This document shows, one piece after another, positions 1-64,000 of a stretch of 64,000 nucleotides of DNA. The DNA comes from Zygnema circumcarinatum SAG 698-1b (taxonomy: Eukaryota > Plantae > Zygnematophyceae). The DNA is taken from NCBI GenBank assembly GCA_037447605.1, contig CM074809.1:1168689-1232688 (forward strand), given 5' to 3'. Both the position numbers and the translations under genes were made by a program. Within the stretch, counting starts at the first letter, position 1. Every line of letters starts with the position of its first letter. The notes beneath the pieces were generated by a model, which saw nothing but the letters and a program-made list of their open reading frames with translations, was not told where the DNA came from and ran no database searches.

Positions 1-95
1 CGAGATTTTTACAGTTCTATTATCGTAGGGAAAGTTAAAGTAAGGACCTCTACGATTTTTTTGCTAAGGCTTCCATTGTGGCCGGGCTTGTGCAG

Positions 96-1902
96 AAAAG
101 GTTGAAATTAGATTTCCGTGGCAGTGTGAGGATGAGCCAACCATTGGCATCAGCACTGGAACGCCTTCTGGAGCCAATCATTGAGGACCGTTTCCAGGTA
201 TTCAGTACTGTAGTTGCTGCTCCTAATCTGCTTCACTCCCCTCCCAAGTATTGGGCTTTCTCTTGCTTTGCAAAGCCATTCCAGATTAAATTTATGTGCT
301 ACCCCCATTTCTCGACAGCACCTCAGCTCTTCCAAAATTTTGCTCCTTATACCTCATTTTTTTTTCTCATCTACGCTCATACTTGTGTGGGTGACAGTCA
401 GCAGCACAGGCAACGGAGGCTCTCAAAGAAATACTTGTTGGCAAAATTGCCGGTGGTGAAGTTCAGAGAAGTGAGCCCATATTTGAACTCGGTCGAGTAA
501 AGCGACCGACGGGAACAAAAGTGGTGAGAACTGCAGGCATTAATGTATTTGTTAACTTCGCCCTGTCTTCTTGCACATGGACTTTAGCCGTTGACTGAAA
601 CCACTCAGTCAGTTTATGGTTCAGATGATGGAGAAGAACAATGCGGAGCTGCTTATCAGCATTCCTCCACGAGGACTCACAGCGGAGACTGTAGGAAGTG
701 GGACATTTGCAGTGGTGGGTTGGCCCTCTTGCCAGTCAGTAAATATGCTAATGTCCTAAAAAACCAAAATTCCCCTTCCACTCACTGCATGTGTTTCCCA
801 TAGCAGATACTTAGTGCTGAACTTCTTTCTTAAACAACCCCAATAAGCTGTCCACTGGATGCAGGCATTCTCTCTGATTCGACCACAGTTGAGCCTTTGA
901 GATTGATTGTTTTGCATCTTGTGCTGTTTGATGTTCAGGCATGGACTTCATTTGTTGGGTTTTGGACCGCTAGTGCTTTCACTGCGGGAGCTCCGCTTCT
1001 CTTCACTGCTTTCTCAATCCCGTTTTGGGCTGTGGGTGGCGGGTACAAAGCCTTACCTTCTTTGCTTGTTCTGAATTTAGACACTCCATTGAAGCCTGTG
1101 CATGAAAGATAAACTTCGTCTATACACATAAGCTTTGGGTTTCATTCGTTAGGGCAACACAGCTCACACTACTGCATTTGGGAAATGACATGCGGGCAAT
1201 TTTTCTTGACTATGATAGCCAATGGTAAGATTTGATTCTAGTTCGAACTGCGGTCTTCTCCTGACTATGCCACGTTACCAATTGCAGATTACTTCGTCAG
1301 GTTGTAAGCAATATAGCTGTTTCGGTTGACATGCGGATTGAAAAGAACGGCCGGTTCAGCATCGACTGGCATCTCGGAAGTATTTGGAAGCACAGGGTGG
1401 AGGGGCGAACCAGTGACATCAGCAGTGTACGCGTACTATCGACCGGGGTATTCCTCTCTCTCTCTCTCACTCCCTTACCATTTCGTTCTGTTGCAGATAG
1501 ATGTGGTGGGATTCCATTCTTTTTGCCGAATGCCGGATGTGCTGCATCTGTTTTAAAAACGTTCTTGACCTCCACTTCCTCTCGTTCGCAGTGATTCCTC
1601 CGTCTGCTTCGTTCCCCTCCATCCTGTGGTCTCTGCCTCTCCATAGCCTCCTCTTTTCTGTTTTCATCAGTTTCTCGTATGTGATGTTTGCTTCTTCTCT
1701 ATGGCTGTCTCCACAGACGGAGAATGGGCGACCCATCACTGTATGCGAGGTCCTTGAGGGCGTGCGCAGTCACTTATTTGGAGGAGGACTGCTCCTTGTT
1801 GAAGAGGAGTGGCTTGTCAGTGAACTCGCCGCCTTCCTCGGTTTACCTTTCGAGCCCTTCACTCCTCCAAGGATCGTGCGTTCGTCTATGGATGATTGGT
1901 GA
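96..1902 (+). CDS. 3' portion (multi-exon, 5' end outside window) of a cyanobacterial-type Ser/Thr protein kinase with a C-terminal membrane domain
   Basis: Exons spliced by hand at GT/AG: 96-197 KRLKLDFRGSVRMSQPLASALERLLEPIIEDRFQ, then SAAQATEALKE..KRPTGTKV, then NNAELLISIPPRGLTAETVGSGTFAV, then AWTSFVGFWTASAFTAGAPLLFTAFSIPFWAVGG (hydrophobic), and a last exon ..EEEWLVSELAAFLGLPF..DDW* ending at 1902. The 'LERLLEP..DRFQSA.EAL' segment resembles a kinase subdomain XI tail. The following modules resemble the C-terminal part of cyanobacterial Pkn2-type kinases (from memory). The catalytic core is not in the window. Confidence 0.55.
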
Positions 1903-2249
1903 GAGGACAAGTTTGTAAATTTTTCAGGGCCGCTAAAATTTGTCTTGTAAATAGCCATTTCCAGTGCCTGTATAGTTTATTTGCCTCTACAAAATATGCT
2001 CAGACAGCTTTTGTAGATGTTGTGAATGGAGAAATAGTATTGTGGTGGTTTGTACAGTTCGGTCGGCTGGCCGGTTAGGGTACTTATTTCAGTACAGTTT
2101 TATTTTCCGCCGGTAGTTGAAGCACGGTAAAGAATTGCTCTGGGTTGGGCTTATGATGAGAGCTGAGTGATGTCATATGTATATTTCTGTCCTCATTGAC
2201 CTTGTCTCCTTTCCCCCATATAGAGAAGGGAATGGGAGAGGGGAAATGT

Positions 2250-2504
2250 CATTGGTCTCACGATGGCGAGGCCAGCAAATGTACATGCATAAAATCAACA
2301 TGGGGAACCACGAGGAATCGGTCACAAAGGACCTATGTGCAAAAGGAAAATGCCAAAAATTGGAAATCTACTCCTAGGCTCAAAAGCAGGGGAATGGAGC
2401 AGGGAATGGAGTTGATCTCACGCATGGCCATGATGCTATCACATGGGCATGTACAAAGCCAACATGGAGAACCACCAGGAGCCGATCGCTCCTCGTGGTT
2501 CTCC
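2250..2504 (+). repeat. Two tandem copies (2250-2335, 2412-2482) of a dispersed ~85 bp repeat; the second ends in a 17-bp hairpin (2466-2504)
   Basis: Shared motif CATTGRTCTCACGATGG..CAAATGTACATG..AAAATCAACATGGGGAACCACGAGGAA. Further copies lie on the minus strand at 35933-36021 and 57777-57851. Confidence 0.7.
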
Positions 2505-2940
2505 TCGCTCTCCTTGCTGCAGCCGTTGTCCTGTTGAGCCACCGTCCTAGAGGCAACAACAAGGGAGTAAAAACAGTCCTTCTTTCATTTCTAATTTCAG
2601 TTCTCATTTGAGTGTCTGTTTTTGAGACTAAACCCATAATTTTGGATGTTATGATTTGGAATTTAGTTGGTGAGAAGGTTTTGAACCATGACGGATTTTA
2701 AAAAGCGATGTTTGGAGTGATCCATGGTATTGTCGATGGAAATGAGCTGGAGAGTTTGGTTGGGATGTACAAGGCTCGGGTCATTGGATGAGTAAAAAAC
2801 GGAGGAGAAAGCCTCCTGCCTAAAACTCCTTTATAACAAGCTTCCCAACTCAAGCCCCCATAAGCCTAAGCCACGCCTCAAACTGCCATGGCCTGCCACA
2901 CACATAAAGAAGGTTACTAACTGTCACACCCACTCCTCAC

Positions 2941-3243
2941 TATATAATGTGGGGCTCCTTGCCTCAAATCACGGCACACCCTGCCGAATGCCGGACCATG
3001 CATGCGACAACTTTATTCAACAATCCTTATCTAACTTATCTAACTAGTTTGTGTTTGACTTCGTCCATGCACGTTTGATGGTTCATCATCGCCATCGTGC
3101 CACATCCTCTCTCCTTCGTGTCGTGCCATGCACAGTAATGCCCATGCCGCCGTCCTAGCCCTAGTGACCATGCATGCACTCTAGCGCACATGCCGCCGTC
3201 CTAACCATCCATGCATACATGCCTCCATCCATCCATGCATGCA
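2941..3243 (+). promoter_or_regulatory. Putative promoter of the RLR-CTD-like gene: TATA box (TATATAA 2941-2947) followed by a cluster of RY (CATGCA) motifs
   Basis: TATATAA at 2941. CATGCA at 2997, 3066, 3127, 3169, 3173, 3210, 3234 and 3238. Confidence 0.4.
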
Positions 3244-3427
3244 AGCACTCATGGCCACGGCGATCGGCGCCTCGCTGGCCCGCGAAAGCGACAGCGAGCG
3301 TTGCGTTTCGTTGCGTGCCGCCGGGAACGCGAGAGCGTGCGGCCAACACATGAGAGGATGGGGGAGGAAGTGTTTCCTCTCAAGAGCCGTCCCTACGCTC
3401 TCGCCTCCTCGCGGTGCGCGGGCAGCC

Positions 3428-3790
3428 ATGGCGGACGCCTACTGCAAGAGCTGCGGAGGCGTGATCTGCTCGTCCTCTCTCCTCTGCTTCTACAAGCAGC
3501 CCGATCCGGCGGTGAATTCATGGCACCTCGCAGTGAAACCGGAGGTGCAGTTCAGCGTTGCATCAACAATTTCTGTGGGGCCTAATCCGGACCCGATCAG
3601 TTCAATCTACAATCCCGGCAAGCTGTTCTGCAAGCTCTGCGGGGCGGACGTGGGAAACGTGAGCAAGATCAGCTCCAATGAGGAGGAGTGGTATTGCTTT
3701 GGGTGCCGCAAGGTGAACCTCGGAGGTGCTCCGAGTCCGCACTGGCGCAAAGTGGCGTGGTTGTACCCTGAAATTGAGAGAATACTTTAG
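3428..3790 (+). CDS. Intronless 120-aa zinc-binding beta-tent protein most similar to the RIG-I-like receptor C-terminal (RLR CTR) domain; Mis18/Yippee fold is the alternative
   Basis: Start context gccATGG. Sequence: CKSC-GGVICSSSLL..WHLAVKPE..YNPGKLFCKLCGADVG..WYCFG..HWRKV. The two CxxC pairs, the His after the first pair and the terminal W-x-x-V follow the RLR CTR pattern as I recall it. Confidence 0.65.
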   Translation: MADAYCKSCGGVICSSSLLCFYKQPDPAVNSWHLAVKPEVQFSVASTISVGPNPDPISSIYNPGKLFCKLCGADVGNVSKISSNEEEWYCFGCRKVNLGGAPSPHWRKVAWLYPEIERIL

Positions 3791-4365
3791 CATTCGGTGG
3801 AGGAGCTGCCTGAAAGGATTTGAGGTCAGTGAGGTCATATTAGAATGAGTGGATGGCAGGTCGGTGCAAGCAGAGGGGTCAGAGCGTGAGCATTACGCGT
3901 CTAGGGTTTGTAAAGTAACGATAGGGGCTGAGCTTCCTCGAGTACGAGGAGTGGGCTTTCGTGAGCCTGTACAAAATGTACATGAACCTTTTTGTTGCCT
4001 TCGCTGGAGAGACTTGTGAATAGAGCATCATGTGAAGCAATGAAAAGACATAGAAAAGCAAATGGAGCAGTCGATGCATTCATGGGCGTGGCCTCGTTTG
4101 TCACCCTCATGTCCTCCCCTTTGTACTCAAAACACCAAAGTTTATTGCTTTCATCACACCTCCCACACGAAAGCAGCAAAAAGAGGATCTCCACCATCAT
4201 TTGCAATTCTTCTTCTGCTCAGAGATGTATATGTGAAAGGTTCTGACGGTTCCATTATACACGAGTTGCCCAAATGGTACAGCTTAGGGCAATTTCTCAA
4301 CCCATTTCACCTCACTGGAGCTAGAAACACAACACAACGACAACATATACACAACACCATCTCGT

Positions 4366-6625
4366 TCAGGTTTCCAGAATCTCCTTCACGCAGTTGCTGA
4401 TGAACTCCACATCCGCTGGGTTGCGCCCTCCACAGCTCGCATGGCCGTAGATGCCGGGGATGACTCGCAGCTCCGCATTCGGAATGAAACCTACTTCAAA
4501 TCTTTGATGTGCCACAGGGAAATAGAGGTCCAGTTCTGATCACCCCCCAAAAGCACCGACTCTCAGACCATTGCTGTTGCGTGGCCCAACCAGTAAATAA
4601 TCAATTAATTAATTAATTAAGTAAAGAAAAACTTTTCTTCGGTCTTTTTTAAAAACACAGCTTTACATTCCGGTTCTTCTTGCTTTATGGATCCATAACG
4701 TCCGCTCGGCTCACCTGCAGGCATAACAATAGCTTTCGCTTTAATTGAGGCAAGTGCTTTCTCCACACTTCCTTCATAGCCAGGCGTGAGCCCAACGTCC
4801 CCATGCTGCCATGTCCAGATCATAGCCAAAAGGTTGTTCGGGTCCTGATGGAGAAATTGGCCCTCATAAGCGACAGTAATCCAATCTTCCAAGCTTGTAA
4901 ACCCCAGTTTTCTCCACTCCTGCGGGGCACATACAGACAATCAAAACTTGATCAAATCACATCATCATCATTTTTTATTAAAGGTTTTTCCGACAGCTTA
5001 GTCCGCAAATGTGTTGATTATGTTTAGCTTTGATTTTGCGCTCCAGCAAAGACCAGTTCTCGACTTATGTCTCAACTCACTTCTTTCAGACAATCGTTCA
5101 TGTCTGTCAATACGACTTGCTTGCCGTCCATCCATTACTTTTCTTGTGATATTCCATCAAACTAGACATTCCTTGCCTTACTCGTGAAAGAAGGAGTTCT
5201 GAAACCTCCTTGACTGAACGGAGCTGGAGGGTGCTTGTCTGCTTTTTGAATTTGAAAAATGACTTACCTCCTGCCAATAAAACTCTTGGCTCATGCCCCA
5301 GCCGGCCCATACACGAGCCATGGCCCGAAGACCAGTTTCTGGTTTTTCATCATCCGAATACCACCCCCCCTTAAAGGCTGCATCCGCAGTCAAAGCCGCC
5401 TTCACTCCCTCCAAAAAAACCTGCTCATGCATGGGCAGAAGGTTCGAAACACTTTTTGAGTAGTAAGTACAAACACAATGGAAAAGCTGACGATACCTCC
5501 AGTGGTTGCATTGCCGCTTAGATGGAAACATTGAACAAACTGGCTCCAATAGCATGGAGGGCTGCAAAAGAAAGGAGAGGAAGATAAAGTGGACTAACAT
5601 AGTTGTGCGGACTTGTTTTTGCGGAACCGCACCATGGTGCAATACGCTGGACCATGTCAGGGTAGCTCACTGCCCATTGATAAGTTTGAAGGGCACCCAT
5701 GGATCCACCCAAAACCAAGGCCACTGCCTTCACACCAAATTTCTCGGTCACTAACTGGTGTTGAGCACGAACATTGTCGATGATGCGCACCTGCAGAGTC
5801 CGCAATACTGAGAAGACGTGAGTCAGGAGAAAATTGGAATGAGGGGTGGGGTGGGGTGGGGTGGGGTGGGGTGGTGTGGGACGGGCAGGTCGATCTAATC
5901 CCTTGACCCCTAAAGGGTGAGGAAAGGACAAAGTGTGAATTTGAACGGAAAAGAGCTTGCGGTGTAGTAGCGGAAAGACGGATATTGCACGATTTCGAGT
6001 TCAATACAGCATCTATTGTCCATGCATCATTACTTGGAGAGTCGCAGAATCTGCCACTTACAGGCGGGAAGCGCGCTTTATTGTAAGGCGGAGGGAAATT
6101 GCTCGGAGACGAGGATATGCCGTTGCCAAACATATTACACACAACAATAAAATACTTTGTTGTGTCCAAAGCCATGTTCGGGCCGATCATCCATTCTTCC
6201 TCATAATGCGGAGTGGCATACATTGTTGGATAAACGATTAAATTATCCTTCTTCTCGTTTAAGACGCCCCAGGCTTTGTATGCGAGGCGAGCCCCCCGCA
6301 GAGTTGCGCCTTCTGTGAGCGTAAAGTTCCCGAGGTCAAAGTACTCGCACTCCCTTTGCTCTTCTGCAAACCCGTGCATTCCGTCCTTCATCAATCACCC
6401 ACTCCTCTTTTCCCCTTGCAGAATTGCAGACCTTTGAAATTTGGAGAAGCTTCTTGTAGGGACGGAGGGCTTGCTTCGTTGAGTGTAAGAGCGCATATAT
6501 GAGGAATGTACTTTTGAAAGAGATATCGCAGAGGGGGGCAAACGAGAGAGCGCATCCTTCTCACCTGGAGTCTGCAGGCGGGGGTCGAACAACAGCCCCT
6601 CCACTCTGCCCTGCGCGGCAGCCAT
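4366..6625 (-). CDS. Homoserine O-acetyltransferase-like (MetX-family) alpha/beta hydrolase, bacterial-type subfamily, 6 exons; in-frame upstream ATGs (to 6856) could add a transit peptide
   Basis: The spliced product contains FDLGNFTLTEGATLRGARLAYKAWGVLNEKKDNLIVYPT, NMFGNGISSSPSN, the nucleophile elbow GGSMG, CGSAKTSPHNYVFLEGVKAALTAD, the acid motif LDLYFP and the His motif IPGIYGH..GG. Stop at 4366-4368. All introns have GT..AG ends. Confidence 0.85.
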
Positions 6626-6669
6626 GGCTCTCCCTTGCTGAAGAGTGACCGGAGGAGTCCTGAAATCTT

Positions 6670-8631
6670 GCGCCACTGGAGTGAAAAAGGCGCCATCCCC
6701 CTGCCTCCTCCCTCGCAGAGCTTTCAGGCCAGGCCATGGCTGCCGAGCGAGGGACGCGACGACGGGCCGGGCGGGGAAGGGAAGGCGGGGACACATGCCA
6801 CAGTTACGTTCAGTCAGCGTGAGCGCATGGAGACAGTTAAGCGTTAAACCCTCCAACAGTCGTCCAAGCCCTCCGGAGTGTCCCTATTTGTTGCCAGCTA
6901 TTTGTCCATTCCTTTTAGTCAAACCAATTGACCAAGCTAACTGACTAGATCAGGCTAGAATCTATATATCCCTATCGTCTATATCCCTGATCCTTTTCGC
7001 TATTACCTTCCTGGAAGGGAATACCAACCGGGAGTTGAAGCGGAGATAGCCTTTTTGGACATCTCCATCCTCATAAATGTCAAATGGCAAATTTTTCTTT
7101 TATTGCTGCCTTTGCCAAATCGTAATACCATGCTGACTGGTTTATCTTTGACATTGACATTCCTAGATAACCTTCAATTGACTGTTGTATGCGGACTTTG
7201 GTGCGTACATCACCAGCATCCTGGACATGGGTTCCCCGTTCCACATAATTGAGCATCCGCTGTCTTTCGTCAGGAGTGATCTTGGAACAGTCCTTTATGA
7301 CGTGAGTCTGCGTGGTCCTGATTACCCCACTCAACAAACACGAACAAAATTTGCATTCACGGATCCAATGGGTCTTTGATCTTAGGAATTTCCTAGGATG
7401 TTTGGCACATTCCACTAAGGAGGTAGCGACAAAGATCTTGGCAGGAGGTCGTCCTATACTTGTCCTGGGGAGAAATTGACACTGCCTGTCACCACCGCAA
7501 CTTCTGTTGTTCTTGTCGTTGTCATTCCCCTCCCCTCCCGCTTCCTCCATCTCCTCCTCCACCTCCTCGTCCCTCTCAGCATAGTCAATGTCGTCATCGT
7601 CTTCTTGTGCCTGCCTCGAGCCTCCTCCGGTCCCCTCCATGATCCCCCCCGCCTCTCGGCGGCGAGCCCGAGCGCGAGCAGACAGAGTGAACCAGACGGA
7701 CGCATTTCGCAACGCCAACGCCAAAACGACCTAATTTTGGACCGTACGAGTACGGTCGTACGGTCGTACAATACGTACGATACGATACGATACAATACGA
7801 AACTATCCGATACGGTACTATCCGAACTAGCCGTACGAGCTGTAGTAGCCGTTACGGGCTCGAATTTAAACTCTCCGAATTTTCCCGCCCTTGCCGCCGC
7901 AAGAGGCCACCATAGTGTCAGTTGCCGCGATACGATACGGTACGATGCGGTACGATATACCAGCAAATGATACGATACGATACGATACGAACGAACCTAC
8001 ATGAACTCTAACATAATTCCGCTCGTCTATTGGTAACACAGACCTAATATTTGCCAAAAACGATATTTTCGCCTGATATTCGCTAAAACCAGGTGGAAAA
8101 TATGATGGGGTCCTAGTGTATATTCGTGGTCGGAAATGTACGGCATCCTTCCGGTTCCGTTGAGTTTAAGCCCGGTCCGGACCTCTACTCGCCAATTAAA
8201 ACCAGGAACGTACGATCCAATTGACATGACACGTGTACAAATCTCTACACGTGGCATTGGACAGTGGACAAGGCCCGACGCCGCGTGTGCAGCCGTTTAA
8301 CGGTCGATCTATGTTAGCGTGTTCTATGGAAATACGGGGGCAAGGCAGACGCAATTTTTAGGGTTTCGACCTTTTTTTTGTAAAATAAAATTTGCCCGAC
8401 GGAAAAAGGTGTGTATCGATTCCAAAGGTGTGAAGAAAGCATTTTCCCGTTTATGAACCTTTTTAAAATCTGCCTGGCGGAAAAGGCGTGTGTCGATCCA
8501 AAACAGTGGTGGATTTATCACTTTCGTTTTAAAACCCTAAAGTCCAACACAGTGTCCGGAGTACGGTGGCCAGAAGTCAATAGGGGGAGTCAGACCTTGA
8601 CCATCGCCCGCGGAATTGAACGATTCCGCCG
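6670..8631. repeat. Copy 1 of a ~1.96 kb near-identical tandem duplication
   Basis: Matches 8642-10609 (offset 1972, then 1978 after a 6-bp insertion GTGCCT in copy 2 at ~9623). The copies are separated by 10 N. Confidence 0.95.
6956..8010 (-). mobile_element. Truncated hAT-family DNA transposon (5' end with subterminal repeats plus N-terminal transposase fragment)
   Basis: The ORF from ~7640 contains a BED-type finger (HWIRECKFCSCLLSGVIRTTQTHVIKDC). A 1-bp frameshift near 7085 restores LPFDIYEDGDVQKGYLRFNSRLVFPSRKVI, which resembles the hAT 'LPF..VE....F......P..PSRKT' segment. Dense TACGA/TACGG subterminal repeats at 7744-7990. The outer end reads TAGAGTTC on the minus strand. No DDE core. 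Confidence 0.75.
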
Positions 8632-8641
8632 NNNNNNNNNN
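8632..8641. other. Assembly gap (10 N)
   Basis: Run of n exactly at the junction of the two duplicated copies. Confidence 1.
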
Positions 8642-10609
8642 GCGCCACTGGAGTGAAAAAGGCGCCATCCCCCTGCCTCCTCCCTCGCAGAGCTTTCAGG
8701 CCAGGCCATGGCTGCCGAGCGAGGGACGCGACGACGGGCCGGGCGGGGAAGGGAAGGCGGGGACACATGCCACAGTTACGTTCAGTCAGCGTGAGCGCAT
8801 GGAGACAGTTAAGCGTTAAACCCTCCAACAGTCGTCCAAGCCCTCCGGAGTGTCCCTATTTGTTGCCAGCTATTTGTCCATTCCTTTTAGTCAAACCAAT
8901 TGACCAAGCTAACTGACTAGATCAGGCTAGAATCTATATATCCCTATCGTCTATATCCCTGATCCTTTTCGCTATTACCTTCCTGGAAGGGAATACCAAC
9001 CGGGAGTTGAAGCGGAGATAGCCTTTTTGGACATCTCCATCCTCATAAATGTCAAATGGCAAATTTTTCTTTTATTGCTGCCTTTGCCAAATCGTAATAC
9101 CATGCTGACTGGTTTATCTTTGACATTGACATTCCTAGATAACCTTCAATTGACTGTTGTATGCGGACTTTGGTGCGTACATCACCAGCATCCTGGACAT
9201 GGGTTCCCCGTTCCACATAATTGAGCATCCGCTGTCTTTCGTCAGGAGTGATCTTGGAACAGTCCTTTATGACGTGAGTCTGCGTGGTCCTGATTACCCC
9301 ACTCAACAAACACGAACAAAATTTGCATTCACGGATCCAATGGGTCTTTGATCTTAGGAATTTCCTAGGATGTTTGGCACATTCCACTAAGGAGGTAGCG
9401 ACAAAGATCTTGGCAGGAGGTCGTCCTATACTTGTCCTGGGGAGAAATTGACACTGCCTGTCACCACCGCAACTTCTGTTGTTCTTGTCGTTGTCATTCC
9501 CCTCCCCTCCCGCTTCCTCCATCTCCTCCTCCACCTCCTCGTCCCTCTCAGCATAGTCAATGTCGTCATCGTCTTCTTGTGCCTGCCTCGAGCCTCCTCC
9601 GGTCCCCTCCATGATCCCCCCCGTGCCTGCCTCTCGGCGGCGAGCCCGAGCGCGAGCAGACAGAGTGAACCAGACGGACGCATTTCGCAACGCCAACGCC
9701 AAAACGACCTAATTTTGGACCGTACGAGTACGGTCGTACGGTCGTACAATACGTACGATACGATACGATACAATACGAAACTATCCGATACGGTACTATC
9801 CGAACTAGCCGTACGAGCTGTAGTAGCCGTTACGGGCTCGAATTTAAACTCTCCGAATTTTCCCGCCCTTGCCGCCGCAAGAGGCCACCATAGTGTCAGT
9901 TGCCGCGATACGATACGGTACGATGCGGTACGATATACCAGCAAATGATACGATACGATACGATACGAACGAACCTACATGAACTCTAACATAATTCCGC
10001 TCGTCTATTGGTAACACAGACCTAATATTTGCCAAAAACGATATTTTCGCCTGATATTCGCTAAAACCAGGTGGAAAATATGATGGGGTCCTAGTGTATA
10101 TTCGTGGTCGGAAATGTACGGCATCCTTCCGGTTCCGTTGAGTTTAAGCCCGGTCCGGACCTCTACTCGCCAATTAAAACCAGGAACGTACGATCCAATT
10201 GACATGACACGTGTACAAATCTCTACACGTGGCATTGGACAGTGGACAAGGCCCGACGCCGCGTGTGCAGCCGTTTAACGGTCGATCTATGTTAGCGTGT
10301 TCTATGGAAATACGGGGGCAAGGCAGACGCAATTTTTAGGGTTTCGACCTTTTTTTTGTAAAATAAAATTTGCCCGACGGAAAAAGGTGTGTATCGATTC
10401 CAAAGGTGTGAAGAAAGCATTTTCCCGTTTATGAACCTTTTTAAAATCTGCCTGGCGGAAAAGGCGTGTGTCGATCCAAAACAGTGGTGGATTTATCACT
10501 TTCGTTTTAAAACCCTAAAGTCCAACACAGTGTCCGGAGTACGGTGGCCAGAAGTCAATAGGGGGAGTCAGACCTTGACCATCGCCCGCGGAATTGAACG
10601 ATTCCGCCG
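8642..10609. repeat. Copy 2 of the ~1.96 kb duplication
   Basis: See copy 1; the ORF track shows the same ORFs twice. Confidence 0.95.
8928..9988 (-). mobile_element. Duplicate of the truncated hAT element
   Basis: Same sequence within duplication copy 2 (ORF 9052-9702). Confidence 0.75.
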
Positions 10610-10835
10610 GCGGAAAGGTATTGATTTCGATTGCAGAATTCGGTTCGGAAACCGCGGCTCCCCCCGAACCTCTGTCCCGTCCGTACTTCGAAATAGGTTA
10701 CAAAAATGAGATACAGGCTCGGTGCCCGAGCCTGTCGAACGTCCACTTTTGGCGAAAAAGGCCTGCCGTACAACGCGGAATTGGCCCGACGGGCTCGCGG
10801 AATTGATTTGGCGCTGGTCAAGGTCTGACTCCCCC
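10561..10835. mobile_element. 275-bp MITE with perfect 21-bp terminal inverted repeats and TA flanks
   Basis: GGGGGAGTCAGACCTTGACCA (10561-10581) is the exact reverse complement of TGGTCAAGGTCTGACTCCCCC (10815-10835). TA lies at 10559-60 and 10836-37. CGCGGAATTG occurs three times internally. The left end is also present at 8583-8631, cut by the gap. Confidence 0.85.
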
Positions 10836-10863
10836 TAATGCCCAAACGGCGAATGAATTCGCC

Positions 10864-11262
10864 GAGGAAGAGGGTGAGGGAGAGAGGGAGAGAGGGAGAG
10901 ACGGGGAGATGGTGAGAGAAAGACGAAGAGAGGTGGGATGAGAGAGATAGGAAGAGGGAGAGGGAGGGAGAGAGGGATGAGGGGGGGCTAGAGAGGGAAG
11001 CAGGGAGAGTGGGAGGAAGAGAGGGAGAGGGAGAGTGAGAGGAAGAGAGGGAGAGGGAGAGATGGGGGACGAGAGATAAGGAGAGAGAGGAGTGGGAAAG
11101 GAAGAGGGAGAGGGAGAGAGGAGGGGGAGGGAGGGAGAGAGGGAGGGCGAGAGGGTGAGGGAGGGAGAGAGGTTGGGGAGAGGGAGAGGGAGAGAGGAGG
11201 GAGAGATGGGAGAGAGTGGGAGAGGAGGGAAAGAGAGGCAGAGAAAGAAAGCGAGAGAGGCA
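10864..11262 (+). repeat. Long polypurine (GA-rich) low-complexity tract
   Basis: ~400 bp almost entirely G/A; it produces spurious Ser/Pro/Leu and Gly/Glu/Arg ORFs. Confidence 0.9.
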
Positions 11263-11654
11263 GTCATGGGAGACGCTAAAGGTGCGACAGCCATGGACAT
11301 ATCTCAACGAAGGAGGCACATGTGATGAGGACCAAGTTCTTTCAGTTGAAAAGAATTAGGTTAAACCGACACTTCAGGGTTAAGGGCTTTTTAAGGTCAG
11401 CGCCAAAAACGGTGAAGGGCTCAGACAGCAATCATGAAATAAATTGAATGATTCGCCGGGGAAGTGAAAGTGAATGATGAAATGAAACTGAACTGAAACT
11501 GAAACTGAAACTGAACTGAAACAGGATTAGAAGTAAAACTGAATCTGACTGACAATTTTGAGCCTACACGGAAAGAGATAGAAAGCGAATGCCCACATTT
11601 GGGGGCAGAGCTTGGGCGTTCACGTCCTTTATTTTTTCTGATAGCAGCCACAAA

Positions 11655-11990
11655 GTAGGAGAAAGATGGAGTTGGGGAGAGAGAGAGCGAGTGAGAGACA
11701 GGGAGAGGGAAGTGAGGGGGAGGGAGACGAGGAGCGAGAGAGGTAGAGAGAGAGAGAGAGGAGAGGGAGAGGGAGAGGGAGAGGGTGAGGGAGAGGGTGA
11801 GGGAGAGGGTGAGGGAGAGGGTGAGGGAGAGGGAGAGGATGAGGGTGAGGGGGTTATGGCAAAGAGAGGGCAGAGGGAATGGTTGAGGCAGAGAGAGAGA
11901 GAGAGATATAGAGAGAAAGGGATAGAAAGAGACACAGAAAGAGATAGGGAGAGGTGGACGAGGGAGAGGGAAGGGTGGGTCTCTGTAGGT
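11655..11990 (+). repeat. GA-rich tract with (GAGGGA/GAGGGT)n core
   Basis: Visible hexamer repeats at 11760-11850. A (TGAAC/TGAAAC)n run lies just upstream at ~11480-11520. Confidence 0.9.
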
Positions 11991-12739
11991 TGACTGAAAT
12001 GGAGTTGACCTAAAGTCCAAAAACCTTTCAATGTATTACGGCCAGTTGGTTCTTCCGCCTCTTCCTTGAGCTTCTATGTGTCGGCTGTTCCATAGTCCGC
12101 ATAGCCTCTGTCGGCTTCAACGCATACATCCGCACCTGAAATAGCCCTGCTAGAAATTTCCGTTGCAACTGGAGGAGAAAAAGGACATGGAGAGGGGAGG
12201 AGAAGGGAGATATACTGTAAATATTATTGGAAAACAATACTCTACCCACGCCACATGGCGCCTCGCCATTGGCTGGCCCTGCTGCCGGTCCCTTACACTA
12301 GTAAAGGGTTTGAAGGGGGAAGCGGAGGGGCATAGGCGAGATGAAGGAGCTCGTTGGAAACGAGTATTGAAAGAAGGAGCAAGGAGGTTGAGAAACCGCC
12401 TTTGCGACAACTTCCAAGAAAGAGACAATTCGAAAGCGAACTATACCACAAGATAAAACTAATTGCACGAAGGATTTGACATTTAGCGATGTCGATCGGT
12501 TTGGTCTCCTCTTTGCCGAAATGTGAAGATACCATCCTGCAATCATCAAACATAATATTGAGGGCCTTTCCATAATTAGAAGTTGCTCATCAAGCATTTA
12601 ACCGCTTACCTGCTCCAAAGAAACAGTACAAGAATGAGCAAACTTAAATCCGTTATAACTATCATCATAACCCTATAAACACCCTCATACACCGAGTTGT
12701 AATAGATACTTTCTGCAATGATATCGAGCCTACAGTCCT

Positions 12740-15700
12740 TTATGCCTCAGTGAGACAGACAAGAAGGGAGGGAAGAGTGGTAAAAGCAACAAAAGGAAGG
12801 GAGCACAGAAACAATTCTACAAGCAGAGTAAAAACAGCATAAAGTTTATAGAGCTGATCTCCCTCCATGTTAAGAAAAAACATGCTGGGCAGCAACAAGA
12901 TGCTGACCGGTTCTATGGTAAACTGCTCAATGCTGTTTGACGGTGGTAGTTGCCACTCAGCTTGAAATACTTGTACACTGTTGATCCCTGGACCCATATC
13001 CCACAAACCAAAGGTTACACTCTGACATTGATGTAGCTTGTGGAGTTTGACCCATGATAAAGACAAGCTTTTAATCACATAAAGACATCAACTGCAGGGT
13101 GCTGCCAACAATAAAATGTAGACTGTTGAACCTCACCTCATGGGCTATTTGACAGCTTACATTTCTGGATAATCACAAGCATGATTGATTCCCTTTTATT
13201 TCTCAACAACTTATGCCTCTTGAAAACTTAGATGTTACTAGATCACTGGCACCTAACCTTAAATACCAACTAGCCAGACACCTTTCTGTATACAAGTGGC
13301 CAAATGAAGGCATCTCTTGAGGAAATCAATCTGTTCCTTCAGAAATAGCTACTCTATCCCTCAAAAACATCCAAATCATAGTAGGGAACATACAGGGGGT
13401 ATCGTCCACCCATTTCATATTGCAAATATGAAACTTCAACAAAAACTCTCAGCCACAAAGTGACCATTTTTTCAGAGGGATCCGCTCCCGTGCTAGATCA
13501 TACCTTTGGGAGTTGATGCTAGCACCTCCAGCAGAACCCGATGTGTGACATAATCCTGCCGATGAAAAACAGTCACACTTTCAGTCAAGTTCATACAACA
13601 AGCTCATTAACTGAGACAAGGCAGAACTAACCGGCAGCTTCGCCTGCAACTCCTATTGCACTTTCTGAACCGTACATACAGCTGGTAAGGTGACTGCCGA
13701 ATACAAAACATAGCCAAAACAAAGCAACAGCAAACAAATGGAACAATGAAACATCAAGAACTTTGGAGTCACGCGGTCTCAGCTTCCACAGGCTTCCACA
13801 TGGTTTCATCAATGAAGACAGTGTAACTTCTCCTTTTCGGCAGACTGTTTACCATAAAGCAGTAGGAAAGCTGCTCGAAATGCCACTTGACATACAATAA
13901 TTTTAAAGTCCAAATTGAATGCAGGTGTTTTTCACACAACACATTTGGCTAGAGTTGACTTCTTTGTAGGAGAAATAAGAATAGTTTTGACCTGCCAAAC
14001 GGCCGGCATGAAGTTCTGACGGCCGCTGTCATTCCTACGGCGCCAAACATCAGAAGCCCCTCCATGGTCGGCATTGAACACTTGATCGTTGCTACCAGAG
14101 AAGCTATCGGATCTAAAGGGAGCGGATGGACTGGAAAGGAATCCTCTTGTTGCAACAACAAAGAGTCTATAAGAATGTCCAAGCTGGCTAAGCTCGTTCA
14201 CAACTGCATCTGCCACTACAGGTAGACTTAACGGCCGGCCACTGCACACACACATCGAAAAGCTACAAAATCACATTAGCTGAACTACTTCGCATTATGA
14301 AAGCAAAAAAGGATACTACTTTGTTTGCAGAAGGTCCGTAATAAGTAGGTAACATTGTTAAGTCAAAGCTCAACTACACAAGCCGAAAGTTCCATCTCCT
14401 AGGATTTTCAACTTAGTTCCTGGTGTTGCTAAAGTAGGCCAATTAAACACAAGTTGAAGAACTTTGATGCACTTTCTGCTGACCTGGGTCCTGCAGCAGG
14501 TGCTGGGGTTGTGCTTGTTCGGGCTGCTCGATCCATCCAGTAGTATGCAGAAATGCTGTACAGGTGAACGAGAGCCATCTCCAAAGGGATCATTAGCAAG
14601 TTGAAAGAACACGATATTTGTTGTAGGCTCACACATGGGGTAAGGCTAATTTCACAGACACATATTTCTTTCACTCATCCGCATATGCAAACCGCAAAAG
14701 GTGAGTGGTCAATGCACGACTTGCTTTATATAAATGCCCCAAAGAGTTAGCGCTTGCAACAAACTGTCATATGTACTAATTGAAGAATGCAGATGAAGTC
14801 TAATGGAAACAGCAATAAGGAGCCATAAACAAGTAGTGCAGCAATTCTGCATAAAGCATGAAAGCTGGGATACCTGTCAATCAGCACCAACTGCGTCTTC
14901 GAAAGAATGTCTGAATCCAATCGCCTAAAAATCGGCCTGACCGTCTGCAAGAGCCGGCCAAAGGCACAAAACAACCTCAATCTATCTGCTTCGCTGACAA
15001 GTTGCACTTGTTCCAATCAAATGCTAGCATAAGCGAAGCATCTCGCCTTTCAAGAACCAAGCTTGCCACAATCAACAAAACAAGCTGCTATGGGAGTAGT
15101 CCACAGGCCGGATCAGCTGAGCCAAAAGCTGAGAGGTATCTGTCAGCATAGGCAAAACATTCATGGCTAAAGAAAGGCACTGAAGCCCTGATGACCACTG
15201 TCAAACATATGCTCCTACCCTACTATGATCAAGAATGTCCTGATTGTGAAAAGTGAGGAGTAATTTGACTTGCCAATGATCACTCTTCGCTCTCAGCCTC
15301 TAGTAATGTGAGTCATTGTTAATGGCAGGATTTCAATTCGTAAGTACCTTTAAGGCGGCCAAGAACTGGAAACTACTATGGCATCGGAGCAGGTGAAATC
15401 GTTCCAAACACGATAGCACGAGCGGGTGGTAACCAGGGCTTCCAGCCGCATGAAAAGACAGCTGTCCTTTGGAAAAGTTCTGCTCTCCTGTTGAAAACGA
15501 CTTCGCCTCTCCAAATGAAAAGGGCGGATAACCTTGTGCCCCTGCCAACACAAGGGAATTACAAATATTGATGATCGATGATAAAATAGAAATTTCTGTG
15601 GACACCGGCTTAGATTCTTTCAAATATTTTTTTCAGAATAGCTAAATGTCTGAGGACGCTTTCAGTGTGCCGGTGTTGCCAGATCACATTGCAACTGATT

Positions 15701-16681
15701 TCCACCGAAACCATTGCAGTCTACTTCTCTCATGGAATCGAGTTGGAGTCAATATACATTATTGCAAGCCATCACGTTTATGCTTCCAACTGCAGCGTAA
15801 TGCCAGCAAAAAGGACACCGACACTGACACAGAGAGCATTTCGGCTGGCAAAAATTTACAAGAGCTAGCAACAAAATATTGACCTATGCAAATTGTCCGA
15901 AACGAGCTAGAAAAAAATGATTTAAAAGGATTTCTGAAGGTTTTCAAAAGATTTCTATTATATTTGAATTACAACATGGAGAAATAACGTTTGCATAGTC
16001 AAAAAGCTGTAAGAGGTGAGTCATTACTGCGAGCTCCATTAATGCGTGTGTGTAGAAGTTGAAGAAGTCGCAACACATCGACTCGACAATCCAAATCAAA
16101 GAAGAAAACGGCCCCTCCTAAGCCGCCATAAACGACCTTTTCCCACTGCTTGGGAAGAATGCAGGTTACTGCAATCTGGCACCATCGACCTCGCCTTTTT
16201 TTCGTCAAATTGGCTCCATTCCATTAAAATAGCATCTGCAAACTCTCAACTACGTGTATACTGCTTTGATTTCAAGTCTTCAGTAAAAGATAAATGGAAA
16301 GCTTGGATGTCTGCTGCCCATAAGCCCAACTCTGATATAAACTTTTCAAGACTTTTACACTTCTTCAGTTCTTCTTCTGTTCTTCTTCTGTTCTTCTTCT
16401 GTTCTTCTTCTGTTCTTCTGAACTCCTCCTCTACTTCACTATGCTTGCCCACTCAGAAAAGCTTCCATGCTTGCCTGCAAGAGAGCTTGTGTCTTCCCGC
16501 TCCCGGAGGCGCCATGGATTTCAAGAACATGTCCTGCTTGAAGGGCCTCCCTGTCCAGAAACGGCACGGACGTCCAGAAAGGCTCCACGTGGCTTCTTGC
16601 CAGGAAAGTTGCAGCGCTTTCATCAGGAAGAACGAAGTGCTGCATCTCATCTGCAAATTCATCCTCCTCGGGGGCCTCCAT
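12740..16681 (-). CDS. XRCC2: RAD51 paralogue XRCC2 (multi-exon)
   Basis: Exons read PDESAATFLAR..GHVLEIHGASGSGKTQALLQ (Walker A), CILPKQWEKVVYGGLGGAVFFFDLDCRVDVLRL, CLERFHLLRCHSSFQFLAALK, LVLID/SISAYYWMDR, VVNELSQL..FMPAVWQ and FQAEWQLPP..EQFTI, matching plant XRCC2. The 3' end is approximate. Confidence 0.85.
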
Positions 16682-17864
16682 GGCTGGCGCAAGGCCCTTG
16701 CAGGACTTTCAAGACAAGCTGAGTGATCGCCTGGAGGCTTGGAACGTTCTCCAGCGCAAGTTTGGACAGCAGATTGGCGTTTGGAAAAGAACGAGATGTT
16801 GTGATGATTTCTACTGTTCGTTGCCGGTACTAAAAACAGTTTGCAGTAGATGAATGTAATAAGAAGACACATAATTCGTAGGCAAGCTGGATGCTCACAG
16901 TTCGTGCCGAGGGATAGCCATATTCAAGATATTTCCTCTGTTGTTTTAAAAAAATAACGAGTTCTGGATGGTGTCCAGCTGGAGCCAGAGGCTCCTAAGG
17001 AAGGACAAGAGTGTGCCGATTAATGGCTATAAGTTTGTGAGGTATTCGATTTTCAGCCATGTTGAGCGAGACAACCTTTTGCATCGAAGGTCGGAGAGGA
17101 GCAGTGGCTCTGTTAACGAGCCGAATGAAGGTGAATGCTCTGTTTAATACCCCCCTTTCCTTTTTCATTTTTCAAGAAGAAAAACTTGTCCTTTACGAAT
17201 CAGCACAAAATCAACTGATCAATACCGAGCTTGTGTGGTGTTATGAATGTTCGTTGAATTAAAAAGGGCGCTAGTAATAAGTTTGTCTCTTCTACCCTGT
17301 CTTCTGGCTTTGGTGTGGACGCTTATACAAAATATGCTGCATCTTTGGCGTTCTTTTGGTCAGTTTTCTGATACAAAGAGCCAGCTGTAAGGAAAGTGTT
17401 ATTTCCAGTCAAAATGGCTCATGTGTATTGACCTAATCAGTTATTTGCCTCTCGTAACTGCGCTAAGATTTCCTTTTTAATCGCCTTGCATTTTTCTGTG
17501 CAGTCCTTTTCACCGTCAGCAAATCACGGGATATTGGTATCTCGCAAGACATTGTCATTCGCTCGAACTCTGTGCCTATCCGCTTCTTGAGCAGGTGACT
17601 GAAGTGTTGCTTTAACCGGATTATTATCGGATGAGAGTCTCGTTCTCTACCTTTTCTTGCCATATGGAATGTTCCTGCTTCAATGAGTCGAAGGCGTCGA
17701 AGCTCTAAGTCCCTAATGGCTCTATCTTGAAACAGTATCAGTAGCTGCTCAAAGGCTTGAACTCTATTTTCTGCCAGCATTCTCTTAATTTAGAGTTTCT
17801 GCTTTTTCGAGCCTGCCGTTGAGGATGTCATCTGTTTTTTTGAAATCATAAAATTAATTCTTTA

Positions 17865-20800
17865 GCAAGGTTGGAGCACATTGCAGCAATTTCAACTCCG
17901 ATTCCGCCTGTAGACATTGCAAGTTTCCAGCGTGGGCGCGGGAAAGCGAAACCTGGCAAAAGGGCGACCCTGGAGACCCCTTCAGCAAAGATTTTAGATT
18001 TCCTAAAACAAGGCATTCGGGGTTTGAAGGTGTTAGGAACTTTAGCATACGCAGTAGCAGCAATGTGGCTAATCGCGGTAAACCAACACTGGCCGAGCGT
18101 AGACTGTCCCCTCCTGGGATCAAAAACAACTCGCCGGATGTTCATTCTCCAGGTCGGATCAAAAATGTGTCTTCTCTTGGCAGCAAGTCGGATCTATGGG
18201 ATTCATACGACCCTAAAGCTATTGCTGATTACTATCGCTGGCGACCGTTGTCCGTTTTTCTGAGGGCTGCAAGCGTCACTTCCGAAATTGTTATGCTGCG
18301 CCTTTGGAGATACTTTGAGCCTGATATTGCTAAACGGGCAGTAAAGGTGCGGTCTTGCCCAATATCCACGAGATAGACAAGACGAGACTTGTCGAAACTG
18401 ACAAGTTTTGCCATAGTGTCGAGAGTTTTTCACCAGATTAGGTTAGCGAGGAAGGAAATTCAGTGACGTGGGAGATCACAGGCTGGTTTAAGCTAGATAC
18501 TAGCGTCGTATAGGCTTACAATTTTGGTCAATTTTGGTTTTGCTTGAAGCCGGGTAAGTTCTGGTACTGGTTTCTTCTTGTTGTCAGTGCTCTGTGAGCA
18601 CGTAGAAATCTGCTTTAAACGAATTTGGGTGTTTTGCAGAGCAGCTCGCCTGTCCCTCATCTCTTGCAATGTCTCGCCTTATTTTGATTTGGGCCGTTTG
18701 AGGGGGAGTGATCTGGCAGCTTCGACAAAGCCTCATTCGGCTCGGCCCCTTTTACATCAAGGTAACAACGATCAATAGCCATTGCCAAAGCAAAACAGTC
18801 TAAGTTGCGTCAGGGTATAATTCCTCATTGAGTACTTCCAGTCTCGGCGGAAGAATGCTCCGAGACATGCAGGTTCTCACGTGAAGCATGAACCAACCAA
18901 ATATGATTGATTGATTCTTTTTTTTTTTTTTTTTTTTTTTCATGCTGATTGTATCTTACCTGTTGTTTATGTCTTTGTGGTGAGGGGCAGATAGGCCAAG
19001 CTCTGGCCACCCGCCCCGATGTGTTGCCGGGTATCTACTGCCAAGAGTTGGCCAAGTTGCAGGACCAAATTCCCCCTTTTCCAACATCTCTTGCACTGAC
19101 TTTCTTGGAAGCTGAACTTGGCGTTCCTCCTTCTGAAGTCTTCGCAGAAATATCACCAGAGCCGGTTGCTGCCGCTTCTCTAGGGCAGGTCTACCGCGGT
19201 GAGAATTTTCTGTTCAGACCTTCAGAACTAGTTTTGATGCGTCCAATGCAGACACTGAAAGAGCATGTTATGAAGGTTGTAGGCTCCTGCAACTCATTTT
19301 GCATCTAACTGGTATTGTGGGGCTTTATTGTGTTTGCATTGTTCGCAGCTCGTCTACAATCTGGAGAGAATGTGGCTGTAAAGGTGCAACGACCCGGGCT
19401 TGTCAGTCGGCTCGCACTGGATGCTCATCTGCTGCGAATTATTGCAGCTCGGTTGCAGCATTATTTTAAGGCTAACTCAGATCTGGTTGCACTCGTAGAT
19501 GAGTTGGTACGCTTCCCACCTTCCTGCGTGTGATGAATGCAATTTGCTCCAAATCAGGTTGTGTTTCTTTGGATCGAGTTTCATTCTAGATCTCTTCTTT
19601 TTGGCATGATTGCTTGGCAGTTGGTACTTTCAAATCCGTCAATACGTGGCAGCTCTTAGATGTCGTCCTCCATCCTCAACATCTCTGTCTATGCGTTCTT
19701 TTTGCATGCCCTCCCTCTCTCCCTCTCTCCCTCTCTCTCTCTCTCCCTCTCTCCCTCTCTCCCTCTCCCTCTCCCTCTCTCCCTCTCCCTCTCCCTCTCT
19801 CCCTCTCTCCCTCTCTCCCTCTCTCCCCCTCTCCCTCTCTCTGAAGTCTTGCATTGCAATGGCTTGTGGAGCACACGCCATCTTGACATGGCGAAAGTGC
19901 GCGATCTGGCAGGTGGGACGACTATTCGAAGAGGTGGATTACATTCGGGAAGGCAACAATGCAGAGCGATTTGCTGCTTTGTATGCGGTGGACCCAAACC
20001 TTCCTGGCCCACCTGGTAAGCTCTAGAACAATCCACCCTGCAACAATGCCATCATCACTTCCCCATGTGCCTCTTTCTTTCGTTCTTTCTTTCTTTCTTT
20101 CTTTCCTTTTTCTTTCTTTCTTTCTTTTTTCTTTCTTTCTTTATTGTGAAACAGAGACGGCAGGCTGGTCTTGACGAAGGTCTTGACCTTTACTTGGCAG
20201 GTGTTGGCGGACAAAATGCCATGGCTGAGCGTGTTGGTGGAGGGATTAAAGTGCCTGCTATTTTCTGGAAAAGCACAAGCAGGAGAGTTCTTACAATGGA
20301 GGTTTGTACTCCTGTCTGCTGACTCCTATTAGCCACCGAAAAGCCTGCAGCTTCAAGCACCCTGAAGCTTTTTCAATCGTATAGGATGCTGCTTCGTTTC
20401 TCACATTGTGTTGTAAAGGTTCAGTTTTTTTATCTGGAGCAATCACCATTGTTCCAATGGAATGGCTTTCTCGATCTTGCAGTGGATTGACAGCATCAAA
20501 CTTACAGATCACAAGGCCATCGAAGAGGCAAAGTTGGACGTGCAGCATCTGGTAGATCTGGTGAGTTAGTTGCACAAGAATTCCTTCTGTCACTTCATGG
20601 CAAGGTTGTATGACTCTTTTTCTACAGCAGACAGTTGAAGCAGGTAATTTGGTTCCTTAATTCTTATTGCCTATGCCATATGTTTGTGTAGAGATCCCAT
20701 CGCTAACAAGGGGAGGAAAAACTTAAAGTTCTGGTGTGAGCACTTCACCACTTCGTAGATATGTGTCAGCATGATGTGCTGCTTATGTATAAATTTTCGA

Positions 20801-23402
20801 AGCAGTTGCCATTCTAGGGCAACGCGCCTTTTTGACATATACCACGTGGCAAGTTACTGGAGAGCATGCTCTATGCAAATCTTTGTCTTGCAAGAAAAAT
20901 GACGTTATCACATCGTTTATGTGGTCTTGGGGCAGGGAGTAATGTGCTCTCTACGGCAGCTACTGGAGGAGGGCTTCTTCCATGCAGACCCTCATCCTGG
21001 CAATGTTGTTGCGACAAAACATGGGCAGCTTGTGTACTTCGACTTCGGGATGATGAGTGAAATGCGCCGCGAATACCGCATCGGCCTCATTCGGACGGTG
21101 CTTGCCATAACCTCTTACGAGTGCTGTTCTTCTACGGTAACCTATGTTCTCTGTTAAACTGCAGAATGGTAGGTCAAGGATAAAGGCTGAATTTTCACCT
21201 CTGTCTTTGTTTTGCTGCAGCTCGTGCACTTTGTAAATCGAGATGCTGCTGGTCTTGCAAAAGATTTCGATCTTCTTGGTTTTCTCCCTCCAGCAGCTCC
21301 ATTGGACGATATTACAGAAGCGTTGAGGGAGACTTTCGCTGCTCAAGGAAGCCGTGCAAGCATGGATTTCCAGGCAGGCATTACATTGCCAGTATCTCTC
21401 TTAGGATTTGGGAATAAGCCCAATTTGGCCATGGGAAGCTATCATCCTGAGTTCGTCCTAGATCACAGTCGAAAGTAGAGGGGTATGGGGCAACTCATTT
21501 TATGTGGGCCTGTACAAGGCATTGCGTTGAGTGACTTAAACAATAGTGTGAATATTTGTTGCATTTTGTGAACTTTTCCCCTTCTTACTGCAATATTTGT
21601 GAGACAGAAACAAGTTATAAAGCCTTGGCATGCTATGTGGGCCATTCTCTTATGCAGAGTATCATGCTGCAATTGTCTTCTGTGATGCGCGAGTTTGGTT
21701 TTCGTCTACCAGTTGAGTTTGCAATGGTGATTCGTGCTCTCGGCTCATTGGAGGGCACAGCAACTACGCTTGATCCCTCTTTCAAGGTACGTCTTTCTTG
21801 CAGACTTTTCTGTATCATCCTCAAATGGGCAACTTTCCACCGTGGTAAAGCAACCCTGCCTCAGCTCCCTGTTTAGTTTGGCTCATCGAATGCGACGTTC
21901 TGCCACCTTCCAGGTGGTGGCTTCCGCATATCCCTTCATTGTAGGGCGCCTTCTTGTGGAAGCGGGACCGGAAATGCGTGCAATTTTGCGTGAGCTTCTT
22001 ATTCGACCAGATGGTTCCATTCGTTGGAACCGTTTTGAACGACTAGTAAGTCCTAATCTCGATACCTTTGTATTGGAAACGCGTGTTTGTGGGGTAGTTG
22101 AAAGACAGGAAAACACTGTTCCTAGCAACATGTTCTTTTGAGAGACTTGGGAAGTCAGCAAAGGTCTTCTCTGCATGCACAGGAATTCAGCCACTTCCGA
22201 GACTACTATGCTAAAAAGCTGTCTTGTTGTCCACATCTACGTGACAGGTACTGGCAGTGGCCGATCAGGCTCGTCCAAATTCATTAGAGAGAGGCAAGGA
22301 AAAGCAAGAAATCCCACGTGTGGACACACTCACGGGAGTGGGACTTCGAGGAGCATTCAATAGGAGAGCAGTGGTGGCTGCTGCTGCAGACCTGTTGGAT
22401 TTTATCCTCTCAGACAATGGCGTTCTTGTCCGAGTAGGCATTGTTCGGGATGTGGTTCATGCTGCAGATGAGGTCATCCGTGAATCGCTCTATAAAAGGG
22501 TCCGTTATAGTCCTGAAGAGGTCCATGAAAACAAAGTTGAAGGGCTTAGGTCTGGAGAGAGGGGGTACGTGCAAGATGATTCTCATGCAGGAGCTAATGG
22601 GTCTGATTCAACAGAAGAAGTTGACAAAAGTGGGGAGGAGTTTCATCGGGCTGCTACGATGGCGAGCAGCAGGAGTACCTTGAGCTCAAAGTCAGAGGGA
22701 GGGTCACTGACATTGGGAGGAGTTGCAGAGAGAGAGGAAGGAACAGTTCGAGGAGTAATTCATGTTGGAGAAAAAAGCAATGGGAAAACAGAATTTGCAG
22801 GGGAAAAGCGCACCAGTGAAAGGACTGAGGATGTGGAGACAACAGAGATAGTGACTGATTTCAGCCAAAAGGAAGGAAATACAAGATCGTCGGACAAGCC
22901 TTCTAAGGTACGACTGATTCCGTTCTCCACAGCTGACATTTGATCGTCTGTAAAACTGTGTAGTAATTTTAAGAGGTTCCGAGCGAAGTAGTGTGGTTGG
23001 TACATAACGTTTCCACTGAAAACCTCCGACAACTTCTTGTCGGGAGCCTGCCTGTTGTGTTCTTCATGAAACCATGCCCTGTGTTTTAGGAGACTGACCT
23101 CAGAAACTCAGAAATGATGTAAAGATCGAAACAAAAGCAATGGCAGATGCTTATTCTTCTTGTATTCCCTGCAGGAGGATACTGCCTCAGATCGACTTGC
23201 AAGCGGTTTACGCGCAGCAGGAGCTGCCATGGGCAACGCACCCGAGCTGTGGGTGCCCCTATTGGTCCGTACGGCTACTAGGAAAGAAGCCCAAGATATG
23301 GGGGGGGCCATGCTACATGGTGTATCGGAATGCTACACAAAGGCCACTGCTGAAGCTTCCTGGTTGGCGCTCTCTTCATGGCTGCGGAAGGTCAACCGAT
23401 AG
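17865..23402 (+). CDS. ABC1K2: ABC1/UbiB atypical kinase, ABC1K2 (At5g24970)-like; start codon not resolved
   Basis: Exons read YDPKAIADYY, LIRLGPFYIK, GQALATRPDVLPGIYCQELAKLQDQIPPF..VAAASLGQVYR, VAVKVQRPG, LFEEVDYIREGNNAERFA, QLLEEGFFHADPHPGN..YFDFGMM, LVHFVNRD, IRALGSLEGTATTLDPSFK, SAYPFIVGRLL..DGSIRWNRFERL. Stop at 23402. The subfamily call is from memory of the Arabidopsis sequence. Confidence 0.85.
19709..19841 (+). repeat. Intronic (CT/CCCTCT)n microsatellite in ABC1K2
   Basis: Pure C/T run visible. Confidence 0.9.
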
Positions 23403-24621
23403 ACATCGTGCGGCTGACAGTCTTGCCATCATCATGAGGTTATGATGGCATTGGTTGTATGTAAAGGGGGCTTTATTGATCACGGGCCGGCTATTCGTGA
23501 ATGGAAAGTTGAAGCTGTGTAGGAGCTGAGTTGTACCGAGAGGTTTGGTCGGACCGATTATTAAAGGATCTGCAAAGTTGAGGGTCTTTGTCCTCCAGAT
23601 GTGGAATAAGACGCAGCATTTGCGAAGGTCGGGAGTTTTTGGCTTTGTGAACACGCGCCTGCGTTCTGTACTTCCGTCGGTGCTCTGGATGGTAACGGAA
23701 TTAGAGAGTACCACTCGGTGTCTTCTCCGCAAATGTCGATTATTGTTGTCTAAAAGTGGATATCATTCATGCTTCAGTTACTGTACATGTGTCTAGAAAT
23801 GGTCATTTTCGCCTTTCTAAATCGTTCAATATTTTCCTTGTGAACTTTTGTCTTTGTGTGTGTCGTCTTTGACGCACCGTGGCCTTTCGCTTGCGCTGCC
23901 TCTCCATTTGCCCGTTATCAGTAGTGAGGCTTCCGAATGTAGAGCTCGGACTCACCAGCCTTACTTGAAGGGTGATAAGTTACTAAACAGAGGCGTATAC
24001 ATCGCTTTTGACTGACTGAAGCGTGGCACTAAAAAGTGGTTAGATTGTCATGGAGTATTGAATAAAAAATGCTCGTCACTCACGAAGACACATTTTTAGT
24101 CACAGTTATTTTCAGATTCGTTCTACTTTTGTTTTTAGTTAGTAATTACCTGTAATTGTAGTCATTTCATCTGTAACTACTGATTACGAATCAATAAGCT
24201 CGACATTATATCGGCGAGGAAACTCTTTATCTTGCATTGTAGTTCGGTTGAGAGTGATCCAGTTTAGCATTTTTTTTTTTTTTTTTTTGTTACTTCCGAG
24301 ATGATCTGCCATCCCTAGTCTCTGGTCCTTAGGGCTTTCAGGGTGAAAGAGTAAATCAAATAGGGAGAAAGGCAATCCATCCAAGCATATGGCCGATAAA
24401 AAAAGAGGGAAATAATCGCGTCTCTTAAAAAAAATATTTACAAAAACGTACAACATGGACCTTGAGGCAAGAACCTAAGGACCTTTACATTCCTAGTGAA
24501 GCAAGCTCAGCCTATAAATAAATTTTGCAATTGCGGTTGAAGTCAACCTAAAGACATCTCACAAAAACAGTGTATTGTATTGCGCCACTTCATCTCAGAT
24601 GTCCGGCAAGACTCCGACTCC

Positions 24622-27610
24622 CTATTTTGGCTTCTGCGCAGTTATGAGAGCAAACTTGATCAGCCCTCTTTGAAAGCCTTGCACCATGAGAAACATGGCT
24701 AATGCTCCCCGCATGGTTGTCCATCCTGCATGACAGAGCAGGTATGTGAGCGGGGGGGAACAGAGAGGGAACACTGATCCAAGACTCTTAGTTTAAGGTC
24801 TCCTAGTTTATTGGACTCTTAATCCAATAGACTTGCAGTGCACAGCAGGTCGTTTCAGCAGCAACGATGAAGAACCGTAAGGCCAGAAGAAGAACATTCT
24901 AGAATGGTGGAAGACCTTAAACTACGAGAGGAAATTATCGAAAGTGACTTCGAATGATGCAGCTGGCATCACTAACGTACCTGATCTCAGAAGCCCCACC
25001 AGGCCCTTTATGCTCATCGCAGAGGCAATAACTGCTGGCCAGAAGGGCGTTACGAACTCCGTCCAGTCAGTCGACTTTACCTCCTGCGAGTTCCTTCCCC
25101 CCCGTACGAAGTTACTAATGAAAATCTCCTATTACTTTCTCAAAACGAGCTCATTCACATCATAGAAAAAGTTGCATGCATGATAGAATGTCTTCGTCGG
25201 CCCATCGTCAAGAGGTTGGACGAGGAAAGGGGCATAGGCACACCTGTAAGCCAACTTCCTTGGCCAGCCTAACATAATCGTCCGCGGAGCACCAAGCTGG
25301 GAGATAGTAAGCGCTGCAGATTCTATCAAGAAGAGCCTGAAAACGAGCCATACAGAACCTCCCATCTGTTTGGCCTCAGAAACTTGTCATCCAAACAAAA
25401 TGAATGACAGCACCTGGCTTCATATTAAGAGCCAGAATCAAAATAACGACAATGCAAGAGATTACTATCAATTGGTCAAACGCGATGCAGTTTTAGTTTT
25501 TTTTTTTTTTTTTTTTTTTAGTTTTAGTTTTAGTTTTAGTTTTTTTTCAGTTCGCTCTGTAGTTTCGACATGAGATGTGAGAGAAACGGGAGATGGAATT
25601 GCAAGGAAGGCAAGGAAAGGAAAATGTCAGGGGAAAAGAAGAGTGGGGAAGAGGGCTTTGGAGGAGGACTTGTCCAACCCTCGGAATTCACCTCCTCGTC
25701 CCCTGTGAGCGAGGTCTCCCCCTCTTGCAGATTCCGGTGGCACCAAGTCACAATGATGATTCTTCCTCCCGGTGCCGTCACCCTCGCCAGTTCACCTACA
25801 AACTGACACCTCCGCCCCCCAGCTACGTCAGGCTACTTCAAAAAGTCACCCTCTGCAACAGTGAAAAGTCACCTGCACCATAGGAAACCAAAGAAAATGG
25901 TAACTTGAGAAAGGAATGGTGTAGCCCAAGAGAGTGGACAATAGAACCATTAATTCAAGTTCAAACTCGAGGTCGATCAAAAACATTGAAGCTACCTGGG
26001 GCTTGTTTGGCATGTGCTCTCCACTTTCCATAGACCAGACGAGATCAAACTCGCCATCAGGAAACGGCTGTTTAAGGGCATCCGCCACCTGTACGGTGAC
26101 CTGCAATCCAGATCCACGGAGCGAAATATTTTATCAAGGATGAACGAACATCACAGTGAGCAGTCGTGTTAACAGAATACTCAATGTTCCACAACCAATC
26201 ACCTCAGCTGAGGAACAAAACGTTCAGACAAAAAGCGTAATGTTCTTAAACATCAACCTTGCATTGCACCCCGGCCTGTTGAGTTCAACCCTTCGCAGCA
26301 TCAACCTTCGGCAATGCGCTAGTTACCTGATTGGCTAGTCCTTGGGCGGCACAAATGGCATTGGCCCTTTGAGCCTGCACAGGGCTCAAAGTGATCCCTG
26401 TCACCTTAGCTCCATATTTCCTTGCCAGGTGGCGAGCACTGCCCCCAATACCGCAGCCTACATCAACGACGGACCGAGGCCGTTCGTTCTCTCCAGCTGT
26501 TGTTCCAGCAACAGGAGAAATACAATGAAACAACACATCATCGTTAAATGTATAACTCTCAAAGAAAAAGGCCAGTCACGACAGTGGAGAGTCGAGCGAC
26601 GGATCAACAAAGCCTGCTCCATGGACATTTCAAAATTATCCAAATCCATTTTTGAACATTCCGCCGCATCAACACCAGAAGCAGCTAAACAAGTCATTTA
26701 GCAACTAAACTTGAGTGAGCAAGGACGCCACCAAACAAGTATCTAAGTGTACCAGGAATGCCGGCCCACGAAAGCGAGTTCTCGATCATATCGATCTGTG
26801 CTTGGCGGTGATCCACCGTTTGACCCAGAGGGTAATAGCCGTGGTGCATGTGCTCTCCCCACATATCTTCCCACAAGCTTGACGAAGCATCATAAAAGCT
26901 CGCAATGCCCTGCTTCAGCTCCACATTATCGTCCACTACCGCTTCCTGAAAGGGCAGAACAACAAGAATTTTGGCTTTAGTAGGTTTAAGAAATTGAAGC
27001 CAAACCTGAGCGTTTCGGCTATGCGTATTGCAGCTTGACGAGCCTCAGTGGCTGTTTGAGATCCACGGATGGTAAGTACAACCGAAGATGGGTAGACGGA
27101 TAAAGCCACTTTAGCAAGGATATAAACACCTAAACCTGTCTTCTGGCAATATCTCTACTCGCCAATTCCAGAATGCAATGCATGAAGTTTTTCCAAACGC
27201 CCTGGTGGAGAAACGGCCCATTTCAAAGACAAGAAACTTTCCACGATCGACTAGTTCACTATTGACTTGAGAGCGGCAGTTTAAAACGTTGAGTTGCTGT
27301 TCTATTTATGAGCAGTTCAAGACAGCGAGTGAAATCGTTCCGCAGCACATGAAAACAAGCACGATGGGAGCACCTGCACGACTGTAGCTTTCGCAGAAAC
27401 ATCGCACATTGTCCTTCTCTTATAAATTCTACAGGGCGCAGCTACAGCTGGCGACGATGAGATGCCTTGCGCAGTAATAGCTTGCAGACGGACGGACTTG
27501 CGTTGAGCGTGGGAAGAAAAACTTGAACAACCTGCAGAATAATTCCCTTTAAGAGGCGACAGCGGGCAGACAGAGGGCGCTGCAAAACGGGCGCTGTTGA
27601 CCAGAGCCAT
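24622..27610 (-). CDS. VTE4: Gamma-tocopherol methyltransferase, 8 exons, N-terminal transit peptide
   Basis: Exons read ELKQGIASFYDASSSLWEDMWGEHMHHGYY, VVDVGCGIGGSARHLARKYG (SAM motif I), ADALKQPFPDGEFDLVWSMESGEHMPNK, ELARVTAPGGRIIIVTWCHR, ICSAYYLPAWCS, DWTEFVTPFWPAVI, GWTTMRGALAMFLMVQGFQRGLIKFALITAQKPK*. Confidence 0.95.
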
Positions 27611-27850
27611 GGCTGCCACTGCCCTTTATACTCCCTTCCCTCCCTCTGCCTCTCGCCTATGTCTGACGGACGCTTCTCCATTCCAAGAGCTTCCTTAAAA
27701 AAGGGAAGGAATTCCTTCTCTATGTGCACAGTTATGTCACAAAATTCCAGTTCTCGCATGGAAACGAGGGGTCCAGATCCATATAAATTACGCCAACTGT
27801 TCGACATGGAACGTCTTCCGCGTTCAAAAAAGCACCGGAGGGCTGAGTGC

Positions 27851-28499
27851 CACGTGTCGCCTCCACAAGCAACCAAATTGCCAGCTGTGTCTGCCACGTG
27901 GACTAAACTGTGTTTCCGTGCTTCGAATTGAAAAATCCAGTTACCCGTTTGTTTGCGGAAACCAGCCCGACTCGAGTTTCCAACCCGCGGTTTGGAGCGG
28001 TGGGCAAATCTGCAAATCCGCAAATCCGCAAATTCGAATTTCTAACGAACTTGAACCGGAGGGCGGAAAAGTACGGACATGCTTGATTCCAGCCAATGTC
28101 AGCAAGCCACGTGTCATCCACGTGGCATTATAGTATTAACCATTTGAAATTCCAAAATCTGGTCGCCACGTGGCGACTCCCGCCACGCTTTCCGCGCTCA
28201 GTTCGGACAAAACTGCTCTTTGACCGAAACTGGCGGTCCGCTTCGGCCGTGCGGTTACCGGTCACCGCCAGAAGCTCTCATTGGCTGGGAGACACGTGGC
28301 ATACGCGGAGATTGGCCCCGAAGGCCCTACGAATGAGAGGCCGTGGAGGCCCCCCATTGGCTGAGAAAAATCGTGGTTCTCCTTTTGCGTGCGGTTACCG
28401 GTCAACCTCAGCGATCGTCCAGCACGGCGGACGTGGACAAAAAGTCAGATATTTTTTGTTTTTAATTTTCGACGTGGCGGAACCTAACGGCGTCACGTG
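27851..28499. promoter_or_regulatory. G-box/CCAAT-rich putative bidirectional promoter between VTE4 and VTE2
   Basis: CACGTG at 27851, 27895, 28108, 28119, 28167, 28293 and 28494. CCAAT at 28093; ATTGG at 28280, 28311 and 28356. CCAAT-N9-CCACG at 28093-28111. Perfect 16-bp palindrome GTCGCCACGTGGCGAC at 28162-28177. Confidence 0.65.
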
Positions 28500-29294
28500 G
28501 ACAAAAATGTCGGTTGCTTGTCTGCCGAGCATCTCGGAGCCCTCGAAGGCGGCCGCCGCTAGCGGACAAGCGCCGGCGACGGCGGTCCCTAGGAGTCACT
28601 CCCAGTGGTCCCCCGCGGTCCACCCACGGTCACTGACGTCCCTTTCGTCCCTCCACGCGTCCCGGCGGCCGCGCTTTTGTCCCCTCAGATCTTTTCTCGC
28701 GTCCTTGAGCTGACGGCTGTCCGGGTCCGACCTGGCATCGCCCACTTTCAGTTACAAAGCCGTACAACGCAACTTCTTGCATTTCTCTGCATAGAAACCA
28801 GTTTGCATTCTCGTCGGCTTCTGTGGTTAGAGCCACAGCCGAGGGAAAATGTTGCTGCCAACCGGCGGTTCACCGTAATCCGTCGGATTCCACCGCCGAA
28901 AGGACGCAATCAGTGACCGTGGTGCTGGACGCGAGCGTCCGTCTACCGTACAAATGAAGCTTGGAGGGCAGCTTAAAGGTGTTGCTCACTTTCAGCATTT
29001 TCCAGACGCCGCTCCTGCAAGCTCTTGCAGGCAGGTACTTGGAGAGGGGGTGCTTGCTTCCAACTGCAGCTTATTGATTCCTTGGAGCAGGATATTGAAA
29101 TTTGTGGCAGATGTTGCACCTCCAGCGTGTTATCTAGCGGGCTGCTTCTTGTCACTTGCAGGTGACGAGATTACATCAGTTAAGCGGCGCTGCTGGACAA
29201 CATAATTTTTTGAAGCTGAAACCTTTTTTACCTTTGAGCTGTACAAGAAACGCCTTCATTGAGAAAAGAAAGGTTCTTTAGTTGACGTTTCAAT

Positions 29295-32200
29295 ATGATT
29301 TCATACGGCGGCTCTCGAGTGGCTTCAAGCGCCACCTTAATGCCTCAATCTGCGCTTCCACGCCCTTCGGCTGCTCGAAAGCTTGAAGATGGCAGAGCTG
29401 TACCAGCTAATTTTAATCTACAAGCGCAGCTTTTAGGTGCGTTCCGTTCTTCTGGTCGTTCTCAAATTCAATTAAGGATGTCCCTTAAGATTCTTTTTGG
29501 TTCTTGGTCAGAATTTTCAATATGGGAAGTGACCAAATTTTCTATTGTTTGTCTAAGATATTATTCAAACCTTCAGCTTTGATCTACGGTTGGCAAGGGC
29601 ATTTTGTTGCACAGTTCGACGATTGTCTGTGCTCGTGCACCAGAAAGACTGTAGATCTCTGAACGAGTCAATTAACTCGCTCAGAAAACAAGCAGCTTTC
29701 AATTTATTTTTGCAAGTCAGGGAGCCTTTTTTGAAGTATGAGCATTTGCACCGAATAGCTACTGTTTTTTGTATACATAATTGTGGAGCAGGATCTGCAT
29801 TTGTTTCTTACAGTGTTTCTTGTTATTTAAAAAAGAAACTCAAAAACTTTCTTCAGCTTAGTTTATCATCTGGTTCATGTGACAGAGGGGCAATATTTTT
29901 TGCAAACGAATAAATTTTGCAAATATGACGTAGTGATTTTGTCTTGCCCTTTCTTTTTCTATTTTTTTAATCTCGTTATTTAAGGTTTAAAACTAAATTG
30001 GAAAGGTCTTCCTGAAACTTGGAAAGGTCGAATGCATCATGACACCTTTTGTGGTTCTTGCACTGCAGAATGTCATGCAACAAGTCATATTCCGCTGGGT
30101 CGTCAGGTTTCACAATGCAAGCTGGCAAGCCCAGTTAGATTGAGCCAGCTGGCGGGCGGTCGGCTAGTATCTCGAAAGCAGTTCTCAGATACAATTCGGC
30201 ACCGCAAGCCTAGCTGTAGAAACAGAGATGGAAATGGCGCAATAACTGCGACAGCCACTCCTCGAGATATAGAGAGTAGCTCCACTTTGCAAAGTAACTA
30301 TTACTCTTCTGAATTATTACTCTTTTGTTTTCTGCATTCTGTTGCAGGCGTCCGTTTTCTGAAAACTGGTTCATGTACATTGAGAAGTTTCCTTTCTTTA
30401 AAGATTATTTGGTTGCTGCAACTGCATCGAATGGCTCTCTCAAATTATTAAGTGCTCAAAACGCCAAGGTTCTTAGAATCGCTAGAGCATGCATGAGTAG
30501 TGTCGTCCTTTACTCTTTTTAAAGGTGGGATTGGAACTGATTATTGTAGAGCAACACGAATCGGACACAGATTTTTCTTCAGCTCTTCTATGGATCGATG
30601 CCTTCTGGCGATTTACGCGGCCACACACCATGATTGGCACCGTAAGTAGTTCTTCATTCTTCGCTCTATCAAGCCTAATCAGAGACTGTCCTTGCAGCAG
30701 GAAGCCACTCCTTCACTCCTGTGAAGCCCTCTGACTTAGAATTGTGATATGCGAACGGGACTGGGGGCAGACTTTAAGTGTTTTTTCCGTTTCGCTGCTG
30801 GCAATGGATGCTACGACAGGACTTAGTGTCCCCTTCATCGCAGGCCTCCTGAAGGTATGTACCTGCTGTCCTTTCTGACTAGAACCTGCTCTGCCTACCT
30901 CAATGGACGTTTTCAATCCTTTGCCATTTGTGAGTCAACAGTTCTGTACCGATCGCCGACGGAGGTCCGCTTCGCATTTGTTTAAGGGCTGACGTGGCCC
31001 TTGCAATCTATGTGCTTGAAACCGTACTACTTCTATGAAATGATGAGATGCTGACAATCGTTTCTGACTGTTTATACAGGCCGTGGTGCCAGCGTTGTTA
31101 ATGAACATCTACATCGTCGGCTTGAACCAACTCTCTGACATAGAAATTGACAAAGTATGTTGGACCCACTTCATTCCACGCTCGTAGGGTTCTTAGGGAA
31201 ATTCCTTTTTTAATCCTGGGGACGGCGGATGGTCAAAGGTTTTACAGTGAGAAATGGCCATTTTTTAAAGATTAGTCGAACCCGAATTAATGTGCCATGA
31301 TGTCTAGGATGATCTCTTTGTGACCAAGTTCCTTGCAGATTAGGTAGCACGGTATTTGAAATCATTACAGCTTCTCGGTCATTTAGCTTCCTGGTGTTTC
31401 TTTGCACCGAATTAATTTTCATTGGACTTAGGTGGTAGACATTGTCAAATGGGGAGTTTGGCTTGAGCGGTTCCTATGAAATGAACAGTTGAATATAGCA
31501 TTGCTATACGCCACCATTTCGGCATCATTTATATCGAATGTTTGGTATCAGATACAGCAGCAACTGGAGAGTGTGTGCTGAAACTTGACACAAAACTTAT
31601 GAAACTTATGAATTTTATCTGTACATTTTCTGGGAATTTTGGATTAAGTCTTTTTGTCTCGCTGTGTTTGGACAAGGCTTAGAGATTAGTAGAATGCTTT
31701 ACAACCAAGTTCGAGTGTGATGGGCTCAATTACCATGTCTCTTCCTTCTCTGTCCTGCTATTATTGAACTCATCATGACATGAACCTGGCTAGCATCAGC
31801 CAAGCAGTTGAATTACTCCTCGTTGATTTGCAGACATTGAACAACATTTGACATGACATGTCTCTGTCTCTGTCTAGTAAGTTGTCTTGGCATAGTAGCC
31901 TGAGGTCACATGTAAGTCAGCGTGAAGTTTACTTAAATTGTGGCTTTACTTCAAATGGACAGCTTCACCTTCCTTTTTCGGTTTTGCAATTATTATTTAC
32001 TGAGGATGAAGGACGTGGGTGCATAGTGCAGGTGAACAAGCCATATCTTCCTCTAGCCTCTGGAGAGTTTTCTGTTGGGATGGGTGTAAGCATCGTCAGC
32101 ATTGCCGCCATTATGGTACGATGCCACTTTTGTCTTTGCAAAGGAAAAATAAAAATAAATACCAACAGGGCGGAATACCACCTGCTTATGTCTCCTGTCA

Positions 32201-34606
32201 TTTCATGTTCATGTGCTGAGTGTAGTTATGGGTTGTGGGCGACTTGTAGAGCTTGGCAATGGGAGTGGCGTCGGGCTCCACGGCGTTGCTCCTAACACTC
32301 CTTGTCTCGATGATCCTTGGCACGGCATATTCAATTGATGTGAGGAAAGCCTTCAATACCTCTTTTATTTTGGTAGTTTATTTGAAAGTCCCAATGTTGA
32401 AGCTCTTTGTGAGAACTGATAATTTCAGTATGCCTAGTCACCATGTGGAAAACTAACGCCTTGAGATTATCTACACTTCATTCTTCATTATGCGATCCGA
32501 AGAAGTCTTCCCACTTCCTCCATACGTCCTCTCCCCTTGATTTTTCTCCTGGAGGAACTTTTTCTGTGGTTCCTGCAGGGTGTTACCGAATTCCGTTCTT
32601 CTGTCTGTCTTAGTGACAGCCATGATTTAGGCCCTAAGAGGCTGGCTGTTTTGTCCTTTCGTTATGGGCGCTCGCAGAGCTGAAGGGGGATGGGGGTTGA
32701 CGCCTGCAGCTGCCTGGGCTGCGGTGGAAACGATTTCCGCTTGTGGCGGCAGGGTGCATCCTCGCAGTTCGAGCAGTGGTCGTGCAGCTTGGCTTCTTTT
32801 TCCACATGAAGGTGACTTTTTTTTGTGCAGGACATTAGAGAAAGTTGAGCGGCTAAGGGAGTTTGCAAGAGCATGCAGTACCTGTCTCGGAAGCCATAGC
32901 ATCCAGTTGATATTGTTAACGTCATTCTTGGTTGGGTGAGGGATGGGGTTGTCTACTGCAGTTTGCCTTGAACCGAGCAGCCGTTTTGAGCCGCCAACTA
33001 CTTTTTGCAACTTCATTCATGTGCCTTTTCTCTGTTGTTATTGCGCTGTTCAAGGTGGGTTGATACTAGATACCTCTGCACGCGGAAAATAGTCCTCCTT
33101 TCTTTTCCTTCTGCAATATATTGGTGTTGTTGCTGGCCATTCGTTCATCAGAGTACGTTTCTTCCAATCGAATCTATCTCGTTCACCCTCTGGTCAATCT
33201 ACACGAGCTGTCATGGAAGGTGGTTGGAGTTTGACTCCTCTGGCACCTACGGATGTTACACGAGGCAAATCCCCTGAAAAGCCTGATCAGTAGAAAAATG
33301 TCATCTCTTTCATTCTGATCCATCATGCAAATACCCACATAATGTATCCACGCCTTACTTCTGACCTCACCCATTCTGGAGAGGACGGAGAGGAACTATT
33401 TACAGCTTATGCAACATTCTAATATGCAGTGCCGAATGTGCGCGGGTTGCAGGACATCCCTGATGCAGAAGGGGATCGCAGATTTGGTGTGTTTTCGTTT
33501 ACAGTGCAATTGGGACAACAGAAGGTTTGCTTTGTTATCCCTACATGCTTGAGAGCTGAGAAGTGGAAAAGGAAAGAGGAGAAAACCTACAAAATTGATT
33601 TCACATTATATTCAGCAAGAGGAGAAACTCGTTTTTGTCCAATTATCTTATTTGGAGTGGGATCAAAGCCGGAAAAGTTTACGAGAGCCTGTATCAGAAA
33701 GCTAGCAAGCCTCATTGTCGACCGGCTGCTCTGGCAGGTGTTTTGGTTCTGTATCACCACCCTCTTGGCTGCATATGGAGGAGCTCTACTCTTTGGGTTG
33801 ACATGTTCTACAATGTGGAGCAAAGTCATCACTGTGAGTAAACTGACAGTTAATGCGTTATTGTGATGTCTGCCTAGGCTGATGAAGGGATCAGCAACAC
33901 GGTTATTTTCTTTCTTCATTAGTTGGAGGGATATTGTAGCGGAATTAGCTTTTTTTACGGCCAGTACTGTTTAGCCTGTCCAACATGTCTTCTACAGTGC
34001 CAGTTTTGTTAAGAGAGATTTGTCAGCAGATTGTTGTGTTGTCAGGGACTTTTAGGGTGACGTAAGCAGAGAATGCCACGTGCGGGAGGGAGGGCAGACT
34101 TTGGCACACAGCACCATGGCACTGCTGCTGTGGCAGCGAGCACAGGCAGCGGACTTGACTGATAAAGATTCCATCTACGAGACATACATGTTCGTCTGGA
34201 AGGTAAGAAGGTTTGCCTTGGTTCTGTCACGTGTCAATAAGAGTATTGCTGTGTCAAGGAACGGGTAGCGAATGGCAGATCACGCTTGTTGTAAGGTGTT
34301 GTCAAATCAGCCGTTCACACTTTCAGCCCCCCTGGAAACTCTGTAAAATCTGAAACCTAAAACCCCTAAGTCATAGTGGATGGGAGTCATTAAACGTCTT
34401 GTAACCAAATTGGTTCGGAAGGCAAGCAGTTGTTGATAAAATTTTTATGCGATTGCGGAGATATCGAAAGGAATCTGGGCTTTAGGGATACTAACTCGTA
34501 TGTGGACTTCAAGAAATTCAAATGTGGACTATGTGCGCTCTAATCATGGTGGTGATGGTTGCAGCTGTTCTATGCGGAGTATCTGCTGCTGCCCTTCTTT
34601 CGGTGA
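29295..34606 (+). CDS. VTE2: Homogentisate phytyltransferase (UbiA family), multi-exon; start codon approximate
   Basis: Exons read [143 protein letters not shown]. These are diagnostic of the HPT1/VTE2 clade rather than HST. Confidence 0.93.
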
Positions 34607-35328
34607 AGAATGGTCAGAGGGCAGACGATTCTTTTTCATGGCGCATGCCTTCATTTGGTAAAGCAATTATAGCTGGCCGGATATTTTCTGCCTCGCCATA
34701 AAGCCACCTCTCCTTTTGTCTCCACCTAGTTTTGCCCTCGGTTTGGCGACAAGTGTATAGCATTGTTTAGGGCTATAAGTATATACCACAGGATAGACAC
34801 TCCTAGATAATCCTAGTGAGTTTTTGCTTTGAGTTGACGAGGCCATGCCGTGCTATGGCCCTGTTGTCTTATTTTCCAAGGAACAAAGATTTATTCTTGG
34901 TTCAATAGTCATTCTTCGGAGGACGACTCTCAATCTCTGTACTCAAGTGGCGGAAAAGCCCGAAAACCCTGAAAACCCGGAAGGGGAAAGGGTGACGTAC
35001 ATGAAAGTGAAGAGGACATTTCTTGAGTGCAGTATGTGTTGACCGTCATGCTGCAGCTCTTCACATGGACACTTCCTCCGCTTCATGGGCTGATGACAAA
35101 TCGTCATTACTTAGGTTACTTAGGTTGTGAGCAAGTGCAAGGTTTTTGTCAATGGGGGGGGTAAATTTAGGCCCTAGTTACGGTGAAACAAGGTGTTGCC
35201 GATGCTGCCACATTGGCTCGCATGCAATGTTTGCACCTTCAATCTTGTCCTTGCAAAAATAAACCTAAACCCTGCACCATAAAAACTAAAAGAAAAGAAA
35301 CCGGTAAACCAGAGATATGTATCCTTGC

Positions 35329-35375
35329 CCCTAAAAACCCTAAAAACCCTAAAACCCCTAAACCCTAAACCTTAA
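35329..35375 (+). repeat. Degenerate interstitial plant telomere-like repeats (CCCTAAA)n
   Basis: ccctaaaaaccctaaaaaccctaaaacccctaaaccctaaacc. Similar short runs lie at ~43945-43970 and ~52780-52815 (reverse orientation). Confidence 0.7.
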
Positions 35376-35932
35376 AAAAATCAGAGTTAACTCCCATGTT
35401 GTCATACGACACAAATTTCTGACCTTGCACGAGGCGGACGGCGACCTGCTCCCTTCTCCCTCGCCCTCACCTCCCTCCCTCCCTCCCTTCATACCGTACG
35501 GACGGCACATGCAAATGCAGGAGACATGTGGCACGTCCACGAGCAAAGTCCAGCAATCTCGCACGAGGCAATCCAACGGTCAAATCGCAGCGAGGGGACA
35601 CGTGGCACGTTCAGGCTTGCCCGGCAGGCAGCCCCCTTCGGACCGCGTCCCGAACCGCCGCCCGAAGCTGCCGCCCGCCCCGCGCCGCCGCCGTACCGTT
35701 CGTACGCCCCTGCGTATGCGGCCTCTCCCCGTGGTAACAGCACCTCGCATGCACCAACAACATGTTGAACACGCCCTGCACAACATGCTCCACTCCCCCC
35801 CACGCTCCCTCTCCAATACCAAAATGCTATAGATGTAGCAAGAGCCCCAAAAGCCCTGCCCTAAATCTCTCTCTCTCTTCAGTGCACGTTTCCAGCGAGC
35901 TCCAGGAGCTCGCCAATGCCCCAAACGCCTCG

Positions 35933-36021
35933 TAGGTCCTTTGGGACCAGTTCCTCGTGGTTCCCCATGATGCTGATTTTGTCCATGTACATTTGATGGC
36001 CTGGCCATCGTGAGATCAATG
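35933..36021 (-). repeat. Third copy of the dispersed ~85 bp repeat
   Basis: The reverse complement aligns with 2250-2335, including AAAGGACCTA. Confidence 0.7.
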
Positions 36022-36697
36022 CCATGCCACTTCCTTCTCCTTGTATTGCTTTGAAACCGGAATTCCTAATCTTATTGCCCGCATGTGTTATTAGGGGCCT
36101 CAATTATTTTTAACCGATTCTGTGCAAATTTGATGGCGTTGCCACCGTGAGACCTATGCCCAATTCACGTCACGGTTTGCACACAAGTGTGCTATTTTGC
36201 AATTGCACTAACACACGAGTGTTGGTGTGCTTGTGTGCGCAATAATGTATTAATGTGCAGTGTGCTTGTGTGCATTGGTGTGCTAATGCTAGGAAGGAAG
36301 GGAGAGAGGAAACAGGGTCGGGATGGAAGAGAAGTGTATGGCACATCAGTCAGTAAAATTAATTTTGCTTCTTTTGCTTGAATGACTACATCATCACATG
36401 TAAGTGTCAAGAATGAGGGACTGAAGAAATATTTGTGGCAATTCAACATAGACATATCGACAGTCAACTGAATCCATGCATCACGCAATGGTTGACATGC
36501 AATTATTGATGTCCCACGACCTTTTCATCTCAGGCCCAAAAAAGAAATCCTTCTGACCGATGCGAAACCTGTCGCCTCCCACTCTCTCTCCTCCTAGGGC
36601 AGCCACCGCCCAAAGCGGCACCACGTGGACCGCCTGCCAAGCGGGAGGGGGGCCACTGCAAAGCATCGCCGGCAACTGTCATAGAGCCGCGTGCTGA

Positions 36698-36774
36698 CAC
36701 GTGGCTTATGACACATGGCCAGTGACACGTGGTTAGTGACACGTGGATGATGACACGTGGTTTGTCAACACGTG
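36698..36774. promoter_or_regulatory. Tandem array of (T)GACACGTGG G-box/ABRE-like units with 14-bp periodicity
   Basis: Cores start at 36698, 36712 (CACATG variant), 36726, 36740, 36754 and 36769. Confidence 0.7.
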
Positions 36775-39168
36775 GCGTGTCCTCGAGCAAAGTCCGCATA
36801 TCTCGCACGGCATCCAGCGGTCAAGGTGTACAGTAACATGAGGACACGTGGCGGCTTTATGTGGAAAACTAACCGTTGCACTTGCACGATCGTAGAGATG
36901 CGTGGCGGCATGATCACGTGACACGTGGCATATTCCGAGCAAGAACCAAAAATCTCGCAAGCGGAATTCAGACTTGACTGTCCGCACGTGCTCGCTTACG
37001 TCAGCAGAGTTGACCCACGCCAGCAAAAGTAGAATCAGGTCAAGCACGATGGATCCTGACAACGCCGCCTTCCAGTGCCACGTGGCCCTTTCCAAATTAG
37101 AATCCCCTTTTTTATTCGAACATTCGCAGTAAAAAAATAATAATAATCACAATAATAGCACTTTCCCTTTTATTTTTCTTCCAGCGGGGCAATCCGCGGC
37201 CTTCCTTCCCACCCAGTTCCACGCGCTACTGGCCGCATGGAACCGCCCTGCCCGTTCGCCGCACGCCTCTCCTCGCGCCATTATTGGCGCCATTATCGGG
37301 GAGGCCGTACGGCCACTTGGCCTCCCGCCACGCTGTCACATGGCTGACGTGGCGGACGGCGACACCCCCTGCCGCCCTCGCGACCTCCCCCACCGTACGG
37401 CCACCTCACCGATCCATGTCTCACCTGGTTCCCTCCCCCGTTGGACCGCATAGAACGCCGCCGCCCCGTGTCCCCCAAGCGCCGCGGTGCGCCTGGCGGT
37501 CGGGCCACGTGGCGCCCCTATCCGCCCGTCGCGGCGTGACTCCTCCCGCCCGGCCCGCCCGCCTCCATCCGCCGGCGCGCCTTCCTAACCGTCCGATCTT
37601 CCCGTCGCCCGCTCCCGGTCGTCCGATGATACCCCCGCCCCTCCGCCTTATCCAAGTATCTCCCACGTCTCCGGACGCCTTTCGACGAATCGCGACTATC
37701 CGTCACACGTGCAGCCTCAGATCGCTTTCCCCGCCCTTGGCCGCCCCACGCTCAAGCGAGCCGCCCGCCACGTGGCGTCACGCTGTCATCCTAGTCCGGC
37801 CATTTCGTACAATTTCGTACGCTCCGTACGACGTCGGCGACGCCGGCCGGCGACGTCGCCGTCAGCGGCCGGGCGGTTGCGCGCACCGCTGGCTTGACGA
37901 CACGTGGGCTTGTGACGTCACGCTGGCGGGCGCTCCTTCCTTCGGTGCAGGGCCTTGGAAGGAAGGGCCTTGCAAGGGCTGCAGGGAAGGAGGAGCCTTG
38001 CAGGGGTGGGCTTGCTGTTGCTGCTGCTGCTGCTGCCTCGGAGGCGGAGGTGTGTGCGACAGGGAGGGAGGGGAGAGGGTTGCGGAGGGTATTGGAGGGG
38101 TCAGTCGTGCGTTTGTGTTTGCAGGAGGAGGTTTGCGTGCGTGCTTGCTTATGATGCTCTATTTTGTTTTTTGGTGGTTTCGTTGATTGGAGTCTCATTG
38201 AAGGCGTTTTCCAGACATAATTGTGTCAGGCATGACGCGTATTTCTGGCTGGCTCTGCAGTGAAAGGGGAAGAAGAATAACTGTTTAGTTATGGTCTATG
38301 CTGGAATTGTGCTTTTGCTTGGAACTTGTAAAATTATTGCGCAGCTTTCTCTGCATGTATTAGCATCTATTATTATAGTCATGCTTCTGCTTTCGGCATG
38401 ACGCCCAATCTTTCTCAGTCTGCATTTTCCTTTTGCCTCCTTATATTGTTTCTAATGCGTATATTTTTGTTAACGCTGCAGTCATATTAACGCGTTGGAA
38501 TGTTAAGCAGTATGGGAGTGGCCGTGAATTATCTTAAGGAATACGAGGTTTATTGAATTTTTTAAATATAGAACTTCTGTTGAAGTGAGCCTCGTTGGAA
38601 TAACATTAACTGCCTTTTAGGCTCGTCTTAATCTCTGTTCTTTTCTGGTATTTTTTTTTCTTGGATGCTTCAACCGAAATTGGTAGACGCTGCGCACAGT
38701 CGCAGGGTCCGGGGTGTCTAGTTGTCTGTAAATTGTTTGGTCTTTCCAATTTTTCCTTTTGCACCAGCTTGTGAATGGCTGTGAGATTCAGGCATAGGGG
38801 CTTTCCTATCCTATTCGAAGGTATCTTTTAGTCTTTTTGTATGTCCACTGCTCGTTTCTCTGCTTCTGTTCATTATTTTTAGAGTATTTCAGGTTCATTT
38901 TAAATTGCACCATCCTTGGAACGTGTAATTTAGTTTAGTTTACTTTAGTTTTATTGTATCTCGACCATAAGCGTTCTGCTGCTCTGATATTGCCTTCAGA
39001 GTGAGGAACCAAGGTAAACGCTTAGTAAAGCGTCTGGGAGAGCAACGACAGAGGCTCTTTCTTGGACTACCTTATTTATGGAAGCAATTCGTGTGTTACC
39101 TGAAGACGTGGAGCCAAGACTCACTAGATAACTCGATGTCTCTTCGATGCAGCTGACGGGAGGCCAAC

Positions 39169-42100
39169 ATGGGCCCCAAAAATTCAGCTGTGCTCAACCG
39201 CGGTACTCCCTCTAAGGAGCTCTCGTGGTTCGACCGAATGAATTTGAAGCTTGAGGCCCTCATCGATGTGGACCCCATTGTTAGCCCCAGCTTGCTGGTT
39301 CAGGTGAGAGTCTGCTCAGGAGGGGGTGTATGTAGTGGCATGGTGTTGCATTCGAGTTGTACTCCATGCTTGAAGAGTTTTTCTATGAACTTCTTTTTAG
39401 CCAATGGAAGGGGATGGCAGCCCGTATCAGGTAGTTTTGCAGCACAGCGGCTACAAGTGCAGAACCTACGCTTTTCGTGACGTATTTCTACAGTGCGGCA
39501 TGAATGGTTCCTGCTTGCTTTCCTTCGTAACCCAGCGGGATTCCTTTCATTGTCTTTCCTAAGCTCACCCTATTTCAATTTCGGCAACATGGTTGAGCTG
39601 TTTCTTTGTGTGAAGTAGAATTTGCATGGTTTAAGATGGCCAGCGGGAGGGAGTGGCTTCCTCTTATCAGAAATCGTGACTTCTCATCAAGAGAGAAGAG
39701 ATGCTATAGAAATACTCATATGCAGTAGTTTCTGAACCCTTACCGTCTGCCTATAAGCACGTAAGGCCCTGCTATGTGTCAAGGATTCCCCCCCCCCCCT
39801 TTACTTTTCCTTTTGTCCTTGAGGAAGGCAGATGTTCTCAGAGTTCCATGCATAACAGACGTATCTCGACTGATGGCAGAGCTTAGCCAAACACACTCTG
39901 GCAGAGACCTCTATTGGACTACTCAATTGGCAGCTGTAGCAAAAATGTTTCTCTGAAACCCGCATGAAAGATTCAGAGACCATTAAGTTTCATCTGTGAA
40001 CGTTCACCCCTCCTAGAGATCATAGAGTCCTCTGATGTAGTGAGGTAGTAAGCATGGTGAGTTTTTTGTCATCACTGGAGTCATTGGAATGGATCGAAAC
40101 GGAGGTTCGAGTTCCGGGAGCCATCCCTGTCTCCTTTCCTTCTTACGGATACAACTTTCTCCAGTCCGTGTCTTTATTTTATCACCCTTCGTGGATAATT
40201 TTTTTATCAGCAGAGCAACATCCAAGATCACGTTACAAAGGTCTTTGTTCTTTGCCAGTTGTTGAATAATCATACTTTGTGGCCCGAATGGTTACATTTG
40301 CTTAAAAAACCATCTCTCAGATCGAGGCTTTTCCATTGTACATCTGAGGCAAGTAGGAGCAACAGCAGAGGGACTAGTAGCAGCGAGTAGCAGTAGCAGT
40401 TTTATTGTTGAATTCCTATGTTTCTGTTTTGTAAGCGAGTGTAAAAGGATGCATGAAGGGAGCGTTATGGGGGAGCAGCATACAAGCCAATATGTGGAGA
40501 GCTCGGTGGGCTCTGTGGGTTCAACCATGCGCAAGCTCTGTGGCGACATCATGCGTGACCTTCTTTTGCCACCTTTCACGCTGGAGGGGGTGGAGACCCA
40601 AGAATGCCGCACAGAGACGCCGCCACCAGTCGAGAGAGAGGGAGAAATGCAGAGAGAGCGAGAGCCCCGGGAGGCTAAGTCACCTCAATTGCCAGCAGGG
40701 CCAAGACTCGGTATGTGGTGACATCCACGAGTTTTTATAGTCTAAGGGGAAAGGTAGCTAAGTGGATCTTGCTTTCGAATCATGTTTCACAGTTGTGAGT
40801 AGCAGCCATAAGGTTCGGAATAAAAGCCACGGGGTATAGGAGCGGAACTGATGGGCTAGCATTTGAAAGGGCACAATGAAGATGGATTGGAGGAATAGAC
40901 CTTCGATATGGGACACAACCGTGGGTTGGGACAATCTTACCAAATAGCGGGACCATTTTTTTCCAAATTTAACCTTACACGTTCTGGAATTTGCGGTAGT
41001 TTTACTCTTGCAGTAGAGGCCCATGGCGTGTACTTTAATTGAGCTCTTCGCGGATTTTTCGCAAGAGTTTATGGTATTTTTTGGAATGGTTACAAGATTT
41101 TCAATTAGAGAATTGTTTCAGGGAGAGTCGAATTTACTGAACCGTGAGTTTCGACGCATTTGAGCATTCCTAGCAAATTTTTATGGCTATAGGATAAGAA
41201 AAAAGTCAACTGTGAGATTGTGGAGTTTTGATGGGGATTCGACGTTGGTGGGGGGTGAGTTGCTAATTGTCTGGAAGGGAGTTGTCAATGCAGTGAGAGA
41301 ATAGGAGAGGAAACTTGCGAAATGAGTTAACGCGCAGTTGCTCAAAGAAAGTTTGGAATTTGTATTCGTGTTAGAATTCGTATTCGTTTCAAATCTTCAT
41401 TTTGTCGGTGAAAGCAGGTGGAGCAGCGCCGTCGAGTGAGGGGCGGCAAGCAGGAACAGTCGAATTTGGTCGAAAGAAGAAGAAATCGCCTCCTCTGAAA
41501 GCAGTTCGGATTAAGTCGGGGGAGTTGGACCTTCAGGGACGCCTCACAGACTGTGGCGCCAATCAGGAGGTGAAGGAGGCTCCGCAGGCTCTGGTGTCTG
41601 CAGCTGGGGAGAACTCTGCGGGAAGCAGTGGCGGCATTCAGGTGGCAGTGACAGTCACACAGCTTCTGGATGAGGCAGCAGGCAACATAGTGGTGGAAAA
41701 GGAGCGACACGCTGAACTGGTGGGTGCAAGAGAAGAAGTGGCAGAGTGGCAGAGGAGTGCCGGTGAGGTTGTCAAGGAGGCTGTGGATGTAACCGTGGAG
41801 GGAGAGGAGACCTTGGGACAGGATGGGGAGCAAATTAAGGTGGATGAAGAAGCAACTGTTGAAAGGGACCTTGCTGGCAGGCAGGGGGGTGTATCGCTGA
41901 AGGGCAATCCAGTGCCTGCAATTGGCGGAGCTGGTGACAGTGGTGAGTCGGAGCGGGGAAGGGAGAGAAATGTGACGCAGGAGCAGACAGAGACTGTTCA
42001 TCTGAATGAGCCCGTACAGGTCCCGACAGCGACCCTCATGGGCGCAAGCAGTGAGAACTCTGCAAATGGGAAGAAGGGAGAGGAGGTGGAAGTGAGAAAG

Positions 42101-42797
42101 GCAGCTGAGCCGGAGAGCATCGCTCCACTCTGGCAGGTCGAAAATATAGCAACTGCAAAGGCCATGCCGGAGGATTTAGCTCGGGGGCTTCAGTGTGATG
42201 AAGACGACGAGAGTGACCTGCCGGAGATTGGACAGGTGAGCACTTACGCGCCGCTGGAAAAAGTAATTGTTGACCTCTGCAGACGTGCGCATAGGCATAT
42301 GGGTGTTTGTGAAGGACTCGTTTCTCAAAAAACGAAACAGCGATGGACTCGAAAGGAACACTTTCTTCATCCACTTTCGTAGTAAGGAGTGAAGCGTTGA
42401 AACTCAGGCCCACTAAGTTCAATCCATAAAAGTGTAAGAGAGGCAGCGATGGTCAGAAAGGGCCAGCTTCATTTGACGTGTCTTTCAGTTCGGATGGTTT
42501 GTAGAACTGGAAGGGAGCATTTATAGACTGATTCTTGATCGTCAATCTCCCGTGTGTGTACAGGACTCCTGGGGTCCTGAGGGAGGGATCGCTAGAGAGA
42601 CATCGGCAGTTTTGGAAAGCAGTGAGTCCTCTGTATGCGAACTTGCAGAGGGGGCGGAGGCCCACGCCTGGTGGTATGTCACTGCAGACTATCGCCGCAA
42701 TTGGGGGAGTGGCCACAACAGTTCAATGATTTTTTTCCCCACTGAGAGCAGCACAAACAAGGCAGGAGAAACCGACTGGGATTGGGAGCTACTGTGA
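39169..42797 (+). CDS. Unidentified multi-exon protein-coding gene with a long acidic low-complexity middle; exon structure partly unresolved
   Basis: Start caacATGG: MGPKNSAVLNRGTPSKELSWFDRMNLKLEALIDVDPIVSPSLLVQ|GTGAG. Probable exon SNIQDHVTKVFVLCQLLNNHTLWPEWLHLLKKPSLRSRLFHCTSE (~40216-40348). Long exon within ORF 41402-42382 ending at a GTGAG donor near 42236. Last exon FGWFVELEGSIYRLILDRQSP..HAWWYVTADYRRNWGSG..DWDWELL* at 42797. I do not recognise the family. Confidence 0.5.
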
Positions 42798-44126
42798 AAG
42801 GACTGTGGGGCAATTCGGTGCCAGCTCAGGCCCACGGCCCCCCAAATAATGGACGATACTTGGTGGGAATAAGGAAGCAATCAGCTTCATCGGCTGGTCA
42901 AACTGTGTACAGAGGTTAGGTGTTGAGCGACTTTGTGAACTGCACCCTTCAGCCTGCACTTGAAACTGAGTGGCGATTGCACGTTCAAGGCACGGCGTTT
43001 TAGGAAATAGCTTATTGTTTGGTGGCTACTTTTAACTAACTGGTCGACGAGTAGCAGCGTCTTATTTGTTTAGGATTTGCAGGCAACTGCAGAGCATGTG
43101 CTTTTCACGGCAGCGATCCGAGGGACCAGGAGGGAGAAGTGTGCAACTTGGGATTGGGCTGTGGATTGGACTATGGCTAATGGGCTAGGAATAGGACGCG
43201 GAGAGGAGCCTATTGGGTGTATACTTTCTCTTTCTTTCTCTGTAGCTGCCGTATATTAGCACCGGAGACAATTAGGTGAAGTGTATACACTAAGTTGAGT
43301 TGGCGGGCGGGTTTCGAAAGCGGTGGGTGTTGGTGCAGGGCACCCTTGTACTGTAGTTGGCATCCAAAAGTGGTGCAGGGAGGGAAGACAGAAGCAGAGG
43401 AGGCAGGCTCAAACATGTTCGGGTCTGCGGCCATTTGTAAGCCAATGCCGAAAGGTTTTCTTCTTTCTCATGAGGGTTCAGGGCACCGGGGGGAGGAGGG
43501 GGGGCATCGTGTGCCTACAATGAGGGAATGTGGAGTGGAACAATGTGCACAGATTTTGGTCTGCTTTTGAGAGAGATGCATTTAATAGTTTCAACGATCC
43601 GAGATTTTGTTTAAGAAATTGATTACTTTACGGCGGCAGGATTCCAAGTCGACATGGAAAAACTTTGCTGAAGGGGTGCAGAATGGATACATTTCGAAGG
43701 ACGACCACCAAAGCAAATAAATAGTAAAAAAACCATCGTTGTCGTGGAAGGTAGCTTTACCATGGAGATGACTTGGACGAGCGACGCTCTATAAGAAGAA
43801 AAAAAAGAGTTAGCCGTGGCTGCTTTCCAAGAAAGAACCCTCAAACGTGCGCTTGTTTGATTGAAATGAGAGGAAAACTAAACGAAACCAATTCATTCGA
43901 CCTGCTGGAAGAGACCGCTCACTGCCTGTGGCATCTCCTTCATAGACCTAAACCCTAAACCCCAAACCCCAGATTTATTCTGCAAAACTTGGCACACGAG
44001 CCTTCTCCTTATTGCCTAAGCTCTTACAAGACCACAACTTTCAAAGCTTTCAAAACTGTGTGCATCTTTCACTTGAGGCAAAAAGAATCAAAGAATTCAA
44101 AAAAGCTACCGGAAAGTGTTCGCTCC

Positions 44127-47100
44127 CTAGACCTCGTATTGGATGAAGCGGCGGAGCATGGCGATGTGCCCTTCCCTGGTGCCGAACACGGGCCTCACCT
44201 CTCTCCCCAGCCATTTCTCTTCTTCTGTCCTCCTCACAGGCCCCGCCACCTTCGCAACAACCATCTCCGTTCCAAAGGCCGCTACGATCCGATAAATGCA
44301 ATTTCTCAGCACATCGGCCATGGCTTCCACTTGCACAGGCTTGCTCGCTTCCGTTGCACCTATACTTGACTCTGCCTTCAAGAAAGGGAGGCTCAAAAGT
44401 GCGAAAAGTGGATAGAAAAATCCCCCAGTGCTAGCAGTCTGACAAGTGAGGGCTTCCACTGCCTGAAGGCATGAGAGGAGGGCGGACATTACTTTGCCGT
44501 TGCTGCCAGTCAGTTGCGCCACTCCAGTCTTGTCAATCTTTGAAGAGACAGCTGTCAATGTCGCAGCTGCCCTTGCAGACCATGAGCACAGCTGCAAATT
44601 TCACAGTCAAACAGGTCGCAGGTTAATCTCTCGATATGAAAAGACAGAGCATGAACCAGCTTCAGTGCGTGGTAAGGTGCCATGCTTTGATCTCGGCAAA
44701 CAGGAAAAAGGGTTGCAAGACATTAACTTCAACCGAAGAACGGATAACTTAGCTCCAAGTTAAGGAGATGACTCCTTGCATCATGGCAGCAGTTCTGAAC
44801 TTGAAGATGAGCAACGAGGAGAGGAATCTTACAAAGAAGTCTCCAAACACTTCACTTGCAGCAGTGGATGATATCTCAAATTCGCTTTCTGGTACACGCA
44901 AGTCGTGGCTTGCCAACCTTTGTGCTTTCTTACAGTCGATAACTGCCTTTATTCTCTCCGTCAGGGAGTCCACATTTGCGACACACACATCAACTACTTG
45001 TGCGTATGTTTTCGCACTGTAGGTAAAGAGTGCCTCTCGCCTCAAGCTTTCCGCATTCGACTCGGCAACATAGCACAGATCCATTACTGCTAAATGGTGA
45101 ATATATATCGACTTGGCGTCCTTACGTTCGTACTCCAATGCCTTTAACAGGGGGTCATTTGGCCACTTGCCAGGCTCGTCAGACTCAAATGAACGACGTC
45201 GTGTGTAAACGACCTGTCGCAACTCTCCCCCCCTTCAACAAAGTCAATCTCAATTCACATACAAAAACACACACTGGTAAGAGGGTGGGGGGGGATAGAC
45301 ACGCATCCAAACATCTCCTATAGCTTTACCCGATACACCGGACCTAAAGAATCACAGCTTAAATAGCCAATTTTCGCAATTATAAGCTTATATCTGTACT
45401 CTTTGAAGCACAACTTCTACCCGATGACTTACTTACACCCATTAACGATTGCTACCATCTCCAGAACGAAACCGACACAATTAATCTACACGACATGTTT
45501 GTCTACGCTCCTGATCCTCACGATGATTGTTATTGAGAGTATGGGCCTATAGATTTTGTTAGCTCCCATTTCTGTGGACAGTCCCACACCTAAAAGTAAC
45601 ATTGATCTCTCCCCCATTCCCCATATTCCTACTCATTCATTTTTTTTTTTTTAATCAAAAGTCATACTGACTCTTACACTAAAAAAATAATCTCCTCTGT
45701 GTACGTGTGCCAACGCTAGAGTAATGATAAAGGTTCGAGTGATTACAAGTTAAGTACATGACATACTGAGAACTCCGTCATCAGTCGTAGCACTTACCTC
45801 CACCAAATGCGATCCAAAGTTCCAACAAAGGATGACCAGAGACGATGCCAAGAAGTTGCACGCCACTTCACGTTGCATCGACCTCTCCCCCGTAACTTGG
45901 CTGAAGAGCTTGCGCCCGATGAAAATAATCTCTTCAACCATAGCATAGGCAAGACCCCATTGACAAGCTGAAGATATATCGTCCCCGAACCTTTCTTTCA
46001 CGCGGAACCATAGGGGGCGCTACAGTTGCGAATAGCATCGATTCCACACAAGGAAACAACAGCAAACAACAAAACAGAAAATCCAGCATAAGTCCATGTC
46101 ATGATGACAGCAGTCGAATGTGACGAAGGTGGTTTTGATTAGCTAGCCAAGAAGAGGGTACAGCACAGCTTGTCAAAACGGACCATGGGCTCCTGTTCTA
46201 TGGTATACACTGAGTACTTTGCGCTTCACTCAGATCAATGGTTCACATCGCCTATCAGCAAATACAAAACACCTTTTTCCAAAGCACGTACCTTTGTTTG
46301 CAATTCAGCTGGAAAGTCGAGGGACAATACAATACAGATGAAGTCCCGTCACCTATCAATGTAAATATTCTTGAATGGATTTTACTTCCGGCTAAGCAGC
46401 TATCTCAAAGAAATTTGAAATTTGCAGATTGGTTTTGCCATAATTCATATCATCCTTTTTCATACGCATTGTCATCTCTCTCCTCCCTCCAATTCTTCAC
46501 TTGTTAAATGAAAAAACTAGTGTGAATGTGTTTAAACCGATACCTTAAACTATGATGACACATTGACGGCCTGAAGTTGTGAGAAACTATGGAAAGCAGG
46601 GGGGGGGGGGGGGGGGGGNNNNNNNNNNGGGGGGGGGGGGGGGGGGGGGGGGGTGGTCTCTCCCACTAGGTAAATTGACTTGCTCTTTTTCATTCAAGAA
46701 GATATACTGCAATGAGGTACTTTGATATAGAAAACCACTCTCGAAGTAGCCGTTTGTGTCATATGAATTCACTTGCACCAAGCCACAAAGTGAAGAACCA
46801 AAAAAACCATATTTCACATATCTTGCCGTCCCCTTGCTTCATAACAGATCCTTACAAACACATATTCCTACTGCCTCGCTAACAGTCAGAATCCTGAACC
46901 CTCGACCGGACAAGTAGCAGCAGCTTTTCACAGCAACTTTGCGTCCATTTGGGAGCCTCACCTGAATGATGGGAAAGGATAGCATCCACTCCCGGTGATA
47001 CAGATAGAGCAGCGCGTACATCAAGCCAAGCAAGGTTCCAGGAGGAAGCCACCAGACATTCTCAAATGTATTGCCTGAGGGAAGTAGTGAGGAAAATGGA

Positions 47101-47504
47101 AGTACAGCAAATATGGTCGCAATCGTGCAAAGAGCTGTAAACAGCAGTCTGTCCCACAGTGTCAGAAGTTTGCTAGCTTGAGAAGCCATTTCTGCTTGAA
47201 TCTGCTCATCCCGCTCATTTTCACCATTCCAGACAGAACTTAGAAGATATTTGCAAATATCTCCGAGACCGGCTGCTGGCATGTAGCATGGTTCTTTAAC
47301 CAAGTGGATACCAAACAGGAAGATAGCTTGGCCTATGAGGAAGGAGATCACAAATAAGGAAAACTTCGGGAAAGAACCAATTCTACTCGAATCATTCTGC
47401 AATATTCCTGGAGTAATCCAGACAAGGAGAGCTATAATGCTGAAAAGGAATTGCACGGACAGCAGCCTTTTAAGGAGTCGACCTTCTTTCTCTTTCGCCT
47501 TCAT
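44127..47504 (-). CDS. NDC1: Transmembrane nucleoporin NDC1
   Basis: Multiple TM helices, then LSFPIIQ|RPLWFRVK, HHLAVMDLCYVAESNAESLRREALF..TYAQVV, QLCSWSARAAATLTAVSSKIDKTGVAQLTGSN, AMADVLRNCIYRIVAAF..WLGREVRPVFGTRE; these match plant NDC1 as remembered. Confidence 0.8.
46619..46628. other. Assembly gap (10 N) within a poly-G run in an NDC1 intron
   Basis: n run flanked by long G homopolymers. Confidence 1.
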
Positions 47505-47768
47505 ACTACAACGCTCTTAAGGCAGAAACACCAGCTTCAGATACACCTTACAGCCACTTGACACAACGAATGCAAGAAAGGAGAGAGAGGAGAAGGCCGA
47601 GAAGGAAGGGCGGAGATGCTTTCAAGGGAGGGTCCGAAGGGACGCTCTCTCAAATTCGAATGATATATTCTTGTGTTCCGAGAACAACTTAAGCACTCGG
47701 CGGCTTCTCTCCACTTCTTAGATTTTGGACGTTCAAAAAAACTTCAATCGTCAAATTGAGGACTCATC

Positions 47769-50700
47769 ATGCTGCGCCATGGCGCTCTTCGCATGCGCCC
47801 ACCCCTGTGCAGGGAGCAGCCTTATTTCTCCGCTCACAGAAGCCTCGCTGCAGTGCCTCTCAGCCCTGGCAGACTGTTAGTTTTGTCACTCGGCGAAAGG
47901 GATGTAAGTTCACTTTCACAGAGATTGTGCTAATGAATGTTGAAACTGCCTTTGATTATTGGATAGTTGAGTCTTTCTTAAAGATCGAATTTTTGGACTA
48001 AACAATGTGGGAATGCCTTGAACGAGAGACACTCGACCTTCGAAAGCAATCACAGTAATCACACACTTTTTTTCACTGAAATTGACGGCTGGCATAATAG
48101 CGCGTGAAAGAAGTATGTTGAGGAAGCGAGCTTCAAGTTGTCGAATCATTGGTGTTCACAAATTGTAAAAGACTATGTCAAGAGTTGTTGCATGGCGAAT
48201 GACCTTGAGCTGCAAGCTTACTTGCTTGCCTTTGTTGTTGAGACCGGCAGGCATGACTGTTCTGTTGAAATGTTTTGTGAAACTTGCAAGAATTAACACT
48301 ACAGAGGGCCGGAATTTCAGAGTTTTGAAGGATTGGCCATACAGCAGGACTTCAGCAAATGGCTTCAAAACCATGGTCTTCCTGATGCCTGTCGCCTTCT
48401 CACTGTGAAAACAGCACCAGAGGGCAGGTAATATTGCAGCCTCCTAAGCCTGTTGTCCTGCTTTAATTTCAAATGACGGAAAAGAAGGGAAAAGATGCCT
48501 GGCAACGACATATGACTAAACGGCTGTGAGATTTATGTGGCAGGGGCCTCTTTGCGGTGGAAGATGTTGCCAAAGGAACACCCATTCTGCAACTACCACG
48601 TAAGCTGGTGCGTTCTGCTATATTCAGTTCAGTAATAATGAGAAGGTGACTGTATTTCTTTCTGTCGAAACTAGGTAGTCTTACTTCTGCAGTCGCAGAC
48701 TTTTTTATTCTTAGTAGCACGAGAAAGGGTCTATGTGCAGATGGTTACCCCTGGCAGTCTCCCGCAGCAGTTGCTGGACCTCCTCCCAGAGACTGTCTCT
48801 CCTTGGGCTCGTCTTGCCTTGTTCCTCATCCTGCATGGCAGAACAGGCCAGGTGCGTATTCCGGGAGCCTCACCTTGGCCATGTTTGCAGGCTTGGTATG
48901 TGGGCCTCTAGAGCATAGGAGCAACACTACAAAGGCCTAAGCTATCAATTCACTTCTTTGATTAGCTGGGGTTGCGCCGGGAGGAACTGCTCTTATACTT
49001 TAGAGGTGCGAGTCGTGCTGCAGGATTCTCCTTGGGGCACATACCTGGCCCACTTGCCTCCTGTGGGCTCCCTTTCTAGCACTGTGAGTCTTCTTTCTTC
49101 TTCTTTTGTTAATTCATTGTGCTGCTTACTGACCAGCTATAGACTATTGACCGTGTTTTAGTAGTATTTGTTTCGTTAGTGAAAGGAAATTCAGTTCTCT
49201 TTGTGTAGAGAAACGTTAGTTTTCGTGTATGTGCCTCGCTGGACTGGATTCGCTGTTGTGGCTGATGATTTTTGAGGGCCATCACTTTGCACATTCCTGC
49301 TGCTCCAACACAATAAGGGTTCCCGTTTGCAAATGACAGGTTTTCTGGAATGAAGCGGAGCTCTCTCTGCTACCTGCAGCTCTGAGAAATGACACGATGA
49401 ATCGCTGTCAGTTGATGGAGATGGAGTATCAGACACTCCTTCCGGTCAGTGTTTGGCAGTCTTTCATTCTGACAGAAAGGAACTGTCTGACTCCGCCGTA
49501 TTTGTGATGATGCCTGATATAGCATCTGCTGGAATGCAGGCTATTCAACACCACACAGATTTGCTTGATGGGCACATTTCTTACCCTGATTTCATACACG
49601 CTTATGCTACTGGTAGGTCCCTTCGTTACTTGCTATCAATAAGCCGCAGTTACATGTATGGACCTCAAATAATGCATGGTTTGCTCTATCCTACCATTGC
49701 CGCAATGAGATTTCTGACTCCAGTTGTTTAGGTGGCGACTTGCAATGTGAGGTGAAGTGTGCTCGCGAGCGTGGTGCATTGATCAACGCGATTCACTGGC
49801 GTTGGTAGGTGTCTGAAAAAACTTCTGTTATTTATTTATTATCGGGAACAATGCTTAGAGTCATAATTAGACACTCCTTGGATTTTCCGTGATTGGATTA
49901 CATGATTGTTTGCTTGTGTGCCCACATGCTAAGTGGTGAAGTGATTTTGCATTCTGACTCATTTTGCAAATCGGCATCCATCACAATGATAGAAAAGCTA
50001 GTTCTGGGCGAAATTAAGGAGGATAAAGTCGGAATGGTTGGTAGCAGGTGCCTTTTGTGGATATGTTCAATCACGATCCAAGCAGTCAGGCCTTACTATG
50101 TTACGACGATGACCTGGAAACGGTGGAGGTACAAAATGCGTTTGAAGTACATTTAAATGTAGTTGTGAAGCATCTTACAAGCAGGTAGTCAGGAAAAAAG
50201 GACTAGGAGGTCGAAGAATTAGCACGAGGGTTCAGCATATGAAGATCAGTGGAGGCTGCAGCCAATGACAGGTGTCTTTGAGTGTTTCGGACTGACTTCC
50301 ATCCTCAGTGTATCTTTCTATAGTTTTTTTGAGTTTGCAGTATAAAAACACCTTTCTTTTGCAGAGTACTTTTTAAACATGAATAAGAATGGAAGCATGG
50401 AACTACTGCATGAAGTTATCTTTCGTAGTTGCTTTGATTATGCTGAATTTGCTCATGCTCCCTTTTGTTGTTTCCTTGGTCACAGGTTGTAGCTGAGTGT
50501 AACCATATTGCAGGCTCTCAGGTGCCATCTTACCCCCAGCAAAAATTACGTCAGAGCTTGATCTCCTTTGACCTTGCATTACACTCGTAGCTTCAAATGT
50601 TCAGCCCAACGGACGAAGGCAAGAGAAGGAAGGAATGCTTTCTGAGGAATCCTGTTGTGGCAGGTGCTGATCAGTTATGGGGAGCTTTCAAATAGTACTT

Positions 50701-52015
50701 TGGCCCTTGACTTTGGTTTCGTTGTCCCGGGGAATCCTCATGATACGGTATGGCATCAATGCTTATGACACCTGGCAAGAGGCAAATTTTGATGGCTATG
50801 GACAATGGGCCGCTATGCTTAAAAGAGTCGACTTGACCTGCTGCCCTAGCTCGATGTGCACATCAAACAATAGGGCTTTTTTTTTTTTCTCTATAATGGA
50901 TTCATGGTGGTTAGTTATTGCAGATGGAGTTAAGGATGCACCTTCCTGAGAACGACTTGTTATTGGAAAGAAAGCAAACCCTGCTGCACGAACATGGCTT
51001 GCTCACAAGCTCTGGGGACAAGTCATCTACCTTCACACTTCGGCACGTCACCCACCTCCTACAGCCTACAATTCGAACAAAGTTCATTTGGCTCCATTAC
51101 TCCTTGATTCTGCATTTGCCGTCGGGATGGCCTGCTAAACTTACCATTCTCTCACATATTGCCCCCATATATGCAGGCATGCAGGATCACCAGCTGGACG
51201 GGGTAAAGGTATACCACACAGTCTCAGGGCTTGGGCTCGTGTGGTGAGTCTTCAAAGTGAGGAGGAGCTCCTCTCTTTGGCTCATGATGCTTCTCGGAAT
51301 GAAGGCCGTCTTGCACGGCGGCCCCGTCGTGGGGGAAGTTCAGAAGCAGCAGCCATGTCTGTGCTGCAAGCTGCGATCGAGGAGGAGATTCTTGCACGGG
51401 AGAAGGTCCTAAAGGTGGGTGGTGCACAAGTCGTGGCATATACAGTACAGTAGGGGGCTCAGAATCAAAGCGTTCTCATGCATATGAAATTCGAAACCTA
51501 GTTCACACGAGGTTGTAAGCGAGGTGAGTTACAATGGGCAGGTCTTTGTGGTGCTTGTCTTTCCAAAGGCAGGAGCAGGATGGCATTTTTATGATCTGTT
51601 GTTGTGCAGGTGGTGGGTCGGGCTATGGATACGGCGACATTGCCGTATGGGCGGGCCATGACATTGGAGACCCTTCATACGAACCACCTGCGACTATTAG
51701 AGTCGGTCGCTGCCTGGCTCCGACCACGAGCGTTGGGGGGCGGACTCCATGAGATGCTTGCATCAAGATGAGCTTCATTTGCAAACAGGTTCTGTAGTCC
51801 AGTCGGAACTTACTTTCAGGAATTTAAGTGTCATTTTTTGGGGCTCTGTAAATTTCTGTCTCGGTCCCATCGAGGAATTGCGTAGCGGATGCCCTTGCAA
51901 TAAAGCGATGGAGAGAGCGCGGAGTAGTTGGCGCAAGATCAGCCATCACATTAGTTGGTTTCTAGAAATAAAGTCCTTCTGTATTCTTGCCTTGACTTTG
52001 GTGAAAAAGTTGTGA
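47769..52015 (+). CDS. SET-domain, Rubisco LSMT-like lysine methyltransferase (At3g55080-like); C-terminus uncertain
   Basis: Exons read DFSKWLQ..GRGLFA, WARLALFLI..DSPWGTYLAHLP, VFWNEAEL, DFIHAYA, VPFVDMFNHD (SET motif), VLISYGELSNSTLALDFGF, GRGKGIPHSLRAWARV..ASRNEGRLARRP, LRLLESVAAWL. Confidence 0.85.
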
Positions 52016-53423
52016 AGGGTTCCTTCTTAGGAATACACCTGGGCAAAACGGCTCGTCCTGCACAAGAATGCTGTCTTTTGTTATATGTGGAAGCTCCAAG
52101 CAATGCTCAATGTCTTATGAAAACTCGAGGTTAGTCTTTTAGTAGAGAGTGTCAGAATTGAATGTTTTCTGACATTGCAGAGGCAGGTTCGAGTTCAAGG
52201 GAAGCACTCTTTTCAAAGAACTCTTAAAAATGAATTGGTGGGTTGATCTTCTTTGCTTAGAGTGTGAGGCAGGGAGAGACGGATAGATAGTGTGGGAAAG
52301 TGAGTGAGGGAGGGAGGGCGAGAGAGGGAGTCAGAAATAGAGGGTGGAACAGGGGGGGGTTAAGATAAAGGAAACACTCTTTTACAGCTGAGTTGGGCAT
52401 TTCTTTCTTCTTTGACATAGCTCAAACTAGAGGGATAGAGAGTCGTTGGGTTCCGTCGACAGTTTGTATCTCTTTGTAAACAGCACGTTAGGGTTTTTGG
52501 GTTTGCAATTTAAGTGTCAAACCAGCACATGTAAATGGTTCTTTATGCCCTCCTGTAATGCATTGCATACGACATTGTTTATCGTATCGTGTTGAGGGTT
52601 CATTTTAACCTGTTTAAGCTGCTTTGGGCGAATGCATCTTTCTAGTCTCGAGGGAGGGGGGAGGGAGAGATGGGGGGGAAGGAGGGAGGGAGCTGGAGAG
52701 GGAGAGGGAGATGAGGGATTGGAAGAGAGGATGGGGGAGACGAGACGATGTGGACAAAGGGAGGGGGGAGGGTTTAGAGTTTGGGGTTTAGGTCTGAGGG
52801 GGCAGAACCTAGGGTTAAGAGTATTCAAGAAAGTTGGACCATAAATTATGACTTAATGTTCAATGCAAGACGTGGGAAGCACAGCTTCAGCAGAGTACCA
52901 TGCCCTAAGGTAACCCACAAATGCGAGACCCACAAAAAGTGGCAGTCCTCTATTGTAAAGGCTGTGTGCCCTATAAAACGTCTGCTTAAACTACGGCCCA
53001 TATAAAAGATCTGCAGATGCCCTACAGACATTCTCTGCTACTCCCTACATGGGCCATCCATCCATGGCAGGCTCAAGACCTTGTCCTTGATTAACAAAAG
53101 TTATGACATAGCAAGTGCTAAGGGGGAAAAGGGCTGCTGCTACGCCTACAGACGCCTCTACTGTAACCCTAAAGCTGAACCACTGCCACTCTACTTCCAA
53201 AAGGCAGCGGAGTTGCAACTGCGCAGCTATCCATTAATGTGGCGCCTGCTGGGCCATTCCATCTCTTGAGGAACTGGATTCCAGAATCAGCTGCCTACAG
53301 AGTGCCCTTCATATGATAACAAAAATGGGCACCAAGATGGGCTTCCAGTAGTTAAGAGGCACATTTTGTTAATCTTTCGTAATGTTAAGGAGTTTTTTTT
53401 GCAACCTTCTGAGACCAACTTAG

Positions 53424-56400
53424 CTAGTGATCCTCCTCTTTTGTTGCTGCCACCTGCTGCCCTGGCCTTCGGCGGGCATTGAGCACTACCTCCAGGTCTG
53501 GCAGGCCTCCCACCTTTTCCAGCTCCTGCTCATCCCCCAACCCACCTTGTTACAGCAGGTTCGGCAGTTGATCATGTTAGACTCCTCAAGACCTTGACAA
53601 GGGGTGGTATGAGTATCAACACCGACAGGTGACCTATTCCTAAAACAAGCAAAATCTACCACCAAACTTGAAGAAAGCTTTCCTCAAAACCCAAAGCGGT
53701 GTCAACTGACTTATGGGTTGAAGGCAGCCTATGCTTACCTGAGGACCAAAGAAGAGACCATATGGGACACCTTCGAATTTGTCAGCGTGATGAAGCTGCA
53801 CATTGTACAAATACAGAAAGCAAAGCCTTCAGGACATCCGCTGTAGTCTTGGTATCAAGGAAAATATTTGCGCCCTGCCCTATGATAACTCAAAAGGAAT
53901 GAATGGCATCCTCGTGAACACAATCACACTCTAAACAAGATCTGTGATCAAGCCGTGATAAGAGGGTCAAAATATTGCAACAACAGGCGTGTCCAGGAAT
54001 TGCGGAGTACCTGATGTGCAGCTGCCACCTTTTGAAGGTAGGGAACGTCAGCAATTGGGCCAACAGGAAAGCGGCGATGAACCAAGCCGTCATGGACAAA
54101 CATATATGCCATGCCGAAAAGAGTGATGCCAAGGCCCTGGCAATGTCCATTCACCCACATGGAAGTCAGGCCCAGGCAATACTAAAGCATGTGGAGTCTC
54201 TAAGCCAAGCATGCACCATGCCCTGCAATTCCAGCTTAGGGTGTGGGTAGACTCACAGCACCAAAGCATAGCCCTGGAAAGAGACCGCGATTGAAGAAGC
54301 CATATGCTAGAAGCAAGATGGCCGGCCCCGCATTTATAATGGCAAAGATGTCGTTTAGCTCAAATGGACCTTCACGCGGCCGATGATGAGACTGCCATGT
54401 AATAAGGCCACCCAAAATTTGTATCATCTCCTCAATCCGCTTCCAATGTCTTCCTTTGGCAGCACAAAAAGAAAAGCACCACAGATTGTGATTGACATAT
54501 TACAGGAAGGAAAGGCAAATTAGAACCTTTTGCTGGTGAAACACTGTACCTCATGCATGTGCCACAACGAGGCGTGCCATAGTGCTTTATGTGCCCAACG
54601 TGCCCAAAACTCCATTCCCACCTGTAGCACAGACGAATCCCCGGCTCAATTAGACAAAACAGGTAGGACCTTCCAATACAGGTCTCTGAAAGGCATATAA
54701 CACTTTTGAGCTTGCAGAAGGACCCGGTGTTTGAGCAGTCAGACTTCACTTGTCATAGCAAGCTCATGAAATGCTCGTAAGGCCCTTACCGCAGCTCCAA
54801 TAGCCAAAGCAAATGTGCCAAACATCTCCAAGTAAGGAACATCTCCTCCTGCCTGCACCATTGAGACCTTCATGAAAGTTAAACCACCAATTGCCCACCC
54901 ATAGCCTACGCACGGCTCTCATCAGGATCTAACTGCCACGTACCAATCAACATCCCTGTGTCAAACTGGCTGGCCACACCTACCCTTGAATGCAAACTCT
55001 TTCACCGTAAGAATATTTCAGGCGACATGTTCCACCTTGGCCAAATTAAGTCCTGCAGCTCGACCGACTTATGGCTGCATTCCAGTGAGTTTCCAGTTGA
55101 CACGGATACACCACATCACTATCTGGGAATTCACATGCTAAAGTCAGCAACCGAAGTTAGCTAATTACTGAGCCACTGATGTTCTATGAACCAATCAAGC
55201 TCCTTCCATCTGACTCAACACAAAACCTTCACCCAGCCATAACTGATGCCACAATCACCGGGGACTGAAGGGTATTCCATCATGAGTTGCCCTGTGACGA
55301 ACCAATGCTACAGGGTCGTAATGCAACTGCTTCTATTGTCGCAGTCGTCTGAATACATACAAAACGTCTGCCTACACTAGGCCAGGAGTATCGCAGTCAA
55401 ACCAGATGATCATTCGAAAAAGAAGAATCTCGCCGCAAAAAGAACAGTGGAGTGACTCCAAAACATCCTTCGAATTCGGTAAAAATGGCGATGAGCTAAA
55501 TGAGGTAGGCAAAATGTGACCCACTACACCACTTTAGATCAAATGGTATTTTCGGTAGTTTAATTGATTGATAGCTTTCTATAATGCAGACCTGCAGCAC
55601 TATCACAAACGGCAAAGGCCCACTAAAGGTTCAGGCCTATATGGCAATAAAAATAAAATCTGGTTCAATGTAGATACAATCATATATGAACCCATCGACG
55701 AAGCGATCTATCAAATTTTGCTTTCTGCTACTTTTCATTTTGTATCGTAATTCGTGGGAGTCTGGCCAGTCTAAAATGCAGTTTGCACTTGCTAACAGAC
55801 CTACTTCCAGTTCCGGTTCTTTTTCACATTTTTACGTATTCTTAATCATTTTAAAAAAAAATCCTTTTGCTAATTCAACCCATGTGCTGGAAATAAGCCT
55901 CCCGGTTTTAAATGTCCAAAAGCGTATGACAGGACACAAAAATGTGACAGAACTGGGACATGAGTTGCGCACATTTGCAATACAGCAAATAACTGTATCA
56001 CAGCAGCGAAATAATCAGCCTCCCCACGACTCATTGACATCATTCAGTCAGAGTATCCATTTCTAAATTTAAGCCACACACGATGAGAAGAGATGTAGCA
56101 ATTCACGAAGAGGTAAGAAGTATCTCCTAAGTTGCATTGGGCATGACTCAGGTGTGCATGAGTTCGTCATTGGTAGTCTGAGACACAGACAAACCATTCG
56201 TATGCATAATTTACTGGGAATACGATACCAAGGTATGATTTTTCATTGAGCTTCTACAAGTATACCAGCTCAAAAATCTTCTACAGCTCGGGAAGTTATA
56301 TTGAAAACTTCATAGAGGACAGAGCATCAGGCTGATGTATCGTCAGATTGTTGAACTGAGACCTGACTCAGTACTTTGGGCTGCAAAACCGACTAACCTG

Positions 56401-56925
56401 CATTTGAGAAATAAAGCGGTAAATCACCGCCCCGCCTGCCAGTGATGTGAAACCAATGCTGGAAACTACGGCAGCCACAAGATACGTTGAGCGCTCTGAC
56501 TTCCTGCGCTGCATGCGCTCCAGCTGTGCTCGTCTGTCGGCATCCTCCGATGAAGTAGCCATGGTAGCCAACTGGGCAGCAAATTCAAGGGTCACAGATG
56601 ACTCGTTTGAGTCATCGGCACTATTCCCTGCAACTTCCTCGACCTGACCTAGTTCATTCCTGTCTTCGGCAGATCTAAGTTGCGAGCTGTCAGACGACAC
56701 TGCCCTCGCGAGGAGTGAGCTCCTCCTGTGGAGCACAAGTTGTGAGAGCGAACCTCCTGCTCCGATATGATGCCTTACTACAGACCTTCCCAGGGATGAC
56801 ACACAGACTTTAGCAGCGGAAATCGACCGCGATTCCTGCACAGAGTGTCTTCTACAAGAGGGAGAAGACAGCACTGAAGCAGAAGAAATCGATCCTGCAA
56901 GCGCAGCCTTGATCATCATCGCCAT
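53424..56925 (-). CDS. BCH: Non-heme di-iron beta-carotene hydroxylase (BCH/CHY-B)
   Basis: Transit peptide, then RKSERSTYLVAAVVSSIGFTS, GMEFWARWAHKALWHASLWHMHE/SHHRPREGPFELNDIFAIINA, GLGITLFGMAYMFVHDGLVHRRFPVGPIADVPYLQKVAAAHQ/LHHADKFEGVPYGLFFGPQ/ELEKVGG; all His boxes are present. Confidence 0.95.
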
Positions 56926-57776
56926 TGTTCACTCGTCCCTGTCAGCTTTCCAATCCACCAACACACTAACTCAACTTCCAAACCAACGCATTGCTCAAAC
57001 AGTCGAAAGCCTTCCTTCCTCCGCCCCTCCCTTTTCCCCACTCCCCTCCCCCCCTCGCCTCCCCTCTTGTCCCCTGTTTCGTTCAGCTCGTCTCCCCTCC
57101 CCTCCCCTCCCCTCCCCTCCGCCCCCTCCGCCCCCTCCGCCCCCTCCGCCCCCTCCGCCCCCTTCTCGCCCCCTCCGCCCACTCTCCCTCTCCCACTCCC
57201 TCTCTCCCTCTCTCCCTCCCCCTCCTGCAGCCGGCGGGCGGTGTGGTGGGCCCGCAGCGCGGCACGTGGCCGCGCCCCCCTTGGAGGGCCCACGCGGCGT
57301 GGCGGCCCCAGGCCGCTCGCCGCCGCCTAATCTTCGGCACATGCGATCGACGGCCGCCGGGCGGATATCCGACTCCGCGTGTGCGATCGACGGCCCCGCG
57401 GCGTCTGCAGCTGGCGAGCATGCCGCGCTCGCCCGAGGGCGGTTTCCGCAGGCGGATGGTTGCGAACCTGCCAAGCTTTTGGGAGTCAGTCGGCGGTCGG
57501 GGGTTCCATCGTCCAATGGCAGTTCGCCGCGTGTGCAAATGTGTGTACGTGGCGCCCTTCCATTGGATGGTACTGTTCGCTTTTGGAGAGAGGCCTCTCA
57601 TGATGGATGGCATTGAGATGCATCGGATGGCCATGTGAGGGGTTTGGTTGCAGGGTTCGTTCAGGGTTTCCATAGATAGCGAGCTTTCCATAGGTACGGG
57701 ATAGTACAGGACTGGGACTATGAAGATCAAAAGAAAATATGATTTCTTTCATTCGAGGCTGTTGCGCTCAGAAGCT

Positions 57777-57851
57777 GACCGGTTCCTCGTGGTTTCCCAT
57801 GTTGCTTTTGTCCATGTGCATGTGATGGCATATCGTGGTCAGAGACCAATG
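57777..57851 (-). repeat. Fourth copy of the dispersed ~85 bp repeat
   Basis: The reverse complement reads CATTGGTCTC..CCATCACATGCACATGGACAAAAGCAACATGGGAAACCACGAGGAACCGGTC. Confidence 0.65.
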
Positions 57852-58500
57852 CCAAATCCTGTATTTCCTTCTGACTACTCTGTGGCTATTGTGTGTGGGA
57901 AGGAACCGAAGAAGTCTGAAAGGCCCCCAATCGTGCATTGTTTGGCAGGGCATTGCGTTAGGGGCTGTCGCAGTGCACGCTGATGGTGTCAGCTGTTAGC
58001 AGGAAAACAAAACCCTTAAACCCTCAAAAAGCATCACATAGGAACAAGGATTGTCAGAGGCCGTGGTTTGTCAGGCAACAGAAGTCACATTCTGAACATG
58101 AATCTCATGAATCACCGCTTATGGTGGAATTAGACAACATTGTCAGAGGGGTAACTTCTGCTTCAAACAGGGCGGTGGCTGATCAAGCTCTCACTAATCA
58201 AACTGTACATGGCCGGGCGCCTTGAAGCAATAGAGAGCTTCTCAGGGGGACTAGAAAACATGAAGCAGCTATTGCCCTCTCGAAATTAACCAGATGGTGT
58301 TAAAAGGGATGAATAAAAAATGATAACGTAAGACTCTATGATTTGTTGCTACTTTTATTGCAAGAAGTGAAGCTTCCACCAGCTTCTGTAAGGAAGCCAT
58401 TCCTTTCTCAAATCTCTAGCTCTAACCATAACAAAAATGGGAACAATATCAATGGTGTGGTTTTTCGCACCACTAAGGGAAACAAATTAATCACGAGACA

Positions 58501-59631
58501 TCAAAAGGCTGTTTTGTCCCACTGTCGAAACTCGTGCACTTGTGCCTCCAACTCCCTCACTCTGTCTTCCAAAGCCTGCAATGACAGCCACACACGGACT
58601 GGGAACATGATTGAATGGCCTCTTATCTTCTGTATATATGAAGCACTGCTAGGCAAGATAATGGGGTAGGAAAGTCCTGGTTGACACAGGCAATAATAGG
58701 CTCTTTAGTTAACGAGGGTCCACCGACTCTCAATCTGCTCAAGAATGGCAAGACCTTACTTGCGCGAAAATGCCACCCAATAGCAAAATTTGCTGTGCAC
58801 CAGGATGTGTCAGCTTTAATACCTGATATCTCTTTTCCTTAACCTCTTCTTTTCGAGCTTCTGCCATGGAGCTTCTTGTGACTTCCAACGTGACCGCAAC
58901 AGATCCAACCTGCTCCCATCCAGTGATACATTCAGCAATGCTGTGTATGTTTCTACGTAGAAACTCTGTCTTATGGGAAACAGGAATAACTCAAGCTTGC
59001 TGCCAGAAATCCACACATAACTGTATCTACATAAAAAGCAATCGCAAAAAGGATGCAAAAAACAAGACATTCAACCTTTATCTTCAATGCACTACAAACG
59101 ACGTGATACACTTACCATGAACACAACAGTTTCTCCGATTAGGTTAGCAGCTACTTGCACGGCCTGCTCTGCCTGAAGTGGTTTTATCGTTTCCTCGCTG
59201 TGGTGGGGGTGCAGTTGCGAATGCATTTGTGCATTGAGCAGATGGAACTTCTAAAAACATCATAAGCCCGCCGAGACGGCCATCAGAAAAATTACAGATA
59301 TTTTAACTGGCGATAGCTCCAGCCTTTGACAGGGTTCAAAACTGAATCCAAAATGAAAAGAGTGATTTACAGCATTGCAGACATCGACAGAGTGCTCAAA
59401 TGTAGACAAACACAGCAGACTTGTACTGATTCAGCCAAGTTGGTCATACACAACACTGAATAATGACATTGCTTGCAGCACGGATGAGCGGCCTGTCCTC
59501 ACCTGAGCCATGCTAATAATGGATCGCTTGAATCGTTGATCCTTGGAAGCCCGGCGCTTCACGACCTCAGCTAAGGGCTTGCCAAGCTGCCTGATGCCCA
59601 GCCCTGCAAGCCTGAACAGAGGCACATACAT
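58501..59631 (-). CDS. OPA3: OPA3-like mitochondrial protein, 4 exons
   Basis: Exons read MYVPLFRLAGLGIRQLGKPLAEVVKRRASKDQRFKRSIISMAQ, IKPLQAEQAVQVAANLIGETVVF, VTLEVTRSSMAEARKEE, LEDRVRELEAQV..AF*. Confidence 0.85.
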
Positions 59632-59987
59632 TAGAACCCCGCGAGGCGAGAGGGGCGAGAGGGCCCAGCCCTCCTCCCCCCGCCCTTCATCCCCTCGCCA
59701 TGGCCCGCTCAGCGCTCTCCTCTCCCTCCGCTCCTCCCTCCGTCCGGAGTCCAGTCGGATTAGGGAGGGCAGAACGCTCCCCAATATCCACAGGCCAAAT
59801 CCACGCCTTAAGAAGGCCGTTCCATGCACACCGTTTAAGAAACGGGATTTAAACTGTAGCTGTGACATGTACCTGTATGACAGTTCGTGACACTTTTGAC
59901 TGCCACATAGAACGTGCCACGTGTAGGCCGTATGGCGTATGGGGAGGCGGGAGTTGCATTGGATGGGAGGACATGACATGATGGCAA

Positions 59988-60023
59988 GGGCATGGGCATT
60001 GGGCCGGGCATGGGCATTGGGCC

Positions 60024-60050
<27 letters not shown>
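59988..60050 (+). promoter_or_regulatory. Run of 11 GGG tracts ((GGGCAT)n/GGGCC): predicted G-quadruplex and site-II-like TGGGCC motifs in the OPA3/myotubularin intergenic region
   Basis: gggcatgggcattgggccgggcatgggcattgggccgggcatgggcatgggcatgggcatggg. Confidence 0.55.
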
Positions 60051-60054
<4 letters not shown>

Positions 60055-60133
60055 GTGAAAGAGACAGGCGGCAGGCGCCTCTTCAAAGCTTGCTGCTGCA
60101 GCAGGATGCATCTCTGAGCAGCCTGCACAGAGC

Positions 60134-63100
60134 ATGGAGAGCGGTCCGGAGGCCGCTTCAAACAGGATGGACCTCAACAGCGGCTTGGGCGGTCTCTGGA
60201 CGTATGTGGAGGTGAGAGATGAGGCAGGCAAGGAATGGCCGGAGGCCAGGTCGCTGTTTTTTTAAAGCAGGCGAAGCAGAGTTAAGAGTATGGTGGCTTA
60301 TTTTTGGGAGGAGGGGACTTTGAGGGGCGTGCAGGCGGCATGTGACCCGGGAGAAGAGCATAATGCTGTAGCGGCACCTGGCATGGAGGCTGGAGAAGCC
60401 GTTTTGTTGGAGGTGAGTGGTGCTTTGTTGTAGTTTGAAAACGGAGTCCCAAACGCACGAGGGGCGGAGTGACGGATCACATTGGTTGTTCCAGAATTAA
60501 AAAAGACGGTTTCACCTTTTTTTTTTTTAGTATCATCGGTACACTCACAGGACATTCTGACAATAAAATTCGTGAAAATATAGTTGCAAACTCCTCGCAA
60601 AGCGCGAGTACTTTCGAAGGCCTTGTTCCTGTCTTATTTTGAGGGAAACATTTGCTGCTACTGTTTGTGAGGGAACAGAAGAGTGCACTCCTCCCTAATT
60701 TTTCCTCGTATATTCGCTGTATCCATGTAATGTTATTCTCAAATTGTTCTGTGAGCCATTTACGTAGAACAGTAGAGCGTCCAAGTTACAAAAAAAAGAA
60801 AATTAACGCAATGGCTTGTTGAACTCAAATCCGGAACATAATTCCGCTCGTTTAGGACGTTCTCCAGCTTTTAATTTGTAACTATGGAGGGAGCTTAATG
60901 GTCTGTCTGGTATCACTTTGAACCTTGTTCATCAACAGTCTGCAGAATTAGTACATACATCCTTGCATACGTCTGTTTATTTGCTCAAATTATATGGAAC
61001 TAACAGTGAGAAAAGTTGTGATCGACGCAGGTGGATGATGTAGTGTTTTTTAATACCAACCTAAGGGGTTCGATTTTACTCACCACATTACAACTTTTGT
61101 TTATTGGCGATGGATCTCCTGAGCCCGTCGCACTGGGCAGTTTCCCATTAGCTACAATCGAGCGTGTTTTCAAACTTGTAAGTAGCCTCGACTAAGGTTT
61201 CCTTTTCTACACTCAATCGTATTTTTGAAATTGGCGGGGAAGGCAATCTCATCACTAAACTCTTACAGGCAGTAGGTTTCTGCTCTTACGCACTCTAGTC
61301 AGGACTTCAATATGTAGCACGCAGGTCATATAGTATTTAACCTTTCGTTCGCAAATCGTTCAAGGCTGACTTCTTTTTGAAAAGGAGGGCCTAGAAGTGA
61401 TCAATTGAGTGATGTGTGCACAAAGGGGATGCTTCCAGCACTACTGGCGGTAGTTAGACAGCACTATCATCAAGGTCAGAGAATCAAGGGAGCAGCAACC
61501 AATTTGTGCTTTGAGAATAAGAATAGAATGTATTTGGAACGTAAGCTGAACCGGAATGTGGTAAGGATTTTGTTCAAAACTGGATTGTTGTGAATTGGGA
61601 AGGGAGCAGCAACCAAGTCGAGCTGGTGTGCCTTCCAAAGCAGTCCTTAAACTGCTGCAGGTGCAGGGTGAGTGTTCTTCTCTCCAGGGTCTTTGCAGTT
61701 GAAAAAATCATGCTTATGGAATTCACAGCATTGCAAAGCCCACGTCTTCTGAAGATAAGCTGGGAGTTGGTTATGCAGGAAAAGATCTACGTACAGCAGT
61801 CTACGCTTTTCAGCCACGCACTCGAAAGGTATGCCTATGGCAATGCTATCAATTTGTCCTCCTTGATACTCTCCTCCCCCGATCCCCTGCTTTTGTCGAC
61901 CACCCTGCACGGCATGCCATCAACACCATACGATCGTGAACTTTGTCTCCTATCCTTTGTCCTTTGTCCTCTGTTCTCCCTTTCCAAACCTTTCGCGTTC
62001 ATTCAAACAAGCGGTCATACCCAATCGGTCCTACTTCCAAACACAAGCTGACACCCACATGTTCCCTATCCCTTCCCCTTCCAAATTGCTTGTGGTTCGG
62101 TTTCAGCGAACTGCTGTGCAGGATGCCCTCCTCCGAGCCCTCCCTCGCTCCCTTCTTGACCTGCACGCATGGCTTTGTCCGGCAGCCGCCGGTAGAGACC
62201 CGAGCACAAGTGTGGTACGTGGCGAGTATGAGCGTCTTCTGAGTCTGCTTGAAGGGCAAGCAGGGGAGTGGCGGATCAGCGATGTCAATGCCAACTACAC
62301 CGTCTGCTCCACCTATCCCTCTCTGCTCGTGCTTCCTGCACGGTTCAGGTACAGGGTTCTGTCACATGTGGGCTTTGTACATCATCTTGGGCAGTTCGGT
62401 TTTTCTTCTTTGCTTTCTTCGTAGTTCGTCGCTTTTGTCTGCTCGAATTTCGGTTTTTACTCGATTGTTTAGGGAAATGCTTCATCCGTCCGGTATCGCG
62501 ATTTGGTCAGCTGGGGAAAAGTGGATAACCGCGAGTAGTTCTCAGCTGGTGATTGCGTACTGCTAGACAGACCTATAAATGACATGTTTTGGAGTTTCAT
62601 TTTGCCATGGGAGCCCTTCAATGCTTTCCTACATTCATGCAGGGTGGCCTTATGATTAGAGTGTGAGACACGTTCTTGAACCTCCAGCTTCGTTGTGTTT
62701 GTGGATGACCACATTTTTATGTGGAGAGGTTCATCCTGTATGGTACTCTATCCTTGTTAAGAAAAAATCTACTTTCTGGTTTTGTGCAGTAATGATGAAG
62801 TCCATGCAGCTGCTGCATTCAGAGCTCGAGGTCGCCTTCCTGTTTTCTGTTGGCAGCATCCAGGTACAAGGCTCATCTGTCTCCCTGAAATTGGCAATAT
62901 TGCCGATTAATATAATATTCTGTTATATATTATTTTATATAATTGGCAATATCCCCATCTTGGAACTCTTTTCTGTCACTTGCAACTGCTTGTTTCCTTT
63001 CAAAATCACAGCTCTTTAATGGTCCGAATCAGCTTGAGATTTGCATTCAAATCCTCCGTCGAGGCAACTTTCTGCTTTCTCAACTCAGACGACATTTTGG

Positions 63101-64000
63101 GGCTTGGACAGTGACTGGTGCGGTCCTTAGCCGATCAGGGCAGCCGCTCGTCGGCATCATGCTCAATAGCAGAAGGTATTCCCTCTCGCCATAATACTGC
63201 TGCTAGCCGAAAGAGTGAAAACGTATAACATGCAACGACATGTTTTCCTAATCAGTGGTCGGTGTCAAAAGAACGTTCGCGATCGTCGGTTCTCAGAATT
63301 GTGGAATGGTACTTCATGATGTTTGTACATTACATGTATTGCCAGCTTCTGAAAAGAGGGAGTTGGATTCTCGCTTGTGCAGTGATGCTGATGAGAAGCT
63401 TGTGGCGGCTCTGACTGGAGTGAATAAGGCAGCCGGTCAGCCGAGGTATGCTGACTCTTGTTTTCAATCGTCTTGTTTGCATAAAGCTCTGCCTATTAGA
63501 AGTATAGGTTTAGGCTTACATGCTGAAAGAGCCAGAATCACTTGAGTTCAGATTGGATTCTACTATCCGACATTAGAGGCCTGAGATAGATGGGGACAGA
63601 AAATTATTGAAGAGAAGATGATTTCCGTCCTTCAATTGTTGCATTGAAACGGCTAACGGCTAACAGCAACGGCTTTCCGACATTAGAAGCATGTGATAGA
63701 TGGGGGACAGAATTTTTTTTTGGGATAAGATGATTTCCGTCCTTTAATTGTTGCATTGAAACGGCTAGTCTATTCATAGCAGGGTCTGGTGATTTGCAGG
63801 AAGTTGATTATAGCCGATGCTAGGCCCCGAAAAAATGCACTTGCAAATGGGGCCCTTGGCGGTGGCAGTGAACCTTCAAGCCACTACCGCTCCTCAGAAG
63901 TAAGTGTCTAGCCACTGTTTGTCTGCCAAATATTGCTTTTTACTTCCTTTATCGTAAGCTATAGTGAAGAAGGTGGGCTCTGGAAGCTTATACCTTCCGA
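60134..64000 (+). CDS. MTM: Myotubularin (PI3P/PI(3,5)P2 phosphatase), 5' part; continues beyond the window
   Basis: Exons read ..EAGEAVLLE|VDDVVFFNTNLRGSILLTT..VALGSFPLATIERV (PH-GRAM-like), EYERLL..EWRISDVNANYTVCSTYPSLLVLPA, RARGRLPVFCWQHP, GAVLSRSGQPLVG, CSDADEKLVAAL. The start at 60134 is tentative. Confidence 0.88.
63567..63767. repeat. Imperfect ~90-bp tandem duplication in a myotubularin intron
   Basis: 63567-63655 and 63677-63767 share CCGACATTAGA..GATAGATGGGGACAGAA..AAGATGATTTCCGTCCTT.AATTGTTGCATTGAAACGGCTA. Confidence 0.85.

What the first reader, a model, noticed from the sequence alone, without database searches (positions are those of the whole stretch)
3428..3790. Stand-alone, intronless RIG-I/MDA5 C-terminal-domain-like gene in a plant-lineage genome
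Seen in sequence: a 120-aa ORF with CxxC-x4-C..H..(YNPGKLF)CxxCGxDxG..C..W-R-K-V. Established knowledge: RLR CTDs are Zn beta-tent domains that bind dsRNA ends or 5'-ppp RNA, normally fused to a DExD/H helicase in animals. Plants have no canonical RLRs, and Yippee, Mis18 and cereblon-CULT share the fold. The conserved WG appears here as VG. The lack of introns in an intron-rich neighbourhood suggests retroposition or recent acquisition. Inference: a possible helicase-free RNA sensor or decoy, or a divergent Mis18/Yippee protein.
Basis: partly seen in the sequence, partly recalled or inferred. Interest (0 to 1): 0.7.

Follow-up and report, generated by a model that had tools for sequence, protein, structure and literature searches.

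The report
Detached RIG-I-tail-like zinc domain gene
A freshwater green alga related to land plants has a small, transcribed, intron-free gene for a zinc-binding domain shaped like the RNA-end-sensing tail of animal RIG-I antiviral receptors. In other organisms the same domain forms the front end of giant helicase-RNA-copying enzymes of RNA silencing, and here it stands alone without its usual basic RNA-end loop.

Summary

Evidence that it is a real gene:
- Codon-position GC is 0.50/0.475/0.725; the flanks show no such pattern.
- Unspliced RNA contigs cover 2979-4072 in three runs from two studies. Strand is not shown.

Identity:
- Pfam's best match is RIG-I_C-RD (24.0 bits, cut-off 25.6); Yippee-Mis18 is weaker.
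- An AlphaFold model built with 11 homologues (pLDDT 93) aligns end to end with LGP2, RIG-I, MDA5 and DRH CTDs (Z 11.5-13). Mis18 and cereblon rank lower.

New context: its only sequence relatives are the N-terminal domains of 2200-3400-residue proteins built as CTD-like domain + Dicer/RLR-type helicase + RdRP + nucleotidyltransferase. These include Mesotaenium and Riccia, so the plant lineage does pair this domain with an RLR-type helicase. The 64-kb window holds no helicase or RdRP, so this copy stands alone.

It keeps the zinc cysteines and a KWK-like HWRK motif. It has lost the basic beta5-beta6 loop, which binds 5'-triphosphate in RLR and DRH-3 CTDs.

I read it as a detached accessory or regulator of RdRP-based silencing with changed RNA-end binding. 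Function is inferred. Retroposition or recent acquisition is not supported. This is a new variant of a known domain kind, of moderate to high interest.

The parts
3428..3790 (+). Complete coding sequence of the 120-residue stand-alone RLR-CTD-like zinc domain protein (stop included)
   Evidence: ORF. The start codon lines up with the N-termini of the homologues. GC3 is 0.725 against GC1/GC2 of 0.50/0.475. The AF2 model has pLDDT 93.4.
3443..3454 (+). First zinc knuckle, C6-x2-C9, on predicted strands beta1-beta2
   Evidence: C6 and C9 are at least 90% conserved in the family. RLR CTDs carry a C4 zinc site on beta1-2 and beta6-7 (PMC8464030).
3584..3616 (+). beta5-beta6 loop (residues 53-63, N-P-D-P-I-S-S-I-Y-N-P), the topological equivalent of the 5'-triphosphate-binding loop of RLR/DRH-3 CTDs; not basic here
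   Evidence: Strands 48-52 and 64-68 in the model. Over residues 48-67 the window ORF has 1 K/R (K65), whereas 25 of 29 relatives have 4-10. The loop's role comes from PMC8464030.
3629..3640 (+). Second zinc knuckle, C68-x2-C71, on predicted strands beta6-beta7
   Evidence: C68 is invariant and C71 invariant or nearly so in alignments A1/A2.
3740..3751 (+). H105-W106-R107-K108, counterpart of the family's K-W-(K/R/S) motif and of the RLR 'KWK' RNA-backbone motif
   Evidence: W106 is at least 90% conserved in A1, and the A2 consensus reads KW. The KWK motif's role comes from PMC8464030. The residue-level equivalence to RLRs is inferred, not superposed.
2979..4072 (.). Transcribed, unspliced stretch that contains the ORF; strand not determined
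   Evidence: RNA-assembly contigs: X3 2979-4072, X5 3223-3993, X2 3004-3387 and 3405-4535. X1 has none although the neighbour gene is 287 deep there.
3127..3250 (+). CATGCA-rich direct repeats in the putative leader or promoter; they supply most of the 18 upstream ATGs
   Evidence: Repeat families D1-D3; list of upstream ATGs.

Best explanation
Window 3428-3790 is a real, expressed, single-exon gene of a Closterium-like zygnematophyte alga. It encodes only a zinc-binding beta-tent domain of the RIG-I-like-receptor C-terminal-domain (RLR CTD) type. [quoted passage not shown] In those enzymes the domain keeps a basic beta5-beta6 loop and a KW(K) motif, the two RNA-contact elements of RLR and DRH-3 CTDs, so it most likely holds an RNA end or backbone for the helicase-RdRP (inferred). 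The Closterium protein keeps the zinc ligands, the core and a KWK-like HWRK motif, but has replaced the basic loop. I therefore infer that it no longer clamps a 5'-triphosphate. It would act instead as a small trans-acting accessory or regulator of RdRP-based RNA silencing, either by binding RNA backbone or another kind of end, or by competing with or partnering a helicase-RdRP. Homology, fold, stand-alone status and transcription are shown. Zinc binding, RNA binding and the silencing role are inferred.
For: ORF and motifs. Coding signature: GC 0.50/0.475/0.725 by codon position, none in the flanks. Transcription: unspliced contigs 2979-4072, 3223-3993 and 3405-4535 in runs shown to be RNA by five GT..AG joints in the neighbouring gene; depth is independent of both neighbours, with X1 at 0 against 287. 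Homologues: 12 hits at E <= 1e-3 and 6 at <= 1e-10 among 1.84 billion representatives, all informative ones being N-terminal domains followed by a helicase. Full-length examples are Mesotaenium ME000353S05912 (3411 aa) and Riccia KAL3700286.1 (2642 aa), built as N-domain + helicase + RdRP PF05183 + PF22600. The helicase is of Dicer/RLR type: AtDCL1 3e-52, RIG-I 3e-40. The N-domain sits at the N-terminus in oomycete, cnidarian, dinoflagellate, chytrid and flatworm members. It reaches the Pfam RIG-I_C-RD cut-off in three members: 28.7, 26.6 and 27.6 bits. Fold: pLDDT 93.4. The top 42 Foldseek PDB hits are all RLR/DRH CTDs. VIA-align gives Z 13.0 for LGP2, 12.8-12.9 for RIG-I 805-919, 12.2 for MDA5 and 11.5-11.8 for DRH-1/3, spanning model residues 1-120. 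In the Atlas, TM is 0.67-0.70 to RLRs against 0.59 for Mis18. Stand-alone status: tblastn with four helicase-bearing relatives hits only 3425-3781 in the 64 kb, and a convergent gene starts about 400 nt after the stop. Conserved core retained. Basic loop lost: 1 K/R against 4-10 in 25 of 29 relatives. Roles of the loop and the KWK motif: PMC8464030.
Against: The strand of the transcripts is unknown because only contigs were available. If transcription starts near 2979, the leader carries 18 upstream ATGs, which would hamper translation. No orthologue closer than 43% identity exists in the searched collections, so purifying selection on the stand-alone form could not be measured. Its branch is long, 1.25 against 0.48 for its nearest relative, which also fits relaxed constraint on a relic. 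The window ORF itself falls 1.6 bits short of Pfam's RIG-I_C-RD cut-off. Profile and single-sequence searches against PDB sequences find no RLR, so the RLR link rests on Pfam profiles and on a predicted structure. Whether this genome also has a full helicase-RdRP gene is unknown. No RNA or zinc binding was measured.
Confidence: 0.6

Rival explanations
1. Relic first exon. The ORF is what remains of a former full-length helicase-RdRP gene after rearrangement or partial duplication. It is still transcribed at a low level but has no function of its own.
For: The branch is long. The family's basic loop is lost. Depth is low, 9-20 against 100-290 for the neighbours. There are many upstream ATGs. 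No orthologue of the stand-alone form was found.
Against: The frame is intact and ends two residues after the family's I-E-x-R boundary motif. All zinc ligands and core residues are kept. GC3 periodicity is strong and confined to the ORF. The model is confident. No decayed helicase sequence lies downstream.
Confidence: 0.2
2. Gene fission. The alga's helicase-RdRP gene has lost its own N-terminal domain, and this small protein supplies it in trans as a stoichiometric subunit with the ancestral RNA-holding function.
For: The domain is cis-linked to the helicase in nearly all relatives. The ORF stops exactly at the domain boundary.
Against: The basic loop kept by the cis-linked versions is lost here. 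The rest of the genome could not be searched, and earlier notes on this genome mention no helicase-RdRP gene.
Confidence: 0.1
3. Helicase-free RNA-end sensor or decoy that still binds 5'-triphosphate or blunt dsRNA ends.
For: The RLR CTD fold is complete. A KWK-like HWRK motif and K65/K69 near the second knuckle are kept.
Against: The beta5-beta6 loop has no K/R, net domain charge is +1 and pI is 7.5, whereas most relatives have pI 8.1-9.5. In RLR/DRH-3 CTDs this loop makes the triphosphate contacts.
Confidence: 0.07
4. A divergent Yippee/Mis18 or At4g08330-type beta-tent protein, unrelated to RNA silencing.
For: Pfam Yippee-Mis18 scores E 1.6e-3 for the ORF and matches 5 of 11 and 7 of 20 family members. 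Atlas feature hits to PF24046 At4g08330 clusters score 0.87-0.88, below the tool's 0.9 level.
Against: The exhaustive sequence search returns no Yippee/Mis18 or At4g08330 protein; its informative hits (10 of 12) are helicase-RdRP N-domains or fragments of them. RIG-I_C-RD is the stronger Pfam match in every count. Structure matches to RLR CTDs are clearly better. No member matched PF24046 at E <= 0.1 or 0.01.
Confidence: 0.03

Closest known systems
C-terminal (regulatory) domain of RIG-I-like receptors and nematode Dicer-related helicases (Pfam PF11648; RIG-I, MDA5, LGP2, DRH-1, DRH-3)
   Same: The zinc beta-tent fold matches over the whole 120 residues (Z 11.5-13, 99-106 residues aligned at 2.2-2.8 A). 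The two Cys pairs sit on beta1-2 and beta6-7. There is a W-centred KWK-like motif. In relatives the domain is joined to a Dicer/RLR-type helicase.
   Different: Sequence identity is only 13-18%. In the relatives the domain lies N-terminal, not C-terminal, to the helicase. Here it has no helicase at all. The beta5-beta6 loop lacks the lysines that bind 5'-ppp. The ORF is 1.6 bits under the Pfam cut-off.
N-terminal domain of helicase-RdRP(-nucleotidyltransferase) proteins (Dictyostelium Rrp, Phytophthora RDR1, Hydra/Nematostella RDRs; here also Mesotaenium ME000353S05912 and Riccia KAL3700286.1)
   Same: This is direct sequence homology: 30-43% identity, E down to 6e-15. The conserved columns are shared (C6, C9, C14, F21-Y22, H33-L34, P38-E39, C68, C71, G76, C90, W106, I-E-x-R).
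   Different: The window protein ends at the domain boundary with no helicase, RdRP or NTase. It lacks the K/R-rich loop and sits on a longer branch. The paper I read on these RDRs (PMC4791657) describes the helicase but not this N-terminal domain, and does not list plants.
C. elegans DRH-3 with RdRPs, and the fission-yeast RDRC (Rdp1-Hrr1-Cid12)
   Same: The same set of activities (RLR-type or other helicase, RdRP, nucleotidyltransferase, and in DRH-3 a 5'-ppp-binding CTD) works together in secondary siRNA synthesis. The fused family looks like this set in one chain. The DRH-3 part comes from PMC8464030; RDRC is from my own knowledge.
   Different: Those are separate subunits, and none is a CTD-only protein.
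Isolated RIG-I/LGP2 repressor domain acting in trans (own knowledge, not checked here)
   Same: A CTD without a helicase can interfere with the full-length receptor, which is a precedent for a regulatory or decoy role.
   Different: That is an experimental fragment or a domain of LGP2, not a natural CTD-only gene, and it keeps its basic RNA-end pocket.
Yippee / Mis18 / cereblon CULT / MsrB(SelR) beta-tent proteins
   Same: They belong to the same superfold with two CxxC knuckles. Pfam Yippee-Mis18 gives weak hits.
   Different: Structural scores are lower (Mis18 TM 0.59, SelR 0.52-0.56, cereblon at Foldseek rank 43). The exhaustive search found no sequence relatives among them.

Membership tests
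RLR C-terminal domain (Pfam PF11648 RIG-I_C-RD) | Score at or above Pfam's gathering cut-off (25.6 bits) | tested here: inconclusive
   The window ORF scores 24.0 bits, E 4.6e-5, over residues 5-96 against profile positions 4-86 of 117. Three homologues pass: P0012 28.7, P0034 26.6, P0051 27.6 bits. In all, 7 of 11 and 9 of 20 members match at E <= 0.1 or 0.01.
RLR C-terminal domain (Pfam PF11648 RIG-I_C-RD) | Saddle-shaped beta-tent fold of two antiparallel sheets, superposable on solved CTDs | tested here: met
   The AF2 model has pLDDT 93.4. Z is 13.0 for LGP2 2w4r and 12.8 for human RIG-I 805-919, with 99-105 residues at 2.2-2.5 A. The top 42 Foldseek hits are all RLR/DRH CTDs. This rests on a predicted model, not a solved one.
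RLR C-terminal domain (Pfam PF11648 RIG-I_C-RD) | C4 zinc site formed by Cys pairs on beta1-2 and beta6-7 | tested here: met
   C6/C9 lie between strands 4-6 and 12-14. C68/C71 lie between strands 64-68 and 74-80. All four are conserved in the family. Metal binding itself was not measured.
RLR C-terminal domain (Pfam PF11648 RIG-I_C-RD) | Basic beta5-beta6 loop that contacts the 5'-triphosphate (RIG-I K858-K861; DRH-3 K988-K993) | tested here: not met
   Window residues 53-63 contain no K/R. Over residues 48-67 there is 1 K/R against 4-10 in 25 of 29 relatives. The loop's role comes from PMC8464030. The feature is met by the helicase-linked relatives.
RLR C-terminal domain (Pfam PF11648 RIG-I_C-RD) | KWK motif that contacts the RNA backbone | tested here: inconclusive
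   The window has H105-W106-R107-K108. Relatives have K-W-(K/R/S), for example S-K-W-K in Riccia. Equivalence to RLR KWK is judged from position in the fold only.
RLR C-terminal domain (Pfam PF11648 RIG-I_C-RD) | Located C-terminal to a DExD/H RLR helicase in the same chain | tested here: not met
   There is no helicase in the 64-kb window. In relatives the domain is N-terminal to the helicase.
N-terminal domain of helicase-RdRP-nucleotidyltransferase proteins | Significant direct sequence similarity and shared conserved columns | tested here: met
   phmmer E values run from 6e-15 to 8e-5 for 10 family members. Conserved C6, C9, C14, F21, Y22, H33, L34, P38, E39, C68, C71, G76, C90 and W106 are all present.
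N-terminal domain of helicase-RdRP-nucleotidyltransferase proteins | Followed in the same gene by a Dicer/RLR-type helicase and an RdRP | tested here: not met
   The stop comes two residues after the I-E-R motif. RNA contigs run unspliced through the stop to 3993-4072. A convergent gene starts at about 4160-4190. tblastn finds no helicase or RdRP in the window.
Yippee/Mis18 (Pfam PF03226) | Score at or above the gathering cut-off (26.6 bits) and best structural match | tested here: not met
   The score is 19.0 bits, E 1.6e-3. Mis18 TM is 0.59 against 0.67-0.70 for RLRs. No Yippee or Mis18 chain is among the first 50 Foldseek hits (top 42 RLR/DRH, cereblon at 43) or the 50 VIA-align rows shown.
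At4g08330 beta-tent family (Pfam PF24046) | Match to the family profile | tested here: not met
   The family is not listed for the ORF at E <= 10, nor for any of the 11 or 20 relatives. There is only a feature-space lead at 0.87-0.88. I infer the model is in the library copy because later accessions such as PF25420 are returned.

The most novel reading that the evidence does not exclude
The pairing of an RLR-type RNA-end-binding domain with an RLR/Dicer-type helicase is not an animal invention. It would be an ancient eukaryotic module that was originally built into an all-in-one siRNA amplifier (CTD-like domain, helicase, RdRP, nucleotidyltransferase) and still survives in streptophytes. In Closterium the recognition domain has been set free as a separate small protein with a remodelled end-binding loop. 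It would work in trans as a specificity factor or brake on RdRP recruitment, making it a natural 'CTD-only' regulator of RNA silencing.
Probability: 0.25. Interest if true: 0.75.

Novelty: new variant of a known kind. Interest (0 to 1): 0.6.

Why it matters
RIG-I-like receptors are usually treated as an animal innovation, and plants as lacking them. This small gene led to three points.

- **An older pairing.** The RLR-type C-terminal domain fold occurs, joined to an RLR/Dicer-type helicase, at the front of helicase-RdRP-nucleotidyltransferase enzymes across eukaryotes. These include a zygnematophyte alga and liverworts.
- **A gap in the literature.** The paper I could read on these RDRs describes the helicase but not this domain, and does not list plants.
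- **A testable case.** Nature has produced a CTD-only protein whose putative triphosphate loop is remodelled. It could show how RNA-end recognition is coupled to RdRP recruitment, and how the sensing domain of animal antiviral receptors relates to the RNA-silencing machinery. I recall that CRISPR knock-outs are established for Closterium, which would allow a direct test.

If the gene proves to be a relic exon, the family-level observation still stands.

Tried and rejected
- **Word-index protein search.** The ORF found nothing. The family profile found only one fragment already known, because of the tool's length window.
- **PDB sequence searches.** The ORF, the family profile and two relatives found no RLR or other meaningful chain. 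I therefore could not make a residue-by-residue alignment to RIG-I from tool data. My memory of the RIG-I sequence suggested a similar P-H-P-K..K motif, but I did not use it.
- **Single-sequence AlphaFold.** The model was useless (pLDDT 44).
- **Complex prediction.** The ORF against the Mesotaenium helicase (residues 120-900) gave no answer (score 0.01). This is no evidence either way.
- **Domain tree.** It is unresolved. Only a weak pairing with P0001 appears (80/64), so no statement on origin beyond 'nearest to helicase-linked algal or metagenomic copies'.
- **Other stand-alone copies.** P0002 turned out to be exon 1 of a helicase gene. P0005 (domain plus acidic tail, L001) and P0006 remain unresolved.
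- **N-terminal extension.** The in-frame ATG at 3239 would give a 183-aa form. I rejected it as the main product because there is no codon periodicity and the homologues start at the position of M1.
- **Retroposition.** No poly(A) tract or flanking duplications.
- **Rfam.** Nothing in 1500-4500.
- **Earlier notes on this genome.** No helicase-RdRP gene is noted. This proves nothing.
- **Literature.** I found no paper on a plant or algal RLR-CTD-like domain, and nothing useful on At4g08330.
Full report
**1. The observation**

The + strand has an ATG at 3428 and a stop ending at 3790, giving 120 codons.
- C6-x2-C9-x4-C14
- W32-H33
- the Y-N-P-G-K-L-F stretch running into C68-x2-C71-G-x-D-x-G
- C90
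- W106-R-K-V

The start context is G-C-C-ATG-G.

GC content by codon position is 0.50/0.475/0.725 inside the ORF. The in-frame upstream stretch 3239-3427 (0.62/0.68/0.71) and the 3' flank (0.45/0.60/0.40) show no such periodicity. The coding signal is therefore confined to 3428-3787. The longer 183-codon reading from 3239 is unlikely to be the product. All homologues also begin a few residues before the first Cys pair.

**2. Transcription and gene structure**

Four public runs of the same organism label were laid on 1200-7000. They are RNA assemblies. Their contigs skip five intervals with CT..AC ends in the neighbouring gene at 4191-6739, which are GT..AG introns of a minus-strand gene.

Coverage of the ORF is unspliced:

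| Run | Contig(s) over the ORF region | Depth |
|---|---|---|
| X3 | 2979-4072 | 9.4 |
| X5 | 3223-3993 | 20.2 |
| X2 | 3004-3387 and 3405-4535 (the second fused with the neighbour's 3' end) | 6.2 (first contig); second shares one contig mean (94.7) with the neighbour |
| X1 | none, although the neighbour is 287 deep there | 0 |

X2 and X3 also have a gap at 2752-2945, between this stretch and the upstream + strand gene. That gene's last exon begins at 1716 and its 3' UTR ends near 2620-2690.

The ORF therefore lies in its own low-level, condition-dependent transcription unit between two other genes. It is not spliced, and it is not read-through. Contigs cannot give the strand or the true start. 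If transcription starts near 2979, the leader carries 18 upstream ATGs, most of them in CATGCA-rich repeats at 3127-3250.

No poly(A) remnant or flanking duplication marks a retrocopy. Rfam finds nothing.

**3. What the protein is**

Pfam's best match is RIG-I_C-RD (E 4.6e-5, 24.0 bits against a cut-off of 25.6, residues 5-96). Yippee-Mis18 follows (E 1.6e-3). The word-index search found no relative.

The exhaustive phmmer search of 1.84 billion representatives found 12 hits at E <= 1e-3 and six at E <= 1e-10, with 30-43% identity. In the informative ones the matching part is the extreme N-terminus, followed by a linker and a DExD/H helicase that begins with P-R-x-Y-Q-x-E-L and L-P-T-G-x-G-K-T.

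Two hits are full length:
- Mesotaenium endlicherianum ME000353S05912, 3411 aa
- Riccia sorocarpa KAL3700286.1, 2642 aa

Both read N-domain, ResIII/DEAD + Helicase_C, eukaryotic RdRP (PF05183), and MTPAP-like nucleotidyltransferase (PF22600). The Mesotaenium helicase is of the Dicer/RLR clade: Arabidopsis DCL1 3e-52, RIG-I about 3e-40, then LGP2, MDA5 and DRH.

A further search with its first 700 residues shows the same 2200-3400-residue architecture in Riccia fluitans, many oomycetes, corals and sea anemones, Pelomyxa, chytrids, dinoflagellates and a flatworm. Aligning their N-termini shows the same domain in nearly all of them.

In three members the domain passes Pfam's RIG-I_C-RD cut-off, always at the N-terminus:
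- P0012: residues 3-124, 28.7 bits
- Acropora P0034: residues 7-105, 26.6 bits
- P0051: residues 18-120, 27.6 bits

Across members, RIG-I_C-RD matches 7 of 11 and 9 of 20, and Yippee-Mis18 matches 5 of 11 and 7 of 20.

**4. Fold**

Without an alignment AlphaFold failed (pLDDT 44). With the 11-sequence alignment it gave pLDDT 93.4 and pTM 0.85.

- **Foldseek against the PDB:** the first 42 places all go to RLR/DRH C-terminal domains. The first other fold, bacterial cereblon, is at rank 43.
- **VIA-align:** model residues 1-120 are spanned in every case.

| Target CTD | Z | Aligned residues, rmsd |
|---|---|---|
| Human LGP2 | 13.0 | 99 residues, 2.2 A |
| Human and duck RIG-I (805-919) | 12.8-12.9 | 103-106 residues, 2.2-2.6 A |
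| MDA5 | 12.2 | not noted |
| DRH-1 | 11.8 | not noted |
| DRH-3 | 11.5 | not noted |

- **ESM Atlas:** vertebrate RLRs give TM 0.67-0.70, Mis18 0.59 and SelR 0.52-0.56.

The domain is a complete RLR-CTD-type beta-tent.

**5. Stand-alone status**

tblastn with four helicase-bearing relatives hits only 3425-3781 in the 64 kb. The ORF stops two residues after the family's I-E-x-R boundary motif. RNA runs on unspliced for about 200-280 nt beyond the stop (to 3993-4072). A convergent gene ends about 400 nt downstream.

Apparent stand-alone relatives were checked:
- P0002 is only exon 1 of a helicase gene, with an intron near residue 100.
- The closest relative, in locus L004, has the domain, linker and helicase start in one ORF. 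An intron-free domain is therefore not unusual.
- P0005, from a metagenome, has the domain plus a long acidic tail with no helicase within 1.5 kb. It stays unresolved.

**6. What is conserved and what is not**

The window protein keeps all family-wide columns: C6, C9, C14, F21-Y22, H33-L34, P38-E39, C68, C71, G76-N77, C90-F91, W106 and I-E-R.

According to the DRH-3 structure paper (PMC8464030), RLR and DRH CTDs have three relevant features:
- A C4 zinc site sits on beta1-2 and beta6-7.
- The 5'-triphosphate is bound by lysines of the beta5-beta6 loop (RIG-I K858-K861; DRH-3 K988-K993).
- A KWK motif touches the RNA backbone.

In the model, the Cys pairs sit exactly on beta1-2 and beta6-7, and the beta5-beta6 loop is residues 53-63. 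Over residues 48-67, 25 of 29 relatives have 4-10 K/R (typically P-x-P-K-x-K-x-R-K). The window protein has one, K65, and reads N-P-D-P-I-S-S-I-Y-N-P in the loop. Its domain charge is +1 (pI 7.5), against pI 8.1-9.5 for most relatives.

The family's K-W-(K/R/S) motif (S-K-W-K in Riccia) is H-W-R-K here.

The helicase-linked domains thus keep both RNA-contact elements of RLR CTDs. The Closterium copy keeps one and has lost the other. The mapping is topological; I had no coordinates to superpose.

**7. Mechanism**

The fused family unites in one chain the activities that work together in secondary siRNA synthesis elsewhere. Examples are C. elegans DRH-3, whose CTD prefers 5'-ppp dsRNA (PMC8464030), acting with RdRPs, and the fission-yeast RDRC of RdRP, helicase and nucleotidyltransferase (own knowledge).

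I infer that the N-domain positions an RNA end or backbone for the helicase-RdRP. The detached Closterium protein is intact, expressed and remodelled in the end-binding loop. It is best read as a trans-acting accessory or regulator of that pathway with altered or weakened end recognition.

Rivals:
- a transcribed relic first exon (0.2)
- a fission product that serves as a subunit (0.1)
- a true 5'-ppp sensor or decoy (0.07)
- a Yippee/Mis18/At4g08330-type protein (0.03)

A complex prediction with the Mesotaenium helicase gave no answer and counts for nothing.

**8. Comparison with the literature**

Bollmann et al. 2016 (PMC4791657) describe helicase-RDR fusions in Dictyostelium, peronosporomycete oomycetes, Hydra and Nematostella as uncommon. 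They place them in RDR-gamma and discuss the helicase. They do not mention an N-terminal domain or RIG-I, and they do not list plants.

My searches found no paper on an RLR-CTD-like domain in plants or algae. Two papers merely cite At4g08330. The library is incomplete, and Pfam annotation of PF11648 on coral RdRPs already exists in databases. The family-level point is therefore 'not found described', not 'proven new'.

**9. Earlier notes of this scan**

Earlier notes call the organism a Closterium-like alga. They record the intron-rich MetX-like neighbour, whose introns my RNA joints confirm. They also record a helicase-less Dicer elsewhere in the genome. That is interesting because Bollmann et al. 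observed that helicase-bearing RDRs coincide with helicase-less Dicers. I did not test that link.

**10. Verdict**

This is a real small gene. The RLR-CTD-like fold is confirmed and stand-alone status is confirmed. The plant-lineage context is revised, retroposition is not supported, and function is inferred. It is a new variant of a known domain kind. Interest is 0.6.

Noticed in passing
P0004 (Mesotaenium ME000353S05912), P0010/P0022 (Riccia sorocarpa KAL3700286.1, R. fluitans): Streptophytes have 2600-3400-residue proteins that join an RLR-CTD-like N-domain, a Dicer/RLR-type helicase, a eukaryotic RdRP and an MTPAP-like nucleotidyltransferase. The paper I read on helicase-RDR fusions lists only Dictyostelium, oomycetes, Hydra and Nematostella.
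   Followed up: partly
window 3127-3250: A cluster of CATGCA/CCATGCATGC direct repeats (RY-element-like) lies just upstream of the ORF. It contributes many upstream ATGs if it is part of the leader. It could instead be a promoter element.
   Followed up: no
window 2170-2363 (and joints 2432->2296, 2451->2300, 2455->2298): A stretch in the 3' UTR of the upstream + strand gene has 10-40 times the RNA contig depth of its surroundings. Several alternative back-joints with inserted letters occur there. This suggests a multi-copy or tandemly variable element.
   Followed up: no
window 4159-6739, minus strand: The convergent neighbour (noted earlier as a MetX-like hydrolase) has five introns confirmed by RNA contigs: 4536-4714, 4919-5266, 5418-5595, 5789-6059 and 6364-6564. 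Its 3' end lies within about 100-200 nt of the ORF transcript's end. In run X2 the two are assembled into one contig.
   Followed up: partly
L001 324-1289 (protein P0005, metagenome scaffold GROS21-1): A relative has the same domain followed by a 150-residue Ser/Asp/Glu-rich tail, with no helicase within 1.5 kb. It may be a second, independent stand-alone copy, grouping with helicase-linked P0003 (93/86 support).
   Followed up: partly
window 3239-3427: An in-frame upstream ATG would add a 63-residue Ala/Arg/Ser-rich extension that looks like a transit peptide. It has no codon periodicity, so it is probably a GC-rich leader.
   Followed up: partly
window 3322-3411: An imperfect 37-nt inverted repeat (73% complementary, 16 nt apart) lies directly upstream of the start codon. 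It could form a leader hairpin.
   Followed up: no

Follow-up and report, generated by a model that had tools for sequence, protein, structure and literature searches.

We found that the window (the whole 64-kb stretch of Zygnema DNA analyzed here) carries a γ-tocopherol methyltransferase (γ-TMT) gene, VTE4, on the minus strand and a homogentisate phytyltransferase (HPT)-type gene, VTE2, on the plus strand, arranged head to head with an ATG-to-ATG distance of 1,684 bp. Both genes were transcribed and spliced in all three RNA data sets. The apparent VTE4:HPT depth ratio of 7–9 (assembler word depths in three RNA runs) indicates unequal expression only. We lean somewhat toward the explanation that this is an expressed, divergent nuclear pair encoding two plastid tocopherol enzymes, which is ancestral, was kept while its flanks were reshuffled, and probably has a shared promoter. 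The initial annotation had described two non-homologous tocopherol genes that adjoin divergently, about 1.7 kb apart (ATG at 27610, minus; ATG at 29295, plus), with no gene between them. The RNA-supported spliced models confirmed this layout; there was no transcript in the spacer, and no Rfam family or tRNA was found there or elsewhere in 24000–35500.

Table 1 Features of the VTE4/VTE2 locus (positions within the window).
Feature	Position	Strand	Structure	Basis
VTE4 gene	24622–27654	minus	Transcript end 27654; CDS 27610 (ATG)–24622 (stop); 8 exons, 371 aa, N-terminal presequence	
VTE4 exons 1–4	27654/27610–27374, 26945–26753, 26496–26327, 26100–25996	minus		GT-AG model
VTE4 exons 5–8	25802–25692, 25336–25244, 25083–24981, 24725–24622 (stop)	minus		GT-AG model
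Untranscribed shared upstream region	27655–29016		ca. 1.36 kb	RNA depth
HPT-type VTE2 gene	29017–34606	plus	Transcript start ca. 29017; CDS 29295 (ATG)–34606 (stop); 13 exons, ca. 433 aa	
VTE2 exons 1–5	29295–29436, 30069–30293, 30550–30641, 30771–30854, 31080–31154	plus		RNA joints
VTE2 exons 6–9	32032–32115, 32250–32339, 32710–32811, 32962–33054	plus		RNA joints to sixth intron, then homology and GT-AG
VTE2 exons 10–13	33453–33524, 33738–33833, 34098–34202, 34565–34606 (stop)	plus		Homology and GT-AG

Seven colinear exon matches to VTE4 were obtained by tblastn with full-length γ-TMTs as queries, and two of its introns were confirmed by joints in RNA contigs (26496|26753 and 26945|27374). 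A homology-only model had placed intron 1 at 27432/26974; this was replaced by 27373/26945, as given by the RNA joints. Exons 3 and 4 matched Pfam Methyltransf_11/25, which identifies a class I SAM methyltransferase domain, and the motifs VDVGCGIGGS and SMESGEHMP were present in the model. The VTE4 product showed 65–70% identity with the γ-TMTs of Marchantia, Klebsormidium, and Coleochaete, 60–70% identity with proteins named tocopherol O-methyltransferase in their sources, and ca. 50% identity with a cyanobacterial methyltransferase whose gene adjoins HPPD as slr0089 does. In a tree, it was nested within the streptophyte γ-TMT clade and grouped with transcripts of streptophyte algae, probably Zygnematophyceae. 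These comparisons indicate that VTE4 is orthologous to plant and cyanobacterial γ-TMT and not to other methyltransferases, and its product is predicted to methylate γ- to α-tocopherol (EC 2.1.1.95), the exit step of the pathway.

The first six introns of VTE2 were confirmed by RNA joints, and the remaining junctions were placed by homology and the GT-AG rule, those between exons 10/11 and 11/12 being the least certain of the model. Four exons matched NCBIfam NF009525 (homogentisate phytyltransferase) colinearly with ca. 25 bits each, and one exon matched Pfam UbiA weakly. The two Asp-rich motifs of UbiA-type enzymes were found as NQLSDIEID and KDIPDAEGD. One 34-aa exon, searched against the protein atlas, gave only 'UbiA' matches, and the closest relatives of single exons were metagenome contigs of 0.5–2 kb without gene context. 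From its sequence, the VTE2 product is predicted to condense homogentisate with phytyl diphosphate (EC 2.5.1.115), the entry step.

In Klebsormidium nitens (DF236952.1), a UbiA gene of 465 aa and a γ-TMT gene stand head to head, with an ATG-to-ATG distance of 887 bp. The exons of the window VTE2 were colinear with this UbiA gene in tblastx (53.5% identity), and the two γ-TMTs shared 69.5% identity. When the 25.6-kb Klebsormidium locus was compared with the 64-kb window by tblastx, only VTE4 and VTE2 were in common and the flanks differed. The adjacency is therefore no accident of one genome, and the evolutionary conservation by which bidirectional pairs are recognized was found here with unshared flanks. 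Synteny, which had been proposed as a check of the pair, thus held between the two streptophyte algae compared (the window and K. nitens) but not more widely: a search out to 10 kb from VTE4 did not reveal the pair in Marchantia, Physcomitrium, three named chlorophytes, or three other algae. VTE2 and VTE4 are also unlinked in Arabidopsis. Because the pair is absent around VTE4 in the two bryophytes, the three chlorophytes, and the three other algae, it is dispensable and not a general plant feature. According to the explanation that we favor, it would predate the split of Klebsormidium from the lineage of the window, and the two genes would have come apart later in the land plants examined.

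Transcript contigs ended at ca. 27654 and began at ca. 29017. In all three RNA runs, word depth was zero at 28100–28899, and it was negligible at 27700–28099 (≤2 in one run). The spacer contains seven CACGTG G-boxes within 650 bp (27851–28499), several of which are extended GCCACGTG(G/T)C copies, together with CCAAT/ATTGG boxes and an imperfect direct repeat of 45 nt (28227–28271 and 28367–28411). CACGTG occurs 35 times in the whole 64-kb window against 9.6 expected, with 7 of the 35 falling in these 650 bp; since clusters are also found elsewhere in the window, e.g., at 36.6–37.9 kb, the G-boxes are not specific to the spacer. The Klebsormidium spacer contains a G-box and an ATTGG box, and the spacers of the two algae have only generic elements in common. 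The distance between the transcript ends in the window (ca. 1.36 kb) is above the usual criterion of <1 kb for bidirectional promoters; in Klebsormidium, the transcription start sites (TSSs) lie less than 887 bp apart because the ATGs are 887 bp apart. We regard the spacer as a candidate G-box-rich control region that is probably common to both genes, and we infer a shared promoter, co-regulation, and selection on the pair. In the most likely mechanism, both genes would use one compact regulatory region of 0.9–1.4 kb, in which G-box and CCAAT elements would be read in both directions, so that the entry and exit enzymes would be induced jointly, e.g., under light or stress through bZIP/bHLH factors. 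A break anywhere between the genes would then impair the regulation of one or both.

The Synechocystis tocopherol operons are slr0089–slr0090 (γ-TMT–HPPD) and slr1736–slr1737 (HPT–cyclase), and the initial annotation held that the algal pairing does not follow that operon layout. This is true of Synechocystis, in which a MAG showed γ-TMT followed by HPPD. However, hpt lay directly downstream of γ-TMT on the same strand, with gaps of 34–442 bp, in 9 of 68 cyanobacterial γ-TMT loci (found in Fischerella PCC 9431, Westiellopsis, Pelatocladus, Chroococcidiopsidaceae, Halothece, Oscillatoria, and Nostoc), and HPPD occupied the position after γ-TMT in 28. The Synechocystis layout is therefore no general rule. 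The further claim that the module was assembled in eukaryotes could not be established: several cyanobacteria carry a γ-TMT–hpt operon-like unit, so the linkage may be of prokaryotic origin, although the algal orientation is divergent. Cyanobacterial operons resemble the window in the physical linkage of pathway genes, and the γ-TMT–hpt version pairs the same two enzymes. They are co-directional, intron-less, and polycistronic, whereas the window genes are divergent, intron-rich, and nuclear and have their own transcripts and plastid presequences.

Dinoflagellates couple the same two enzyme families: at least 17 of their protein clusters were γ-TMT::UbiA prenyltransferase single-ORF fusions (e.g., Symbiodinium pilosum 'VTE4', Effrenium voratum, Prorocentrum cordatum, and Alexandrium monilatum). 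Their UbiA domain was closer to HPT1/HGGT than to homogentisate solanesyltransferase (HST). In contrast to the two genes of the window, the fusions are one polypeptide from one ORF, in a different eukaryotic supergroup. No description of a dinoflagellate γ-TMT::homogentisate prenyltransferase fusion was found in the literature searched. Nor was anything relevant found there on a VTE2/VTE4 cluster, a bidirectional promoter, tocopherol genes of Klebsormidium or Zygnema, or a cyanobacterial γ-TMT–hpt operon, in line with the earlier statement that no description of the pair was known.

The locus had also been called a candidate gene cluster. The usual definition of a plant biosynthetic cluster asks for at least three non-homologous genes from a single pathway in a locus, and only two pathway genes were found here, so this name does not apply. 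No tocopherol cyclase was detected in the 64-kb window by tblastn with a protein bearing a sub-threshold cyclase segment, a search that could miss short-exon genes, and the large neighboring ORFs of the window gave no pathway domains at a limited exon-level sensitivity. Like the avenacin, thalianol, and momilactone clusters, the window links non-homologous enzymes of one pathway in a nuclear genome of the plant lineage. Those clusters serve lineage-specific specialized metabolism, whereas the two genes of the window belong to a conserved, widespread pathway, and their linkage is no recent assembly but an ancient one that the land plants examined have lost. The pair resembles conserved bidirectional eukaryotic gene pairs in its divergent orientation, short shared upstream region, and very long conservation despite changed flanks. 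It differs in its TSS distance, which is above their usual 1 kb limit, and in that its two genes share one metabolic pathway, which is untypical of most such pairs.

A mis-assembly that joined VTE4 and the HPT-type gene, named by the initial annotation as what would refute the pair, is refuted for practical purposes, and no point in its support was found. One DNA contig of 9.9 kb spans 26300–32299 with zero differences (its run may be the assembly's own source), sampled 31-mers of 26000–31000 were all present in six DNA runs (four samples, three studies), and a mis-join is further ruled out because Klebsormidium has the same layout. It is improbable that the UbiA gene encodes HST of the plastoquinone-9 pathway, in which case the pair would link tocopherol methylation with plastoquinone synthesis and would not be a vitamin E module. 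An HST would probably give the exon-level matches to NF009525 as well. Against this, the VTE2 protein was 42% identical to cyanobacterial HPTs that themselves score 494–507 bits on NF009525, and it was 42–47% identical to one bona fide cyanobacterial HPT, to which the Klebsormidium UbiA neighbor was 42% identical; as a benchmark, this HPT showed 39–40% identity with HPT1 of Arabidopsis and rice and 33–35% with HST of Arabidopsis and Chlamydomonas. The motifs around PLASGEFS, the stretch following KDIPDxEGD, and YMFVWKLFYAEY presumably fit HPT1 and not HST, which is a lead and not a test. HPT/HST-discriminating motifs were not found in the literature searched, and the PDB holds no HPT or HST structure. 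Based on identity benchmarks and these motifs, HPT is favored, not proven.

Two further alternatives accept the pair and differ on its history or meaning. The pair could be a relic of a cyanobacterial operon, in which γ-TMT and hpt moved to the nucleus as one DNA piece from the plastid ancestor, an inversion later turned one of the genes around, and only some streptophyte algae retained the linkage. The tight, co-directional γ-TMT–hpt arrangement in diverse cyanobacteria and the same N-to-C order in the dinoflagellate fusions, methyltransferase then prenyltransferase, agree with such an origin. We nevertheless consider it unlikely: a direct relic would be co-directional with γ-TMT upstream of hpt, and both the window and Klebsormidium are divergent; the layout occurs in only 9 of the 68 sampled loci, compared with 28 that have HPPD there; and, as the linkage is missing from the three named chlorophytes and three other algae, many independent losses would be needed. 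Neutral retention, in which the adjacency is ancestral but has no regulatory meaning, is possible, if somewhat doubtful. A very short spacer is a small target for harmless breakpoints, so some pairs would survive very long by chance; Marchantia, Physcomitrium, chlorophytes, and Arabidopsis have lost the pair with no obvious ill effect, and the two spacers share nothing beyond generic elements. However, no other part of the neighborhood is conserved in both algae, both genes act in one short pathway (any given pair would be adjacent by chance with a probability of ca. 2 over the gene number), and unrelated lineages link the same two enzymes as an operon and as a fusion. For the ancestral pair with a shared promoter, we counted the RNA-backed models, the Klebsormidium pair, the spacer G-boxes, the cyanobacterial operon-like units, and the dinoflagellate fusions; the TSS distance of ca. 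1.36 kb, the G-boxes elsewhere, the dispensability of the pair, the restriction to two streptophyte algae, and the choice of HPT over HST on identity benchmarks were counted against it.

A broader and rather speculative view is that oxygenic phototrophs in general need HPT and γ-TMT as a functional or physical unit, a need met in three ways: as a cyanobacterial operon, as a dinoflagellate fusion, and as a divergent pair with a shared promoter in streptophyte algae. The algal pair might then be a remnant of a co-transferred operon that was still carried by the ancestors of land plants. Pair, operon, and fusion together suggest that the amounts or positions of the two enzymes need matching. HPT and γ-TMT are the two genes most often stacked in vitamin E engineering, which this idea of matching could guide. 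Plant vitamin E synthesis is treated as a matter of dispersed, separately regulated genes; here, its entry and exit enzymes would have been neighbors since before the split of Klebsormidium and the lineage of the window. The pair would represent a rare microsynteny that seemingly outlasted all flanking gene order in streptophyte algae before the land plants examined lost it.

VTE4 and an HPT-type gene lie side by side in the window (intron-rich eukaryotic DNA, ~47% G+C), both are expressed, and their adjacency is conserved in another genus. Full-length gamma-tocopherol methyltransferases (gamma-TMTs) matched seven conserved minus-strand exons of VTE4 in colinear order, and two joints in the RNA contigs (26496/26753 and 26945/27374) confirmed two of its introns and fixed the boundaries of intron 1. 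Plus-strand exons of the HPT gene colinearly matched NF009525, an NCBIfam equivalog model of homogentisate phytyltransferase. Introns 1–6 of this gene, all GT..AG, were set by RNA joints, and the remainder by homology to Klebsormidium and GT-AG rules, with least certainty at the exon 10/11 and exon 11/12 junctions. From exon 3 onward (30550–34606), both boundaries of each exon in the model are in phase 0. Klebsormidium has no intron between exons 11 and 12; a single HSP (L006:1972-1766) there covers both exons.

Genes and repeats in the window, and related loci and proteins in other genomes
Feature	Location or identifiers	Strand	Description
VTE4	ATG 27610, stop 24622	minus	8 exons (GT-AG), 371 aa; 7 conserved exons and an N-terminal presequence exon
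HPT-type gene (VTE2)	ATG 29295, stop 34606	plus	13 exons, ~433 aa, both Asp-rich UbiA motifs
Telomere-like array	35329-35377		short, interstitial, CCCTAAA[A], ~4-6 copies; 0.7 kb downstream of HPT stop
G-box-rich block	36600-37900		57% G+C
Tandem array	36695-36776		14-bp unit with G-box inside (TGACACGTGGCTTA), 5.8 copies
Cyanobacterial gamma-TMT-hpt loci	L075:8757-10617, L067:10007-11983, L055, L060, L074, L084, L025, L065, L086		gamma-TMT followed by hpt
Fusion proteins	P0029, P0296-P0311, P0314-P0317, P0321		single-ORF gamma-TMT and homogentisate prenyltransferase

The adjacent, divergent arrangement described in the initial annotation was borne out by the spliced models, the RNA joints, and the silent spacer between the genes. 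One 9.9-kb DNA contig, from a run that is possibly the assembly's own source, spanned 26300–32299 with zero differences, and all sampled 31-mers of 26000–31000 were present in six DNA runs from three studies. Since Klebsormidium, another genus, has the identical layout, the adjacency is not an artefact; with the contig and the 31-mers, this excludes a mis-join between the genes.

A distance of 1,684 bp separates the start codons of VTE4 and HPT. VTE4 transcript contigs extended up to 27654 and those of HPT began at 29017–29077, and RNA depth was zero across 28100–28899 in all three runs. In 27700–28099, a trace was observed in one run only (X13), as a single contig (27719–27938; depth 2.1) immediately upstream of the end of the VTE4 transcript, which may represent a rare upstream start or noise. 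No Rfam families or tRNAs were found in 24000–35500. The spacer contains seven CACGTG sites within 650 bp, along with repeated extended G-boxes and CCAAT boxes. The whole 64 kb contains 35 CACGTG sites against 9.6 expected by shuffling; because G-box clusters are present elsewhere in the window, they are not peculiar to the VTE4–HPT spacer. Eighteen of the 35 sites fall in 36622–37906.

We used a verified cyanobacterial HPT as a benchmark for whether the window UbiA gene encodes HPT or, alternatively, homogentisate solanesyltransferase (HST). Its identity was 39–40% with HPT1 of Arabidopsis and rice but 33–35% with HST of Arabidopsis and Chlamydomonas; with the window protein it reached 42–47%, and with the Klebsormidium counterpart 42%. 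Motifs in the window protein presumably also fit HPT1. On this indirect identity benchmark, the gene very probably encodes HPT rather than HST.

The window VTE4 showed 79% and 73–75% identity with transcriptome proteins, 70% with Coleochaete and Marchantia, 69.5% with Klebsormidium, and 60–65% with seed plants and chlorophytes. A maximum-likelihood tree placed it inside the streptophyte clade, nearest to those transcriptome sequences and to one whose source transcriptome bears the name Leptophrys vorax; support was moderate (94/80). Because Leptophrys is an amoeba that preys on zygnematophytes, this last sequence may be prey-derived. On this evidence, the window's lineage is a streptophyte alga, probably a zygnematophyte, and is clearly only distantly related to Klebsormidium.

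Klebsormidium nitens (DF236952.1) carries a gene for a 465-aa UbiA protein head to head with a gamma-TMT gene (887 bp from ATG to ATG), and at least ten exons of the window HPT match the UbiA gene colinearly (53.5% identity). When the whole 25.6-kb Klebsormidium locus was compared with the 64-kb window by tblastx, only VTE4 and HPT were in common, and the Klebsormidium flanking genes (Methyltransf_21 and DUF1295) had no counterpart in the window. Because the arrangement is the same, the pair appears to be older than the divergence between Klebsormidiophyceae and the window's lineage, with two streptophyte algae compared. Synteny did not extend to the other genomes: by annotation and tblastn, no UbiA gene was found within 10 kb of VTE4 in Marchantia polymorpha, Physcomitrium patens, the chlorophytes Chlamydomonas schloesseri, Trebouxia sp., and Cymbomonas tetramitiformis, or three further algal contigs. 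Arabidopsis VTE2 and VTE4 are on different chromosomes. The land plants examined no longer carry the adjacency. Two high-GC algal metagenome contigs (L093 and L095) have a different conserved VTE4 neighbourhood, in which gamma-TMT is followed by succinyl-CoA ligase (Ligase_CoA/ATP-grasp_2) and VIPP1 (PspA_IM30), and HPT is absent.

A prokaryotic genome scan yielded 80 cyanobacterial gamma-TMT loci. In a Synechocystis MAG, HPPD was directly downstream of gamma-TMT (TIGR01263, 281 bits) as in the slr0089–slr0090 pair, indicating that the scanned loci represent the true gamma-TMT paralogue. In the 68 loci whose downstream sequence extended for 1.5 kb or more, the directly downstream gene was HPPD in 28 and hpt in nine, the latter co-directional with gamma-TMT at gaps of 34–442 bp; hpt was 0.7–8 kb away in seven more. 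Carriers of the gamma-TMT–hpt order include a Chroococcidiopsidaceae MAG and Fischerella PCC 9431 (hpt scores of 507 and 494 bits on NF009525, respectively; cut-off 226), Westiellopsis, Pelatocladus, Halothece, and Oscillatoria. The initial view that the pairing does not follow the Synechocystis operon layout thus holds for Synechocystis but not for cyanobacteria at large, since the nine loci make it a cyanobacterial operon layout other than that of Synechocystis.

The exon search also matched an 818-aa protein (P0029) encoded by one uninterrupted ORF (L001:35-2491) on a 2.6-kb contig, with an N-terminal gamma-TMT and a C-terminal UbiA domain. A search with this fusion gave at least 17 protein clusters with both domains, always in this order, from the dinoflagellates Effrenium, Symbiodinium, Prorocentrum, and Alexandrium and from MMETSP, JGI, and Logan transcripts. 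Judged by a model of it, the fused UbiA domain resembles HPT1/HGGT (30–32% identity, E ~4e-17) more than HST (27–29%, E ~1e-12). In one of the fusions, P0300 (1034 aa), an extra N-terminal segment (residues 97–249) matched the C-terminal half of Pfam Tocopherol_cycl below threshold (25.5 bits; cut-off 26.6), and this protein may be a three-enzyme VTE1–VTE4–VTE2 polyprotein or a chimeric transcript.

Most likely, the divergent pair has been kept by selection, with one compact control region serving as a shared promoter for both genes; tocopherol synthesis would then be co-regulated at its entry and exit steps. Alternatively, the tight pair may have survived neutrally. The pair may also descend from a cyanobacterial operon whose genes were transferred together, an origin compatible with selective retention; however, the orientation of the window pair and the chlorophytes without linkage count against such a relic.

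The initial annotation was therefore sound in its observation, and its interpretation as a co-regulated cluster is only partly supported. No other pathway genes were found in the window, and with two such genes the pair is not a gene cluster in the usual definition, although it is like a miniature metabolic cluster. Nor is it an operon, because the genes are divergent and separately transcribed. It is comparable to a conserved bidirectional gene pair. Neither the algal pair nor the cyanobacterial gamma-TMT–hpt unit nor the dinoflagellate fusion was described in the literature searched, which covered few subscription journals. VTE4–VTE2 is a further case of an arrangement type already known, and it gains interest because three lineages couple these two enzymes, each in its own way.
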